DNA of 64,000 nucleotides, taken from positions 44,826,001-44,890,000 of the forward strand of contig OX597828.1 in the NCBI GenBank assembly GCA_951406725.2, given 5' to 3'. How positions within the stretch are numbered: the first letter of the stretch is position 1; each line of letters opens with the position of its first letter. Position numbers and translations under genes: made by a program. Positions 1 through 64,000 of this stretch are shown here, piece after piece. The stretch is from Octopus vulgaris. Taxonomy: Eukaryota. The notes under the pieces were generated by a model that searched no databases, was not told the origin of the DNA, and saw nothing but the letters and a program-made list of their open reading frames with translations.

Positions 1-168
1 GCTGTATCGGCTTTTACCTTTCCTTTGGATAACATTGGTGGAATGGGGAGGGGGAGCCTGGTATGCATGGATGACTGTTGGTCTTCCATAAAAAAAACAG
101 CCTTACCCAGACTTGTGCCTCGGAGGGTAAATTTCTAGGTGAAATCCCATGGTCATTCCCTTTACCCC
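1..168 (+). mobile_element. 3' part of SINE-D, cut by the window edge
   Basis: gctgtatcggc...ttggataaca..ggtgg...gtatgcatgg..gactg.tggtcttccataaa...ttctaggtg.aatcccatggtcatt matches 16170-16320 of the full copy. Confidence 0.8.
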
Positions 169-849
169 TTCTGACATGCAGATGCATAACTTATCATCAA
201 CATCATCATTGTCATCATTAGCCTCATCGTTATCATTGCTGTCAACATCATCATCATTGACCACATCATCATCATCATCAGCATCATCATTATGATGTCA
301 GCATCTATTTTTCCGTGCTTGCATGGTTTAAAGAGAATTCTTTGAGGCAAATTTTCTATGGCCTCATATCCTTCCTGCCACCAACTGGTTCCTTTTTCCA
401 AGCAAAGTAATATTTCCTTACTCTCTTGTCTTATCTTGTAATGACATTCACCTGGAATGGGTTAAGCAGGCTCCTATTGAGTTGACGGCAGTCCATGAAT
501 ATCAGTTGGCAGCGAATTTTGCAGCATTTTGAAGCCATTTCTGGTTCCAGTGATGAACACCAAAGACTTGAGGGCCAAAAGTTTGCTTCATATCTGCTGT
601 GAATGTTGTGAACCACATCATAAATGCTCAAAATGTGGAGTAGATTAAACAGCCAACCACTGATAAAGGGTCATTCTTTATGTTGCTTGTCTTGTTTTCC
701 ATTTGTTCCTTTCGTTGTTCACAAGAAAGTTCATATTCTATGTTTTTGCATTTCATGTTGTTTACGTTCTATGACGTCCTGTACCTATATATACATGTGT
801 ATATACAAATATATGTAAGTATGTACATATATGCATGTATACATGCATC

Positions 850-1068
850 TGGTGTTGCCAGCCTCCCCTGGCACCTATGCCGGTGGCATGTAAAAAGCAC
901 CCACTACACTCACCGAGTGGTTGGCGTTAGGAAGGGGGCATCAGCTGTAGAAACTCTGCCAGATCAGACTGGAGCTTGGTGCAGCTTTCTGGCTTCCCAA
1001 ACCCTGGTCAAACCGTCCAACCCATGCTAGCATGGAAAACAGACGTTAAACGATGATGATGATGATGA
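850..1068 (+). mobile_element. Family E: RTE-LINE 3'-end-derived short repeat
   Basis: ggtggcatgtaaaaagcacc...ggttggcgttaggaagggggcatc...CCATGCTAGCATGG...acgttaaac(gat)n tail; same motifs end the RTE LINE at 39640-39962. Confidence 0.75.
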
Positions 1069-1393
1069 TATATATATATATATATATATATATGCATGTA
1101 TATGTTTGTGTTTATATATATATGCATATGTTTGTGTGTGTATGTGTGTGTGTGTGTGTATGTGTGTATATATACGTAGAGAGAGAGGGAGAGAGAGAGA
1201 CAGATAGATAGCTAGATAAATGAAATTGTATATAAAATTGTGTATATATGTGTGTGTGTGTTTGTATGTTTACATGTATATGTATATATCTTTATAGGTG
1301 TATCAACGTTTATATATGGTAGTACATATGTATACATAGCTATCTATCTATTTACATACACATACACAACCATATTTATGCACATACATAAAT

Positions 1394-1429
<36 letters not shown>

Positions 1430-1894
1430 ACACACACACACACACACTTACATACTGGAGGTCAGCAGAATACTAAATTCTGGCAACTTTCATGATTTAT
1501 TGAAGAATAATACAATTATCAAAAACCCGTAAACAGATTTAAGTGTATGTGATTTTTTTCATAGCCACGAAGGCAAAGGTCGTTAGTATTTATAAATGCT
1601 GAACGTTCATTAGTAAATTAACGAGCCCAACATTTGACCTCAAGATCATAATTTTCTTTCTATGCCACCACACTAGGTACTTTGTTGTTCTCGTGATTTA
1701 ACCCTTTCATTATATTTAAAATGTCTGCTCCTGCCCTTCTCCATCTGCTTGTATGCTCTCTAAATATATATATATATATATACATACATGCATGTGTATA
1801 CACACACATATGTATGTATATATGCGTGTATATATATTTATATGTATATGTATATATGTATATACATATATACATGCATACATATATATGTTTA

Positions 1895-2290
1895 TACTCT
1901 CTTTTACTTCAATCATTTGACTGCGGCCATGCTGGAGCACCGCCTTTAATCGAGCAACTCAACCCCGGGACTTATTCTTTTGTAAGCCCAGTACTTATTC
2001 TATCGGTCTCTTTTGCCGAACCGCTAGGTAACGGGGACATAAACACACCAGCATCGGTTGTCAAGCAATGCTAGGGGTACAAACACAGACACACAAACAG
2101 ACACACGCATATACATACATATATATGACGGGCTTCTTTCAGTTTCGGTCTACCAAATCCACTCACAAGGCTTTAGTCGGCCCGAGGCTATAGTAGAAAA
2201 CACTTGCCCAAGGTGCCACGCAGTGGGACTGAACCCGGAACCATGTGGTTGGTAAACAAGCTACTTACCACACAGCCACTCCTGCGCCTA
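1895..2290 (-). mobile_element. SINE-A, full length
   Basis: Minus strand: GGCGCAGGAGTGGCTGTGTGG (A box), GGTTCAGTCCC (B box), ccttgggcaagtgt, internal TG/TA microsatellite, 3' end ggcggtgctccagcatggccgcagtcaaatga..gaa.taaaagag; a further 3'-half copy follows at ~2305-2500. Confidence 0.85.
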
Positions 2291-2639
2291 TATATATATT
2301 TCTATGCTCTCTTTACTCTTTAACTTGTTTTAGTCATTTGACTGCGGCCATGCTGGAGCACCGCCTTTTAGTCGAACAAATCGACCCCAGGACTTATTCT
2401 TTGTAAGCCTAGTACTTGTTCTATCGGTCTCTTTTGCTGAACTGCTAAGTTATGGAGACGTTAACACACCAGCATCGGTTGTCAAGCGATGTTGTAGGAC
2501 AAGCAATACATTGCTTGTGCCCCATCCACATGTTTGTTTGTTTTTTTCTTTTTCTTTTTTCTCTGTGTTTGTTTGAATTGTATATATACATATGTATGTG
2601 TGTGTGTGTGTGTATGTAGGTGTATATATGTATGTATGT

Positions 2640-2950
2640 CATCATCATCATTATCATCATCATCATCATCATTTAACATCCGTTGTCCATGCTAGCATGA
2701 GCTGGACGGTTTGCCTGGGCTGGCACGCTGGAAGGCTGCGCCAGGCTCCAGTCTGATTTGGCATGGTTTTCTATGGCTGGATGCCCTTCCTAATGCCAAC
2801 CACTCCAAGAGAGTAATGGGTACTTTTACATTCCACCAACACTTGTACCATTTGCATGACACTGGAATCTGCCATGAATGTGATTTTGCTCGGCTTGAGA
2901 TAATAGCATGACATAATAGCAACGGTCTTGGTCATTACCTCTGTGAAGAC
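2640..2950 (-). mobile_element. Family E copy (long variant)
   Basis: (cat)n tttaacatccg..ccatgctagcatg...ggatgcccttcctaatgccaaccactcc...ccatttgcatgacac; paralog at 46820-47190. Confidence 0.7.
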
Positions 2951-2951
2951 C

Positions 2952-3452
2952 AACACTTGAAAGGAACTCATTCACCTTGCCTCCTTGAGGTGCAACACTT
3001 AACAGGGACTCGGCCACTTTGCTTCTATGAGGCCCAATGCTTGAAAGTAACACAGCCACCTCACCTCCGTGAGACCTGCTCAAAAGGAATTCAGCCACCT
3101 CACCTCTGCGAGGCTTGCTCGAAAGGAACTCAGCCACCTTGCCTCCATGAGGCTTGCTCGAAAGGAACTCAGCCATCTCGCCTCCGTGAGGCCAAATGCT
3201 TGAAAAGAACTCAGCCACCTCACCTCCATGAGGCTTGCTCGAAAGGAACTCAGCCATCTCGCCTCCATGAGGCCCAATGCTCAAAAGGAACTCAGTCACC
3301 TCACCTTCATGAAGCCTAACACTTGAAAGGGACACAACCGCTTCACCTCTGTGAGGCTTGCTCGAAAGGAACTCAGCCACCTCACCTCCATGAAGCCCAA
3401 CGCTTGAAAGGAACTCAGCCACTTTGCCTCTGTCCAGCCCAACACTTGAAAG
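2952..3452. repeat. Minisatellite of mainly 39/42-bp units (~12 copies)
   Basis: Units aaaggaactcagccacctcacctccatgaggcttgctcg (39) and ...gaggcccaatgcttg (42). Confidence 0.9.
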
Positions 3453-3728
3453 GGATTATTTGAGTGTTTATCTACCAAATCCACTCACAAGGCTTTATCA
3501 CCTCAAGCTATAGTAAAAGACAAATGCCAAGGTGCCATGCAGTGGGACTGAACTCCAAACAATGTAATTTGTGAATAACGCTTCTGAGCTGCGGAGCTAT
3601 GCATACATACTTACATTTATATATATATATATATATGCATCCATCTATCTATCTGTCTGTCTGTGTATGCATCTGTCTGTCTAGCTAGCTATGTATCTCT
3701 CTTTCTGTCTATCTATCTATGTATCTCC

Positions 3729-3764
<36 letters not shown>

Positions 3765-3874
3765 CCATATATATATATATATATATGTATCTCTCTCTCT
3801 CTCCATATATATATACAGAGAGAAAAAGAAGGACAAAGAGAGAAAGAGAGAGAGAGTAAATAGTGGGTAGATCA

Positions 3875-3911
<37 letters not shown>

Positions 3912-4140
3912 CCTGTATAGAGCCATGCATAAACAAATCAATTATTCAAACTAGGTGTATTATCCTATCACACTTTTACGTTAACTCTCACCTGGATGTG
4001 TTCAAAACCCCACCCCCACGTCCCACTACCCACCCCAAACCCCCAACACCCTCCGCTCTACGTCAGCTTCACAAAGTTGGAGACAGAAAAATGATGGATT
4101 ACAAATTAAGCTGTTCTAAATTCATCAAAGAGATATTTGT

Positions 4141-4188
<48 letters not shown>

Positions 4189-4826
4189 CATGTGAGTGTA
4201 TGTGTGTATGTATGTGTGTATGTATGTGTGTGTGTATGCATGTGTGTTTGTATGGTGTGTTCTGTGTGTATGAGCCAGTATTTGTATCAGATGGAGCTAA
4301 TGCATGTATGTGTGCATTTAGTGTTTGCATGGATGCATATGCATGTGTGTGTGTGTATGCATGAATGAATATATATGTGTGTGTATGTGTGTGTATGTGT
4401 GTGAATATGTGTGTTATTTTGAGAAGTGTTAAATTTCATAATAAGATCTTCAGGGAATACAGTTGGTGAAAATGTATGTGTTTGTGTGTGTATGTTTGTG
4501 TATGTTGTTTGTGTGCGCATGCGTATGTGTGTGTGCGAGTGTGTTTGTATGTGCGTGTGTGTGTAAGTATGTGTATGTATCTACCAGTGATTGTGAATAG
4601 GTGTGTACTTGTGGGGGTGGTCTACGTGTGTGTGTGTGTGTGTGTGCACATTAATACATTATCATCACAATCGTGATTATCATTGCAAACACCACCACAA
4701 CCACCACAAATGCTACCATTACTACTACAACCCTAACATCTCCACTACCACTCCCACTTTGACATCTCTCCCGTCATCGTCATCATCACCATCACCGCCA
4801 CCACCACCACCACCACCACCACCACC

Positions 4827-4873
<47 letters not shown>

Positions 4874-5221
4874 TCCCAACATCATGAACATCATCGTCGT
4901 CACCTCATCATCATTGTTGTTGTTGTTGTTGTCATCATCGTCATCATCGTCATCATCATCATGGTCATTGTCGTCAACATCATCCTTGTTGTTGTCATCA
5001 TCCTCATCGTCATTATCATCATCAGTGTCAACGTTATCATCATCACCATTACGAACACAACCAGCTTTATGATTATTATTACTAATCATCAGTTTTGCAT
5101 ATACATTTTGATTTGTAATAACATACATGTACATACACACAGACACACACACATCTATACAGTACAACCACATGTATGCACAAATATGCATACACACATA
5201 TCATATATATACATAATATGT

Positions 5222-5497
5222 CTGCCAGCCTTGTCTGGCACCTGTGTCGGTGGCACATAAAAACACCATCCGAGCGTGGCCGTTCGCCAGCCTCGTCTGG
5301 CACCTGTGTCGGTGGCACATAAAATCACCCACTACACTCTCGGAGTGGTTGGCGTTAGGAAGGGCATCCAGCTGTAGAAACACTGCCAGATCTGACTGGC
5401 CTGGTGCAGCCTTCGGGCTCCCCAGACACCAGTTGAACCGTCCAACCCATGCTAGCATGGAGAGCGGACGTTAAATGATAATGATGATGATGATGAT
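5222..5497 (+). mobile_element. Family E copy with tandem ~60-bp internal units
   Basis: Repeated gccagcct.gtctggcacctgtgtcggtggcacataaaa; ggttggcgttaggaagggcatcc; CCATGCTAGCATGG; (gat)n tail. Confidence 0.75.
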
Positions 5498-5507
5498 GTG
5501 TGTGGGT

Positions 5508-5910
5508 ATGCAGGAGTGGCTGTGTGGTAAGTAGCTTGCCTACCAACCACATGGTCCTGGGTTCAGTCCCACTGCGTGGCATTTTGGGCAAGTGTCTTCT
5601 GCTATAGCCTCGAGCCGACCAATGCCTTGTGAGTGGATTTGGTAGATGGAAAGTCTGTCATATATATGTATATATATATATGTGTATGTGTGTGTATATG
5701 TTTGTGTGTCTGTATTTGTCCCCCTAGCATTGCTTGACAACCGATGCTGGTGTGTTTACGTCCCCGTCACTTAGTGGTTCGGCAAAAAGAACCGATAGAA
5801 TAAGTACTGGGCTTACAAAATATAAGTCCCGGGGTCGATTTGCTCGACTAAAGGCGGTGCTCCAGCATGGTCGCAGTCAAATGACTGAAACAAGTAAAAG
5901 AGTAAAAGAG
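5508..5910 (+). mobile_element. SINE-A, full length
   Basis: gcaggagtggctgtgtggtaag...ggttcagtccc...gtcaaatgactgaaacaagtaaaagagtaaaagag. Confidence 0.85.
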
Positions 5911-7329
5911 AATATATATACTAGCAGAGATACCTGGCATTGCTTGTGTTACATGCAATTGAAGAATTAGACTTTTCTGTTATATTTTTTGTAATGAACT
6001 GGAATACCTATGTTTCGAATTTCGTCAAAATTGCAGATGAGGGTTATTTCCCTCTTTACACACCCAAACAAAATTGTAATCGTGCTACATGTATCCCATA
6101 CTACTGATTTTTATGCGCATATTCCAAAATTCCAGTCTTATTGAACCTGTTAAAAGGATTTTGCTCCTGAAAAATGATGGTCATGGAGCTCTAAAAGGTG
6201 AGAATTCAGGCCCCTGTTGGGGGTGGGTGTCTTAATGTCAACCAGAGAAGTTGAATTTTTAACTTGGGTCTTATATCTATTGTTTGAATTTCTTTGAAAT
6301 AGGAAATATATGTTCACTGGGTTTGTAAAAGAGAGCAAAGCTACAGGAAACCAAAAGATGAATGATCACAATAAGCAGTCAGCTACCCTACCCTAGTCAT
6401 TACCACTCCCAATGTAAGATTTCTCCCCATCCAGGTGACAGGCACAGCTGTAAGATGCATTACGAATCTATAGCAATTGGAAGGGCATGATACAACTGAA
6501 ATAAACATTAACAACGGTGTGACATGAGGGTTAAGGAGAAATGAAAGTGTCACATCTGGAGTTTGCAAACGACCACTATACTGATACATAACTGGACAGA
6601 ATAAATTTGCAATCTATAAACGTCTTTGAATAACCATTCACTCATCTGGGAAGGCCTTGAAATCAATGTTACCATCTGGGGACTATGTGTGACCTAGTGA
6701 TAATAAAAAGAGTGAAAGGAGGTCTGCAATCAAATAACTTTACTCAACACTTTGCAGCTGAATCAGTGGAGGCAAAGATGCCTCTCATTTACTTGACAAT
6801 TTATGCACCACATTGCAGAAATCCCAATATAAGTGTATGTCAAAGCAAACTCTTACACTGTTGTACCATTGAATTACAAATAATGCTCATCTTTTATGCT
6901 CGGGTAACCCTACAGCTTCCAAGAGCACAACTGTATTCGTTTTTGCTTAGATACAATGACAAAATTGTGGGTGTTAAGTCCCCATGGAGGGATCTTTCTA
7001 ACATGTAAAAAGATGAAATTTTATAAAAATTACTTCATTTGTGTCTAATATCTATGGTTAAAATTTCATGAACAGGAAAAATCGATGAATTGTCATGGGG
7101 GTTCTGACAATACTGTAATGACGAGGTCGATTTTTAGTAGTTACCCCCCACCAAAAAAAAAAAAGAAAACACATACCGGAAGTTTCTCATCAGATGGCCA
7201 AAATTTCTTGATGAGAAACTGTTTTTCTTTGTTGTAATGTAAATTTTCATTATATCTTTCTTCTATTGATGTATTCCTGCAAGTAGGAAGAAAAGACAAA
7301 GGTCAGCATACATACATACATAAATATAT

Positions 7330-7737
7330 GCTCTTTTACTCTTTTACTTGTTTCAGTCATTTGACTGCGGCCATGCTGTAGCACCACCTTTAGTCGAGCA
7401 AATCGTCCCCGGGTCTTATTCTTTGTAAGCCCAGTACTTATTCTATTGGTCTCTTTTGCCGAACCGCTGAGTTACGGGGACATAAACACACCAGCATCGG
7501 ATGTCAAGCAATGCTAGGGGGACAAACACAGACACACAAACACACACATACATATATATATATACATATATACGACAGGCTTCTTTCAGTTTCTGTCTAC
7601 CAAATCCACTCACAAGGCTTTGGTCGGCCCGGTGCTATAGTAGAAGACACTTGCCCAAGATGCCACGCAGTGGGACTGAACCCGGAACCATGTGGCTGGT
7701 AAGCAAGCTACTTACCACACAGCCACTCCTGCGCCTA
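7330..7737 (-). mobile_element. SINE-A, full length
   Basis: Same consensus, ends cactcctgcgccta. Confidence 0.85.
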
Positions 7738-7861
7738 ATTAAAGATATATATCCTTTTTTTGTTTGTTTTGTTTTTGTTGCCTTTTTCTGCTTTGCAAAC
7801 TGAGTAAATAAATAAATTAATTAATGAAAAATAAAAATCAAAACAAACAAAATATACTCAC

Positions 7862-8028
7862 GAGTGATTGTTTGAGATATGAATCTGAGAATGAAAGACG
7901 CATGTCTTGTTTGAATTCCTTGTATTATTTGTATCGTCCGCTATGTCTTTACAGTTCAGTTTTGGTGAGATTTCCAATTTGGTAAGTTTTACGCAAATAT
8001 TTCTGGCTGCAGTAAACTTGTCGGACAC
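7862..8028 (-). CDS. Candidate internal coding exon (167 nt) of an unidentified host gene
   Basis: Minus strand: polypyrimidine acceptor cttttttcacttccattttcctattccacAG|GTG and donor TC|GTGAGT; only one of three frames open (VSDKFTAARNICVKLTKLEISPKLNCKDIADDTNNTRNSNKTCVFHSQIHISNNH); unique sequence between repeats. Product not recognised. Confidence 0.6.
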
Positions 8029-8109
8029 CTGTGGAATAGGAAAATGGAAGTGAAAAAAAGAGGTGTTTGTCATGGTTGGATTTATGTTCTTCCTCGGCTA
8101 GCTACATGT

Positions 8110-8502
8110 TCGTGTTATCATTGTCACCATTGTTGTCATTGTCATCGTCATCAACATCATCATCGTTATTGTTATCATTGTCAGCATCATTGCCACCACC
8201 ACCACCACCACCATCATCATCATTAACACCACTACCATCTTCATCATCATCATCCTGATTGTCATCATCATCATCACTACCATCATTTCCATCAGTATCA
8301 TTACCATCATCACCATCACCAACATCACCACCACCATTACCACTACCACCACCACCATCACCATCATCATGACCATCATCATCATCTTGATCATCATCAT
8401 CATCATCATCATCACCATCCTCATCATCATTATCATCATTGCCACCATGAATATCATCACCATTGACACTACTACCACCAGTGACACCACCACCACCACC
8501 AA
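8110..8502. repeat. Compound (ATC)n/(ACC)n microsatellite
   Basis: Degenerate trinucleotide runs. Confidence 0.9.
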
Positions 8503-8519
8503 AGCTCCACATATATTTT

Positions 8520-8905
8520 TAAAATATATATATGTATATTTATATATAAAGGGATCTAAAGAATTACATTTAATTTAATTTAAGAATTTATTTAATCAGA
8601 CAATATATTATTTAATTACTAGGCAGATTATTTATTTGTAATATTAAATTTTAAGTTAATTTGGTATTATATTATTTGATATTTAGTCAACTTTGTAATA
8701 GATTGTTATATTAAATCTATAGATACTACACATGTATATTTATTATATGGTTAGCTTATTTAAGGAGTTTGTCTATATTTGAACCATTTTTTATTTTGAT
8801 TACAATTTAATGACTTGTAATAGCTTTGTGGATTTAATTTAATTTTAAAGTATTTAATAATTTAAGTATTGTTTTAGTTTTCACTTATGTATATTTAGTA
8901 TTTTC

Positions 8906-8951
<46 letters not shown>

Positions 8952-9350
8952 GTATATTTATTAATTAATTATTTTATTGTTCTAGTTTATTCTTAACCTG
9001 ATGAGTGACTATATTTATATCGAAGTGATTTCTCTACTACTATAATCATTTCTTAAATATAGCAAAGAAACACGTGTCATTATTCTATAAATTATATACG
9101 TTATTATTATTATTTTTTTGCAATTTACTTAATCATTGACATTTTATTGTTATTTTAATGTTAATATTTCTATTATATATAATTTTCTAGATGGTGTAAT
9201 TTAATTGTTCATTTTGAATTGATAAAAGGTGTTTTTTTTTCTAATTTTTTATATATATATTATATTGTGTGAAATTTGATTTAGTATTTCTAAATTGAAT
9301 TTTTTTCCTTGTAAGTTTTGGGTTTTATTCCCTCAAATAATAATAATTAT
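8520..9350 (+). mobile_element. Very AT-rich, (TA)n-flanked Penelope-like terminal region carrying a hammerhead motif
   Basis: HHR at 8994-9082; 3' end ttttttccttgtaagttttgggttttattccctcaaataa resembles 61945-61990 (tttttccctgtaaatttggatttattccctaatattt). Confidence 0.5.
8994..9082 (+). ncRNA. Type I hammerhead motif with long stem II (partly decayed)
   Basis: CTGATGA 8998-9004; stem II ctatattta/taaatatag plus gaagtgatt/aatcatttc; GAAA 9067-9070; palindrome CACGTG; TC cleavage site 9077-9078; stem I weak (taac/atta). Confidence 0.6.
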
Positions 9351-9470
9351 ATATATATATATATATATATACAACGGGAAGCTTTATGAAAATAAACAAA
9401 AGACGAAGGCAGGTGGAATACAAACAAACAATTGTATTAGTATGGTGCTCAGGAATATAAATAAAACAAG

Positions 9471-9508
9471 TCTTTTACGTTTCAAGCCTACGCTCTTCAA
9501 CAGAAAGA
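9471..9508 (-). ncRNA. Minimal type I hammerhead-like motif inside a (TA)n-flanked ~215-bp element (9371-9585)
   Basis: Minus: TCTTT-CTGTTGA-A-GAGC gtag GCTT-GAAA-CG-TA-AAAGA; perfect 5-bp stem I; core has CUGUUGA rather than CUGAUGA. Confidence 0.5.
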
Positions 9509-9847
9509 TATACAGAAAAGAAACACGGAGAGAAACAAGGGGAGAAAAAAAAATGCGTGCAGAAGCTAGCGAATCAACATGGCGATATATATATATATAT
9601 ATATATACAGCAGTCTTCTTTCAGTTTCCATTTACGAAATCCACTCACAAGGCTTTGGCTGGCCTGAGACTATAGTAGAAGAGGCATGCCCAAGATGCCA
9701 CACAGTGGGACTGAACCCGGAACCGTGTGGTTGGTAAGTAAGCTACTTACCACACAGCCACTCCAGCAGCCTATACATACATACATATATATATATACAC
9801 ATTTATATATATATATGTATATATACATTTATATATATATGTATATA

Positions 9848-9888
<41 letters not shown>

Positions 9889-10275
9889 ACATACATACTC
9901 ATTTACATATAGACACTTTAACAACACATCTTTAGAAATATAGTATTGGTGCATATCTTCTCCCGCAATCACATACACTCACACACGCATGCATGTGCAC
10001 AGGCACACGCAAACATACCTTCTCACACATATAAACACACTGATACACACACACACGCCCCCTCACTCTCCCTCGCTCTCTCTCTCTCTCTCTATCTCTC
10101 CTTCAAGTGCTCACCTAGAACTTGCCAATCAACCAACAGGTTACGTAACATCCGTATCAGCTGTGTTAAAATAATTCCAGTCACCTAGTCACCTTCCAGA
10201 ATCCATTGATTTATCCTTCGTTACCTCCCACATCCAACACAAACACTTTCCTGTCATCTTCTTCGTCACTATCTT

Positions 10276-10315
<40 letters not shown>

Positions 10316-10432
10316 ATTATAACTCTCAATCTCTTTGTCTACTTCTTTTTCATACCTGACAGGGAAAAAATGTGTTCTTCAATCTACATGCTCTGTTCTT
10401 GCATTCTTCTGATCTTGTAATCAGTACACCTA

Positions 10433-10725
<293 letters not shown>

Positions 10726-10737
10726 TGTGCATATATG

Positions 10738-10956
10738 TGAGGGAGTGTTGAAAAGTTCCTGGCTTTAAGGGTATCGCGAAAGGTCTGGCAAGGGGCCCAA
10801 TCTTCCGAGTACTTTTACAAGGCTTAGAAAACTTGAAGGACTTCTGCAATAAGTGTGCGAATCAGAGAAAGGGGATATTTTGAATAAAACCATAATTAAC
10901 TGATCCCCCGGTATTTTCTTTTTACCCAAAGCTAGGAACTTTTCAGCACCCCCTCA
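10738..10956 (+). mobile_element. Mariner-derived MITE (219 bp)
   Basis: TIRs tgagggagtgttgaaaagttcctggcttt / aaagctaggaacttttcagcaccccctca, followed by TA; interior encodes a decayed mariner C-terminus (GLENLKDFCNKCANQR); second copy at 34841-34991. Confidence 0.8.
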
Positions 10957-11187
10957 TACACACACACACACACACACATACACAAACACATACACACGCA
11001 TAAACACACACACAAACACATATACACACACAGACAAACTCACATATATGAGTGTGTAAATGTATATGTATATATGTATGTATGCATGCATACATACATA
11101 CATACATATACATTTACACACTCATATACATACATACATACATATGCACACATACATATATGCATGTGCGACATTGTTGTTGTCGGT

Positions 11188-11209
11188 ATCATCACCATCA
11201 TCATCATCC

Positions 11210-11246
<37 letters not shown>

Positions 11247-11588
11247 CATCATCATAAATAACATCATTGTCATAATCAATATCATCATTGTCGTCATCAT
11301 CATTGTCATCATCATCAGCATCATCACCATAAATAGCATCATTGTCATCATCATAATCATCAACCTCATCATAAATAACATCATTTTCATCATTCTCATC
11401 ATCATAATCATCATCATCATCATAAATAGCATCATTGTCATCATTGTCGTCATCATCATCATCAACCTCATCATCGTCATCAACATCATCATAATCATAA
11501 ATAGCATCACCACCATCATCATCATCATCATCATCATAAATAACATCGTCATCACCATCATCATAATCATAAATAGTATTATTGTCAT

Positions 11589-11621
<33 letters not shown>

Positions 11622-11750
11622 AAATAACATCGTCATCACCATCATCATAATCATAAATAGTATTATTGTCATAATCATCATCATCATCATCATCATCATC
11701 ATAAATAACATCCTCCTCCTCCTGTTCTTCTTCCTTCACATCATCATCAT
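11188..11750. repeat. Compound (ATC)n repeat with ~81-84-bp higher-order duplication
   Basis: aaataacatc recurs at 11538, 11622 and 11703 with near-identical intervening blocks. Confidence 0.85.
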
Positions 11751-12187
11751 GTAAGGCTCGTTTTCCATGCTGGCAAGCCAGGGAACTGCACCAGGCTCCA
11801 GTCTCTGCTTTGGCATCGTTTCTACAGCTGAACGCCCTTCCAACGCTGACCACTTTGCTGAGTGTACTGGGTAGTCTTTTTTTACATGTCACCATCACTG
11901 AGAATTTTTGCATGGTTGTCTTCATTGTCAATGGCATCGCTGACTTTCCATCCATGACTTCTCAGATGACTTGTACATCTACAAGGTTTGAAGCTTAGGT
12001 TACAAATGAAAGTTGTACCTTACTATGCACTTCCAAGTGATTTCGTCTTAAGACCTTCAAGGCGGTGCCCCAGCATGGCCACAGTCAAATGACTGAAACA
12101 AGTAAACAATTATAGATAAGTGATATGTGAGCATATTTCTTATCTAGAGTGAAGATTTTATTCAGCACATTTTGGCTGCAACTTTGA

Positions 12188-12912
12188 ACAGTCAACAGTC
12201 AACAATCAACAGTTAATAGTCAACAGCCAGCAGTCAGCAGCCAACAATCAACAGTCAACAATTAACAGTTAATAGTCAACAGTTAACAATCAATAATCAA
12301 TAATCAATAGTCAACAGTCAACAATCAATAGTCAACAGTCAGCAGTCAGCAGTCAGCAGTCAACAGTCAACAGTCAACAGTCAACAATCAACAGTCAATA
12401 CTCAACAGTCAGCAGTCAACAGTGAACAATCAACAGTCAACAATCAATAATTAATAGTCATCAGTCAACAATCAACAGTCAATAGTCAACAGTCAACAGT
12501 CAACAATCAATAATCAATAGTCAATAGTCAACAGTCAACAGTCAACAATCAATACTCATTAGTCAACAGTCAACAGTCAACAGTCAACAGTCAATAGTCA
12601 ACAATCAACAGTAAACAATCAATAATTAATAGTCAGCACTCAACAATCAACAGTCAATAGTCAACAACCAACAGTAAACAATCAATAATCAATAGTCAAC
12701 AGTCAACAATCAACAGTCAATAGTCAATAATCAACAGTAAACAATCAATAATCAATAGTCAACAGTCAACAATCAACAGTCAATAGTCAATAATCAACAG
12801 TAAACAATCAATAGTCAACAGTAAACAATCAACCTTCAATAGTGAACAGCCAACAATCAACAATCAATAGTCAACAGTAAACAATAAGCCTTCAATAGTC
12901 AACAGACAACAG
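12188..12912. repeat. 7-bp tandem satellite (CAACAGT/CAACAAT/CAATAGT), ~100 units
   Basis: Continuous 7-mer periodicity; variant caacagtaaac recurs every 63 bp (12606, 12669, 12732, 12795). Confidence 0.9.
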
Positions 12913-13364
12913 TGAATCAGTCAGTGCAACAATAATAAATTTGCACTTAGTTTTCATTTCCTTCTTTCGTTTCTTTCTTTTCGTTATTTCTTTTATTGCT
13001 TTCCTTCGTTTTTAAGGAATTACAGCCCCAAAGCATGACAACCCATAAATAAGGTGGTACGATGCCAGAGAACGAATTTCCATTACCACAACTTTAATTC
13101 CTGAGTGAACCAATTTCTTTTGTTCTAGTTTTGGTATTTGTGATATCCGATGAATGTCATTAGCCTTGTGATGGACAGACGGACACTGCACGGCTGATTG
13201 CCTCTAAATACATGACACCAGCATAAAAGGATTTGGCGATGGCTGATCTAACAACTTATTAATGGGAAATATCTACACTTATATACATACACTACACACA
13301 CACACACACACATACGCACACACAGTCAAACACATACACACACACTCACATACACACACACATT

Positions 13365-13587
13365 CTTTTATTCTTTTATCCTTTTATTTGTTTCAGCCTT
13401 TTGAATGCAGCCATGCTGGAGCCCATCCTTTAGTTGAACGAATCGACCCCAGGACTTATTCTTTGTAAGCCTAGTACTAATTCTATCGGTCTCTTTTGCT
13501 GAACCGCTAAGTTACAGGGGGACATAAACACACCAGCATTGATTGTCATGCAATGGTGGGGGTCAAACGCAGATAAGCATACACATA

Positions 13588-13662
<75 letters not shown>

Positions 13663-13803
13663 GACTGGTCTTCTTTCAGTTTCCGTCAACCAAATCCACT
13701 CACAAGGTTTTGGTTTGCCCGAGGCTATAGTAGAAGACACTTGCACAAAGTGTCACGCAGTGGGACTGAACCTGGAGCCATGTGGTTGGTAAGCAAGCTA
13801 CTT
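13365..13803 (-). mobile_element. SINE-A with expanded internal (CA)n
   Basis: Consensus match on both sides of the microsatellite. Confidence 0.8.
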
Positions 13804-13864
13804 ATCAAAGAGCTACACAGAAATATACTCAGTTGCTTGTTTCATGTCAGTTTTTGCCAAGCTA

Positions 13865-14180
13865 GCATGGCTTAGTGGTTAGAGTATCCGCCTTGCAATC
13901 ATACGGTCATGAGTTCATTTCCCAGTGGTGCACTGTGATCTTGAGCAAGACAATTTATTTTTCACATGGCTCCAGTCTACTCAGCTGGCAAAAATGGCAT
14001 TTCAAAGGGTCAAGCCTTGTCACATTCGAGCTCATACGGAATCTCCCAGAGAATTATGTTAAAGGTATATGTGTGTCTCTGTGGGGTACTCAGTCACTTG
14101 CGCATTTATTCTGCAAGCCGGTTGTTCCACTGATCAGTTCAACAGCTCCACCATCATTTCATCACAACTGAGTGAGTGCC
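13865..14180 (+). mobile_element. Old chimeric SINE: SINE-D-like tRNA/CORE-like head with SINE-C tail
   Basis: tggcttagtggttagag...cttgagcaagaca.tttat..ttcac..gctccagt.tactcagctg (as SINE-D), then atttcaaagggtcaagccttgtcac...gagaattatgttaaaggta...tctgtggggtactcagtcactt (as SINE-C). Confidence 0.65.
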
Positions 14181-15024
14181 AGTTAGATGGCTTAGATCAA
14201 TATGCATTCTTGGAGCATTCCTATACATTTTACAATTGGATACCTTTCCTGTCACTAACCTTTACCTGTTTTTCAAATACGGCATCTCCATCTCATACTT
14301 CACTCATCTTCAAAGGTGCACTGTGTTTGGACAGTTGCTTGGCAGGAAAAATGATAACAGCCCCATCACTCATCACTGCTCGTAGGATGCAACATTCGTA
14401 CAGTAAAAAAGGTAAATCAGTCAGGAACAGCTTGTGATCCATGTGACACCTTGAATGGCACACCTTATGAAAAATTACCTTCAAGTTTTTTTTATTGGTG
14501 TGACCTGCTTGATGATAAGCCTTGTCTCATTGGCGCACTTCTTCATAAAGTTAGCCTGGGCCTGATGTGAACAAACACATGGACAATAACACACACACAC
14601 ACACACACACCCACTCACACACTATATATATATGAATATATACATATTGGGATTCGTTCAGTTTCCATTTGTCAAATTCGTTCATAGATCCTCATTTGGT
14701 CCAGGGCTGTAGTAAAAGACATGTACTCAAGGTTCCATGCAGTAGGACTGAACCTGAAACCATGTGGTTTGGAAGTGAACTCCTTAAGAACAATGTCATA
14801 CCTACCACCTTTGTCTGTCTGTCTGTATATACACCCATCACTCTCTCCCTCTCTCTTTCTCCTCACTCTATATATTCCATCTTTGTATTTGGTGGAATAG
14901 TTAGTTGGTTAGATGTTTAAGCAATTCACTAAAAATAAAGAAGTGAAATTGAACCTATGTACGTGTTGTTATTGGCATAATGACCGTCCCAAGACATAAC
15001 AAAATATATCTGTCTATCCATCAT

Positions 15025-15065
<41 letters not shown>

Positions 15066-15214
15066 TTATCTATCTATCTATCTATATATCTATCTATTTA
15101 ACTCACTTTCTTTCTCTTTATATATGTATATATGTATGTGTGTGTGTATCTGTATGTATGTGTATATATGTGTATATAAATATGTATATAAGTATGTATA
15201 TATATATATAGACA

Positions 15215-15262
<48 letters not shown>

Positions 15263-16007
15263 CATGCATATATGTGTATATAGATTTTTACATTCACACA
15301 CATACACATATATAAATATATATATATATATATACGCACACACACACACACACATACACACACATATACACATATATATGTGTGTGTATGCGTATATGCA
15401 TTCATTTATATGTGTACGAATACATAGATTGATAAATGATGAACAAACAAAAGAAAACCCAAAGTAATTTGGAATTGGTTCAAGATAATGTTTATTAATT
15501 TGATGCTTACACACACGTGTGTGTGTCTGCGTATGTGTGTATGTGTGTATGCATGTGTATTTGTGTACGTGTGTGTATATGTGTGTACGCATGTCTATGT
15601 ATGTACGTCTGTGTGGGTGAATGTGTGTATGCATGTGTATGTATGTATGTGTGTGTTAAAATTCCGCTTCTTTGGTAATGGAAAAATATAAATGTCTCTT
15701 GTTTTGCTGTTCCTCTAAGTCTTTAAAGGTTTAAAACTCACATATACACACACACACATACACACCCACATACACACACACACACACACACAAGCCTACA
15801 CACCTACATCTACACAGACATGCATATATTCTTGTAGTAGTTTCAGTCGCTTGAATGTGACCATACTGGAGCACTAAGTGATGGGAACATAAACTCATCA
15901 GCACTGGTTGTCAAGCGATGGGGGTGGGGAGGGGAGAAACACACACACACAAACGTATATATATATATATATATATATACATATATATACATATATATAT
16001 ATACGAA

Positions 16008-16339
16008 GGCGCATGGCTCAGTGGTTAGAGCGTCGAGCTTACGATCGTGAGGTTGTGAGCTCGAATCCCGGACCGGGCTGCGTGTTATGTTCTTGAGCAA
16101 GGCACTTTATTTCACGTTGCTCCAGTTCACTCAACTGTAAAAATGAGTTGCGACGTCACAGGTGCCAAGCTGTATCGGCCTTTGTCTTTCCCTTGGATAA
16201 CACTGGTGGCGTGGAGAGGGAGGCTGGTATGCATGGGCGACTGCTGGTCTTCCATAAACAACCTTGCCCGGACTTGTATCTAGGAGGGTAACTTTCTAGG
16301 TGCAATCCCATGGTCATTCATGACCGAAGGGGGTCTTTA
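16008..16339 (+). mobile_element. SINE-D: tRNA-derived head with CORE-like central domain
   Basis: GGCGCATGGCTCAGTGGTTAGAGCG (A box), GAGCTCGAATCCC (B box), then ttcttgagcaaggcactttatttcacgttgctccagttcactcaactgtaaaaatgag. Confidence 0.8.
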
Positions 16340-18071
16340 CACTACCGTCAGAAATTAATTAGCACCCTTGATTTGCTCTTCACTCAAGGTATGTGCTGTC
16401 ACCTAGTGGCCATATCTCGAACTATTGCTTTGTTGCGAGTTCACTGTTGCGCAGAACGATGACGTAACTTTGTTTGCAGAGCGGTTTGAGAGTCTACAGC
16501 CTAATGATGTTGACATAGCAGTGCAACAACAACTTGGAGTGCGGATGCAGACAAATCTTCCTTTGTTTAATAGATATAGGTAGCGCCTCGCAAGGACCGA
16601 AATCACACCGTACTAAGTTTTCTCATCGCGTAAGACATTTTGAACAGCTCGTAGGTTAATTGATTTGTGTATTTGCAAGATTTTTTTCCTCACAAATTCT
16701 CCTACACTCTGCTTTGTGACGTGACTTCTGGTTCACAAAACTTTCTGTTATACATCAAATAAGGTGCGAAATTCTGCTTTCTTTCTTTTTTGTTTAATGA
16801 ATAATAACTCATAGCAGTTTTGTTATAGCATAACATTATTCAAATGAATAGTTTTAATGAAAATAACTGGTTTTTATCGTTCATTCCTAGATGGGCCCAA
16901 GACCTTGCATGACCTTGGAGAGATGGTATGAGGCTCTCTCGTGGCGTGGGAAGCTGTCGGAGGCTGCAATAGCCAGAAAACTTGGTGTAGCCAGGCGCAC
17001 AATTCAGTGCTTATTTAAGAAATACGAGGAAACCGGATCAGCAGCTGACAAAAAGGGTAGGGGACAGAAGAGGCTGACGACCCAGCAGGAGGACCGGATG
17101 CTGATCCAAAAGTCACTGAACAGCCGAAGGGCAACGAGCCGGCAACTGGCGGAGGAGATGCAAAAGGTGACAGGGAAGCAGTTGTCTACAACCACCGTCA
17201 AGACCAGATTACTGGAAGCTGGTCTAAAATCCTGTAGGGCCGCCCGTAAGCCACTCCTTACAGCCCAAAACCGGAAGAGGTAGCTGCTCTGGGCCCGTGC
17301 CCACAAGATATGGACCGTGCAGCAGTGGTGGACAGTGATGTTCACTGACGAGTCACGATTCTGTCTTGTCAGCGACAAGCCTGTCCATATGCGACGCCGC
17401 AGGGGTGAGCGCTTCAATAAAGACTGCATTGCTCCCACCATGAAGCATGGTGGGGGTGGTCTGATGGTGTGGGGGGCATTCAGCTACAGTGGTGTTGGGC
17501 GGCTCTATGCCGTTGAAGGCAACATCAACGCCACAAAGTACGTTGAGATAGTACGGAATGCTGCCCTACCCTCTGTGGGATACCTCTTTGGTGGCGAGGA
17601 GTACGTGTTCCAGCAGGACAACGCGCCTCCCCACACAGCCAAGCTCACAACCAGTTTCTTCAAGGACCATGGGGTGACGGTCATGGACTGGCTTGGCCAG
17701 TCACCTGACCTGAACCCTATTGAGAACCTCTGGAGTCGATTGGGTAGGGATTTGAATGTGCAGCAATACAGGAACTGACATGAGCTGTTTGGGGCACTTC
17801 TTGCTGCATGGAGGGCCATCTCTGCACAGTATCTGCAGGCACTCATAGACAGCATGCCGGCCCGCGTAGCAGCTGCCATTGCTGCCAAAGGAGGAGCAAC
17901 AAGATATTGACTAAATTTCACGATTAATAACAATTATGTGGTATGCTGAGATATGTTTTAATAAATTTTTGATTAAAAACGAGTTCGTTTCTGATAATAA
18001 GTTAATTAAATTAAGAAAATGTAAGAAAATGTAGAAATTTGAGAAGTGCTAATTAACTTCTGACGCAAGTG
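16340..18071 (+). mobile_element. Full-length Tc1-family DNA transposon (1732 bp)
   Basis: TA|cactaccgtcagaaattaattagcac ... gtgctaattaacttctgacgcaagtg|TA (26-bp TIRs, 23/26 identical), TA TSD, internal transposase. Confidence 0.95.
16891..17910 (+). pseudogene. Tc1 DD34E transposase, 339 codons, two in-frame stops (TAG 17281-17283, TGA 17776-17778)
   Basis: HTH (IARKLGVARRTI), GRGQK linker, MFTDESRF, FQQDNAPPH-...-SPDLNPIENLW with 34 residues between D and E, C-terminal SMPARVAAAIAAKGGATRY*; no frameshifts; AATAAA near 17960. Confidence 0.93.
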
Positions 18072-18082
18072 TATATATATAC

Positions 18083-18227
<145 letters not shown>

Positions 18228-18228
18228 T

Positions 18229-18613
18229 GGAGGCGCAATGGCCCAGTGGTTAGGGCAGCGGACTCGCGGTCATAGGATCGCGCTTTCGATTCCCAGACCG
18301 GGCGTTGTGAGTGTTTATTGAGCGAAAACACCTAAAGCTCCACGAGGCTCCGGCAGGGGATGGTGGTGATCCCTGCTGTACTCTTTCACCACAACTTTCT
18401 CTCACTCTTACTTCCTGTTTCTGTTGTACCTGTATTTCAAAGGGCCGGCCTTGTCACTCTCTGTGTCACGCTGAATATCCCCGAGAACTACGTTAAGGGT
18501 ACACGTGTCTGTGGAGTGCTCAGCCACTTACACGTTAATTTCACGAGCAGGCTGTTCCGTTGATTCGGATCAACCGGAACCCTCATCGTCGTAACCGACG
18601 GAGTGCTTCCATC

Positions 18614-18614
<1 letters not shown>
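18229..18614 (+). mobile_element. SINE-C (tRNA-derived), full length, inserted in (TA)n
   Basis: GGAGGCGCAATGGCCCAGTGGTTAGGGC (A box), TTTCGATTCCC (B box), tail ...gtaaccgacggagtgcttccatcc; near-identical to copies at 20600 and 26053. Confidence 0.88.
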
Positions 18615-18654
<40 letters not shown>

Positions 18655-18655
<1 letters not shown>

Positions 18656-19035
18656 TTTTCCTTTTACTTGTTTCAGTCATTTGACTGTGGCCTTGCTGGA
18701 GCACCACCAATAGTCGAACAAGTCAACCCCAGTACATATTCTTTGTAAGCCTAGTACTTATTCTATTGGTCCCTTTTGCCGAACCGCTAAGTTAAGGGAC
18801 ATAAACACGCCAGCATCGGTTGTCAAGCAATGTTGGGGAGACAAACAGACACACACACATATATATGTATATGCACATATGACGGGCTTCTTTCATTTTC
18901 CGTCTACCAAATCCACTCACAAGGCTTTGGTCAGCCCAAGGCTATAGTAGAAGACACTTGCCCAAGGTGTCATGCAGTGGGACTGAACCCAGAATCATGC
19001 AATTAGGAAGCAAGCTTCTTACCACACAGCAACTC
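18655..19035 (-). mobile_element. SINE-A
   Basis: Consensus match. Confidence 0.8.
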
Positions 19036-19084
19036 TTACGCACTCATTCTCACACACAGTCAAGCATGCACTGTATCATATGAC

Positions 19085-19667
19085 CACACACATACACACT
19101 TACACACAGAGAGGCACAAACACACACACACACAAACGCACACACATATACACATGAAGAAACACACACACACACACATTCATAAACACAAGCACAGATT
19201 CACAAATGTACACATAAACACACTCACACAATAACACACACGCACACACACCAACCACACACACACATAATCACATTTACACATAAACACAATCACTTAT
19301 TTGCACAGAAATACACAGACACTCACACACACACACACACACACATACACACACAAAACACACACAAACACAGACATACACACACACACACCAAACACAC
19401 ACAAACACACACACACACACACCAAGCACACACGCACCAAACACACACAAACACACACACACACACCAAACACACACGCACCAAACACACACATATATAT
19501 ACATGAAGAAACATGCACACACATTCATACACACAAGCATAGACTCACAAATGTATGCATAAACGCACTCACACAAAGACATACATGCACACACGCACAC
19601 AAACACATACGCATAATCACACTCATACATAAACACAATGACGTATTTGCACAGAAACACACAAATA

Positions 19668-19718
<51 letters not shown>

Positions 19719-20157
19719 CACACACAAAATACACAAACACAGACACACACACACACACACACACACACGCAACACACACACACACACGTTCACACACATA
19801 GACACACACACATAGACACACACACACACACACAAAACACACACAAAATACACAAATGCAGCCACACACACTCAAATACACACACACGTTCACACACACA
19901 CACACGCAAACACAGACACACACGTTCACACACACACACACGCAAACACAGACACACACGTTCACACACAAAATTCACAAACGCAGACACACACACTCAA
20001 ACACAAACACACGTTCACACACACACACACACACATGCAAACACAGACACACACGTTCACACACATAGACACACACATAGACACACACACACACACACAA
20101 AACACACACAAAATACACAAACGCAGACACACACACTCAAACACACACACACGTTCA

Positions 20158-20200
<43 letters not shown>

Positions 20201-20245
20201 GCACAAGCATATAAACACACCCACACAAATACACACATGCGCAAA
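19085..20245. repeat. Complex CA-rich low-complexity tract with internal duplications
   Basis: (CA)n interrupted by recurring acgttcac and gcaaacacagac blocks. Confidence 0.85.
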
Positions 20246-20599
20246 CGCAGAGGAAATGAATAAAAAAAAAAAAAACAGAACCACAAATACAAGGAATCAC
20301 AAAGAAAAGGAAGAAGATAAAGAAATTTTAAAAAAAAGACTCCGTTGTACATATTTTCGTTGATGGCATAAAATCGTGGCTGAAACGAAGGATGGGAACG
20401 ATTCTATTGAGAATGGTTAGTGAAGGAAATATTCCAGTGTTAGAAACTTTCCGAAACAAACACTAAAAACAAAGAACGCAAATAGAAATCTTTGGAATGT
20501 TTTGTTTCTTTTTTGGTGTGCGTCAGTAGTTAAAAGAAGGGTGTGCAAAGGAGAGGAAATTTGCTGTGCTTGTGTGTGTGAGTGTGGGGGGTATTTGTG

Positions 20600-20997
20600 T
20601 GGAGGCGCAATGGCCCAGTGGTTAGGGCAGCAGACTCGCGGTTGAAGGATCGCGGTTTCGATTCCCAGACCGGGCGTTGTGAGTGTTTATTCAGCGAAAA
20701 CACCTAAAAAGCTCCACGAGGCTCCGGCAAGGGGTGGTGGTGATCCCTGCTGTACTCTTTCACCACAACTTTCTCTCACTCTTACTTCCTGTTTCTGTTC
20801 TACCTGTATTTCAAAGGGCCGGCCTTGTCACTCTCTGTGTCACGCTGAATATCCCCGAGAACTCACTTAAGGGTACACGTGTCTGTGGAGTGCTCAGCCA
20901 CTTACACGTTAATTTCACGAGCAGGCTGTTCCGTTGATTCGGATCAACCGGAACCCTCGTCGTCGTAACCGACGGAGTGCTTCCAGTCCAGTCCAGT
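20600..20997 (+). mobile_element. SINE-C with 12-bp TSD
   Basis: TSD ggggtatttgtg at 20588-20599 and 20998-21009; (ccagt)n tail. Confidence 0.9.
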
Positions 20998-21079
20998 GGG
21001 GTATTTGTGGGTGTGGATGAACATGTGAATGTGTGTGTGTTGATGGATGCATGTTTGTGTATATGTGTGCATATGGTGC

Positions 21080-21246
21080 AGCAGTGGTTGTGCTGCGGTA
21101 AGTAGCTTGCTTACCAGCCACATGGCTCCGGGTTCAGTCCCACTGCGTGGCACCTTGGACTTTTTCACTTCTCGAGTGTTATACTAATACATCTGTTTGT
21201 TGTCTACACCACCTGTCTTCGTCTTTTGTTTTTTTGTGAATTCTCC

Positions 21247-21283
<37 letters not shown>

Positions 21284-21520
21284 ATGTATGTGTGTATGTA
21301 TATCTATGTGTGTGTGTCATTGTGTCTGTGTTTGTCCTCACCTCACCTCACTGTTTCACAACTAGTGTTGGTGTGTTTACATCCCTGTAACTTAGCAGTT
21401 CAGCAAAAGAAACCAATAGAATAAATACCAGGCTTAAAGAATAAGCGCAGGGGTCAATTCATTTGACTAAAAATTCGAGGTGATGCCCCAGCATAGCCGC
21501 AGTTTAATGACTAAAACAAG
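21080..21520 (+). mobile_element. SINE-A interrupted at ~21159-21250 by a fragment of the 9371-9585 HHR-element family
   Basis: Head to gcaccttgg; then tactaatacatctgtttgtt...ccacctgtcttcgtcttttgtt (reverse complement of ~9375-9445); then SINE-A 3' half. Confidence 0.65.
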
Positions 21521-21845
21521 CCAGTCGGGGTGGCACTGGCAATGGCCGAACATGGCCGTTGCCAGCGCCGCCCCTACAGGCTTCCGTGCCAGTGGCACAT
21601 AAAAAGCACCATCCGATCGTGGCCGTTGCCAGCCTCGTCTGGCACCTGTGCAGGTGGCACGTAAAAAGCACCCGCTACACTCATGGAGTGGTTGGCGTTA
21701 GGAAGGGCATCCGGCCGTAGAAACATTGCCAGATCAGACTGGGCCTGGTGCAGCCTTCTGGCTTCCCAGACCCCAGTTGTACCGTCCAACCCATGCCAGC
21801 AAGGAAAGCGGATGCTAAACGATGATGATCATGATGATGATGATA
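21520..21845 (+). mobile_element. Family E copy
   Basis: gtggcacgtaaaaagcacc units, ggttggcgttaggaagggcatcc, (gat)n tail. Confidence 0.75.
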
Positions 21846-21884
21846 ATGAAACAATAAATAAAAAAATATGTACATAGTTATGTA

Positions 21885-22538
21885 CCTCCACCACCACCAC
21901 CAGCACCACCAGCACCACTACTACCAACACCACTACCACTACCGGCACCACCATTGCTGCTACTACTGCCACTGCCACCAGCACCACCACCACTACAACC
22001 ACCACTACTACCACCACAACCAGCACCACCACTACTGCCACCACCACCACCACCACCACCACCACTACTACAAACACCACTAACACCACTACTACCACCA
22101 CCACCACTACCACCACCATTACTACCACCACCACCACTACCACCACCATTACTACCACCACCACCACTACCACCACCATTACTACCACCACCACCACTAC
22201 CACCACCATTACTACCACCACCACCACTACCACCACCATTACTACCACCACCACCACCACTACCACCACCATTACTACCACCACCACCACTACCACCACC
22301 ATTACTACCACCACCACCACTACCACCACCATTACTGCCACCACCACCACTACCACCACCACTACTGCCACCACCACCACCACCACCACCACCACCACCA
22401 CTACTACAAACACCACTACCATTTTCATACACATGTGTCTGTATGTCAGTTCTTACTCTCTCACACAAGCACATACATATGCATATAGCCTTGCTTATAG
22501 ATACACATGCGCATATCAATCCATGCAGTTACACACCT

Positions 22539-22575
<37 letters not shown>

Positions 22576-23430
22576 GTTACATCTTCAGGGTATTGTATAC
22601 ACACAAGATTCAACTGCCAACAACTGCCGGCACCACTCCATCGTCACCACTCCACCATCACTACTGTCCACTACCACCACCTCTACCATCACCGTCACCC
22701 GTCACCCACAAGCGTCACCTATACACACCTTCTTCTGCATTCATCGCTCGTCACCATCCACATCTATTGCCACCGCCCACACCTCGCCCGCCGTTATCCA
22801 CACCCACACCTACCAATACAACCACCTCCGCCCACACCCACGCCCAACAGCACTAACGCCCACTACCATACACACCTACCATTACCACCACCACCGCCCA
22901 CACCCACGCCCAACAGCACTAACGCCCACTACCATACATACCTACCATTACCACCACCTCCGCCACCACCACCACCACCACCACCAGCATCCTCACCACC
23001 TGCACCACCAGCACCAGCACCAGCACCACCACCACCACCACCACTACTACAAACACCACTATCACTACCAGCACCACCATTGCTGTTACCACTGCCACTG
23101 CGACCACCACCACTACTACCAACACTACTACCACCACTACCAGCACCACTACTACCACCACAACCAGCACCACCACTACTGCCACCACCACTACTGCCAC
23201 CACCACCACCACCACCACTACCAATACCAGCACCACCACTGCTACCACTGCCGCCGCCACCACCACCACCACCACCACCACTACCACCACTACCAGCACC
23301 ACCCCTACTGCCACCACCACCACCGCTGCCGCCGCCACCTCCACCTGCAACATCTTCACCACCTGCATCACCAGCACTACCGCTACCCGCATCCCACACT
23401 GCTGCCACCCTCACCACCACCACCACCTAC
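21885..23430. repeat. (CCA/CTA)n low-complexity region with 30-bp and 66-bp higher-order repeats
   Basis: ccaccaccactaccaccaccattactacca period 30 at ~22090-22380; 66-bp unit at 22829 and 22895. Confidence 0.85.
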
Positions 23431-24635
23431 ACCCTCCATGGTTTTATATCTTCTAACTTTCCTTCAGGTCAAATCCATCCTGATTATTGTTATCATGGAA
23501 CTGCCTCATTCATAGCTCGCCATGACAATGATGACAACAATGATGACGATGACACTGCCAATGATGATAATGATGATGACGATGATGACAACAATTGTGC
23601 TAGTGGTGATGGCGGTGGTTATGATCATGATGACGACGATGGTGATGATGATGACGATGGTGATGGTGATGATGGTACACCCTTCATACCCTGAACCCTA
23701 TAGTGTAGCGTAATTATAATACATAATCATCTATTAATTAATGATCTTATAATTGATTAATTACCATGCTGGCTTATTAAGTAGGTGATTGCCATTGTAT
23801 GGGTGATAGTGTTGGTGTCGGTAGCGGTGGTGATGGTGATGTTTTTTGTTGTTGGTGTTGTTGCTGTTGTTGTTGGTGGTGGTGGTGGTGATGGTTGTAT
23901 CGATGGTGGCGATGTTGGTGATGTTAGTGGTGCTAATAGTTTTGATGGTGGTGTTGGTGGTATTGGAGGAGGTGTTTCTGACAGTGGTAGTGGTGGTGGT
24001 TGCATTGAGGTAGTATCGGTGAAATTGATTCTGCTTCTAGTGGTGGGTTTTTTCGGAGAAGTTAACTGCTATTTCAATCAGATCACATGGCCTACAGAAC
24101 CCCCTACCCACACACAGAACACTCCCACTTTCTTGAAGAATTTCTTAAGAGTAGAGAGAAACAAGCACGTGCGGGCGTGGCTATGTGGTAAGAAGTTTGT
24201 TTCCCAGTTACATGGTTCCAGGTTCAGTCCCACTGAGAGGCACTTTGGGTATCAGTCTTCTACTATAGCCTCAGGCTGGCCAAAGCCTTGTACGTGAATT
24301 TTGGTAGACAGAAACTGAAAGAAACCCATTGTACCATCATTACCATCATCATCGTCATCATTTACTGTCTGTTTCCCATGCTGGCATGGGTTAGACTGTT
24401 TGACAGGGGCTGACTGGCCAGAAGACTGCACCAGGCTTCCTTCTCTGTTTTGGCAGGGGTTTTATGACTAGATGCCCTTCCTAACACAAACCACCTCACA
24501 GAATGCCTTTTTTATGTGGCCCCAGCACTGTCGAAGCTGGTTTTTAACTTGGATTTTACAACTGGATGCCCTTCCAAGCATCAGCTACTTTATAGGGAGG
24601 ACTAGATGCACCATATACATACATACACACACACA

Positions 24636-24701
<66 letters not shown>

Positions 24702-24829
24702 CGACAAGAAATAATTTTTGCCTCTTTTTATGGAAAGCACTTGTAGCAGGTGCTTTTTATGTGCCACCAGCACAAGGGCCAGTCAAGTGGCCCTGACAAC
24801 GATCATGCTTGAATGGTGCTTTTTACATA

Positions 24830-25248
24830 CAGGCACAAGGCCAGCAATTTTGGGGGAGGGGTAAGTTGGTTATACCAACCCCAGTGCTCATCTAGTACTT
24901 ATTCTATTAACCCCGAAAGGATGAAGGGCAAAGTTGACCTTAGCGGGATTTGAACACTGAACGTAAAGACAGACGGCTAAGCATTTTGCTCAGTGTTCTC
25001 ACGATTTTACCAACTCACCAATAATAATTATAACCATTTCAAATTTTGGTACACAGCCAACACTTTTGGGTGACAGGGATAAGTCGATTAGATCAACCCC
25101 AGTGCTCAACTGGTACTTACTTTATCGACCCCCAAAAAGATGAAAGGCAAAGTCAACCTTGGTGGAATTTGAACTCAAAATGTGAAGATAGATGAAAAGC
25201 TGCTAAGCATTTCACCTGGCATGTTAACAGTTCTGCTATCTCACCACC

Positions 25249-25298
<50 letters not shown>

Positions 25299-25410
25299 CC
25301 TTTCTACTATAGGCACAAGACTTGAAATTTGGGGAAAGGGGATAATCGATTACATTGACCCCAGTGTTTCACTAGAACCTAATTTATTGACCCTGAAAGG
25401 ATGGAACTCA
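24830..25410 (-). mobile_element. Cluster of three decayed SINE-B-family copies
   Basis: ccccagtgctca.ctggtactta.tttatcgacccc.aaaggatgaaaggcaaagtc.acct...ggaatttgaactc repeated. Confidence 0.7.
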
Positions 25411-26052
25411 GATCACAGTGATGGGCATGTTATTCTGTTCTGATGGGCATGTTATTCTGCCAGCTCACGGTCTTAATAATATGAAGAATAAGATTAAGAA
25501 TAAGAATAAAAATTTTACTATAATGAGTGTTATGTCCGTCTGTCTGTCTGTTCGTCTGTTCCCTTTTCACGGTCAAACAGCTGGACCAATGGTCCCAATG
25601 TTTTTGAAGGATTATGAAGGAGGTAATCAGGAAGGTTTGAAGCGAAAAAAAAATGTGAAAAAGTATAATTATGTAGTGGATATTGAGTTTTGCATTAATA
25701 AATCGACTTAGATTTTTTAAAATTAAAATTCCAGTGATGAGGATTAACTCTTGATTCCTTCCCCCACCCTACCCCAAGTATAGTTCATGAATTTAGGGGG
25801 TTTAGTTTTGCTATACCATCCCTTTATTTCTCATCGTAGATGGACAGATTCCTAAAGATTCCGCTCACGCATTCGCAGCACACAAGGCACAGGGCCAGAT
25901 TTTAGACTGTGTAGGTGCATTTTTACCCAGTCCAATGCTAACACATGGCCAGTTATACATTGCTACGAGTAGAGCAACAGACTCCAGTAATTTGGAAATT
26001 AGTGTCAACCAAACAGAAAATATCGTCTACAAGAAGGTTTTGTAATTATATT

Positions 26053-26442
26053 GGATGGAAGCACTCCGTCGGTTACGACGACGAGGGTTCCGGTTGATCC
26101 GAATCAACGGAACAGCCTGCTCGTGAAATTAATGTGTAAGTGGCTGAGCACTCCACAGACACGTGTACCCTTAACGTAGTTCTCGGGGATATTCAGCGTG
26201 ACACAGAGAGTGACAAGGCCGGCCCTTTGAAATACAGGTACAACAGAAACAGGAAGTAAGAGTGAGAGAAAGTTGTGGTGAAAGAGTACAGCAGGGATCA
26301 CCACCATCCCCTGCCAGAGCCTCGTGGAGCTTTTAGGTGTTTTCGCTCAATAAACACTCACAACACCCGGTCTGGGAATCGAAACTGCGATCCTATGACC
26401 GCGAGTCCACTGCCCTAACCACTGGGCCATTGCGCCTCCACC
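26053..26442 (-). mobile_element. SINE-C with 12-bp TSD
   Basis: TSD tgtaattatatt at 26041-26052 and 26443-26454. Confidence 0.9.
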
Positions 26443-26538
26443 TGTAATTATATTATTACCAAAAGGAATATGATTCAGAATTTAAATAAGGAAATTTGTG
26501 AACTTTGAATCACAGGAGTGGCTGTGTGGTAAGTAGCT

Positions 26539-27357
26539 ATAGGCGCAGGAGAGGCTATGTTGTAAGTAGCTTGCTTAACAACCACATGGTTCCAGGTTCG
26601 GTCCCACTGCGTAGCACCTTGGGCAAGTGTCTTCTACTATAGCCTCGGGTTGACCAAAGCCTTGTGAGTGGATTTGGTAGACGGAAACTGAAAGAAGCTC
26701 ATTGTATATATATATATGCGTATATATGTGTGTGTTTGTGTGTCAGTGTTTGTCACCCCCCACCCCCGAACATCACTTGATAACCAATGCTTGTATGTTT
26801 ACGTCCCCTTAACTTAACGGTTCAGCAAAAGAGACCGATAGAATAAGTACTAGGCTTACAAACAATAAGTCCTGGGGTTGATTTGCTTGACTAAAGGTGG
26901 TGCTCCAACATGGCCACAGTCAAATGACTGAAACAAGTAAAAGAGTAAGAGTATAAACAAGCATAAAATAGTGGCTTGCTTACCAACCACGTGGTTCCGG
27001 GTTCAGTCCCACTGCGTGGCATCTTGGGCAAGTGTCTTCTGCTATAGCCCCGGGCTGACCAATGCCTTGTGAGTGGATTTTGTAGACGGAAACTGAAAGA
27101 AGCCTGTCGTATATATGTATATATATGTGTGTATGTGTGTGTGTTTGTGTGACTGTGTTTGTCCCCCCTAGCATTGCTTGACAACCGATGCTGGTGTGTT
27201 TGCGTCCCCGTCACTTAGCGGTTCAGCCGGGGAGACTGATGGAATAAGTACTGGGCTTACAAAGAATAAGTCCCGGGGTCGATTTGCTTGACTAAAGGTG
27301 GAGCTCCAGCATGGCCGCAGTCAAATGACTGAAACAAGTAAAAGAGTAAAAGAGTAA
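26539..27357 (+). mobile_element. Two tandem SINE-A copies (26539-26950, ~26975-27357)
   Basis: Consensus matches; a short duplicated head fragment precedes at 26512-26538. Confidence 0.8.
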
Positions 27358-28237
27358 CTAAAATAAAAGTATATATAAATAACAGTTTTTCATAATACTT
27401 TTTACGTAGTGGTCAAAGGAAGGTCTGACTTTGGTTAGGAGTGGTCCACATAACCATTCATGATTCAGAGTCTGGGAGCCTATTTCCTTTCGGGGGTAAA
27501 TCATCATCCCATGTCACTTAGTCACAAACACGTCATATAGCTGCAATAGAATGTTGTATCACCAACAAGAATGTGATTTCTCTGAGACGTCACCCAGTAA
27601 TCTATCAAGTCCATTTATTCATTTCCCAATACATAATGCTGTTATGACTTCCCTCCCTCATTTTATGCCTCCATCGTAGATGAGTAGATTTGCTAGTAAT
27701 AATAATCCTTTCTACTATAAGAACAAGGCCTGAAATTTGTGGGGAGAGGGCCTGTTGTCTAGATCAACCCCAATTCGCAACTGGTACTTAATTCATCAAC
27801 CTCAAAAGGATGGAAGGCAAAGTCAACCTCTGTGGATTTTGAACTCAGAATGGAGCGACATGCAAAATACCGCGAAGCAGTTCATCCAGCGTGCTAACGA
27901 TTCTGCCAGGTCGCTGCTTTTTGCTAGTAATAGTAATTATATTAAAGATGATGATGACGATGATGATAGTTTGAAATTTTGGCTGAAGGGCAGCAATTTT
28001 AAAAGAAGGATTGGTCAATTACACAAATTTTACTGAAGTTGACTTTGCTTTCCAACCTATTGGGGGTTGATAAAATAAGTACCAGTTGAGCACTGGGGTC
28101 GATGTAATCAACTTATCCCCCACCCCTTAGAAATTGTTGGCCTTCTGCCAAATATTGAAATCAATATTTTAAAACAAAACAAACAACTTTAAACTATATA
28201 ATCATCAGACTACAATGGTATAGTCTACACTTGTGAG

Positions 28238-28272
<35 letters not shown>

Positions 28273-28305
28273 TTTTGACAATGACCAACTGACATAAGAC
28301 GAATA

Positions 28306-29002
28306 TTAGGTTGGCAACTAAGTTCCCGCAGTTTTTTTAAATTTTGGAATCTATTTTTTTCAAGAATTCTATTTTTGAATCATTTTGGAACCTATGTTGT
28401 TTTTGTTTTTTCTAGTTAATTTTTGTTAATTTTTATTTATTTTCAGATCATTAAAATGGGATGTCAAGTTAAGAAAAACGAGCATTTGCAACACCTCCTT
28501 CTTTTTGCTTTTAATCAAGGTTCTAGGGATGCAAAAGCTGCTCGCGACATTTGTTCTGTGTATGGAGAGGGTGCCATAGCTGAAAGAACTGCTCGTGATT
28601 GGTATGCCAAGTTCAAAATCGAAAATTGTGACCTCAAAGATGCACCTCGTTCTGGCTGTCCAGTTGAGTTCGATGAAGAGTGATTAAACCAAATTTTGCA
28701 TGAAAATTCTCATCAAACAATGGAACTGGCAGAGAAAATGGAATGCTCCTACACTGCTATAGAGAAGAATCTTCACTCGATGGGAAAGGTTCAGAAGTAT
28801 GGAGCATGGGTTCCGCATGCTTTAAGTGACAACAACAAAAATTAACGAGCCACAATTTCAGCTGGTTTGCTTGCTTGTCACCACTCAACTCATGAACACA
28901 AGCAACAATTTCGTTACCGAATCATTACTGGCAATGAAAAATAGTGCTTGTACATCAATTAGAAGCAATGTAAGGAATGGCTTAGCCCTGGTAAACAAGC
29001 GA
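28306..29002 (+). pseudogene. 5' half of a mariner element with decayed transposase (ATG 28456)
   Basis: TA|ttaggttggcaactaag TIR; AARDICSVYGEGAIAERTARDWYAKFK, DLKDAPRSGCP, WVPHAL, IITGNEK*; stops and frameshift; truncated after EWLSPGKQ. Confidence 0.85.
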
Positions 29003-29054
29003 CACATGGAAATTCCAAGCAACAATGTAACATTCATTTAATTAAAGCAATCTC

Positions 29055-29136
29055 GGCCTGATGATTAGCTAAGTTAAGATCCCTCTTAAGTAAATATTAC
29101 ATCAGAGGATCAGCTAGCTAAGAAACATATGTGACC
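29055..29136 (+). ncRNA. Type I hammerhead motif with long stem II (cleavage triplet decayed)
   Basis: CTGATGA 29058-29064; stem II TTAGCTA/TAGCTAA with inner gatccctct/agaggatc; GAAA 29122-29125; palindrome CATATG; then TG instead of UH. Confidence 0.6.
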
Positions 29137-30346
29137 TGCAATTTACTCATTCCACTTTCTCTCAATTTGAATTGTTATTCACATTTGTGGAAACTCTAGT
29201 TGCTAACCATGAGCTACAAAAGAACTATCAGATTATCGAATTTCCTCATGACTTCGATATGGGAAAAAGTGTATTAATTTTCGATGCCAATTAATAGTTA
29301 TTCTTCCTTGTCATACACTGTCCATTTTATTTTTTTCGTTTTAAACACCTGTCACAGACTGCTTGAAGCTTAGACTTCCTACACTTGTATTCCTGGTTCT
29401 AATCCTTGTATATCGATATGTATGTGTTTGTTATAGTGTTTTTATCCTAGTTCCTCCTCTCAATGCTTCACAACCATTGTTGGTTTGTTTATGGCCCAGC
29501 AACTTAGTAATTCAGCAAAACAGACTGATGGAATAAGTACCAGACTTCAAAATAAAAAAGTACTGGGGTTTCAATTGTTTAACTAACCCCTTCAAGGTTG
29601 TGCCCCAGTATGACCACAGCCCAATGGCTGAAACAAGTATAGAATATATAAAATAAAAAAATTAAATCCTTTGAATTGAGTTTTTTTTCTTTTTTTTTTT
29701 TTTGAGCCTGAATAAAACTTTAAATTTATGCTTAACTAAAGACATAATTAATCATCGTTAGTTTCCACCATATTGGAAAAATAAATTCTATCTAATGAGG
29801 AGACACACATCTGATAGAAATTAACCTTTTCTTCTTTATTTTCTTTCAGTTCTTTTAAAAATTTATTTATTTATTATTTTATTTTTTTGGTTTCTTTCTT
29901 GCCTTTTTCATTACCTTCAATTACTTTTCTTCTGAGCCTTTACATCGTCTCCAGACTTATGTAACGAGGAAACGGCAGATATTTTGCTAACATACACAAA
30001 ACAACACCACCACCAACACCAACAACAACAACACATAAACAAAGAACTGAAAACACAAGTTAACTGACAAACATAAATAAAATCTTTTTTCTTAAAAGAA
30101 AAAAAATTCTTAAGAAGAAGAAGCAAGAACTGCCCTGGTTATTTTGAAACAAAAGTCACTTAAAAATACGTGCTGTGCATTGAAATTGATCCTTTAACAG
30201 AGAAAGACACATAAAAAACATGAGATTTATTTCGAGATAAATGATAAATGCCCGTTTCCAATGATTGAATTTAAAAGTTACTTTTCATAAATAAATAGGA
30301 AGTTGATTTTTATTTATAAATATCTATGTGTATGTATATATGTGTC

Positions 30347-30385
<39 letters not shown>

Positions 30386-30449
30386 ATATATATACACACA
30401 CATATATATATATATATATGTACATATATATACTCACACACCCACACAC

Positions 30450-30480
<31 letters not shown>

Positions 30481-30540
30481 TATATATACATATATATATA
30501 CATATATATACATATATATATACATATATATATGCACATA

Positions 30541-30614
<74 letters not shown>

Positions 30615-31404
30615 CATATATATGTCCATATATATATATATGTATTATATTTTTATTTGTTTGTTTGTTGATTTGTTTTGTTTTGTTTGTTTAGTTAATG
30701 ATATGCAAGCATACAATTTATCATCATCACGTTTATCTATTCATCATCGTTATCATCCTCATCATTGTCGTTGTCCTGGTCGTCGTGGTAATCATCATTA
30801 TTATCATCATCATCATCATCATCATCATTATCACCCACGTGAAGAACACCTACAATCTCCACTACCACTCCCCCACCCTCCCACCCGACATCGCCGTCGT
30901 CGTCGTCGTCTTCATCATAATCATCTACTATAACTGCCACCCACCACCACCACCACCATCACCACTACTACCATCCTCCTCCTTCTCCTCGTCATCGTCA
31001 TCATCATCATCATCATTGTTGTCGTCATCACTATAATCCTCTTCATCATCATCAATAGCAACATGAGGACCATCACCACCACCGCAACCACTACCATCAC
31101 TATGACCATCATCATCATCATCATCGTCATTATCCTTCTCCCCCACATCACTATTATCATCATCATCATCATCACTATCATTGCTTCCTTCTTATTTCTG
31201 TTCTTCCATAGACCTCTCCCCTCCTTCTTCCTGTTTCCCCCCCCCCCACCGCCTTTCTTATTCTGTCCCCTGTATTCTTTCATCTGCTGTATTATTTCTT
31301 CCTTTTTGTATCAGACATTCTTCAGTTTGTGTTCATCTCCTTTATACACCATGCAATCCTTATCTGATTCACTACCACCACCACCACCACCACCACCACC
31401 ACCG

Positions 31405-31435
<31 letters not shown>

Positions 31436-31460
31436 CACCGTCGTCGTCGTCACCATCATC

Positions 31461-31494
<34 letters not shown>

Positions 31495-31721
31495 TCATCA
31501 TCGTCATGTATGTATCAGTGCCAATCCCTCTCATTCTCTCCATCACGTAGCAATAGGTTTTGCTAATTCCACATATTCAAAGATAACTATTGATTAAGGT
31601 AATACTACAAGTGTGTCTATACAGGGAACATCATCAACATCTGAATATTGTGTGTGTGTGTGTGTGTGTGTCTGTCTATGTGTACATACATACATACACA
31701 CACACACACACATATATATAT

Positions 31722-32060
31722 ATAGGCGTAGGAGTGGCTGTGTGGTGAGTAGCTTGCTTACCAGCCACATGGTTCTGGGTTCAGTCCCACTGTGTGGAAC
31801 CTTGGGCAAGTGTCTTCTACTATAGCCTCGGGCTGACCAAAGCCTTGTGAATTGATTTGGTAGACGGAAACTGAAAGAAGCCCGTTGTATGTCTGTGTTT
31901 GTCGCTTGACAACCGATGCTGGTGTGTATACGTCCCCGTAACTTACCAGTTCGGCAAAAAGAGTCCGATAGAATAAGTACTAAGGCTGGGGCCGATTTGC
32001 TTGACTAAAGGCAGTGCTCCAGCATGGCCACAGACAGATGACTGAAACAAGTAAAAGAGT
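31722..32060 (+). mobile_element. SINE-A lacking most of the internal microsatellite
   Basis: Consensus match. Confidence 0.8.
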
Positions 32061-32551
32061 ATATACATACATATATATATATATGTGTGTATGTGTGTGT
32101 GTGTGTGTGTATGTATATATGTATATGTATGTATGTGCATATTTTGTCTTGGTTTAAAGATGTGTTACAGAAAACATTTTGTGGTCAATACCACAGATTT
32201 GCTTGCTAGTTGCTTGACCTTAAACATTTGACCATGTCCCTTGGTGATTAACAATATATGCGTCGCTGATCATTAGCAAGAGTAGTGGGAGAGTATTGTA
32301 ATGATGTGTTGAGAGGAATTCTTTGGAGTTTGAATAATTCACCTCTGCAAACATGGGTGCTTTGGTGATCATTCTTAAACAAACCTTATGCAGGGAACTG
32401 TTGAGCAGGATGGGCTACTTGGCCTGAAGAAAATACTCACTGGACTCCACCTGCAAAGTCATGCACTGTTTATCATGATATGAAATCGCCATGTTGTGCA
32501 CATATGTTTATGATGCATATACCTGGTGTACCCTTATCAGATGGGTAGTCA

Positions 32552-32772
32552 TGGCAGAAACGTTAGCATGCTGGACGAAATGCTTAGTGGTATTTCGTCT
32601 GCCGTTACGTTCTGAGTTCAAATTCCGCCGAGGTCGACTTTGCCTTTCATCCTTTCGGGGTCGATGAATCAAGTACCAGTTACGCACTGGGGTCGATGTA
32701 ATCGACTTAATCCGTTTGTCTGTCCTTGTTAGTCTTCTCTGTGTTTAGCCCCTTGTGGGTAGTAAAGAAATA
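32552..32772 (+). mobile_element. SINE-B (tRNA-like head plus conserved metazoan SINE core-like domain)
   Basis: tggcagaaacgttagc (A box), gagttcaaattc (B box), gcctttcatcctttcggggtcgat..a..aagtacc core, tail ccccttgtgggtagtaaagaaata. Confidence 0.8.
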
Positions 32773-32880
32773 GGTATATTGAGTTTCGTATATTTGTGAG
32801 CCAGTGTCACTTTGATGACATGCATTGCCCTCTCCCTCAATAATGATAATTATTAAATACTACTTAAATAAATGAATCAA

Positions 32881-33440
32881 TATGAGTGGATACCCAAAAG
32901 AAACCAGAATTTTGCAATATTATTTTATTCACTTAGTTTTATCGCCTTCAAAGTATTCTCCATTTGAAGCAATGCATTGGTCCAGATACGTTTTCCACTG
33001 TTCGAAGCAGTGCTGGAACTCTAGGAAAGTGATGCTTTGTAATGCCTCTGTCCTTTTTTTCATCACCTCTTCCACATCTGCAAAATGTCCTTCTTTAAGG
33101 ACTTTTTTCATTTGAGGGAACAAAAAAGATCACAGAACACAAGACTGCGTAAGTAATGAGATTGTATAAGAGGTGGGGGTCATGCATACAATCATGACTG
33201 CTTTTGATCGCCTGTGAGCAAAGGAAGACACAAATTTTGTTGCAACTCTTTTCATTCGCAATTCCTTGCTCGAAATTCGTTGGCAGGAGCTCCAGGACAC
33301 ACCAGTCATATCAACAAGTTCATCAATTGTTCAGTGACAGTCCTCCGGGATCACTTCATGAATTTTCATGATGTTTCCGTTCATTTGGGGAGTTGACAGT
33401 CACCCTGAATGAGATTGGTTCTCAAGCGACAAATGACCAT
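32881..33440 (-). pseudogene. Internally deleted mariner relic
   Basis: C-terminus MKKVLKEGHFADVEEV...FQHCFEQWKTYLDQCIASNGEYFEGD; N-terminal piece VSWSSCQRISSKELRMKRVATKFV; TIR-like tatgagtggatacccaaaagaaacc at 32881. Confidence 0.75.
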
Positions 33441-33599
33441 TTCTAAAAGTTTTATGTGGATCTTTCTCAACGACAGTCTTTAAGTGACTGTCTTCGATGA
33501 CAGATGGGCAACTACTATGCTCACGATCTTCAACGCTCAGGTTCCCACAGCAAAATCGTTTAAACCATTTTCGAGCTGATCTTTGTGGATCTTCAAATG

Positions 33600-34447
33600 T
33601 CTTTTGAAGCCTCCTTTAGATTTTCAGACATTATAGCATTGACAGGTGTGCACTGACAGATAGGCAGAATAATTGGTAGAGGTTTGTTTGTCATGGGTCC
33701 ACAAAAGGGATTTGAGCCCTGCAAAAGAAAGGCTTGGTCTGTCACAAATTGTACACATAAAAACGTGGTTGGCATTCATTTTCTTGCTGATCATAGCATT
33801 TTTCGTTAAATTTCTTTTGAGTTTTGCATGGGTCATCCTGGCTTCTTCAAACACTTTCACTCCATTCCACACTTTTGTTTGCCATGCAGCTTGATCCGAA
33901 GCAGGGGTTTCTATGGCCTTTGGGTTCATTCCAAGTGGCTTCATGTTAGTCCATACACAGTCCTTAACCGCTTCTTTGGTTTATACTGATTGTGTTTCCC
34001 TCAATGATTTCACCATCAAACAACTGCTTGGCTGTGTGTTCATTCAGCATTTAAACAATGTGGCCAGACTATCTTATTTGATTTTTCAAGATCATTGATT
34101 TCGGCGAAGTAATGCCTGCATATGCAAAGACATCTATACCTGGAGTGAAAAAGTCCCAAATAATGTTTAAAATGCAGCAAAGGCATTTTTAATGGAATCG
34201 TTCTAACAATTTGAGAGGTCTTTCATAACAGGCCCATGTTTCAGAGGAATACAACAGGGATGGTAAGGCAAACGATTTCTAAAGGGCCAAATTTTGTGTT
34301 GTTATTTTATGTCACTGGTGTCAAATGTATGACTCCAGACCCCCAAATGCATGGGATGCCTTTTCAATTCCCAGCTGTTATTTCTGTGTTCAGATTTCCA
34401 TCATTTTGTACAGAGATTCTGAGGTAGATGAAAGAGCCAACAACCTC
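33600..34447 (-). pseudogene. RTE-clade LINE ORF 3' fragment with decayed C-terminal zinc-finger-like motif
   Basis: EVVGSFIYL, PSLLYSSETW, RFH*KCL..ILNI.W, ASDQAAWQTKVWNGVKVFEE, CTICDR...GLKS...H. Confidence 0.7.
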
Positions 34448-34464
34448 ATGTAGCTTACCTTTAC

Positions 34465-34630
34465 TGAGCAAATCGAACCCAGGACTCATTCTTTGTAAGC
34501 CTAGTACTTATTCTATCAGTCTCCCTTGCCGAACCGCTAAGTTACGGTGACGTAAACACACCAGCATCAGTTGTCAAGCGATGTTGGGGGGACAAACACA
34601 GACACACAAACATATACATACACACATACA

Positions 34631-34680
<50 letters not shown>

Positions 34681-34840
34681 TATGATGGGCTTCTTTCAGT
34701 TTCTGTCTACTAAATTCACCCACAAGGTTTTGGTCGGCCCGAGGCTATAGTAGAAGACACTTGCCCAAGGTGCCACGCAGTGGGAGTGAACCCAGAACCA
34801 TATGGTTGGTAAGTGAGCTACTTACCACACAGCCACTCCT
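34465..34840 (-). mobile_element. SINE-A
   Basis: Consensus match; abuts the mariner MITE. Confidence 0.8.
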
Positions 34841-34991
34841 ACACATTGATTATGATTTTATCAAACATATTCCCTCTCAGATTCACACACTTAGTGCAGT
34901 GGTCCTTCAGTTTTCCTAAGCACTGAAAAGAACTCAGGAAGTTGAGGTTCCAACCAGGCCTTAAAGTCAGGAACTTCTCAGCAACCCCTCC
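34841..34991 (-). mobile_element. Second, truncated copy of the mariner-derived MITE
   Basis: aaagtcaggaacttctcagcaacccctc TIR; LGKLKDHCTKCVNLRGNMFDK remnant. Confidence 0.7.
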
Positions 34992-35066
34992 TATTGATAT
35001 CTCTTTTTTACACACACACTCAAAGAAACTGAGTACAAACATACACTAAGAGGTATGTGTGTGCAT

Positions 35067-35475
35067 ATAGGCGCAGGAGTGGCTGTGTGGTAAGTAGCTT
35101 GCTAACCAACCACATGGTTCCGGGTTCAGTCCCACTGCGTGGCATCTTGGGCAAGTGTCTTCTGCTATAGCCTCGGGCCGACCAATGCCTTGTGAGTGGA
35201 TTTGGTAGACGGAAACTAAAAGAATCCTGTCGTATATATGTATATGTATATATATGTATGTGTGTGTATGTGTTTGTGTGTTTGTCCCCCTAGCATTGCT
35301 TGACAACCGATGCTGGTGTGTTTACGTCCCCGTCACTTAGCGGTTCGGCAAAAGAGACCGATAGAATAAGTGCTGGGCTTACAAAGAATAAGTCTCGGGG
35401 TCGAGTTGTTCGATGAAAGGCGGTGCTCCAGCATGGCCGCGGTCAAATGACTGAAACAATTAAAAGAGTAAAGAG
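35067..35475 (+). mobile_element. SINE-A, full length
   Basis: Consensus match. Confidence 0.85.
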
Positions 35476-35924
35476 TATGTGTGTATATAAGTAGGGTCTA
35501 TCTTGGAAAATTGAGCAACATGACCAAACAGTTTTGAGCTGACACTACCAAATCATACTTGTATGATTTAATTTTAATTGCCGTTTTATAATTAACACGT
35601 ACTCCAGAGGCAGAAATAGTTCTTTAAAAACATCAAGAATTTATATTACATGAAATTTAATATTTTTGTATTAATCTATGTTATTCAAAGACAAGCAAGC
35701 CACTGGCCACTGTGAGTAGTCTTACTTGATTCATTTTTGTGTGTTTTAATTAAGCACTGGGACTAGGACAAAAATAGCTGTATGCTAATTGATGTATGCT
35801 AACGATTCATTATGACGTAAACGTTACTTAAAAAAAAAGGAGGCGGAGAAAAACTGTCAAATCAGAAGGCTTAGTAAAAAACGTAATTGAATCAATGTGT
35901 GGATTTAGGGCATGCAAATAAAAA

Positions 35925-35938
35925 CAATGCTAATAATA

Positions 35939-35980
<42 letters not shown>

Positions 35981-36048
35981 GTAATATAATAATAATAATA
36001 ATAATAATAATAGTAGTAGTAGTAGTAATGATAATAATAATAATAGTA

Positions 36049-36079
<31 letters not shown>

Positions 36080-36123
36080 TAGTAATAGTAATAGTAATAA
36101 TAATAATAATAATAATAATAGTA

Positions 36124-36162
<39 letters not shown>

Positions 36163-36165
36163 GTA

Positions 36166-36225
<60 letters not shown>

Positions 36226-36234
36226 GTAATAGTA

Positions 36235-36290
<56 letters not shown>
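35925..36290. repeat. (AAT)n/(AGT) microsatellite
   Basis: ~365 bp trinucleotide tract. Confidence 0.95.
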
Positions 36291-36445
36291 TGAAGCACTA
36301 GGTAATGAAGACAAAAAATATAGTCAAAAGCAGGATAAGAAACACATACAGCACTCACATTTATATGCATATCTGTTTATCTATATATGTGTATATATGT
36401 GAGTACATATACATACATACATGCATGCATACTTACATACATATA

Positions 36446-36489
<44 letters not shown>

Positions 36490-36491
<2 letters not shown>

Positions 36492-36825
36492 CGTCATCAT
36501 CGTCGTCGTTTAACGTCCGTTCTCCATGCTAGCATGGGTTGGACGGTTCGACCGGGGTTCTGGGAAGCCAGAAGGCTGCACCAGGCTCCAGTCTAATCTG
36601 GCAATGTTTCTACAGCTGAATGCCCTTCCTAACGCCAACCACTCCGTGAGTGTAGTGGGTGCTTTTTACGTGCCACCTGCACAGGTGCCAGGCGGGGCTG
36701 GCAACGGCCACGGTCAGATTGGTGTATTTTATGTGCCACCGGCACGGAAGCCAGTTGAGGCGGTGCTGGCATCGGCCACGAGTCGGATAGTGCTTTTTAC
36801 GTACGAGTCGGATAGTGCTTTTTAC

Positions 36826-36826
<1 letters not shown>
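36490..36826 (-). mobile_element. Family E copy in (TA)n
   Basis: cgtttaacgtccg..CCATGCTAGCATGG...gtgctttttacgtgccacc. Confidence 0.75.
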
Positions 36827-36866
<40 letters not shown>

Positions 36867-36875
36867 CATATATGC

Positions 36876-36915
<40 letters not shown>

Positions 36916-37168
36916 GCATGCATACATACATATATTTGTGCATGCATTTTCACACACGTGAGCACGCATACACATGTGCTTAGTTGCTAAATTATAGTTG
37001 TTTGTTTCTTTGACCATTTTTTTTATACATATTCCATTGAAAGTCAAAATCTATCTATGCATGTATCTAACTGTCTCTCCTTTTATGTGCATGCATGCAT
37101 GCACACACACATATAGACACACACATGCATACAAAATCAAAGGGACTGAATAACAAATATACATTTAG

Positions 37169-37224
<56 letters not shown>

Positions 37225-37272
37225 TAAAGATAAAGGCACGTATTGAAACATATATAACTCATAAACACATCT

Positions 37273-37314
37273 ATGCAAATACCTTTGTGGGTGGGGCGCA
37301 GGAAGTTATATAAG
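37273..37314 (+). promoter_or_regulatory. Compact promoter-like motif cluster
   Basis: ATGCAAAT (octamer) 37273, GGGTGGGGCG (Sp/KLF) 37289, CAGGAAGT (ETS) 37299, TATATAAG 37307, within a non-repetitive island. Confidence 0.3.
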
Positions 37315-37536
37315 TCCCAATGCCACCTTCCTTCGCAATAGCGGAATCTTAATAGATCCACACTCTGTACAATGTAAACACCTTACTTAAACTGATTGTC
37401 TCCCACCTACACCCCGGCAGCTTTTAAACTATTTTACTATTTTATATCTACACACAAATACAAGCAGACAGTTTTGTGGGCATGTATTTGTATTTGTATC
37501 ATTCTCTCTCTCTCTCTAAATATATATATAGAAACA

Positions 37537-37595
<59 letters not shown>

Positions 37596-37597
<2 letters not shown>

Positions 37598-39962
37598 CAG
37601 GTAGCCAAAAGGAAGGCTGGGCAGCAGGTATACATAGCCAAGGGCAAAGCGGAAAAGAAGAAGTTTGCCAATGTCCAGTGACGCAAGGACCAAAGAACCG
37701 AAGTATTTCGGATTGCAAGACAGTGGGTGAGAGAAAACTGTGATGTCACAGGAGAGAAATGTATCCACATGGATGATGGTGCATTTGATTTTAATGATTC
37801 TGGGAAGAAAGAGGCTTGGAGAAACCATTATGAAAGATTGCTGAATGTGGAGAATGAATGGGTGGAGGAGAGCCTGCCAAATGTTGACCCAGTAGAGGGA
37901 CCAGCTATCCGAATAGATAGCTCCTTGGTAGATAAAGCAATTAAGGGTATGAAGTCAGGAAAACCCTCGGCCCATCTGAAATCACTGCTGAGGAGATATC
38001 TGGTGGTGTGGGCTATGGCATTGTAAACCAGGTAGTTCATGATGGAGTCATACCCAATAACTAGCGTAGCAGCACCATATTTAACTGCTACAAGGGTAAA
38101 GGTGAAGCTCTAGATAGAAATAAATACAGGGGTATCAGACCGTTGGATCAGGTGATGAAGGTCATGGAGAGGGTCATAGCCCATCTCATTATGGAGAGAA
38201 TCTGCTTAGGTGAGATGCAGTTCGGTTTTTTGCCAGGTAGAAGCACCACCGATGCTATATTCGTGATTCAACACTGCAGGAGAAATACCTAGCTAAAGAT
38301 AAACCCCTGTACTTAGCTTTTGTGGACTTGGAGAAAGCCTTTGACAGGATCCCCCGATCCCTTATCTGGTGGGCGATGTGGAAAGTGGGGATTGATGAAT
38401 GGTTAATAAAGGCTGTACAGGCCCTATACAGAGAGGCCATTCGTAAGATTAGGATTGGCAATGAGCATAGTGAAGAATTCCATGTAGAAGTAGGAGTCCA
38501 CCAAGGTTCAGCCGTCAGTCAACTTTTATTCATCATAGTTCTCCAGGCAATAGCAGAGGAATTCAAGATGGATTGCTCCTGGGAGCTCCTCTATGCTGAT
38601 GCCCTGGCTCTCATAGCAGAATTATGTGGAAGCAAGGTTTAGTATCAAAAGGCATTAGAGTGATTGTAGCAAAGACCAAAGTTCTAGTAAGTAGGAAGGT
38701 GAACTCATCACAAACCCCCTCACGTAGAAAAGGTGTTGGTAGAAACTCCATAAGATATACCCAGTGTAAGCTATGGACACATAAGAGGTGCAGCAACATC
38801 AAAGGAAGATTAACCAGGAAGATAGCTTTCATGTGCAGTAGATGCACAGGGGCAATAAACACCACAGATGCTCAGAAAACAGATTCCATTACACTCCAGG
38901 GGGAAGAAACTAGAAATAGTTGATAGCTTCTGCTACCTAGGTGACCAAGTTAGTAGTGGGGTGGATGCTCTGAGAGTGTTACCACTAGAATAAGAATAGC
39001 CTGGGAAAAGTTTAGAAAGCTCCTACCCCTACTGGTGACAAAGGGTCTCTCGCTCAGAGTGAAAGGTAGATTGTACGACGCATGTGTGAAAACTGCCATG
39101 CTTCATGGCAGTGAAACATGGGCCATGACTGCGGAAGACATACATAGGCTCGAAATAAATGAAGCTAGCATGATCCGCTGGACATGTAATGACAGTGTGC
39201 ACACATGATGGAGTGTAAGCACCCTGAGAGAAATGTTGGACATAAGAAGCATCGGATGTGGTGTGCAAGAGAGACGTTTGCGCTGGTATGGTCATGTACT
39301 ACAGATGGATGAGGAGAGCTGTGTGGAGAAGTGCCACTCCCAAACAGTTAAAGGAATCTGGGGTGGTGGTAGACCCAGGAAGACATGGAATGAGGTGGTG
39401 AAATAGGACCTTTGAAGGTTGAGCTTCACAGAGGCAATGCCGAAAGACCAAGACCTCTGGAGATATGCTGTGACTGTGAAGACCTGGCAAATAACATGAG
39501 TTCACAGATGTATCCTACACCAGTTTCGCATAACCAGCCCCAGCCCATTCAAGAGTACCTTGGATTGGAGGGCAACCTGCTGTGCTTGAGGAGACCTATT
39601 GAGTCAAGTACATCAACATCAAAATGAAAATCAAATGGAAATTGTAGTTGTGATACCCACGCTGGTGGCACATAAAAAACACCATCTGAACGTGGCTTAT
39701 GCCAGTGCCACCTTGACTAGCTTCTATGCCAGTGGCACGTAAAAAGCACCAAACAATTGTGGCCGTTGCCAGCCTCCTCTGGCCCCTCTGCCAGTGGCAT
39801 GTAAAAAGCATCTACTACACTCCATCTACTACATCTGTAGAAACCGCGCAAAATCAAACTGGAGCCAGGTGCAGCTTTCCAGTTTGCCAGCTCAGGACAA
39901 ACCATCCAACCCATGCCAGCATGGACAACGAATTTTAAAAGATGATGATGTTGATGATGATG
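37596..39962 (+). pseudogene. 5'-truncated RTE-clade LINE: decayed reverse transcriptase ORF plus 3' UTR and (GAT)n tail
   Basis: QFGFLPGRSTTDAI, AFVDLEKAFDRIPR, GVHQGS, ELLYADA, FCYLGD, RLRWYGHV, GRPRKTWNEVV; many stops/frameshifts; 3' UTR has family E motifs. Confidence 0.9.
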
Positions 39963-40001
39963 ATATATGCATATATATATATATATACATATATAACAAA
40001 C

Positions 40002-40039
40002 CTGTCCAACGAATGGGAACGTGAAACTCTGAGTAACAG
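40002..40039 (+). ncRNA. Decayed hammerhead-like motif in a (TA)n-flanked ~150-bp element (39995-40143)
   Basis: ctgt-CCAACGA-atg ggaa cgt-GAAA-ctc t gag-TA-acag; stems I-III pair but CUGA core is altered. Confidence 0.35.
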
Positions 40040-40142
40040 CTTTTGTTATATTTCAGCTGCTTTTAAATAAAACATATTACTCTACCTTTGGTATTTGAGT
40101 ACTCTTTTTTCCACCTTGTTTCACATTTATGTGCTTACTCCA

Positions 40143-40183
<41 letters not shown>

Positions 40184-40329
40184 TAAAGTCTGATTATTGT
40201 TAGTAAACGAAAATTTAAAGGTTGCTATCAAGATTTCTTTGAAAAATTAATATATATATATATATATACAAGCACATTATGCATACATGTATATATGCGT
40301 ATACATCTATATACATATTTATACATATT

Positions 40330-40377
<48 letters not shown>

Positions 40378-41636
40378 ATCAGCAAATAGATTTGGCATAA
40401 ATATACATTCTATATATGCTCTACAAAATAGCAGCTTGGATGAGCGTCTCCTGTTTTACTCTCTTAGGCTGATAAAAGCCCTGTGAATAGAAATGGTAGG
40501 AGTAAGAAGAAGAAGAAGAAGAAGAAGAAGCTGATAATGATGCTTAAAAATAATAATATTTTTAGTAGTTATTGATGATTGTTGAGGAGGTAGCTTATAG
40601 TAAACAAGCTAATCTTAGCTGGGACATGTTTGTAGCTAGTTTTATAAAAAGGCAATCAGAAATTATATTGAACAAACACAATGTAATTCATAAAAGATAA
40701 ATATGTAAATTGGTCTAATATTCTGAAACAAAAAAGAGCCAAGTTTCCCCAGAAAAATTTTTTTACAAAAATCCAACAGAAAAATTTCATTACAAGTTAT
40801 AATTTTTAAAAATGTTTTTTGGAATGCTTTTTGCCTTTATTGAAACCTTGTTTGAGCCGTTTCCTGAATTCCTTGGAAGCAACAAAGTTTATTAAATCAA
40901 CATTCTTAGAAAAACTGAAGATTGCGAATGGCTTTCGTTTTAAGGTAATTTATCCCAAATATATTGAATTCTTGTGATTGTATTTATTTTCGATATTAAT
41001 AAACCTATGCAAAGGCACGTATTGCAGCTTATTGAGACAGATTTTGTGTAACAGCAATGTATTGTTGTGGGGCATTTCATTGTGAATGGCAGAAAAGGAC
41101 TCCATCATACCGGTTCCAGTTAACTGACTGACTGAGCAAATGATTAATCAAACAACCAATTAATTGGATAATTAGTTGGCAAATGATTCTTTCTACAATT
41201 AGTACAAGGCCTGAAATTTTGGGGGAAGGTGCTAGCCAGTTACATTGACTCCGTCTCAGTGCTCACCTAGTACTTATTTTATCGACCCTGAAATGAGGAA
41301 AGCCAAGGTTGACATTGTCGGAATTTGAACCCAGAACATAAAAAAACTGATGGAATGCCGCAAAGCACTATGTCTGCCATGTTAACAATTTTTCAGACTC
41401 GCAAATTTATAATAATCCTTTTTACTATAGGTATTGGGTTGTCTGGAAAGTTCGTGCCGATTTTTAAAGGAAAGAAAAAGGTCAATAAATACTTTGCCGA
41501 ACTGCTAAATTATGGTGATATAAAACAATCCAGCATCGGTTGTCAAGTGATGGTGGGTGGACAAACACAGACACAAAGACACACACTCAAACATATAAAT
41601 ATATATACACACAAGCAACAGATATATGTATATATA

Positions 41637-41941
41637 TCACGTGATCACGTGACCGACCAGACCATCAGATGTTGTTACACTTCGCTGGTCACAATGCGTT
41701 CGCATTGTTTTAGCCTTCGAATGACGCCACCCCGCTGGCTAAGCGAGCAGGCCAACAGACGAAAGATTGAGAGAAAGAGTGGTGAAAGAGTACAGCAGGG
41801 ATCACCACCCCCTGCCGGAGTCTTGTGGAGCTTTTAGGTGTTTTTGCTCAATAAACACTCACAACGCCTGGTCTGGGAATCGAAACTGTGATCCTACAAC
41901 CGCGAGTCCGCTGCCCTAACAACTGGGCCATTGCGCCTCCA
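41637..41941 (-). mobile_element. SINE-C head joined to a different 3' tail
   Basis: 41770-41941 matches SINE-C 5' half; 41637-41765 is unrelated and ends ...ggtcacgtgatcacgtgat. Confidence 0.7.
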
Positions 41942-42226
41942 CATATATATAAATATATATATATGTATCCGTCTTATTTTTTTCCGTCCTTGTTTTCATA
42001 TACATTCGCTGCTTTCTTCCAAGGAATCTAGTGCTCTTAGCTTAGTTTTTCCTTAGGGCTGGCCAGATTGGAGCAATCACGAGTATAACCAGCCAAAATT
42101 TGGAAAGATAATCTGGAACTCGACTAAGGAATGTAAACTTCAAATGACCCGTCCGTGTTTTTTCTTGTCCCTCTTTTGTATCATCTGTCTGGATGTTTAG
42201 TTGTCCCTCTTTTGCATTCCTTAATA

Positions 42227-42276
<50 letters not shown>

Positions 42277-42351
42277 TTGACAGATAGATATAGAACACAT
42301 GTCCACATGGAAGATGGCTGTTATATGGTGGTGGTAATGATGTTGATGATG

Positions 42352-42399
<48 letters not shown>

Positions 42400-42417
42400 C
42401 ATATGTATGTAAGCATG

Positions 42418-42795
42418 GAAGCGCAATGGCCCAGAAGTTAGGGCAACGGACTCGTAGTCATAGGATTGTGGTTTCAATTCCCAGACCAGGCGTTGTGAGT
42501 GTTTATTGACTGAAAACACCTAAAGTGCCATGATGCTCTAGCAGCGAGTGGTGGCGACCCCTGCTGTACCCTTTCAACACAACTTTCTCTCATTCTTTCT
42601 TCCTGTTTCTGTTGTACCTGTATTTCAAAGGGACAGCCTTGTCACACTCTGTGTCACGCTGAATCTCCCCTAGAACTACATTAAGGGTATATGTTTCTGT
42701 GGAGTGGTCAGCCACTTGGACGTTAATTTCACGAGCAGGCTGTTCCATTGATTGGATCAACTGGAACCCTCGTCATCATAACCGACAGAGTGCCA
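42418..42795 (+). mobile_element. SINE-C, diverged copy
   Basis: Colinear with 18229-18614, many CpG transitions. Confidence 0.8.
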
Positions 42796-42825
42796 CAATA
42801 CATATAAGCACACACACACACACAC

Positions 42826-42871
<46 letters not shown>

Positions 42872-43639
42872 GACCAGAGAAAGTGAAAGAGGAGACAAGA
42901 GTGAGAGTCACACACAGACACACACACACACACACACTTACTGAAATATAATGCCAGAAGAAATGTAATAAAATTCCAGGTTTAACTCACCACCAGCAAC
43001 AACAACAACAACCACAACATCAAGGTAGAATTTAAGGTGTACAGAGTAAAAGCCATGAGGTCGTTAGCTGGGTAGAGATCCTAATGTATTTAAGTATACT
43101 TAGATGTACACACACACATATATATATATATATATGTATGTATATATGTGTATATATATGAACTGTTTCAGTCGTTTAATCCACAGGTAACTTATATACA
43201 CTCATTCGTATGTCCACATAACTGGTCTAAACACCTACACCTCACTCTCACTCCCTCTCATTGTCTTTTTGTCCTTTCCTCCTCTGTCTTTTCCTTTGAA
43301 TAGTAACAGGATGTTAGAAAGAGTGGGCGAGAGAGAGAGAGGTAAAGTGAGGAGGAGGAGTCAGAGGTGTGGAGAGGTGAGAGAGAGGAAGGTAGGGAGT
43401 GGGAGAGAGAGAGAGAGATGGGGTGTGGGAGAGAGTGATGGGGTAAATTATACAGAAAAATATAAACATAAATACATGGGTGTGTGTGTATGAGGGAGAG
43501 TGTAAGGAAGGAAGGAAAAAGAAAAAAAGAAAGACAGAAAGAAAGAGAGATAAAGAGGGAAAGAAGTAATGGAAGAGAAATAAAGATTAACGAAAAAAGA
43601 CATTGAGAAATAGAGTAAAAGGTGTGTTTATGAAATTGC

Positions 43640-44003
43640 CAAGGTCGACTTAGCCTTTCATCCATTCAGGGTCAATTAAATAAATTAAGTACCAGTTACG
43701 CACTGGGGTCGATGTAATCGACTTAATCCGTTTGTCTGTTTGTCCCCTCTGTGTTTAGCCCCCTGTGGGCAATAAAGAAATAAGAAACGTTAGCACGCCG
43801 GGCGAAATTCTTAGCGGTACTTTGTCTGCCGCTACGTTCTGAGTTCAAATTCCGCCGAGGTCGACTTTGCCTTTCATCCCTTCGGGGTCGATAAATTAAG
43901 TACCAGTTACGCACTGGGGTCGATGTAATCGACTTAATCCGTTTGTCTGTCCTTGTTTGTCCCCTCTGTGTTTAGCCCCTTGTGGGCAATAAAGAAATAA
44001 GAA
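43640..44003 (+). mobile_element. Two tandem SINE-B copies
   Basis: Core and tail repeated (43640-43782, 43783-44003). Confidence 0.8.
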
Positions 44004-44174
44004 ATTTAACAGTAATGTTTATTCTTTTAAGGTGGAGGTTAAGAGGTTAAGGGTGAGGAGGTATGAAGCAAGCAGCACATAGAAAAGTTCTGTAGATGAA
44101 GAGAGAAAAACTGAAATTGCTGAATTAAACCATGAAAAGCTGAAAGCAAAATTTTAGCCCTGGGTTTCTTTGGA

Positions 44175-44214
<40 letters not shown>

Positions 44215-44216
<2 letters not shown>

Positions 44217-44419
44217 TCTCTTTTACTCTCTTTTACTTGTTTCAGTCATTTGACTGCGGCCATGCTGGAGCACCACCTTTAGTCGAGCAAATCGGCCCCG
44301 GGACTTATTCTTTTAGTAAGCCCAGTACTTATTCTATCGGTCTCTTTTGCCAAACCGCTAAGTGACGGGGACGTAAACACACCAGCATCGGTTGTCAAGC
44401 AATGCTAGAAGGACAGACA

Positions 44420-44487
<68 letters not shown>

Positions 44488-44650
44488 TATGACAGGCTTC
44501 TTTCAGTTTCCGTCTACCAAATCCACTCACAAGGCATTGGTCGGCCCGGGGCTATAGCAGAAGACACTTGCCTAAGATGCCACGCAGTGGAACTGAACCC
44601 GCAACCATGTGGTTGGTTAGCAAGCTACTTGCCACACAGCCACTCCTGCA
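44215..44650 (-). mobile_element. SINE-A, full length
   Basis: Consensus match. Confidence 0.85.
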
Positions 44651-44857
44651 CGGATATATACATATATATCAGAAATATTAAATTTCTAAATATCTCATAG
44701 AGATATGTACGGTGGTGGAGTGATAGAGTGGTTGTATACTGTCAACTTAACGTGGCAGTCCCGTAAAGGGAATCACACTACTGCTGTTTAGCCCTAGGAA
44801 GCATCGACACTTCCTGTCGGCCTTTTATATTTACGAAGGGGAGACAAACACCCCCAA

Positions 44858-44938
44858 CAGCTAGGCCCGCATCTAGAGACATGCATGTTTCTGGGTCTTG
44901 CCCATCATCAGTCTAGAGTAGCAGAGGCCTGCTAGCTG
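44858..44938 (-). ncRNA. Intact-looking type I hammerhead ribozyme
   Basis: Minus: TCTAGA-CTGATGA-TGGG caaga CCCA-GAAA-CATGCATG-TC-TCTAGA (44917-44872); stem I extends via aggcc/ggcct and cagct/agctg; predicted GUC cleavage after 44878. Confidence 0.8.
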
Positions 44939-44976
44939 AAGATATCTGTGTAGACTTCGTAAATATATATATATAT

Positions 44977-45182
44977 GATTGATTGATTGATTGATTCTAG
45001 TTTCAGCTCACGAGCTGTGGCCATGCTGGGGCACCGCCATTTGGTGGTGCTACATGGTTTTACTTCACGAATGCTTTTTAGCAACTGCCATTTGGTGCAT
45101 GAGAGAGTTCGATGCAGCTGCCCTCATCTGCACCGCCTGCCGTGAAGTTGGTTCATCTGGGATACCTGACAAGAAGAGATCC
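44977..45182 (-). mobile_element. 3' end of a LINE (CR1/L2/Jockey-group-like ORF2 C-terminus, 3' UTR and (CAAT)n tail)
   Basis: 45181-45065 reads DLFLSGIPDEPTSRQAVQMRAAASNSLMHQMAVAKKHS*; 3' UTR ggcggtgccccagcatggccacagctcgtgagctgaaac is shared with SINE-A. Confidence 0.7.
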
Positions 45183-45819
45183 ATATATATATTTCAGTGA
45201 AGTTTATTCACTGATCACCAAAATCAGAAATATTAAAAAGGTACATATTGAGCAAAGGTCAGCAATGCTTGTGCAGAGTTTTAGGTCCAATAAGACTTGC
45301 ACGACACCTCATAGACCCTCTCCACTTTATTGACATTATCCAGAGACAAGCCAGAGCAAGATGCCTAGTGACAGTATGAGATGCAGGCTCAGGGAGTGGG
45401 AGTGGGAGTGCCATGATCTCTAGCACAAACCAAAGATTCCCAAAATGTCCAATGCCATTCCCTGCATATCTGGATTCATATCAAAGTGACCTTCTCCTAG
45501 AGACATGCTTCAACAGAAGCTGAGGGCTGCTTCACTCCCAGTGGTCTTTCACACACACACACTCTTGCACACATATACACACATACACACTCTTGCACAA
45601 ATACACACACACACGTGTATATATATGTGTGTTTGCGATATGCTCCTTTCAGCTTTTATCTATCAACTCCACTTGCAAGGATCTGGTTATTCTCTGGCTA
45701 AAGCATAAAACATTTGCACAAGATACTGTGCAGTGGAACTGAACCTAAAACCATGGGATTGGGTGACATACATCTTATCTCCTCAGACACATCATATGCT
45801 TCTTTCTTCTTTTTTTCTC

Positions 45820-46176
45820 TTTTCTTTTACTTGTTTCAGTCATTTGACTGCGGCCATGATGGAGCACTGCCTTTAGTCGAGCAAATTGACTCCAGGACTT
45901 ATTCTTTGTAAGCTTAGTACTTATTCTATTGGTCTCTTTTGCCAAACCGCTAAGTTACGGGGATGTAAACACACCAGCATCAGTTGTCAAGCGATGTTGG
46001 GGGGACAAATACACACACATATACATACAAACAGCGGGCTTCTTTTAGTTTCTTCTACCAAATCCACTCACAAGGCTATAGTAGAAGACACTTGCCCAAG
46101 ATGCCATGCAGTGGAACTGAACCCGGAACCATGTGGTTGGTAAGCAAGCTACTTACCACACAGCCACTCCTGCGCC
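45820..46176 (-). mobile_element. SINE-A
   Basis: Consensus match with small deletions. Confidence 0.8.
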
Positions 46177-46819
46177 ATCATCTATTTATTAATTTTTTAT
46201 TTGTGTGTGTGTGTGTGTTTTCTAGAGTGATGTTCTTTTAAATTTTTTCTTCCTTTGATTTTCAAGCACCATAGTGGATTCATACCACAAATAGTGAATT
46301 AAAATTCAGTGATGTTATTAATTAATTATTACTATTTATTTATTAATGACTTAATTAGAAGAAGAGAATTTGGACTTGACGAATATAATTGAAACAATAT
46401 TTCAATGTCATCTATAACACACCGGTAATTTAGGACATAATTTGAAATCTTGCACTAAGGATTTTATTGGTCATCAAATTTATTTCCAAGACTCTTTGCA
46501 ACTTGCAAGTTGCTGCAGATTATGCAAACTACACAGATATAGCAATTTAATGGGAAAATGAGATTAAAAAAGGCCCCTATAATTTGGTTTGTTACTGTAT
46601 TTAGGAAAGTCATTCTTTCACACAAAATATTGACTTCATCATCATCATTATCATCATTTATCATCGGTTTTTTCCATGTGGAGGTGTGTGGGTTAGTGGT
46701 TAGGGGTGTTAAATTCATGATTGTAAGATTGTGGTTTCAATTCCTGGGCAGGGTGATATGTTGTGTTCTTGAGCGGAACACTTCATATCACATTGCTTCA
46801 TTTCACTCAGCTGGTAACA

Positions 46820-47190
46820 TTATCATCATCATCATTTAATGTCACTTGTCCACGCTGGCAGGGGTTGGATGGTTCAACCAAGGCTGGTGAGCTGAAGGGC
46901 ATGGTTTTATATGGCTAGATGCCCTTCCTAACACCAACCACTCTATTACAGTGTGATGGGTGCTTTTACGTGCAACTGGCATGGGTACCATTTGCATGAC
47001 ACCAGAATGCTTTTATTTGCCATTGGCACAGGTGCCATTTGCATGACATTGGTATCTTCCACAACTGGGATTTTACTCGGCTTGATGGGTCTTCATCTCA
47101 AGCACGACATAATGCCAAAGGCCTCGATCATTGCCTCTGTTTGATCCAATGCTCCAAAGGAACTCATCTACTTTGCCCCTATGAGGCCCG
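46820..47190 (-). mobile_element. Family E long variant
   Basis: Colinear with 2640-3000, including one aaaggaactc...gaggccc unit. Confidence 0.6.
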
Positions 47191-48104
47191 TTACAGAGAA
47201 ATCCTGCAATGTAGTGGTGTACCATCCAGAGGGCAATTTATATGCCAGAGAACCTTGGAAACCGGCCCTATGACCCTGCATGACTCAGCAAGGAGAGACA
47301 TTAATCCGTTTTCCATACTGGTTGGGGCTGGACAGTTTGACAGGAGTTGGCAAGCCAGAGGGGTACACCAGGTTCCAATGAGATGCCTTGACATGGTTTC
47401 TTCAGCTGGATGCCCTTTCTTCACAGAGTGGACTGGGTGCTTTTTATATGGCACCAGCACCAGTGTGTTTTACATGCCACCAGTATGGGGGCTTTTTATT
47501 TAGCACCAGTACTTCCTGTCTACTAAGTTCCTCAAAAAGCTGTGGTCTTCCTGGAGTTATTTTATCGGACATTTAAGCATCATGCTGCAGAATGGAAGTG
47601 ATGCATATTTTCGCATTAAGTGGCAAATAACATAAACGGACCAAGAAAGGAATACAAAATATTACAGAATCTTGGGGTTAGTACCCTGTGCTCTTAACCA
47701 CTGCGCCATATGCCCTCACCAAACAAGTTTGCAAGACCCTTTTTTTTGCATGTACGTATATATTCCCCTCCCCTTACCGAAAGCTGAACAGTTCTCTCCC
47801 TTGCCCATAACAACAACAATAATAACGATAACCAATTACCTCCCCATATTTTTTCTACTTGTGAAGTCATTCACTCATAAATATCATCACGCACAACATG
47901 GACAAATAAGTAAACCATAATATCATGAATAGCGAAAGTGAAACTGGTCGATATATTAAAAATTATATTAAAACTATGTAAAGTGTGTGTATTTTCCTTT
48001 TTTAATTTCTTATATATATTAAAACTCACCACGTGGGGATAAGCGAAATTCTGCTTTTCCGTTATTTATATATATATATACATACAGGAGGCTTCTTTCA
48101 GTTT

Positions 48105-48520
48105 CTTATTTCTTTACAGCCCACAAGGGGCTACACACAGAGGGGACAAACAAGGACAGACGAACAAATTAAGTCGATTATATCAACCCCAGTGCATAAC
48201 TGGTACTTATTTAATCGACTCTGAAAGGATGAAAGGCAAAGTCAACCTTGGCAGAATTTGAACCCAGAATGTAGCAGCAGACAAAATACCTATTTCTTTA
48301 TTACCCACAAGGGGCTACACACAGAGGGGACAAACAAGGACAGACGAACAAATTAAGTCGATTATATCAACCCCAGTGCATAACTGGTACTTAATTTATC
48401 GACCCCGAAAGGATGAAAGGCAAAGTCGACCTCGGCGGAATTTGAACTCAGAATGTAAAGACAGACAAAATATCACTAAGCATTTCGCCCGGTGTCCTAA
48501 CATTTCTGCCAGCTCACCGC
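48105..48520 (-). mobile_element. Two adjoining SINE-B copies
   Basis: cccacaaggggctacacacagaggggacaaacaaggacagacgaacaaattaagtcga duplicated. Confidence 0.8.
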
Positions 48521-48915
48521 TTTGGACTTCTTTCAGTTTCTGTCTACCAAATTCCCTCACAAGGCTATAGTAGAAGATACTTACCGAAGGTACCACGCAG
48601 TGGGACTGAACCCGGAACCATGTGGTTGGGAAGCAAGCTTCTTACCACACAGCCATACCTGTGTCTATGAACTTATGCTCATAATCATATGCTTTCGGTC
48701 ATTACGCAGGCACTAGATTTCCTGGCAGTGTGTTCGACTCAAAGACTCTCACTCGCAATCCCTTCCTGCATCATTCTAACCACATGTCTCTATGATCTTA
48801 CACATTTTTATTTCCCAACTACTTTACCAAAAAGTCTCCTTCTTTCTAAGATGATATTTGTGTAATTTGAGTTAGACGTGGCAGCTATGTCCAGCATTTT
48901 TAATTTGCATAACCA

Positions 48916-49079
48916 TAGGCGCAGGAGTGGCTGTGTGGTAAGTAGCTTGCTAACCAACCACATGGTTCCGGGTTCAGTCCCACTGCGTGGCATCTTGGGC
49001 AAGTGTCTTCTGCTATAGCCCCGGGCCGACCAATGCCTTGTGAGTGGATTTGGTAGACGGAAACTGAAAGAAGCCTGTC

Positions 49080-49139
<60 letters not shown>

Positions 49140-49365
49140 ATGTGTGTTTGTGTGTGTGTGTTTGTCCCCCTAGCATTGCTTGACAACCGATGCTGGTGTG
49201 TTTACATCCCCGTAACTTAGCGGTTCGGCAAAAGAGACCGATAGAATAAGTACTGGGCTTACAAAGAATAAAGTCCTGGGTTCGATTTGCTCAACTAAAG
49301 GCGGTGCTCCAGCATGGCCGCAGTCAAATGACTGAAACAAGTAAAAGAGTAAAAGAGTAAAAGAT
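48916..49365 (+). mobile_element. SINE-A, full length
   Basis: Consensus match. Confidence 0.85.
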
Positions 49366-49729
49366 ATAGAAATTCTCTTGTTGGTTCATGGAGTCCATAG
49401 CTATTTCCAAATTATTAGCAGGTGAGAAATTCTAGTGGGATAGTTGTATTGTGGTATCATCTATGTAATATCTATGTTCAATACTTCCTATATTATTGAT
49501 TTTTCAAACAGGACTGTTCTCTGCAAAATTGGTCTTATGATTTTGGTGGTTTGATTTCTTTGTTATTCCGTTTCACAGGCATCTTTTAAATACCATTTTC
49601 TCTCCATCTCTTTTGGACTTTCTATCTCTGCAATTTCTAAATATGTACACACACGCACAGAGATGTATATTTATATATATATACATATATACATATATAT
49701 ATATATATATTTATATGCACACACACATA

Positions 49730-49796
<67 letters not shown>

Positions 49797-49806
49797 GCAC
49801 ACACAC

Positions 49807-49876
<70 letters not shown>

Positions 49877-49944
49877 GCACACACACATATGTGTGTATAT
49901 ATATATGATGATGATGATGATATATATATATACATATTCTTTAA

Positions 49945-50163
49945 TTCTTTTACCTGTTTCAGTCATTTGACTGTGGCCGTGCTGGGGCACTGCCTTCAGT
50001 TGAACACATTGACCCCAGGACTTATTCTTTGTAAGCCTACTACTTATTTTATTAGGCATTTTTGCTGAACCACTAAGTTATGGGGATGTAAACACACCAG
50101 CATCAGTTGTTAAGTGATGGTGTGGGGGACAAACACAGACACAAAAATACATACATCTGCGTG

Positions 50164-50195
<32 letters not shown>

Positions 50196-50393
50196 CGCGT
50201 ATATACATATATATATACATACATATATACATATACAAATATACAACAAGCTTCTTTCAGTTTCCATCTATCAAATCCACTCACAAAGTTCTGGTCAGGC
50301 CAAGGCTATAGCAGAAGACATTTGCCCAAGGTGTCACACAGTGGGACTGAACTCAGAACCATGTGGTTTGTAAGCAAGCTTCTTAACACACAG
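49945..50393 (-). mobile_element. SINE-A, diverged
   Basis: Consensus match. Confidence 0.75.
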
Positions 50394-50733
50394 CATATAT
50401 TTATATTTATATTTATATTCATATCTATTTATATTTATTTGTATTTATTAACAAGATTCTTTTACATGAAATAATAATGTTGACAGTGACTTCAAAATTT
50501 CTGCTTGGTTAGTGGCACCAACAATAGCAGAGTTGCCGAGTAACTTGCAAGACAAAGAGTCTTTGAGAAGAGTGGGGCATGGGCGGTTAGAGTGTGACAG
50601 AGAGACAGAAACAAACGTCTTACTATGATGGAGGCACAGGGTTACCCAGTAAAAGAGGGAGAGAAAGAGAGGGAAAAATAGTTTAGCATTAAATGTTAGA
50701 TGATGATGATGGTGATGATGAAATATGAGTATT

Positions 50734-51142
50734 CAGGTGCAGGAGTGGCTGTGTGGTAAGTAGCTTGCTAACCAACCACATGGTTCCGGGTTCAGTCCCA
50801 CTGCGTGGCATCTTGGGCAAGTGTCTTCTGCTATAGCCCCGGGCCGACCAATGCCTTGTGAGTGGATTTGGTAGACGAAAACTGAAAGAAGCCTGTTGTA
50901 TATATGTATATATATGTATGTGTATGTATATGTTTGTGTGTCTGTGTTTGTCCTAGCATTGCTTGACAACCGATGCTGGTGTGTTTATGTCCCCGTCACT
51001 TAGCAGTTCAGCAAAAGAGACCGACGATAGAATAAGTACTGGGCTTACAAAGAATAAGTTCCGGGGCTGATTTGCTTGACTAAAGGCGGTGCTCCAGCAT
51101 GACCGCAGTCAAAATGACTGAAACAAGTAAAAGAGTAAGAGT
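50734..51142 (+). mobile_element. SINE-A, full length
   Basis: Consensus match. Confidence 0.85.
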
Positions 51143-51357
51143 ATTCCAGTATGCAAAACCAATATGTAAATGCTTAGATGTCAATATCGAATCTCATCCT
51201 CATCCTCATCCTTCTCCTCATCATCATTGTTTAACATCCGTTTTCCATGCTAGCATGAGTTGGACGCTTCAACCAGGGTCTGGAAGTCATGAGGCTGCAC
51301 TAGGCTCCAATCTGATCCCTTAATGAGGCTAATTTAACCCTAATTGAATTTATATAT

Positions 51358-51762
51358 ATACTCTTTACTCTTTTACTTGTTTCAGTCATTTGACTGCGGC
51401 CATGCTGGAGCACCACCTTTAATCGAGCAACTCGACCCTGGGACTTATTCTTTTGTAAGCCCAGTACTTATTCTATCGGTCTCTTTTGCCGAACCGCTAA
51501 GTAACGGGGACATAAACACACCAGCATCAGTTGTCAAGCAATGCTAGGGGGACAAACACACACACACAAACACACACATACACATATAATATATATATAT
51601 ACATATATACGACGGGCTTCTTTCAGTTTCCGTCTACCAAATCCACTCACAAGGCATTGGTCGGCCCGAGGCTATAGCAGAAGACACTTGCCCAAGGTGC
51701 CACGCAGTGGGACTGAAACCGGAACCATGTGGCTGGTAAGCAAGCTACTTACCACACAGCCA
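51358..51762 (-). mobile_element. SINE-A, near full length
   Basis: Consensus match. Confidence 0.85.
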
Positions 51763-51902
51763 TACAAAATATGGGAATTTAGTTCACAGGTGATCTAAAT
51801 GACAAGGTATATTAGCTAAGTGCTGTAACAGATTACTGGGGCTCCAAGGTTATAGCCGAGACGGTAGTTATGGAGCCATTGCAGATTTCCGATGCAGTGG
51901 AT

Positions 51903-52141
51903 ATATAATTGTTAAAGAGGACAACAAACGTTAAGGCAAGGGAAACATCTCAAATCATATACATTATTATTATTGGAAAAAAGAAATTCAAAGTCTTACA
52001 GCTGTTTCTAGGATATCCCATACTCTGAGATATCCCAGAAACAGCTGTAAGACTGAATTTTTTTCCAATAATAATAATAATGTATATGACTTGAGGTGTT
52101 TGCCTTGCCTTAATGTTTGTTGTCCTCTTTAACAATTATAT
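51903..52141. repeat. Fold-back inverted repeat (~115-bp arms, 5-nt loop) containing the 3' half of a hammerhead on each arm
   Basis: atataattgttaaagaggacaacaaac... / ...gtttgttgtcctctttaacaattatat; loop tactc 52021-52025; GAAA-CAGCTG-TA-agact at 52038-52054 and its mirror. Confidence 0.85.
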
Positions 52142-52161
52142 GCGTATATACATATATATAC

Positions 52162-52220
<59 letters not shown>

Positions 52221-52959
52221 TGTGTGTGTGAGTGTGTGTGTGTGTGTGTGTAGTTGTGTGTCTGTGTTTGTTCTCCCTGCCAATGCTGGTGTATGTATGT
52301 CCCCGTAGCTTAGCGGTTCGACAAAAGAGACCAATAGAATAAGTACTAGGCTTACAAAGAATAAGTCCTGGGGCTGATTTCTTCAACTTAAAAACCCTTT
52401 AAGGGAGCACTCCAGCACAGCCACAGACAAATGACTGAAACCAATCAAAGAATAAAAAAACTACCAGGTAAAATGCTTTACAGCATTTTGTATGTCTTCA
52501 TGTTCCGAGTTCAAATTCTGGTGTGGTTGACTTTGCCTTTCATCTTTTCTGGGTCAATAAAATAAATAGCAGTTGTACACTGGAGATTTATATAATCGAC
52601 TTATCCCTCAAAATTATCCAGGTAAGTTGCTCGACCAGATAACGATGATGATGATACTCTGAAAAGTGGATGGCAAATGAAGAGGCAATGTAGGACTGAG
52701 AGGACCTTTTTGTATTGTAGAGGACATGACAACCTCTTTTGTGCTGGTGCCTTAATAATATCCATTACCAAACACTTCTTAAATTGTTTGATGACAAGAA
52801 GTGCATTCAGCCATTAAAACCAAGCAAAAAAAAAAAGATGAAATTGAAATGAATTACTCATGGATTAAAGAAAGGCAGTAAACCTCAACAAAAACTGACT
52901 TGGATTTTGACAGCACATTCAATGCAGGTCAGCATGGAAAACAGATGTAAAATAATGGT

Positions 52960-53375
52960 TTCAAATTTTGCCACAAGGGCAGCCATTTTGGAGGAGGAGA
53001 TAAGTTGATTACATCAACCCCAGAGTTTCACTGGTATTTAATTTAATAAGGCGGCAAGCTGGCAGAAACGTTAGCATGCAAAATATGGCGAAATGCTTAG
53101 CTGTATCTCGTCTGGCTTTACGTTCTGAGTTCAAATTCCACCGAGGACGACCTTGCCTTTTATCCTCTTGGGGTCGATAAATTAAGTACCAGTTGCGTAC
53201 TGGGGTCGATAATTCGACTTAATCCGTTTGTCTGTCCTTGTTTGTCCTCTCTGTGTCTAGCCCCTTGTGGGTAGTAAAGAAATGGGTATTTAACTTATCA
53301 ACCCCAAAAGGATAAAAGGTAAAATCGACCTGGGTGGAATTTGAACTCAGAATTTAGTGATGGGCAAAATACCAC
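52960..53375. mobile_element. SINE-B (+, ~53046-53284) nested in an older SINE-B (-)
   Basis: TSD-like ggtatttaa(t/c)tta at 53033 and 53285; host element resumes after it. Confidence 0.7.
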
Positions 53376-53516
53376 TAAGCAGAACAAAAAAATGGAAATT
53401 GAAATGAATGAATGACAAATGGACCTAGGAAGGGCAGTAACCCTTCCCTCAAAATTTCTTGCTTTGTTCCAAAATTTAAGTCAGAAGTGGGAGGGCTGAG
53501 TTGGTATCTATGTCTG

Positions 53517-53735
53517 GCAGAAACGTTAGCACGCCAGGCGAAATGCGTAGCCGTATTTCGTCTGCCGTTATGTTCTGAGTTCAAATTCCGCTGAGGTTGA
53601 CTTTGCCTTTCATCCTTTCGGGGTCGATTAAATAAGTACCAGTTACGCACTGGGGTCGATATAATCAACTTAATCTGTTTGTCTGTCCTTGTTTGTCCTC
53701 TCTGTGTTTAGCCCCTTGTGGGTAGTAAAGAAATA
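53517..53735 (+). mobile_element. SINE-B with 14-bp TSD
   Basis: TSD ggtatctatgtctg at 53503-53516 and 53736-53749. Confidence 0.85.
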
Positions 53736-54137
53736 GGTATCTATGTCTGCTTGTTACTGACATAGGTACCTACAAACTTGTTTCTGACTGAAGTATGTAT
53801 GTTTTAATGTTATATAATGTTATAATGTGTTATTACAATTATTCATGCACCATACAAATACCACTGAAATCAATATAAATAAAGTTTTAATATAAAATAT
53901 TACAAGTAATACAGCATGTACGGTATTGACTGTTTTAGTATTTATGTCAAGCATTGAAAGAAAAATCCAAATCTCTCTCTCTCCCCTCTTCCCCTCCTCC
54001 ATCCCCTCTCTCTTTCTTTCTCTCTCTCTCTCCCTCACTCCCATTCTTTCTCTCTCTCATTCTCCATCTCTCTCATTCTCTCTGTCTTACTCTTTCTCTC
54101 TCTGTAAAACACACCCACATACACATATCCTCTCTTG

Positions 54138-54170
<33 letters not shown>

Positions 54171-54365
54171 ACTCAACAACTGTCACCTGACGTATGGAAA
54201 AGTGGCTGCTAAAATTACAATAATGTTGATGATGATGATGGTTACGGGAATGATTATATGTATGCATATCTCCATATGCACATAGTTTTAGATAAGTATA
54301 TATATGTATAATATATGTATAAACGATGATGATGATGATGATGATGATATATATATATACATACA

Positions 54366-54401
<36 letters not shown>

Positions 54402-54419
54402 TATATATAATAGTGTAAT

Positions 54420-55480
<1,061 letters not shown>

Positions 55481-55924
55481 TCATAATTATTAGGATAAAA
55501 CTTACCTGGAAAAGGATGCGTGGCGTTTGATTTATTTATTCAGACCAAACTACTATGAAGAAATACTTTATAAAACAAACAAATGAGTAACACCAAATTA
55601 TAAAATTAATACTCGTTCCAATTTCAAATACACCGCTTCCATTGATTTTACCAAGAAGTGGGTAGAAGCGAATTAAGCTGGATATCCAAAATTGGGGCCA
55701 GTAATAATGAGAACTGTATAAATTAAAATGGGTCTCTTTTGATTAACAGAAATAAATAAGTAGATGCTTTGTCTATCCATCCATCCCTTTTTTGCAATCC
55801 AGTATTCCCGGGTGTGCCATAGGGGTAGAATTCTTAGGTACCTCCTCCATAGGGTCCTATCAGAAGCAACTGTCATTAGACTTTCCTACAGTATTCCTAA
55901 GCTGACCAATTGAGACTTTGGGTA

Positions 55925-56592
55925 CTCTTTTACTCTTTTACTCTTTTACTTGTTTCAGTCACTTGACTGTGGCCATGCTAGAGTACCACATTTAGTTACG
56001 CAAATCGACCCCAGGACTTATCCTTTGTAAACTTAATACTTATTCTATCAGTCTCTTTTGCCGAACTGCTAAGTTATGGGGATGTAAACACGCCAGCATT
56101 GGTTGTCAAGCAATGTTGTGGGGACAAACACAGACACACAAACATATACATACACACACATATATATATGTATGCCGGTGGCACGTAAAAAACACCATCC
56201 AAGCGTGGCCGTTCGCCAGCCTCGTCTGGCATCTGTGTCGGTGGCACATAAAAAGCACCCACTACACTCACGGAGTGGTTGGCGTTAAGAAGGGCATCCA
56301 GCTGTAGAAACACCGCCAGATCTGACTGGCCTGGTGCAGCCTTCGGGCTTCCCAGACTCCTGTTGAACCGTCCAACCCATGCTAGCATGGGAAGCGGACG
56401 TTTAAACGATGATGATGATGATGATGATGATACATATATACGACAGGCTTCTTTCAGTTCCTGTCCACCAAATCCACTCACAAGGCTTTGGTTGGCCTGA
56501 GGCTATAGTAGAAGACACTTGCCCAAGGTGCCACGAAGTGGGAATGAACCCAGGACCATGTGGTTGGTAAGCAAGCTACTTACCACACAGCC
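55925..56592 (-). mobile_element. SINE-A with a family E element (+, 56172-56430) inserted in its internal microsatellite
   Basis: SINE-A halves flank a complete E copy ending in (gat)n. Confidence 0.8.
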
Positions 56593-56594
56593 AT

Positions 56595-56930
56595 TATCTA
56601 AACATTTTGTTCTTGTTCTACCTCTAGGTCTCCTACTGGTTAGCTCAGCTTGAAGAATCTGTCTTGCAATTCTTTCCTGTAACATTTGCACCACACGTCC
56701 GTCCATAGTACTACTGAAGACTTGACTTTTCAATGCTGATTTATGGATCAACCTGGAGATCCAAGCTACAACAAAATTCAGCCCTGATTTCCAAGCTACG
56801 CACCCTATTAAGTAGCATTACTTCAGAAACCCTTTGAAGGAACCCTACTTCAGCAACATGTACTCACAGTCATACATTTTTGGCCATTTCTCAACATTCA
56901 TGACAGCTGGTGAGGATAGACATTTTTATT
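56595..56930 (-). pseudogene. RTE LINE C-terminal fragment
   Basis: GRVVQMLQERIARQILQAELTSRRPRGRTRTKCLD resembles the RTE GHV.RM...R.P...GRRPRGRP..RW.D motif. Confidence 0.6.
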
Positions 56931-57130
56931 CCAAAGCATTCTCTGCAGTTTGATGTCTCAAACAACTAAGATCCCCTCTGTGTAGAAAATAACTTTCTAA
57001 AAATTTCTTTGCTTTCCTCTTTCACTTACAACTTATACATCAAATTATCATTGGATGACCGAAAATTCCATGTGAAATACTGCTGGCATTGGAATGATAG
57101 TGAAGATATTTGAACGATTACACTGCATGT

Positions 57131-57578
57131 ATAGGCACAGGAGTGGCTGTGTGGTGAGTAGCTTGTTTACCAACCACATAGTTCCGGGTTCAGTCCCACT
57201 GCGTGGCACCTTGGGCAAGTGTCTTCTACTATAGCCTCAGGCCAACCAAAGCCTTGTGAGTGGATGTGGTAGATGGAAACTGAAAGAAGCCTATCGTATG
57301 TATATATATATATATATATACAATATATATATATATATATGTATGTGTATGTGTGTGTGTTTGTGTACCTGTGTTTGTCCCCCTAGCATTGCTTGACAAC
57401 CAATGCTGGTGTGTTTATGGCCCCGTCACTTAGCGGTTCAGCAAAATAGACCGATAGAATAAGTACTGGGCTTACAAAGAATAAATCCAGGGGTCGATTT
57501 GCTCGATTAAAGGCAGTGCTCCAGCATGGCCGCAGTCAAATGACTGAAACAAGTAAAGAGAAAAAGAGAAAAAGAGAA
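57131..57578 (+). mobile_element. SINE-A, full length
   Basis: Consensus match. Confidence 0.85.
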
Positions 57579-57754
57579 TGTTTACTCAATACTTGACGAT
57601 GGGTATACCAGAAAGTACAGCATAACTGACCAACATTTCTATCAGTTCCATCAGCTCTTTGAAGAGAATGTTTACTCAATACTTGACGATGGGTATACCA
57701 GAAAGTACAGCATAACTGACCAACATTTCTATCAGTTCCATCAGCTCTTTGAAG
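57572..57754. repeat. Perfect 90-bp tandem duplication
   Basis: aagagaatgtttactcaatacttgacgatggg...ccatcagctctttg twice. Confidence 0.95.
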
Positions 57755-58129
57755 CATTTAAAAAATTATTGCGATGAAAACCACTCCAAATACTTAAACT
57801 GGTTCTTGGAGAATTTTGGCAACAGGCACCGTTTTCTTTTTTATATTCCTGAAAAGTTGCTGTCATAGACAGCAATTATTATTCACACTCATAAATTTGT
57901 CTCAGGATGATAGGGCAATAAAAATATCGGAAAATTTACAGCCATCATTACCATGAATCTCTCTCTAACTCTCTTTCCCTCCCTCCCATTCTCACTCTCT
58001 TTCTCTCTCCCTCTCTCTCTTTCTCTCTCTCTCCCTATCTCTCCCTCCCTCCTTTTCTCTCTCCGTCTCTCTCTTATTATCCACCTGACTAGTTTGCCCT
58101 CTCACCACCTTTCTCTCTTTGCATATCTT

Positions 58130-58827
58130 TTATCTTTTGCTTGTTTCAGTCATTAGACTGTGGCCATGCTGGAGCACCACTTTGAAGAGTTTTTAGTTGA
58201 ATGAATCAACCCCAGAACTTTTTTTGCATTTTATTAAAACCTGGCACTTATTCTTATTTCTTATTTCATTATTGCCCACTAGGGGCTAAACACAGAAGGG
58301 ACAAACAGATTAAGTCGATTACATTGACCCCAGTGCGTAACTGATACTTAATTTATCGACTCCGAAAGGATGAAAGGAAAAGTCGACCTCGGCGGAATTT
58401 GAACTCAGAATGTAGCGGCAGACGAAATACCGCTCATTTCGCGTGGCGTGTTAACGATTCTGCCTTCACTTATTCTATCAATCTCTTTTGCTGAGTTACA
58501 GGGACATAAATAAACCAACACTGGTTGTCAGGCAGTGGTGGGGGATAGATACAAAGACACACTCACACACACACGTATTCTTTTACTTGCCTCAGCCAAT
58601 TGGCTGTGGCCATGCTGGAGCACTGCCTTTTATTCGTAGAAATTGACTTCTGGACTTATTCTCTATAAGCCTGGTGCTTATTCTATCGGTCTCTTCTGCC
58701 AAAGCACTAAGTTACAGGGTCGTAAACACACCAACATCGGTTGTCAAGCAATGGTGGTGGCGACAAACACAGACATAAACACCCACACGTAAATACATAC
58801 ATACATACACACATGCATACATACACT

Positions 58828-58886
<59 letters not shown>

Positions 58887-59031
58887 AAATATTAGGGAAT
58901 AATCATTATCTTTTATTAAACTTTTAATACTTTTGATATATATTTAAAATAATATAAATTAATTAATTTTATGTATTGGCTTAAGTTTTTCATTGTTTGA
59001 TTTGCCTAATAGTGGTTTTATCTCTAAATTA

Positions 59032-59064
<33 letters not shown>

Positions 59065-59380
59065 GACAGGCTTCTTTCAGTTTCCATCTACCAAATCCAC
59101 TCATAAGGCTTTGGTTGACCCGAGGCTATAGTAGAAGACATTTGCCCAAGGTGCCACGCAGTGGGACTGAACCCAGAACCATGTGATTGAGAAGCAAGCT
59201 TCTTACCACACAGCCAAGCCTGACAAGATTCTTTCAGTTTCTGTCTACCAAATCCACTCACAAGGCTTTGGTCAGCCTGAGGCTATAATAGAAGACATTT
59301 GCCCACGGTGCCATGCGGTGGGACTGATCCTGGAACCATGTGGTAGGGAAGTTAGCTTCTTACCGCACAGCCATGCCTGC
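58130..59380 (-). mobile_element. Nested cluster: SINE-A copies with an inserted SINE-B (~58260-58465) and a Penelope-like terminal fragment (58880-59040)
   Basis: 58965-59035 matches 61835-61905; 58883-58903 is the reverse complement of 61970-61990. Confidence 0.65.
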
Positions 59381-60913
59381 TCTTCTATCTATATCATTTT
59401 ATCTGTTATCTGCATAACCATTTCCATTCCCTCTCTTCAACTATCTCTCTCTTACTCTTTTCCTCTTTCCATGTGTATCTCTTCCTCTCTATTTCTTCCT
59501 GTCTATCTGCCACTTTCTCATCTGTTTTCACTTGTTCTCTCACACAGCATCTGTCTGTCCGCTGTCTCCCCCTCTTTTCATCTCTGTTTGTCTATTTCCT
59601 CTTCTCTCTCTCTCTCTCATCCATTCTTTTTCTCTAGAGAGTGGACAAACTTATCAAAGGTTTTGGTATGAATACAGAAGTATAAAACATTGAATTTAGA
59701 AAAGAATTAAAAACATCTGCCATATACACACTCATGCACTTGTATATACGATGGGCTTCTTTCAGTTTCCATCTACCAAATCCACTCACAAGGCTTTCAG
59801 TTTCTATCAACCAAATCCACTCATCTGCTTTCAAAGTTTTTACTGACCCATGGCTGTAGCAAAAGACTCAAGGTGCAGTGCTGTGGGATTGAACCCAAGA
59901 CCACCCACATTGTTAGTAAGCAAGCTTTTTAACCACATAGCCATGCCTGGAAATAACAATGAGTATTGAAGTAATGTGCTAACCGTCATGTGACCTATGT
60001 TTGAAAGTTGAGAAATTTTCTTGCCACTGTAGGTAACATCTAGTAAAGTTACTAATTTACATTTTCCAATTTTTGTGGTGATACAAAGTAGCAAAATGAA
60101 TCTCATCATCATCATCATCATCATCGTTTAACGTCCGCTTTCCATGCTAGCATGGGTTGGACTAATTTTGAAAATTAAAAGATTTCACTTAAAGTAAGAT
60201 TAAGTAAAACAAATTTCTCATTTGTATATTTTCAAAAAAATATACATTATTAATAAAAATAATACTGTTTAACTATCAATTATAATAATACTGTGATACT
60301 TTGATATTGGAGGTTCTGCCATTTGGAATATGATCAAAAATAACAACAAAGCCGAAATTTATGAAAAATGTCTGAACTTCATGCCATTAATTTTACTTCG
60401 TTAACTTCAAATCAAAGCAATAATTGATGAAGCAGAACAATAAAGAAGATTGCAAGAACAAATATCTTTGAACAAAATGAACATGGAAATAGAATTTCTA
60501 AGATTAAGATTTGCAATGAATGAACCAAAATACAAAGAAATTGATCAGCAAATGGAAGAAAAACTGCCAAAAATGCCAGAGAACTACTTTGGCAAAACAT
60601 ATTGAAACTTTGGAAATAAAACAGTGGAAATAAAGAACTTGTATAATTCTAAAGGTGGTATAGAAGTGAAAACTGATTTCAGAGTTATGTAGAGGAATTA
60701 AAGACAGATTATGGACTGGACAACCAATTTGTAAGAGAAAGAGAAGAATTCAAAAACATAAGCAGAAGCAGTTTGAGAGCCAATCTTGAATTCTGCGAAC
60801 CAAAGACTGAAACCAAAGTTGAGTAATTTAAAAAAGTCAGAAGGAAATATTATTCTGTTCTACTCTAGGCACAAGGCCTGAAATTTTGTGGGATGGGGCA
60901 GTCGATTATTTCC

Positions 60914-61074
60914 AAAGTTAATTAAGCCCTGTGCCTAATCAATGTGTAGCAGGAATATTTAGCAATCAAATCCAGATCCCTGTATCTGATGTAAAAAAAA
61001 AACAACAACTCAAGAATATAATCATGATTCAGTAGAACAGTGGTTCCCAAACTATGAATGGAATCTTAGTGGGT
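60914..61074 (+). repeat. ~160-bp copy of 63168-63330 inserted in a SINE-B (-, 60855-61220)
   Basis: aaagttaattaagccctgtgcc...ggaatcttagtgggt near-identical at both loci. Confidence 0.9.
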
Positions 61075-61511
61075 ACGCAACTGGTGCTTAATTTATTGAC
61101 CTTGAAAGAATGAAAGGCAAAGTCGACCACGGCAGAATTTGAACTCAGAATGTAAAGACCGATGAAATACCGCTAAGCATTTCGCCCAGTGTACTGACAT
61201 TTTCATCAGCTCACCACCTTCAGAGGGAAATGTTATTAGCTTAAAGGTAAAGCACTGGATGTGTAATCACAGGAATGTGAATTCGAGTCTCCTAGTTAGC
61301 TGCCAACACATTTTTCTGCAAAATATGGGTAGTTTATCCTGTTTATACTATATTATTAGCATTATCCTGCGTTTGAGAATAAAATTATTTTCCTTATTAT
61401 TTGATGAAATAATTTTGAAAATATTTAAATATTTCTGTTTTGTTATTCTATGTATTTGGAAATATATCTGAGCTGTGCATACACCATCTTTATTCACTCT
61501 CTCTCTCTCTT

Positions 61512-61547
<36 letters not shown>

Positions 61548-61568
61548 TATATATATATATATATACAT

Positions 61569-61909
61569 ATATAATATTAATTAGAGACAAAACCACTATT
61601 ATGCAAATCAAACAAAGAAAGACTTAATCCAATACATAAACATTTTTATATAAATTAAATAAAATTAATATATCCACTACGATCGTTTCTTGTCACTTCT
61701 AAGGACATTCATCAGGTGGTTTCAAGACCTTCTATTCAATTGAATAGAAGGTCTTGAAACCACCTGATGAATGTCCTTAGAAGTGACAAGAAACGATCGT
61801 AGTGGATATATTAATTTTATTTAATTTATATAAAATTTTTATGTATTGGATTAAGTCTTTCTTTGTTTGATTTGCATAATAGTGGTTTTGTCTCTAATTA
61901 ATATTATAT
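61569..61909. repeat. Near-perfect spacer-less palindrome, ~170-bp arms, centre 61739/61740
   Basis: ...tctattcaa|ttgaataga...; only about one mismatch and one indel seen; right side continues into an AT-rich terminus to ~61995; flanked by (TA)n. Confidence 0.95.
61760..61805 (+). ncRNA. Minimal type I hammerhead ribozyme (mirror copy on minus strand 61674-61719)
   Basis: CCAC-CTGATGA-a-TGTC cttagaagt GACA-a-GAAA-CGATCG-TA-GTGG. Confidence 0.75.
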
Positions 61910-61993
61910 TATATTTTACTATAAAATTGGATTCAATCTTAAATCTGATTTTTCCCTGTAAATTTGGATTTATTCCCTAATATTTATTATTAT

Positions 61994-62024
<31 letters not shown>

Positions 62025-62086
62025 GCGAGAGAGAGAGAGAGATGTGTGTGTGTGTGTATAATCCACAAAAATGTGTGTGTAGTTAT

Positions 62087-62485
62087 ATAGGTGCAGGAGT
62101 GGCTGTGTGCTAAGTAGCTTGCATATCAATCACATGGTTCTGGTTCAGTCCCACTGTGTGGCACCTTGGGCAAGTGTCTTCTACTATAGCCTCAGGCTGA
62201 CTAAAGCCTTGTGAGTGGATTTGGTAGATGGAAACTGAAAGAAGCCTGTCGTATATACATTTGTATGAGTGTGTATTTGTTTGTGCATCTGTCCCTGCAC
62301 TATTGCTTGGCAACTAATGTTGGTGTATTTATGTCCCCCGTAACGCAGTGGTTTTGTAAAAGAGACCGATAAAATAAGTACTAGGCTTACAAAGAATAAG
62401 TCCTGGGGTCTATTTGTTTTACTAAAGCTGGTGCTCCAGCATGGCCACAGCCAAAATGACTGAAACAGATAAAAGAATAAAAGAA
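62087..62485 (+). mobile_element. SINE-A, diverged
   Basis: Consensus match. Confidence 0.8.
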
Positions 62486-63293
62486 TATAATCCAAATGTA
62501 AAAACAAACAAAGAGCTTAGCTTATCGTTAATTGTAAGTTACAATTATCTCAATGCCACCATGTTTTTCTTTCCTCACTTTTTTTTTTTTTTTTGGCATG
62601 GAAAAGTTGTGTGAAAAGCTTAGGGCAAAATTGTTGGGGTAAAATTTTTAGGGTAATGATACCTCACTTACCACCAAAGTGGGTGCTAAGCATACCAACT
62701 GCTTAAAAGTAGTGTACTACAAAAGAACAAAAGTTAAGAACCCCTGCATTAGACCATCGCACCATGGTGTAGCTGTTGCTTAGATCCAGTCAACTCTGAT
62801 AAACTAGACCTTTGTTCAAAGACTTTGCATCCATGACACACCTGATGCTTTTCAAGAGTACATCTCATACTATATAGTTCAATGAGTCGTTTTCTTTCTT
62901 TAAAACATTGTTCTTGGCAACACATTAAAGTGAATCAGCTGCAAAGGCTGATACCTAGGAGTTCAAGAGTTTTAAGGAATATAGGGTTACACCCTAGTCA
63001 CCATTATTCTCAGGTATGATCTGATCCTGGGTGAGTCAAATAGCAGAAGATTGTTATGTGGCAAATGTGTACAGAATTCAATGGTAGGCTGGATCTTGTC
63101 ATGTGTCACACAGTTTTGCTGATGTATGAACATGCCCTGATGTTACAAGAAACAGTTCTCCTGCTTGAAAGTTAATTAAGCCCTGTGCCTAATCAATGTG
63201 TTGTAGGAATATTTAGCAATCAAATCCAGATCCCTGTATCTGATGTAAAAAAAAAAAAAAACAACTCAAGAATATAATCATGATTCAGTAGAA

Positions 63294-63452
63294 CAGTGGT
63301 TCCCAAACTATGAACGGAATCTTAGTGGGTCGCAAAAAGTTATAAAATTACGCATCAGCTTTGATTAACTGCTGTCTATCGATTTAAGTGGGTCGTCAAA
63401 AACTGGTGTGATAAATAGTGGGTTGCAACTCTAAAAAGTTTGGGAACCACTG
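63294..63452. mobile_element. hAT (Charlie-like) MITE, 159 bp
   Basis: Perfect 16-bp TIRs cagtggttcccaaact / agtttgggaaccactg; 8-bp TSD cagtagaa / cactagaa. Confidence 0.85.
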
Positions 63453-63540
63453 CACTAGAACATTACCAGTGTCATAAAAAAAACTGACCATTCAAAACTT
63501 TATGTTGAACTAACAATTTCATTCATGGTATGCTTATTCT

Positions 63541-63773
63541 CCAGTGGCGAGCTGGCAGAAACGTTAGCACGCCGGGCGATATGCATCGCCGTATTTCATC
63601 TGCCGTTACGTTCTGAGTTCAAATTCCGCCGAGGTCGACTTTGCCTTTCATCCTTTTGGGATCGATAAATTAAGTACCAGTTACGCACTGGGGTCGATGT
63701 AATCGATTTAATCCGTTTGTATGTCCTTGTTTGTCCCCTCTACGTTTAGCCCCTTGTGGGCAGTAAAGAAATA
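63541..63773 (+). mobile_element. SINE-B, full length, 14-bp TSD
   Basis: TSD ggtatgcttattct at 63527-63540 and 63774-63787; GGCGAGCTGGCAGAAACG head. Confidence 0.9.
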
Positions 63774-64000
63774 GGTATGCTTATTCTGAGCAAGACCTCT
63801 GCTATTCAGAATATTTTAGCCACTACTGAGAGACAATAGACAGTAGACACCAGACTGGACACAGAAGACAGTAGCACAAGCAGCAGCTGACCAGAACACT
63901 TATGACAACTCAAAAACAATGATGGATGGTAGCAGCAACACACCAATGACCAGCTAACATCTTGACAGCTTATACTGTCATCCAGAGTCCAAGAACAATA

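Follow-up and report, generated by a model that had tools for sequence, protein, structure and literature searches.

A canonical type I hammerhead motif in a high-copy, non-coding repeat of Octopus vulgaris, likely a solo copy of retrozyme type

Repeats with a hammerhead have been found in corals, mussels, flatworms and amphibians, a list that the octopus would join if the locus described here is what it appears to be, and the question is in what capacity: as carrier of a mobile RNA, as remnant of a retrotransposon, or as host of a ribozyme that cuts one of its own transcripts. The window, i.e., the whole stretch of 64,000 nucleotides that was analysed (O. vulgaris assembly GCA_951406725.2, contig OX597828.1, positions 44,826,001 to 44,890,000), had been read in an initial annotation as harbouring at 44700-44962 a retrozyme-like element of ~260 bp with an apparently intact, extended type I hammerhead.

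The full core has been found on the minus strand as annotated, with CUGAUGA at 44911-44905 (C3-A9), GAAA at 44891-44888 (G12-A15.1) and the GUC triplet at 44880-44878. By standard hammerhead numbering, the cut is predicted between 44878 and 44877, in agreement with the site proposed earlier. Helix I is formed by UCUAGA on both sides (44917-44912 / 44877-44872, 6 bp) and extends, as had been noticed, to cagct/agctg (44938-44934 / 44862-44858), beyond which the strands go on pairing as far as two perfect arms of 13 bp (44826-44838, 44955-44967). Helix II likewise consists of the 4 bp UGGG/CCCA that had been described (44904-44901 / 44895-44892, pair probabilities 0.85-0.94) and is capped by loop 2 with the sequence CAAGA. 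Its closing pair 10.1-11.1 is U-A instead of the usual G-C; a G10.1-C11.1 pair has been called highly conserved in the Discussion of PMC4209133, and is taken here as typical of canonical type I hammerheads, not as obligatory. Helix III is a perfect 10-nt palindrome (44888-44879, minus strand), and the annotated stem III, CATGCATG, does not stand as an ordinary stem: it gives 3 pairs and a 4-nt loop in one molecule and 10 bp between two copies, and is suited to dimers.

The motif thereby shows all parts of the canonical type I definition (CUGANGA, GAAA and UH, three helices, helix I open-ended) together with the canonical dimensions, i.e., a helix I of 6 bp, a helix II of 4 bp and a short helix III with a palindromic loop. 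When both strands of the 64-kb window were scanned for structured type I motifs, a single match was returned, the motif at 44872-44917, and none of 300 dinucleotide shuffles has matched it with a helix I of at least 6, a helix II of at least 4 and a helix III of at least 2 pairs. Rfam has given nothing at gathering score in the whole window, no family at E ≤ 10 in local scans of the motif, hammerhead models included, and solely chance-level or generic hairpin matches in four local scans of the element. The hammerhead motif in the element is real, and it is a complete canonical type I motif.

The segment at 44868-44925 (minus strand) comprises helix I and internal loop 1, in which the 5′ strand ends with UAC (44920-44918), more fully C-U-A-C, and the 3′ strand starts with U (44871) and runs on as U-G-C-G. 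In Schistosoma, internal loop 1 reads U1C2C3A4:G5U6A7C8 and loop 2 CAAAUA, and the contacts are described as being made by IL1.U1, IL1.C8, L2.C1 and the 3′ A of loop 2 (PMC2632901); all four contact positions are present in the octopus motif, as positions in the sequence. As described for S. mansoni Sm-alpha (PMC2632901; PMC6155905), internal loop 1 of the octopus motif faces the apical loop 2, and IL1.U1, the U-A-C loop end and the 5′ C and 3′ A of loop 2 are found in both; unlike Sm-alpha, the octopus motif has a loop 2 of 5 instead of 6 nt, a U-A closing pair in helix II, and a palindromic helix III that is predicted to favour dimers. The fourth base of the 3′ strand (44868) is A in 99% of the family depth, unlike the copy in the window. 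Regarding its anatomy, the hammerhead had thus been rightly recognised as intact, extended and of type I, with loops for tertiary contacts in which all contact positions are present.

The related expectation of a fast monomeric ribozyme is unsupported, because the fold predictions give a misfolded single RNA and assign the active form to the dimer. In the lone RNA fold, the core pairs with the helix III sequence, the active secondary structure has appeared in 19, 26 and 32 of 5000 monomer samples at three RNA lengths, and forcing the active fold on the monomer costs ~3.7 kcal/mol. The unconstrained fold of two copies is a double hammerhead with a common helix III of 10 bp and both cores open (mean unpaired 0.92), in which the A15.1-U16.1 pair reaches an intermolecular probability of 0.85 vs 0.009 within one molecule. 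The dimer has been calculated at -54.3 vs 2 × -21.5 kcal/mol, which places it 11.3 kcal/mol below two monomers, and a lone copy is accordingly modelled as cutting poorly. Since the folding model takes no account of tertiary contacts or their energies, some activity of the monomer is possible. The two states would form a natural pair for seeing how a palindromic helix III restricts cleavage.

The hammerhead belongs to a larger repeat copy of ~300 bp (44668-44967, minus strand, both ends approximate) with 44% GC, which is non-coding; the two internal frames of at least 45 aa that were scanned within it have given no Pfam match. The annotated element has therefore been kept as a retrozyme-sized, non-coding and repeated unit, but its true extent is ~44668-44967 and it consists of two modules. 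No second copy of 44668-44967 and no tandem array of it have been found in the 64-kb window. Module B (44826-44967, minus strand) is predicted to fold into a rod-like hairpin of 142 nt, the tip of which is occupied by the hammerhead. The minus strand of the module reaches an MFE of -58.4 kcal/mol (z -5.7; 0 of 200 shuffles fold as well) vs -46.4 kcal/mol (z -3.2) for the plus strand. The rod is closed by the 13-bp perfect inverted repeat, the right arm of which runs into the TA tract and lies mostly within the masked stretch of the depth analysis described below. A reading of module B as a MITE, which these arms fit and which may hold for them, has been rejected for the module, in which a G-U-rich, strand-biased rod and an intact core point to RNA.

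Module A (44668-44825, plus strand) is structured as well and more abundant than module B, its folding being more pronounced on the plus strand (z -3.1) than on the minus strand (z -1.8). It contains a tRNA-sized multi-stem fold at ~44711-44782, in spite of which it has been rejected as a tRNA or tRNA-derived SINE: ARAGORN has called no tRNA in the module, relaxed mitochondrial settings have produced overlapping and inconsistent calls, and Rfam has shown no match near threshold. The box A and box B consensus patterns in general use fit the module only if a mismatch is allowed, and the T-like loop contains no box B. An attempt to derive its strand from variants has also been discarded; a hand-drawn four-helix fold, in which 4 of 4 paired variants turn Watson-Crick and 7 others fall in loops, was drawn after the variants had been seen and is not counted. 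Unbiased MFE folds do not separate the strands, with 6 variants keeping and 5 breaking the pairing on the plus strand, and 7 keeping and 4 breaking it on the minus strand. The TA-rich flanks noticed earlier have been seen on both sides, on the left at 44655-44668, directly after a SINE-like repeat, and on the right at 44961-44995 as (TA)n followed by (GATT)n. Because the flanks are TA runs, no target duplication is distinguishable, and because TA runs are common in the window, they are weak as evidence for the insertion site.

Parts of this stretch are present in 20 of the 24 sequencing runs listed. For the depth analysis, four of the 24 runs, all of them available as contigs, were mapped on 44650-45300 at 80% likeness; X1 and X14 bear organism label A and X6 and X2 label B, out of the labels A to D. 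None of the listed runs is recorded as RNA, X2 and X14 being RNA by guess, and no conclusion on expression, strand or ends is drawn from these two. Positions 44958-45003 were masked, by which 6 joints and 39 loose ends were dropped. Summed depth over 44672-44957 is high in all four runs and under both labels, and over 44870-44935 it amounts to 75,214-122,415 in X1 and 25,236-34,039 in X6. The individual X1 contigs listed have depths of 26-79, three orders below the summed depth, which suggests about a thousand copies or more, depth being a rough measure and not a copy number. The stretch is highly repeated, as is also seen from dozens of variant contigs, and the single-copy state that the initial annotation had named as speaking against its own reading does not apply.

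The variants have been tabulated per site, and 40 of the 80 rows were examined. Alternative letters at 44868, 44904 and 44910 occur in 59, 47 and 33 different contigs, respectively. Among the variants listed, 11 lie in module B: four fall in parts of the rod that are not core, the 10.1-11.1 pair is disrupted by two, and the remaining five have no pairing partner in the active fold. All four rod variants (44849, 44857, 44868, 44926) keep the minus-strand pairing, by one-sided changes only. U4 is changed to C in 36% (X1) and 24% (X6) of the summed depth, and position 10.1 to C in 36-42% of the depth in these runs, giving C-A and a broken closing pair, so that many copies carry a changed core; no other core position than U4 is altered among the variants listed.

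Regarding the relation of the two modules, the A:B depth ratio has been determined as ~2-3 in X1 and 5 or more in X6, and the X1 depth drops from 322k to 75k across 44826-44935. Many loose ends accumulate at 44816-44824, one of them, from X14, with an A-run near 44824, and the joints listed include at least three between opposite strands, of which two lie at 44824. The loose-end consensus of module A copies continues into letters that by eye resemble the start of module B, and one X14 contig joins 44745 to 44829 via a different middle; because of these two observations, it is probable that in many copies modules A and B move together. Among the 11 joints listed, there is none from the right end back to the left end, a weak result since 44958-45003 is masked and contigs break at repeats, and one X6 contig shows a partial head-to-tail joint from 44760 to 44671. 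To the right of the unit, a short piece at 45191-45237 has a small hairpin and 15 bases in common with the left end of module A. This piece may extend the repeat family upstream, 45223 being joined to 44669 in one X1 contig. Directly after (GATT)n, at 45002-45183, lies a different and far more abundant repeat with a summed depth in the millions (X1, X6).

Taking these features into account, we favour, with moderate confidence, the view that 44668-44967 is a dispersed copy of a high-copy, non-coding octopus repeat, and likely a solo monomer of retrozyme type that would have been mobilised by Penelope-like elements. The motif, the fold predictions, the repetition, the TA flanks and the lack of a coding match were obtained directly at the locus. 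For tandem source copies, cleavage, circles and the mobilising enzyme we infer what the families involved would suggest by analogy. Non-LTR retrozymes have been described as units of 150-450 bp with less than 50% GC (PMC7229834), and the octopus unit, with 300 bp, 44% GC and a type I hammerhead, lies within this range, the many genomic copies of retrozymes being matched by the summed depth. With the metazoan families of this kind (PMC7229834; preprint 10.64898/2026.07.22.740005), it has in common the canonical type I hammerhead, the non-coding unit, thousands of copies and the co-occurrence with Penelope-like elements; its dimer-type helix III resembles axolotl HHR_Amex1 and its weak helix II base HHR_Amex2. 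Canonical metazoan type I hammerheads with a helix I of 6 bp, a helix II of 4 bp and a short palindromic helix III have been characterised as dimer-active tandem repeats (PMC4209133). Penelope-like elements account for 6.83% of the O. vulgaris genome (PMC13282606, supplement), and some Penelope clades prefer TA repeats (PMC8557442).

The retrozyme life cycle has been outlined as transcription, cutting, circularisation and Penelope-like reverse transcription (PMC7229834; preprint 10.64898/2026.07.22.740005). For the octopus repeat one may postulate head-to-tail source copies elsewhere that would be transcribed on the hammerhead strand, in whose RNA adjacent hammerheads would pair via the palindromic helix III and cut after GUC. 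Circularisation of the resulting unit-length RNA by a host ligase may follow, and then its reverse transcription by enzymes of Penelope-like elements and its insertion into TA microsatellites. The copy at 44668-44967 has nothing in cis to pair with and, by itself, should cut poorly according to the fold predictions. The element would thus work like a non-LTR retrozyme, of which it is a putative member. Two consecutive units have been required for an "active" retrozyme (preprint 10.64898/2026.07.22.740005), and since the locus holds a single unit, the copy is not classed as one; according to the same preprint, solo monomers are common in retrozyme families, and cleavage has been observed in only 1 of 9 Xenopus dimers tested.

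Elements of this kind are already known, molluscs included, to which the octopus would be added; a mussel family has been described (PMC7229834; preprint 10.64898/2026.07.22.740005). In the giant squid genome, 235 type I Hammerhead-1 matches are listed (PMC6962438), as a count with no element described, whereas the octopus motif lies below every Rfam threshold. The literature search, covering partial texts, has yielded no description of an octopus hammerhead element, and the published repeat library may hold it under another label. The main text of the 2026 O. vulgaris repeat annotation contains 0 matches for hammerhead, ribozyme or retrozyme (PMC13282606), two short strings from the window are absent from one of its supplement files, and the supplements of PMC7229834 and PMC4209133 may list cephalopod motifs. 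Pattern scans for the hammerhead and for module A in viral, metagenome and prokaryote collections gave 0 matches in six of six, as expected for animal DNA. Circular and double-stranded RNA would be readily supplied by a family with so many copies. Octopus is known for its heavy RNA editing.

The strongest competitor to the retrozyme reading, which we consider unlikely, would see in the copy a 3′ pseudo-LTR that an autonomous Penelope-like retrotransposon has left behind after 5′ truncation, with a hammerhead that would process the precursor RNA. The X1 depth falls from 322k to 75k in the direction of the hammerhead strand's 5′ end, a pattern expected from 5′ truncation, and the TA-repeat flanks, the three opposite-strand joints listed, two of them at 44824, and the presence of other Penelope-style hammerhead relics in the window (61569-61909) agree with such an origin. 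Indeed, the hammerheads of Penelope pseudo-LTRs resemble the octopus motif in being of type I with a palindromic helix III, in their solo dispersed copies, and in their TA-repeat targets and inverted arrangements (PMC4209133; PMC8557442). Those of metazoans, however, have been described as minimal or atypical, with a longer helix II and a short helix I (PMC4209133), whereas the octopus motif is canonical and adjoins no Penelope ORF. Among the 141 of 435 frames scanned, no GIY-YIG match has been found, and the only reverse transcriptase matches lie 6 kb off at 38065-38639.

Several observations speak against the preferred retrozyme reading: no tandem copy in the window, changed cores in many copies, no Rfam hammerhead match, and a module A that is commoner than module B and folds better on the opposite strand, which a composite fits as well. 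Unlike non-LTR retrozymes, which act in tandem, the octopus copy is a single unit in TA repeats; its hammerhead sits on a rod of 142 nt that is closed by perfect 13-bp arms, and its second module folds better on the other strand (compared with the accounts in PMC7229834 and the preprint). In such a composite, a SINE-like module A on the plus strand would have been joined to an independent 142-nt hammerhead hairpin with 13-bp inverted repeats, as the varying A:B depth ratio between runs, the loose ends at 44816-44824, the opposite strand preferences of the two folds and the perfect arms closing module B would suggest. We hold it to be rather improbable, as module A has neither a tRNA call nor an Rfam match, 44745 and 44829 are connected in the X14 contig by a different middle, and the loose-end consensus of module A resembles by eye the start of module B, the break being partly an alignment effect of indels in the copy analysed. 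Speculative and of low probability is also a bipartite, two-stranded mobile RNA family with both polarities functional, in which a tRNA-sized module on one strand would be combined with a dimer-dependent hammerhead atop a 142-nt viroid-like rod on the other, and the RNA circle would be copied from RNA to RNA and then written into TA microsatellites.

A role of the motif as a co-opted intronic ribozyme, cutting the pre-mRNA of a minus-strand host gene, is very improbable, and the cutting of a host pre-mRNA raised by the initial annotation is unsupported. The exon and the strand on which that proposal was built are as it had described them: a predicted O. vulgaris protein (P0002) contains the translated frame 7862-8028 unchanged, and three of its exons map to the minus strand with starts at 17441, 8028 and 7275, so that two exons of a predicted gene share the strand of the motif. 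The model itself begins at 17441, at a distance of 27,437 bases from the cut site. What it gives as first exon is a Tc1 transposase relic read in antisense, which looks like a prediction error; the 5′ end being probably wrong, a longer gene is possible. With P0002 and its O. bimaculoides relative (P0003) as queries, tblastn has found no further host exon in the window, nor has Pfam. Domesticated intronic hammerheads exist in amniotes (PMC6155905). Of such a ribozyme, single or few copies would be expected, but the octopus motif is one of very many, carries private substitutions, e.g., at 44868, where 99% of the depth differs, and is predicted to disfavour the monomer fold. As a dedicated switch, a motif of dimer type that belongs to a high-copy repeat is unconvincing, and the single copy is probably a passenger. 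Least of all would we credit a chance match or a decayed palindrome of other than ribozyme ancestry, a reading to which the missing Rfam match and a hairpin-shaped module favouring helix-like matches lend themselves, and which is already contradicted by 0 of 300 shuffles equalling the motif and by the correctness of all core and four loop-contact positions.

In the region of the predicted gene, the relic at 16891-17778 (plus strand) is a Tc1-type transposase with one in-frame stop (HTH_Tnp_Tc3_2, DDE_3). The segments at 7174-7275 and 7861-8028 (minus strand) can plausibly be read as two exons of an octopus protein that is uncharacterised and lacks any Pfam domain, and one O. bimaculoides relative matches a part of this protein that lies outside the window.

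The window is rich in repeats, with 181 tandem-repeat rows. At 61569-61909, a near-perfect palindrome of 341 bp (98.8%) contains two copies of a second hammerhead-like motif, with cores at 61715 (minus) and 61764 (plus). In this motif helix I has 4 bp, helix II is preceded by an extra base and helix III is palindromic; the two copies are predicted to co-fold into a double hammerhead, and their inverted arrangement is typical of Penelope LTR relics. A shorter copy of this repeat, in which the core is missing, lies at 58935-59049. Two copies of another repeat (54814-55038, minus, and 638-847, plus) have a hammerhead-like start, with a core at 55017, and a similar 3′ end; GAAA is found in neither, and they probably represent an inactive hammerhead-derived family. 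Further relics comprise LINE reverse transcriptase fragments with a weak PHD match (38065-38920), a Mos1-type mariner HTH (28420-28680) and a weak helicase match (25806-26042), which may be a Helitron relic. Three copies of a ~280-bp repeat at 18334-18620, 20707-20985 and 26047-26334 are 97-99% identical and form a young family.

Follow-up and report, generated by a model that had tools for sequence, protein, structure and literature searches.

How did a palindrome without a spacer, placing a hammerhead ribozyme motif on each strand, arise in the genome of Octopus vulgaris, and what does it represent? We addressed this question in a window of 64,000 nucleotides, the whole stretch of DNA that was analysed and to which all positions refer. 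The palindrome consists of two copies, arranged head to head, of the 3' end of an abundant repeat, each with its hammerhead; the repeat is likely a Penelope-like retroelement (PLE). Its parts and borders are as follows.

61510-61568, no strand: left (TA)n target tract with CA interruptions, read from the sequence; (TC)n lies just beyond.
61560-61569, plus strand: left copy of a possible 10-bp target-site duplication, TATATACATA, flush with the junction.
61569-61739, minus strand: copy of the element end in inverted orientation and without the tail; its outer limit corresponds to family position 61909.
61674-61719, minus strand: mirror minimal type I hammerhead motif.
61738-61741, no strand: self-complementary centre AATT, apparently native to the family as judged from family contigs.
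61740-61995, plus strand: pLTR-like copy of the element end in sense orientation; its 5' truncation lies 24 nt before the hammerhead core.
61760-61805, plus strand: minimal type I hammerhead motif, predicted to cut after 61801, with A·A (61771/61789) beside stem II and a palindromic loop III.
61910-61995, plus strand: "tail" of 81-86 nt, on the right arm only; the octamer TATTATAT stands at both bounds (61902-09 and 61988-95).
61991-62024, plus strand: second copy of the possible duplication, at 61991-62000, and the (TA)n tract on the right, then (GA)n, read from the sequence.

The two arms (61569-61739 and 61740-61909) abut with 0 nt between them and agree at 169 of 171 aligned columns, in line with the near-identical, spacer-less arms of about 170 bp described in the original prediction. 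Identity is complete over 96 bp on each side of the centre, TTCAA/TTGAA. Further out, the arms differ by one substitution and one 1-nt indel, and matching then resumes out to 61569 and 61909. Folded as a DNA hairpin, the palindrome reaches -180.1 kcal/mol (z = -45), a value equalled by none of 100 shuffles. The (TA)n tracts said to enclose it were found at both outer ends. The mirrored part had been extended from 61569 to 61995; this holds through 61909, but 61910 to about 61995 is further element sequence, present on the right side only. At both junctions, TATATACATA stands flush and in direct orientation. Given the 60 matches of this 10-mer within the window, the pair is compatible with a target duplication.

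The surroundings of the palindrome show two other features. The flanks are mirror-like, with (TC)n(TA)n on the left (61495-61568) and (TA)n(GA)n on the right (61996-62045), an arrangement seen at none of the 41 other (TA)n tracts of the window. A 160-bp direct duplication (60914-61074 and 63168-63330, 97-98% identical) lies on either side of the palindrome. A small element, located at about 63294-63453, begins within this duplication; it carries terminal inverted repeats, has a near-identical 8-bp flank and is presumably hAT-like.

Each arm contains one minimal type I hammerhead motif, at 61760-61805 on the plus strand and, mirrored, at 61674-61719 on the minus strand; core and stems were found at the positions first proposed. 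The motif is composed of stem I (CCAC/GTGG), CTGATGA (61764-70), stem II (TGTC/GACA), GAAA (61790-93), helix III (C-GATC-G) and GTA (61799-801), and so holds the core CUGANGA / GAAA / UH together with stems I-III. A descriptor demanding stems I and II of at least 4 bp and a palindromic loop of at least 4 nt had three matches in the window, one in each arm and one at 44911 on the minus strand, and none in 100 simulated 64-kb windows. The Rfam hammerhead models gave no match over the window at gathering score, nor at E up to 10 in regions 61500-62050 and 61741-61840. At E up to 10, the first of these regions returned 26 matches, mostly to microRNA-precursor models on the hairpin or the TA repeats and all below gathering score, and the second returned one chance match. 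A microRNA identity was rejected, as the precursor models match the hairpin or TA repeats and all stay under their gathering scores. The fold of a single arm is no better than that of shuffles (z = -0.24 to -0.71), which is unsurprising given the shortness of the motif. Pattern scans of metagenome contigs, prokaryote genomes and viral contigs gave no matches, which is expected of an animal repeat.

Two further observations concern hammerhead folding in the window. A predicted 10-bp outer helix (61740-61749 / 61815-61824) surrounds the ribozyme and begins exactly at the inversion point; this modelled helix may mark a stop of reverse transcription. Another minimal type I hammerhead motif, in unrelated sequence at 44866-44917 on the minus strand, seems intact, with a palindromic stem I of 6 bp, a stem II of 4 bp and a palindromic loop III.

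To what kind of repeat does the arm belong? Contigs from four public runs (X1-X4; 4 of the 24 listed, from three studies and under three organism labels) were aligned to 61715-61995 at 80% likeness, giving 1991 to 6279 contigs per run. In the best run, which may come from the source sample, 0.43 of the sequence words in 61100-62120 were present. The contigs identify the arm as the 3' end of a 5'-truncated family with many copies. Between bins 61745-54 and 61875-84, summed depth climbs by a factor of 58 to 138 in each of the four runs; contig depth is not copy number and the first bins are subject to edge effects. This climb is the 5'-truncation profile of a retroposed family.

The hammerhead is maintained in the family. 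Stems I and II and the core show no variant reaching 3% of depth, and such variants occur in loop II (61777, 61779 and insertions), at 61789, in loop III and downstream. Other copies in the four runs, which by the original prediction should not lack the core, have kept it. Two changes, G61795A and C61798T, have equal depth and equal contig counts in each of the four runs, at 17-40% of depth; together they turn CGATCG into CAATTG and keep the palindrome. Their coupling may reflect a single ancestral event. A palindromic loop III is a requirement of dimer-type PLE hammerheads (PMC4209133; here and below, comparisons refer to the accessible portions of the sources), and two paired copies of the helix III octamer reach -10.0 kcal/mol. 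The family hammerhead is likely a dimer-type ribozyme. The insertion itself had been proposed to be young, and the window letter is indeed a clear family minority in all four runs at only two listed places (61810 and 61939).

The non-canonical A-A pair beside stem II had also been pointed out. Stem II opens with U-A and is flanked by this A·A (A·C in 12-30% of family depth), and the G10.1-C11.1 pair is absent from the arm hammerhead: no variant reaches 3% at A61771, and 61789 holds A, replaced by C in 12-30% of depth. For that reason A·A is the family norm in the four runs. It is the majority state of the family, with no decay of this copy, so that the A·A itself stands, but not as a lesion of this locus. 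G10.1-C11.1 is described as highly conserved in PLE hammerheads (PMC4209133), in contrast to its absence here and to the U-A start and A·A flank of stem II. The A·A appears to have counterparts among the published PLE hammerheads in the supplement of that paper: where A·A stands here, the Hydra and D. willistoni rows of Fig. S3 have an apparent U·U, with the GAAA column placed by base pairing. A family-wide A·A at this position is a small natural variant of the ribozyme.

Several known systems resemble the locus. The features of PLEs that are present include a type I hammerhead in the terminal repeat, frequent 5' truncation, an adjacent inverted 5'-truncated copy and a tail at one end, and Octopus vulgaris is listed as having recently active Penelope families (PMC13282606). 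For PLEs, a bias for (TA)n, a one-end tail and a truncated copy standing inverted at the 5' end have been described (PMC8557442), and inverted pLTRs with junction palindromes and 8-10-bp duplications were reported together with a self-priming proposal (PMC3846280). In Adineta vaga, Pen2/Pen2a (PMC3846280; scheme in PMC8557442, Fig. 2) likewise have a head-to-head inverted 5'-truncated copy, a junction palindrome and a tail on one arm. They also share an AT-rich or (TA)n target, and the possible duplication of about 10 bp at the present locus would match theirs (PMC3846280). Unlike in Pen2/Pen2a, no ORF-bearing body separates the repeats here, and the tail measures 81-86 nt versus 30-40 in the published descriptions (PMC3846280, PMC8557442). 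The minimal metazoan PLE hammerheads of Cervera and de la Pena 2014 (PMC4209133) are alike in their type I architecture, short stem I, CUGANGA with an extra base, short helix III and palindromic loop. The same paper describes opposite-strand hammerhead pairs 100-700 bp apart in Schistosoma mansoni and a truncated PLE with a second hammerhead on the opposite strand.

The first interpretation of the locus, an inverted terminal copy of a Penelope-like element, is supported by the head-to-head 5'-truncated arms, the recurrent family ends described below and the one-sided tail. Pfam searches of 150 of the 202 window frames detected no GIY-YIG or RT ORF of the palindrome's family, so PLE membership rests on the RNA motif and the layout. 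Four of the 150 frames were Pfam-positive (two Tc1-type, one mariner-type HTH and one RVT_1), none of them near the palindrome, and in the same frames no host gene was identified around it. Taken together, the locus is most probably a real PLE-type inverted insertion, made by dual priming or by fold-back.

Two other identities do not fit the locus. Non-LTR retrozymes (bioRxiv 10.64898/2026.07.22.740005) also carry a short repeat with a type I hammerhead, akin to PLE termini, but, as described there, form head-to-tail tandem arrays, whereas the present locus is head-to-head and its family strongly 5'-truncated. A MITE or fold-back DNA transposon would have fixed TIRs in all copies, which is not the case here: the inverted side has at most 0.26% of the adjacent depth and the outer ends differ by the tail.

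Where do the arms end? Behind 61909, (AT)n follows in contigs of every run (52, 30, 37 and 39 contigs among the loose ends listed); behind 61984, the same was seen in 20 (X3) and 22 (X4) contigs among those listed. The family therefore has two recurrent 3' ends, 61909 and about 61984-95, which bound an optional tail and both close with TATTATAT. The outer ends of the palindrome are these same two ends. Since the left arm ends at 61909 and the right arm at the distal end, the tail of 81-86 nt stands on the right arm only. Both arms also halt at the same base at the centre and share a rare variant: A at 61810 is found in both, and this letter makes up at most 0.05-1.2% of family depth. Sharing of this letter indicates that the arms derive from one template or one source locus.

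At the centre, the match of family contigs extends to 61738, beyond which their letters differ (6 contigs in X1 and 8 in X4, among those listed), so that the AATT appears to be native. The family sequence just upstream reads as an imperfect inverted repeat. On the inverted side, depth in bin 61725-34 is 62.7 in X1, 59.9 in X2, 5.33 in X3 and 0 in X4, or at most 0.26% of that in bin 61745-54; X4 has zero cover left of 61735. Contigs nevertheless cross the centre into the inverted arm in three of the four runs (two studies). A contig of X2 reaches from 61715 to 61832, with 9 differing letters and 4 gaps, and one X3 contig lacks 6 letters at 61736. In one X1 contig (depth 33) the inversion is centred 3-4 nt further out with a 1-nt spacer, and one arm skips to the predicted cut site (61801). 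As contigs of X1, X2 and X3 cross it, inversion near the palindrome's centre recurs in the family. The centre could be read in two contigs, both differing from that of the palindrome, and the exact junction of the palindrome is in none of the contigs listed for the four runs.

This last result would fit an assembly or amplification artefact, in which mis-assembly or a fold-back chimera turned a single copy into a mirrored pair. The lack of X4 cover left of 61735, the share of only 0.43 of words in the best run and the mirror-like flanking microsatellites point the same way. We consider an artefact quite improbable: the mirror halts at a recurrent biological end and leaves out the tail, the unique flanks show no mirroring, the CA interruptions and the possible TATATACATA duplication are direct and not inverted, the arms differ at two columns, and the contigs of three runs enter the inverted arm across the centre.

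Two related sequences in the window bear on the formation of the palindrome.

58874-59046, no strand: older related insertion, with an inverted distal end (58874-58902) facing a forward piece (58935-59046) and (TA)n on both sides.
8948-9350, plus strand: diverged sister element between (TA)n tracts, with the same 3' end and the remains of a hammerhead-like motif at 8998.

Related fragments had been noticed near 58880-59040 and 9240-9350, and both proved to be homologous. The forward piece 58935-59046 is 83% identical over 114 columns and stops at a 61909-type end. The 3' end at 9240-9350 aligns with a score of 83, compared with a maximum of 63 in 2000 shuffles. The 58874-59046 copy has the same polarity as the palindrome, distal end facing proximal end, but its arms do not overlap. 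The letters upstream of the 58935 piece resemble the loose-end consensus of X4 and may belong to another subfamily. In the sister element, a decayed hammerhead-like motif (8990-9085, plus strand) combines a broken stem I with a very long stem II and a loop III that is palindromic (CACGTG). In both sister elements GTAAGT or GTAAAT (at about 9310 and 61958) stands some 35-40 nt before the distal end, possibly as the splice donor of a retained intron.

How, then, were two arms joined head to head? On balance, we favour a single insertion event: the (TA)n tract would have been cut on both strands, each strand would have primed reverse transcription, and the resulting cDNAs would have been joined. 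In line with known PLE biochemistry, the element-encoded GIY-YIG nuclease would cut both strands of AT-rich DNA about 10 bp apart. The two strands would prime at different sites, one distally at about 61990 and one proximally at 61909. TATTATAT precedes both sites, and only one arm would end up with the tail. Both cDNAs would be copied from RNA of one source locus and would stop just upstream of the ribozyme, 24 nt before its core. Their ends could then anneal via the self-complementary AATT and prime each other, which would create the spacer-less centre. The hammerhead would be a passenger of the terminal repeat.

A biochemical parallel is provided by the Anolis Poseidon element PAc (PMC11167929). 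In vitro, its purified protein acts on both strands of the target, which it cuts and extends, and a tail lies between two RT start sites. As in the octopus family, two 3' ends downstream of the hammerhead bound this tail and the target is AT-rich; cutting and extension of two strands would yield the layout of the palindrome. The PAc ends lie inside the ORF, at an AC-rich stem-loop, whereas those of the present family are AT-rich and close with TATTATAT; a union of two cDNAs is not described for PAc.

The original prediction had attributed the insertion to fold-back synthesis. In that case, one cDNA would fold onto itself at the imperfect inverted repeat that precedes the ribozyme, copy itself to 61909 and join the target by TA microhomology, a scheme close to the self-priming proposal of PMC3846280, where junction palindromes are read as self-priming. 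The rare A at 61810 common to both arms fits such single-cDNA fold-back equally well as dual priming. The short imperfect inverted repeat natively upstream of the centre could support it, as does the X1 contig with its inversion 3-4 nt out and 1-nt spacer. However, the palindrome is loop-less at its centre, and the native sequence upstream offers no pairing partner for this exact centre. Copying would also have to halt exactly at the family-wide end 61909. Moreover, the arms of the 58874-59046 copy do not mirror each other, and simple fold-back cannot yield this copy because they do not overlap; it could instead be an old palindrome that lost its middle. Two-strand priming fits at least as well, given that the left arm stops at a terminus found family-wide and that a loop-less, native AATT forms the centre. 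The fold-back origin is thus not established; we judge it unlikely, and it is the foremost alternative to dual priming.

The tail-less end could also result from deletion between the two TATTATAT octamers. Such a deletion is part of a third scenario, in which a single copy was later duplicated in inverted orientation by replication template switching or break repair. The octamer at both tail bounds would suit this scenario, and the 160-bp direct duplication around the site (60914-61074 / 63168-63330) shows that local rearrangement has taken place. Later rearrangement is nonetheless most improbable: both arms lie between the two copies of the possible 10-bp duplication, their ends are found again throughout the family, and other contigs also show inversion close to the centre.

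Is priming from both target strands of wider relevance? How PLEs build inverted repeats is called open in PMC8557442. It is conceivable, if doubtful, that PLE inverted repeats generally consist of two target-primed cDNAs from two RT start sites, end-joined via self-complementary microhomologies upstream of the ribozyme. If this were true, a high-copy family with a G10.1-C11.1-less hammerhead would make an open mechanism readable from genome sequence alone. Because the family has two sharp 3' ends and shifting inversion centres, its junctions genome-wide could separate dual priming from self-priming. In the open-access literature on Penelope inverted or palindromic insertions, as far as its accessible portions go, we found no test of dual priming for PLEs. 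The locus itself is not surprising, as its layout and opposite-strand hammerheads are already in print. It is a clean example of a known insertion layout, unusual only in junction details that likely record how the mirror copy was formed. Nothing suggests a host function of the palindrome.

What would become of the ribozyme in RNA? A long hairpin competing with the ribozyme fold had been anticipated, and the calculation agrees: the hairpin of a read-through RNA is predicted at -270.9 kcal/mol and exceeds the ribozyme fold by 87.6 kcal/mol, as compared with 3.3-5.7 in a single arm. If the site is transcribed, the ribozyme at this locus would, according to this model, be folded away in the long hairpin and silenced. 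One transcript would carry a single sense hammerhead and its antisense, not two ribozymes. In the RNA runs, the share of sequence words is at most 0.20.

Finally, the window contains remnants of other elements, and its SINEs and microsatellites look octopus-type. A decayed LINE at 37600-39500 includes the RVT_1 match (38241-38639), presumably RTE-like by its motifs. A Tc1-type transposase remnant and a mariner-type HTH remnant are found at 16891-17775 and 28420-28680. Another inverted pair (34646-34840 / 35075-35269) consists of 195-nt arms that are 86% complementary and lie 234 nt apart.
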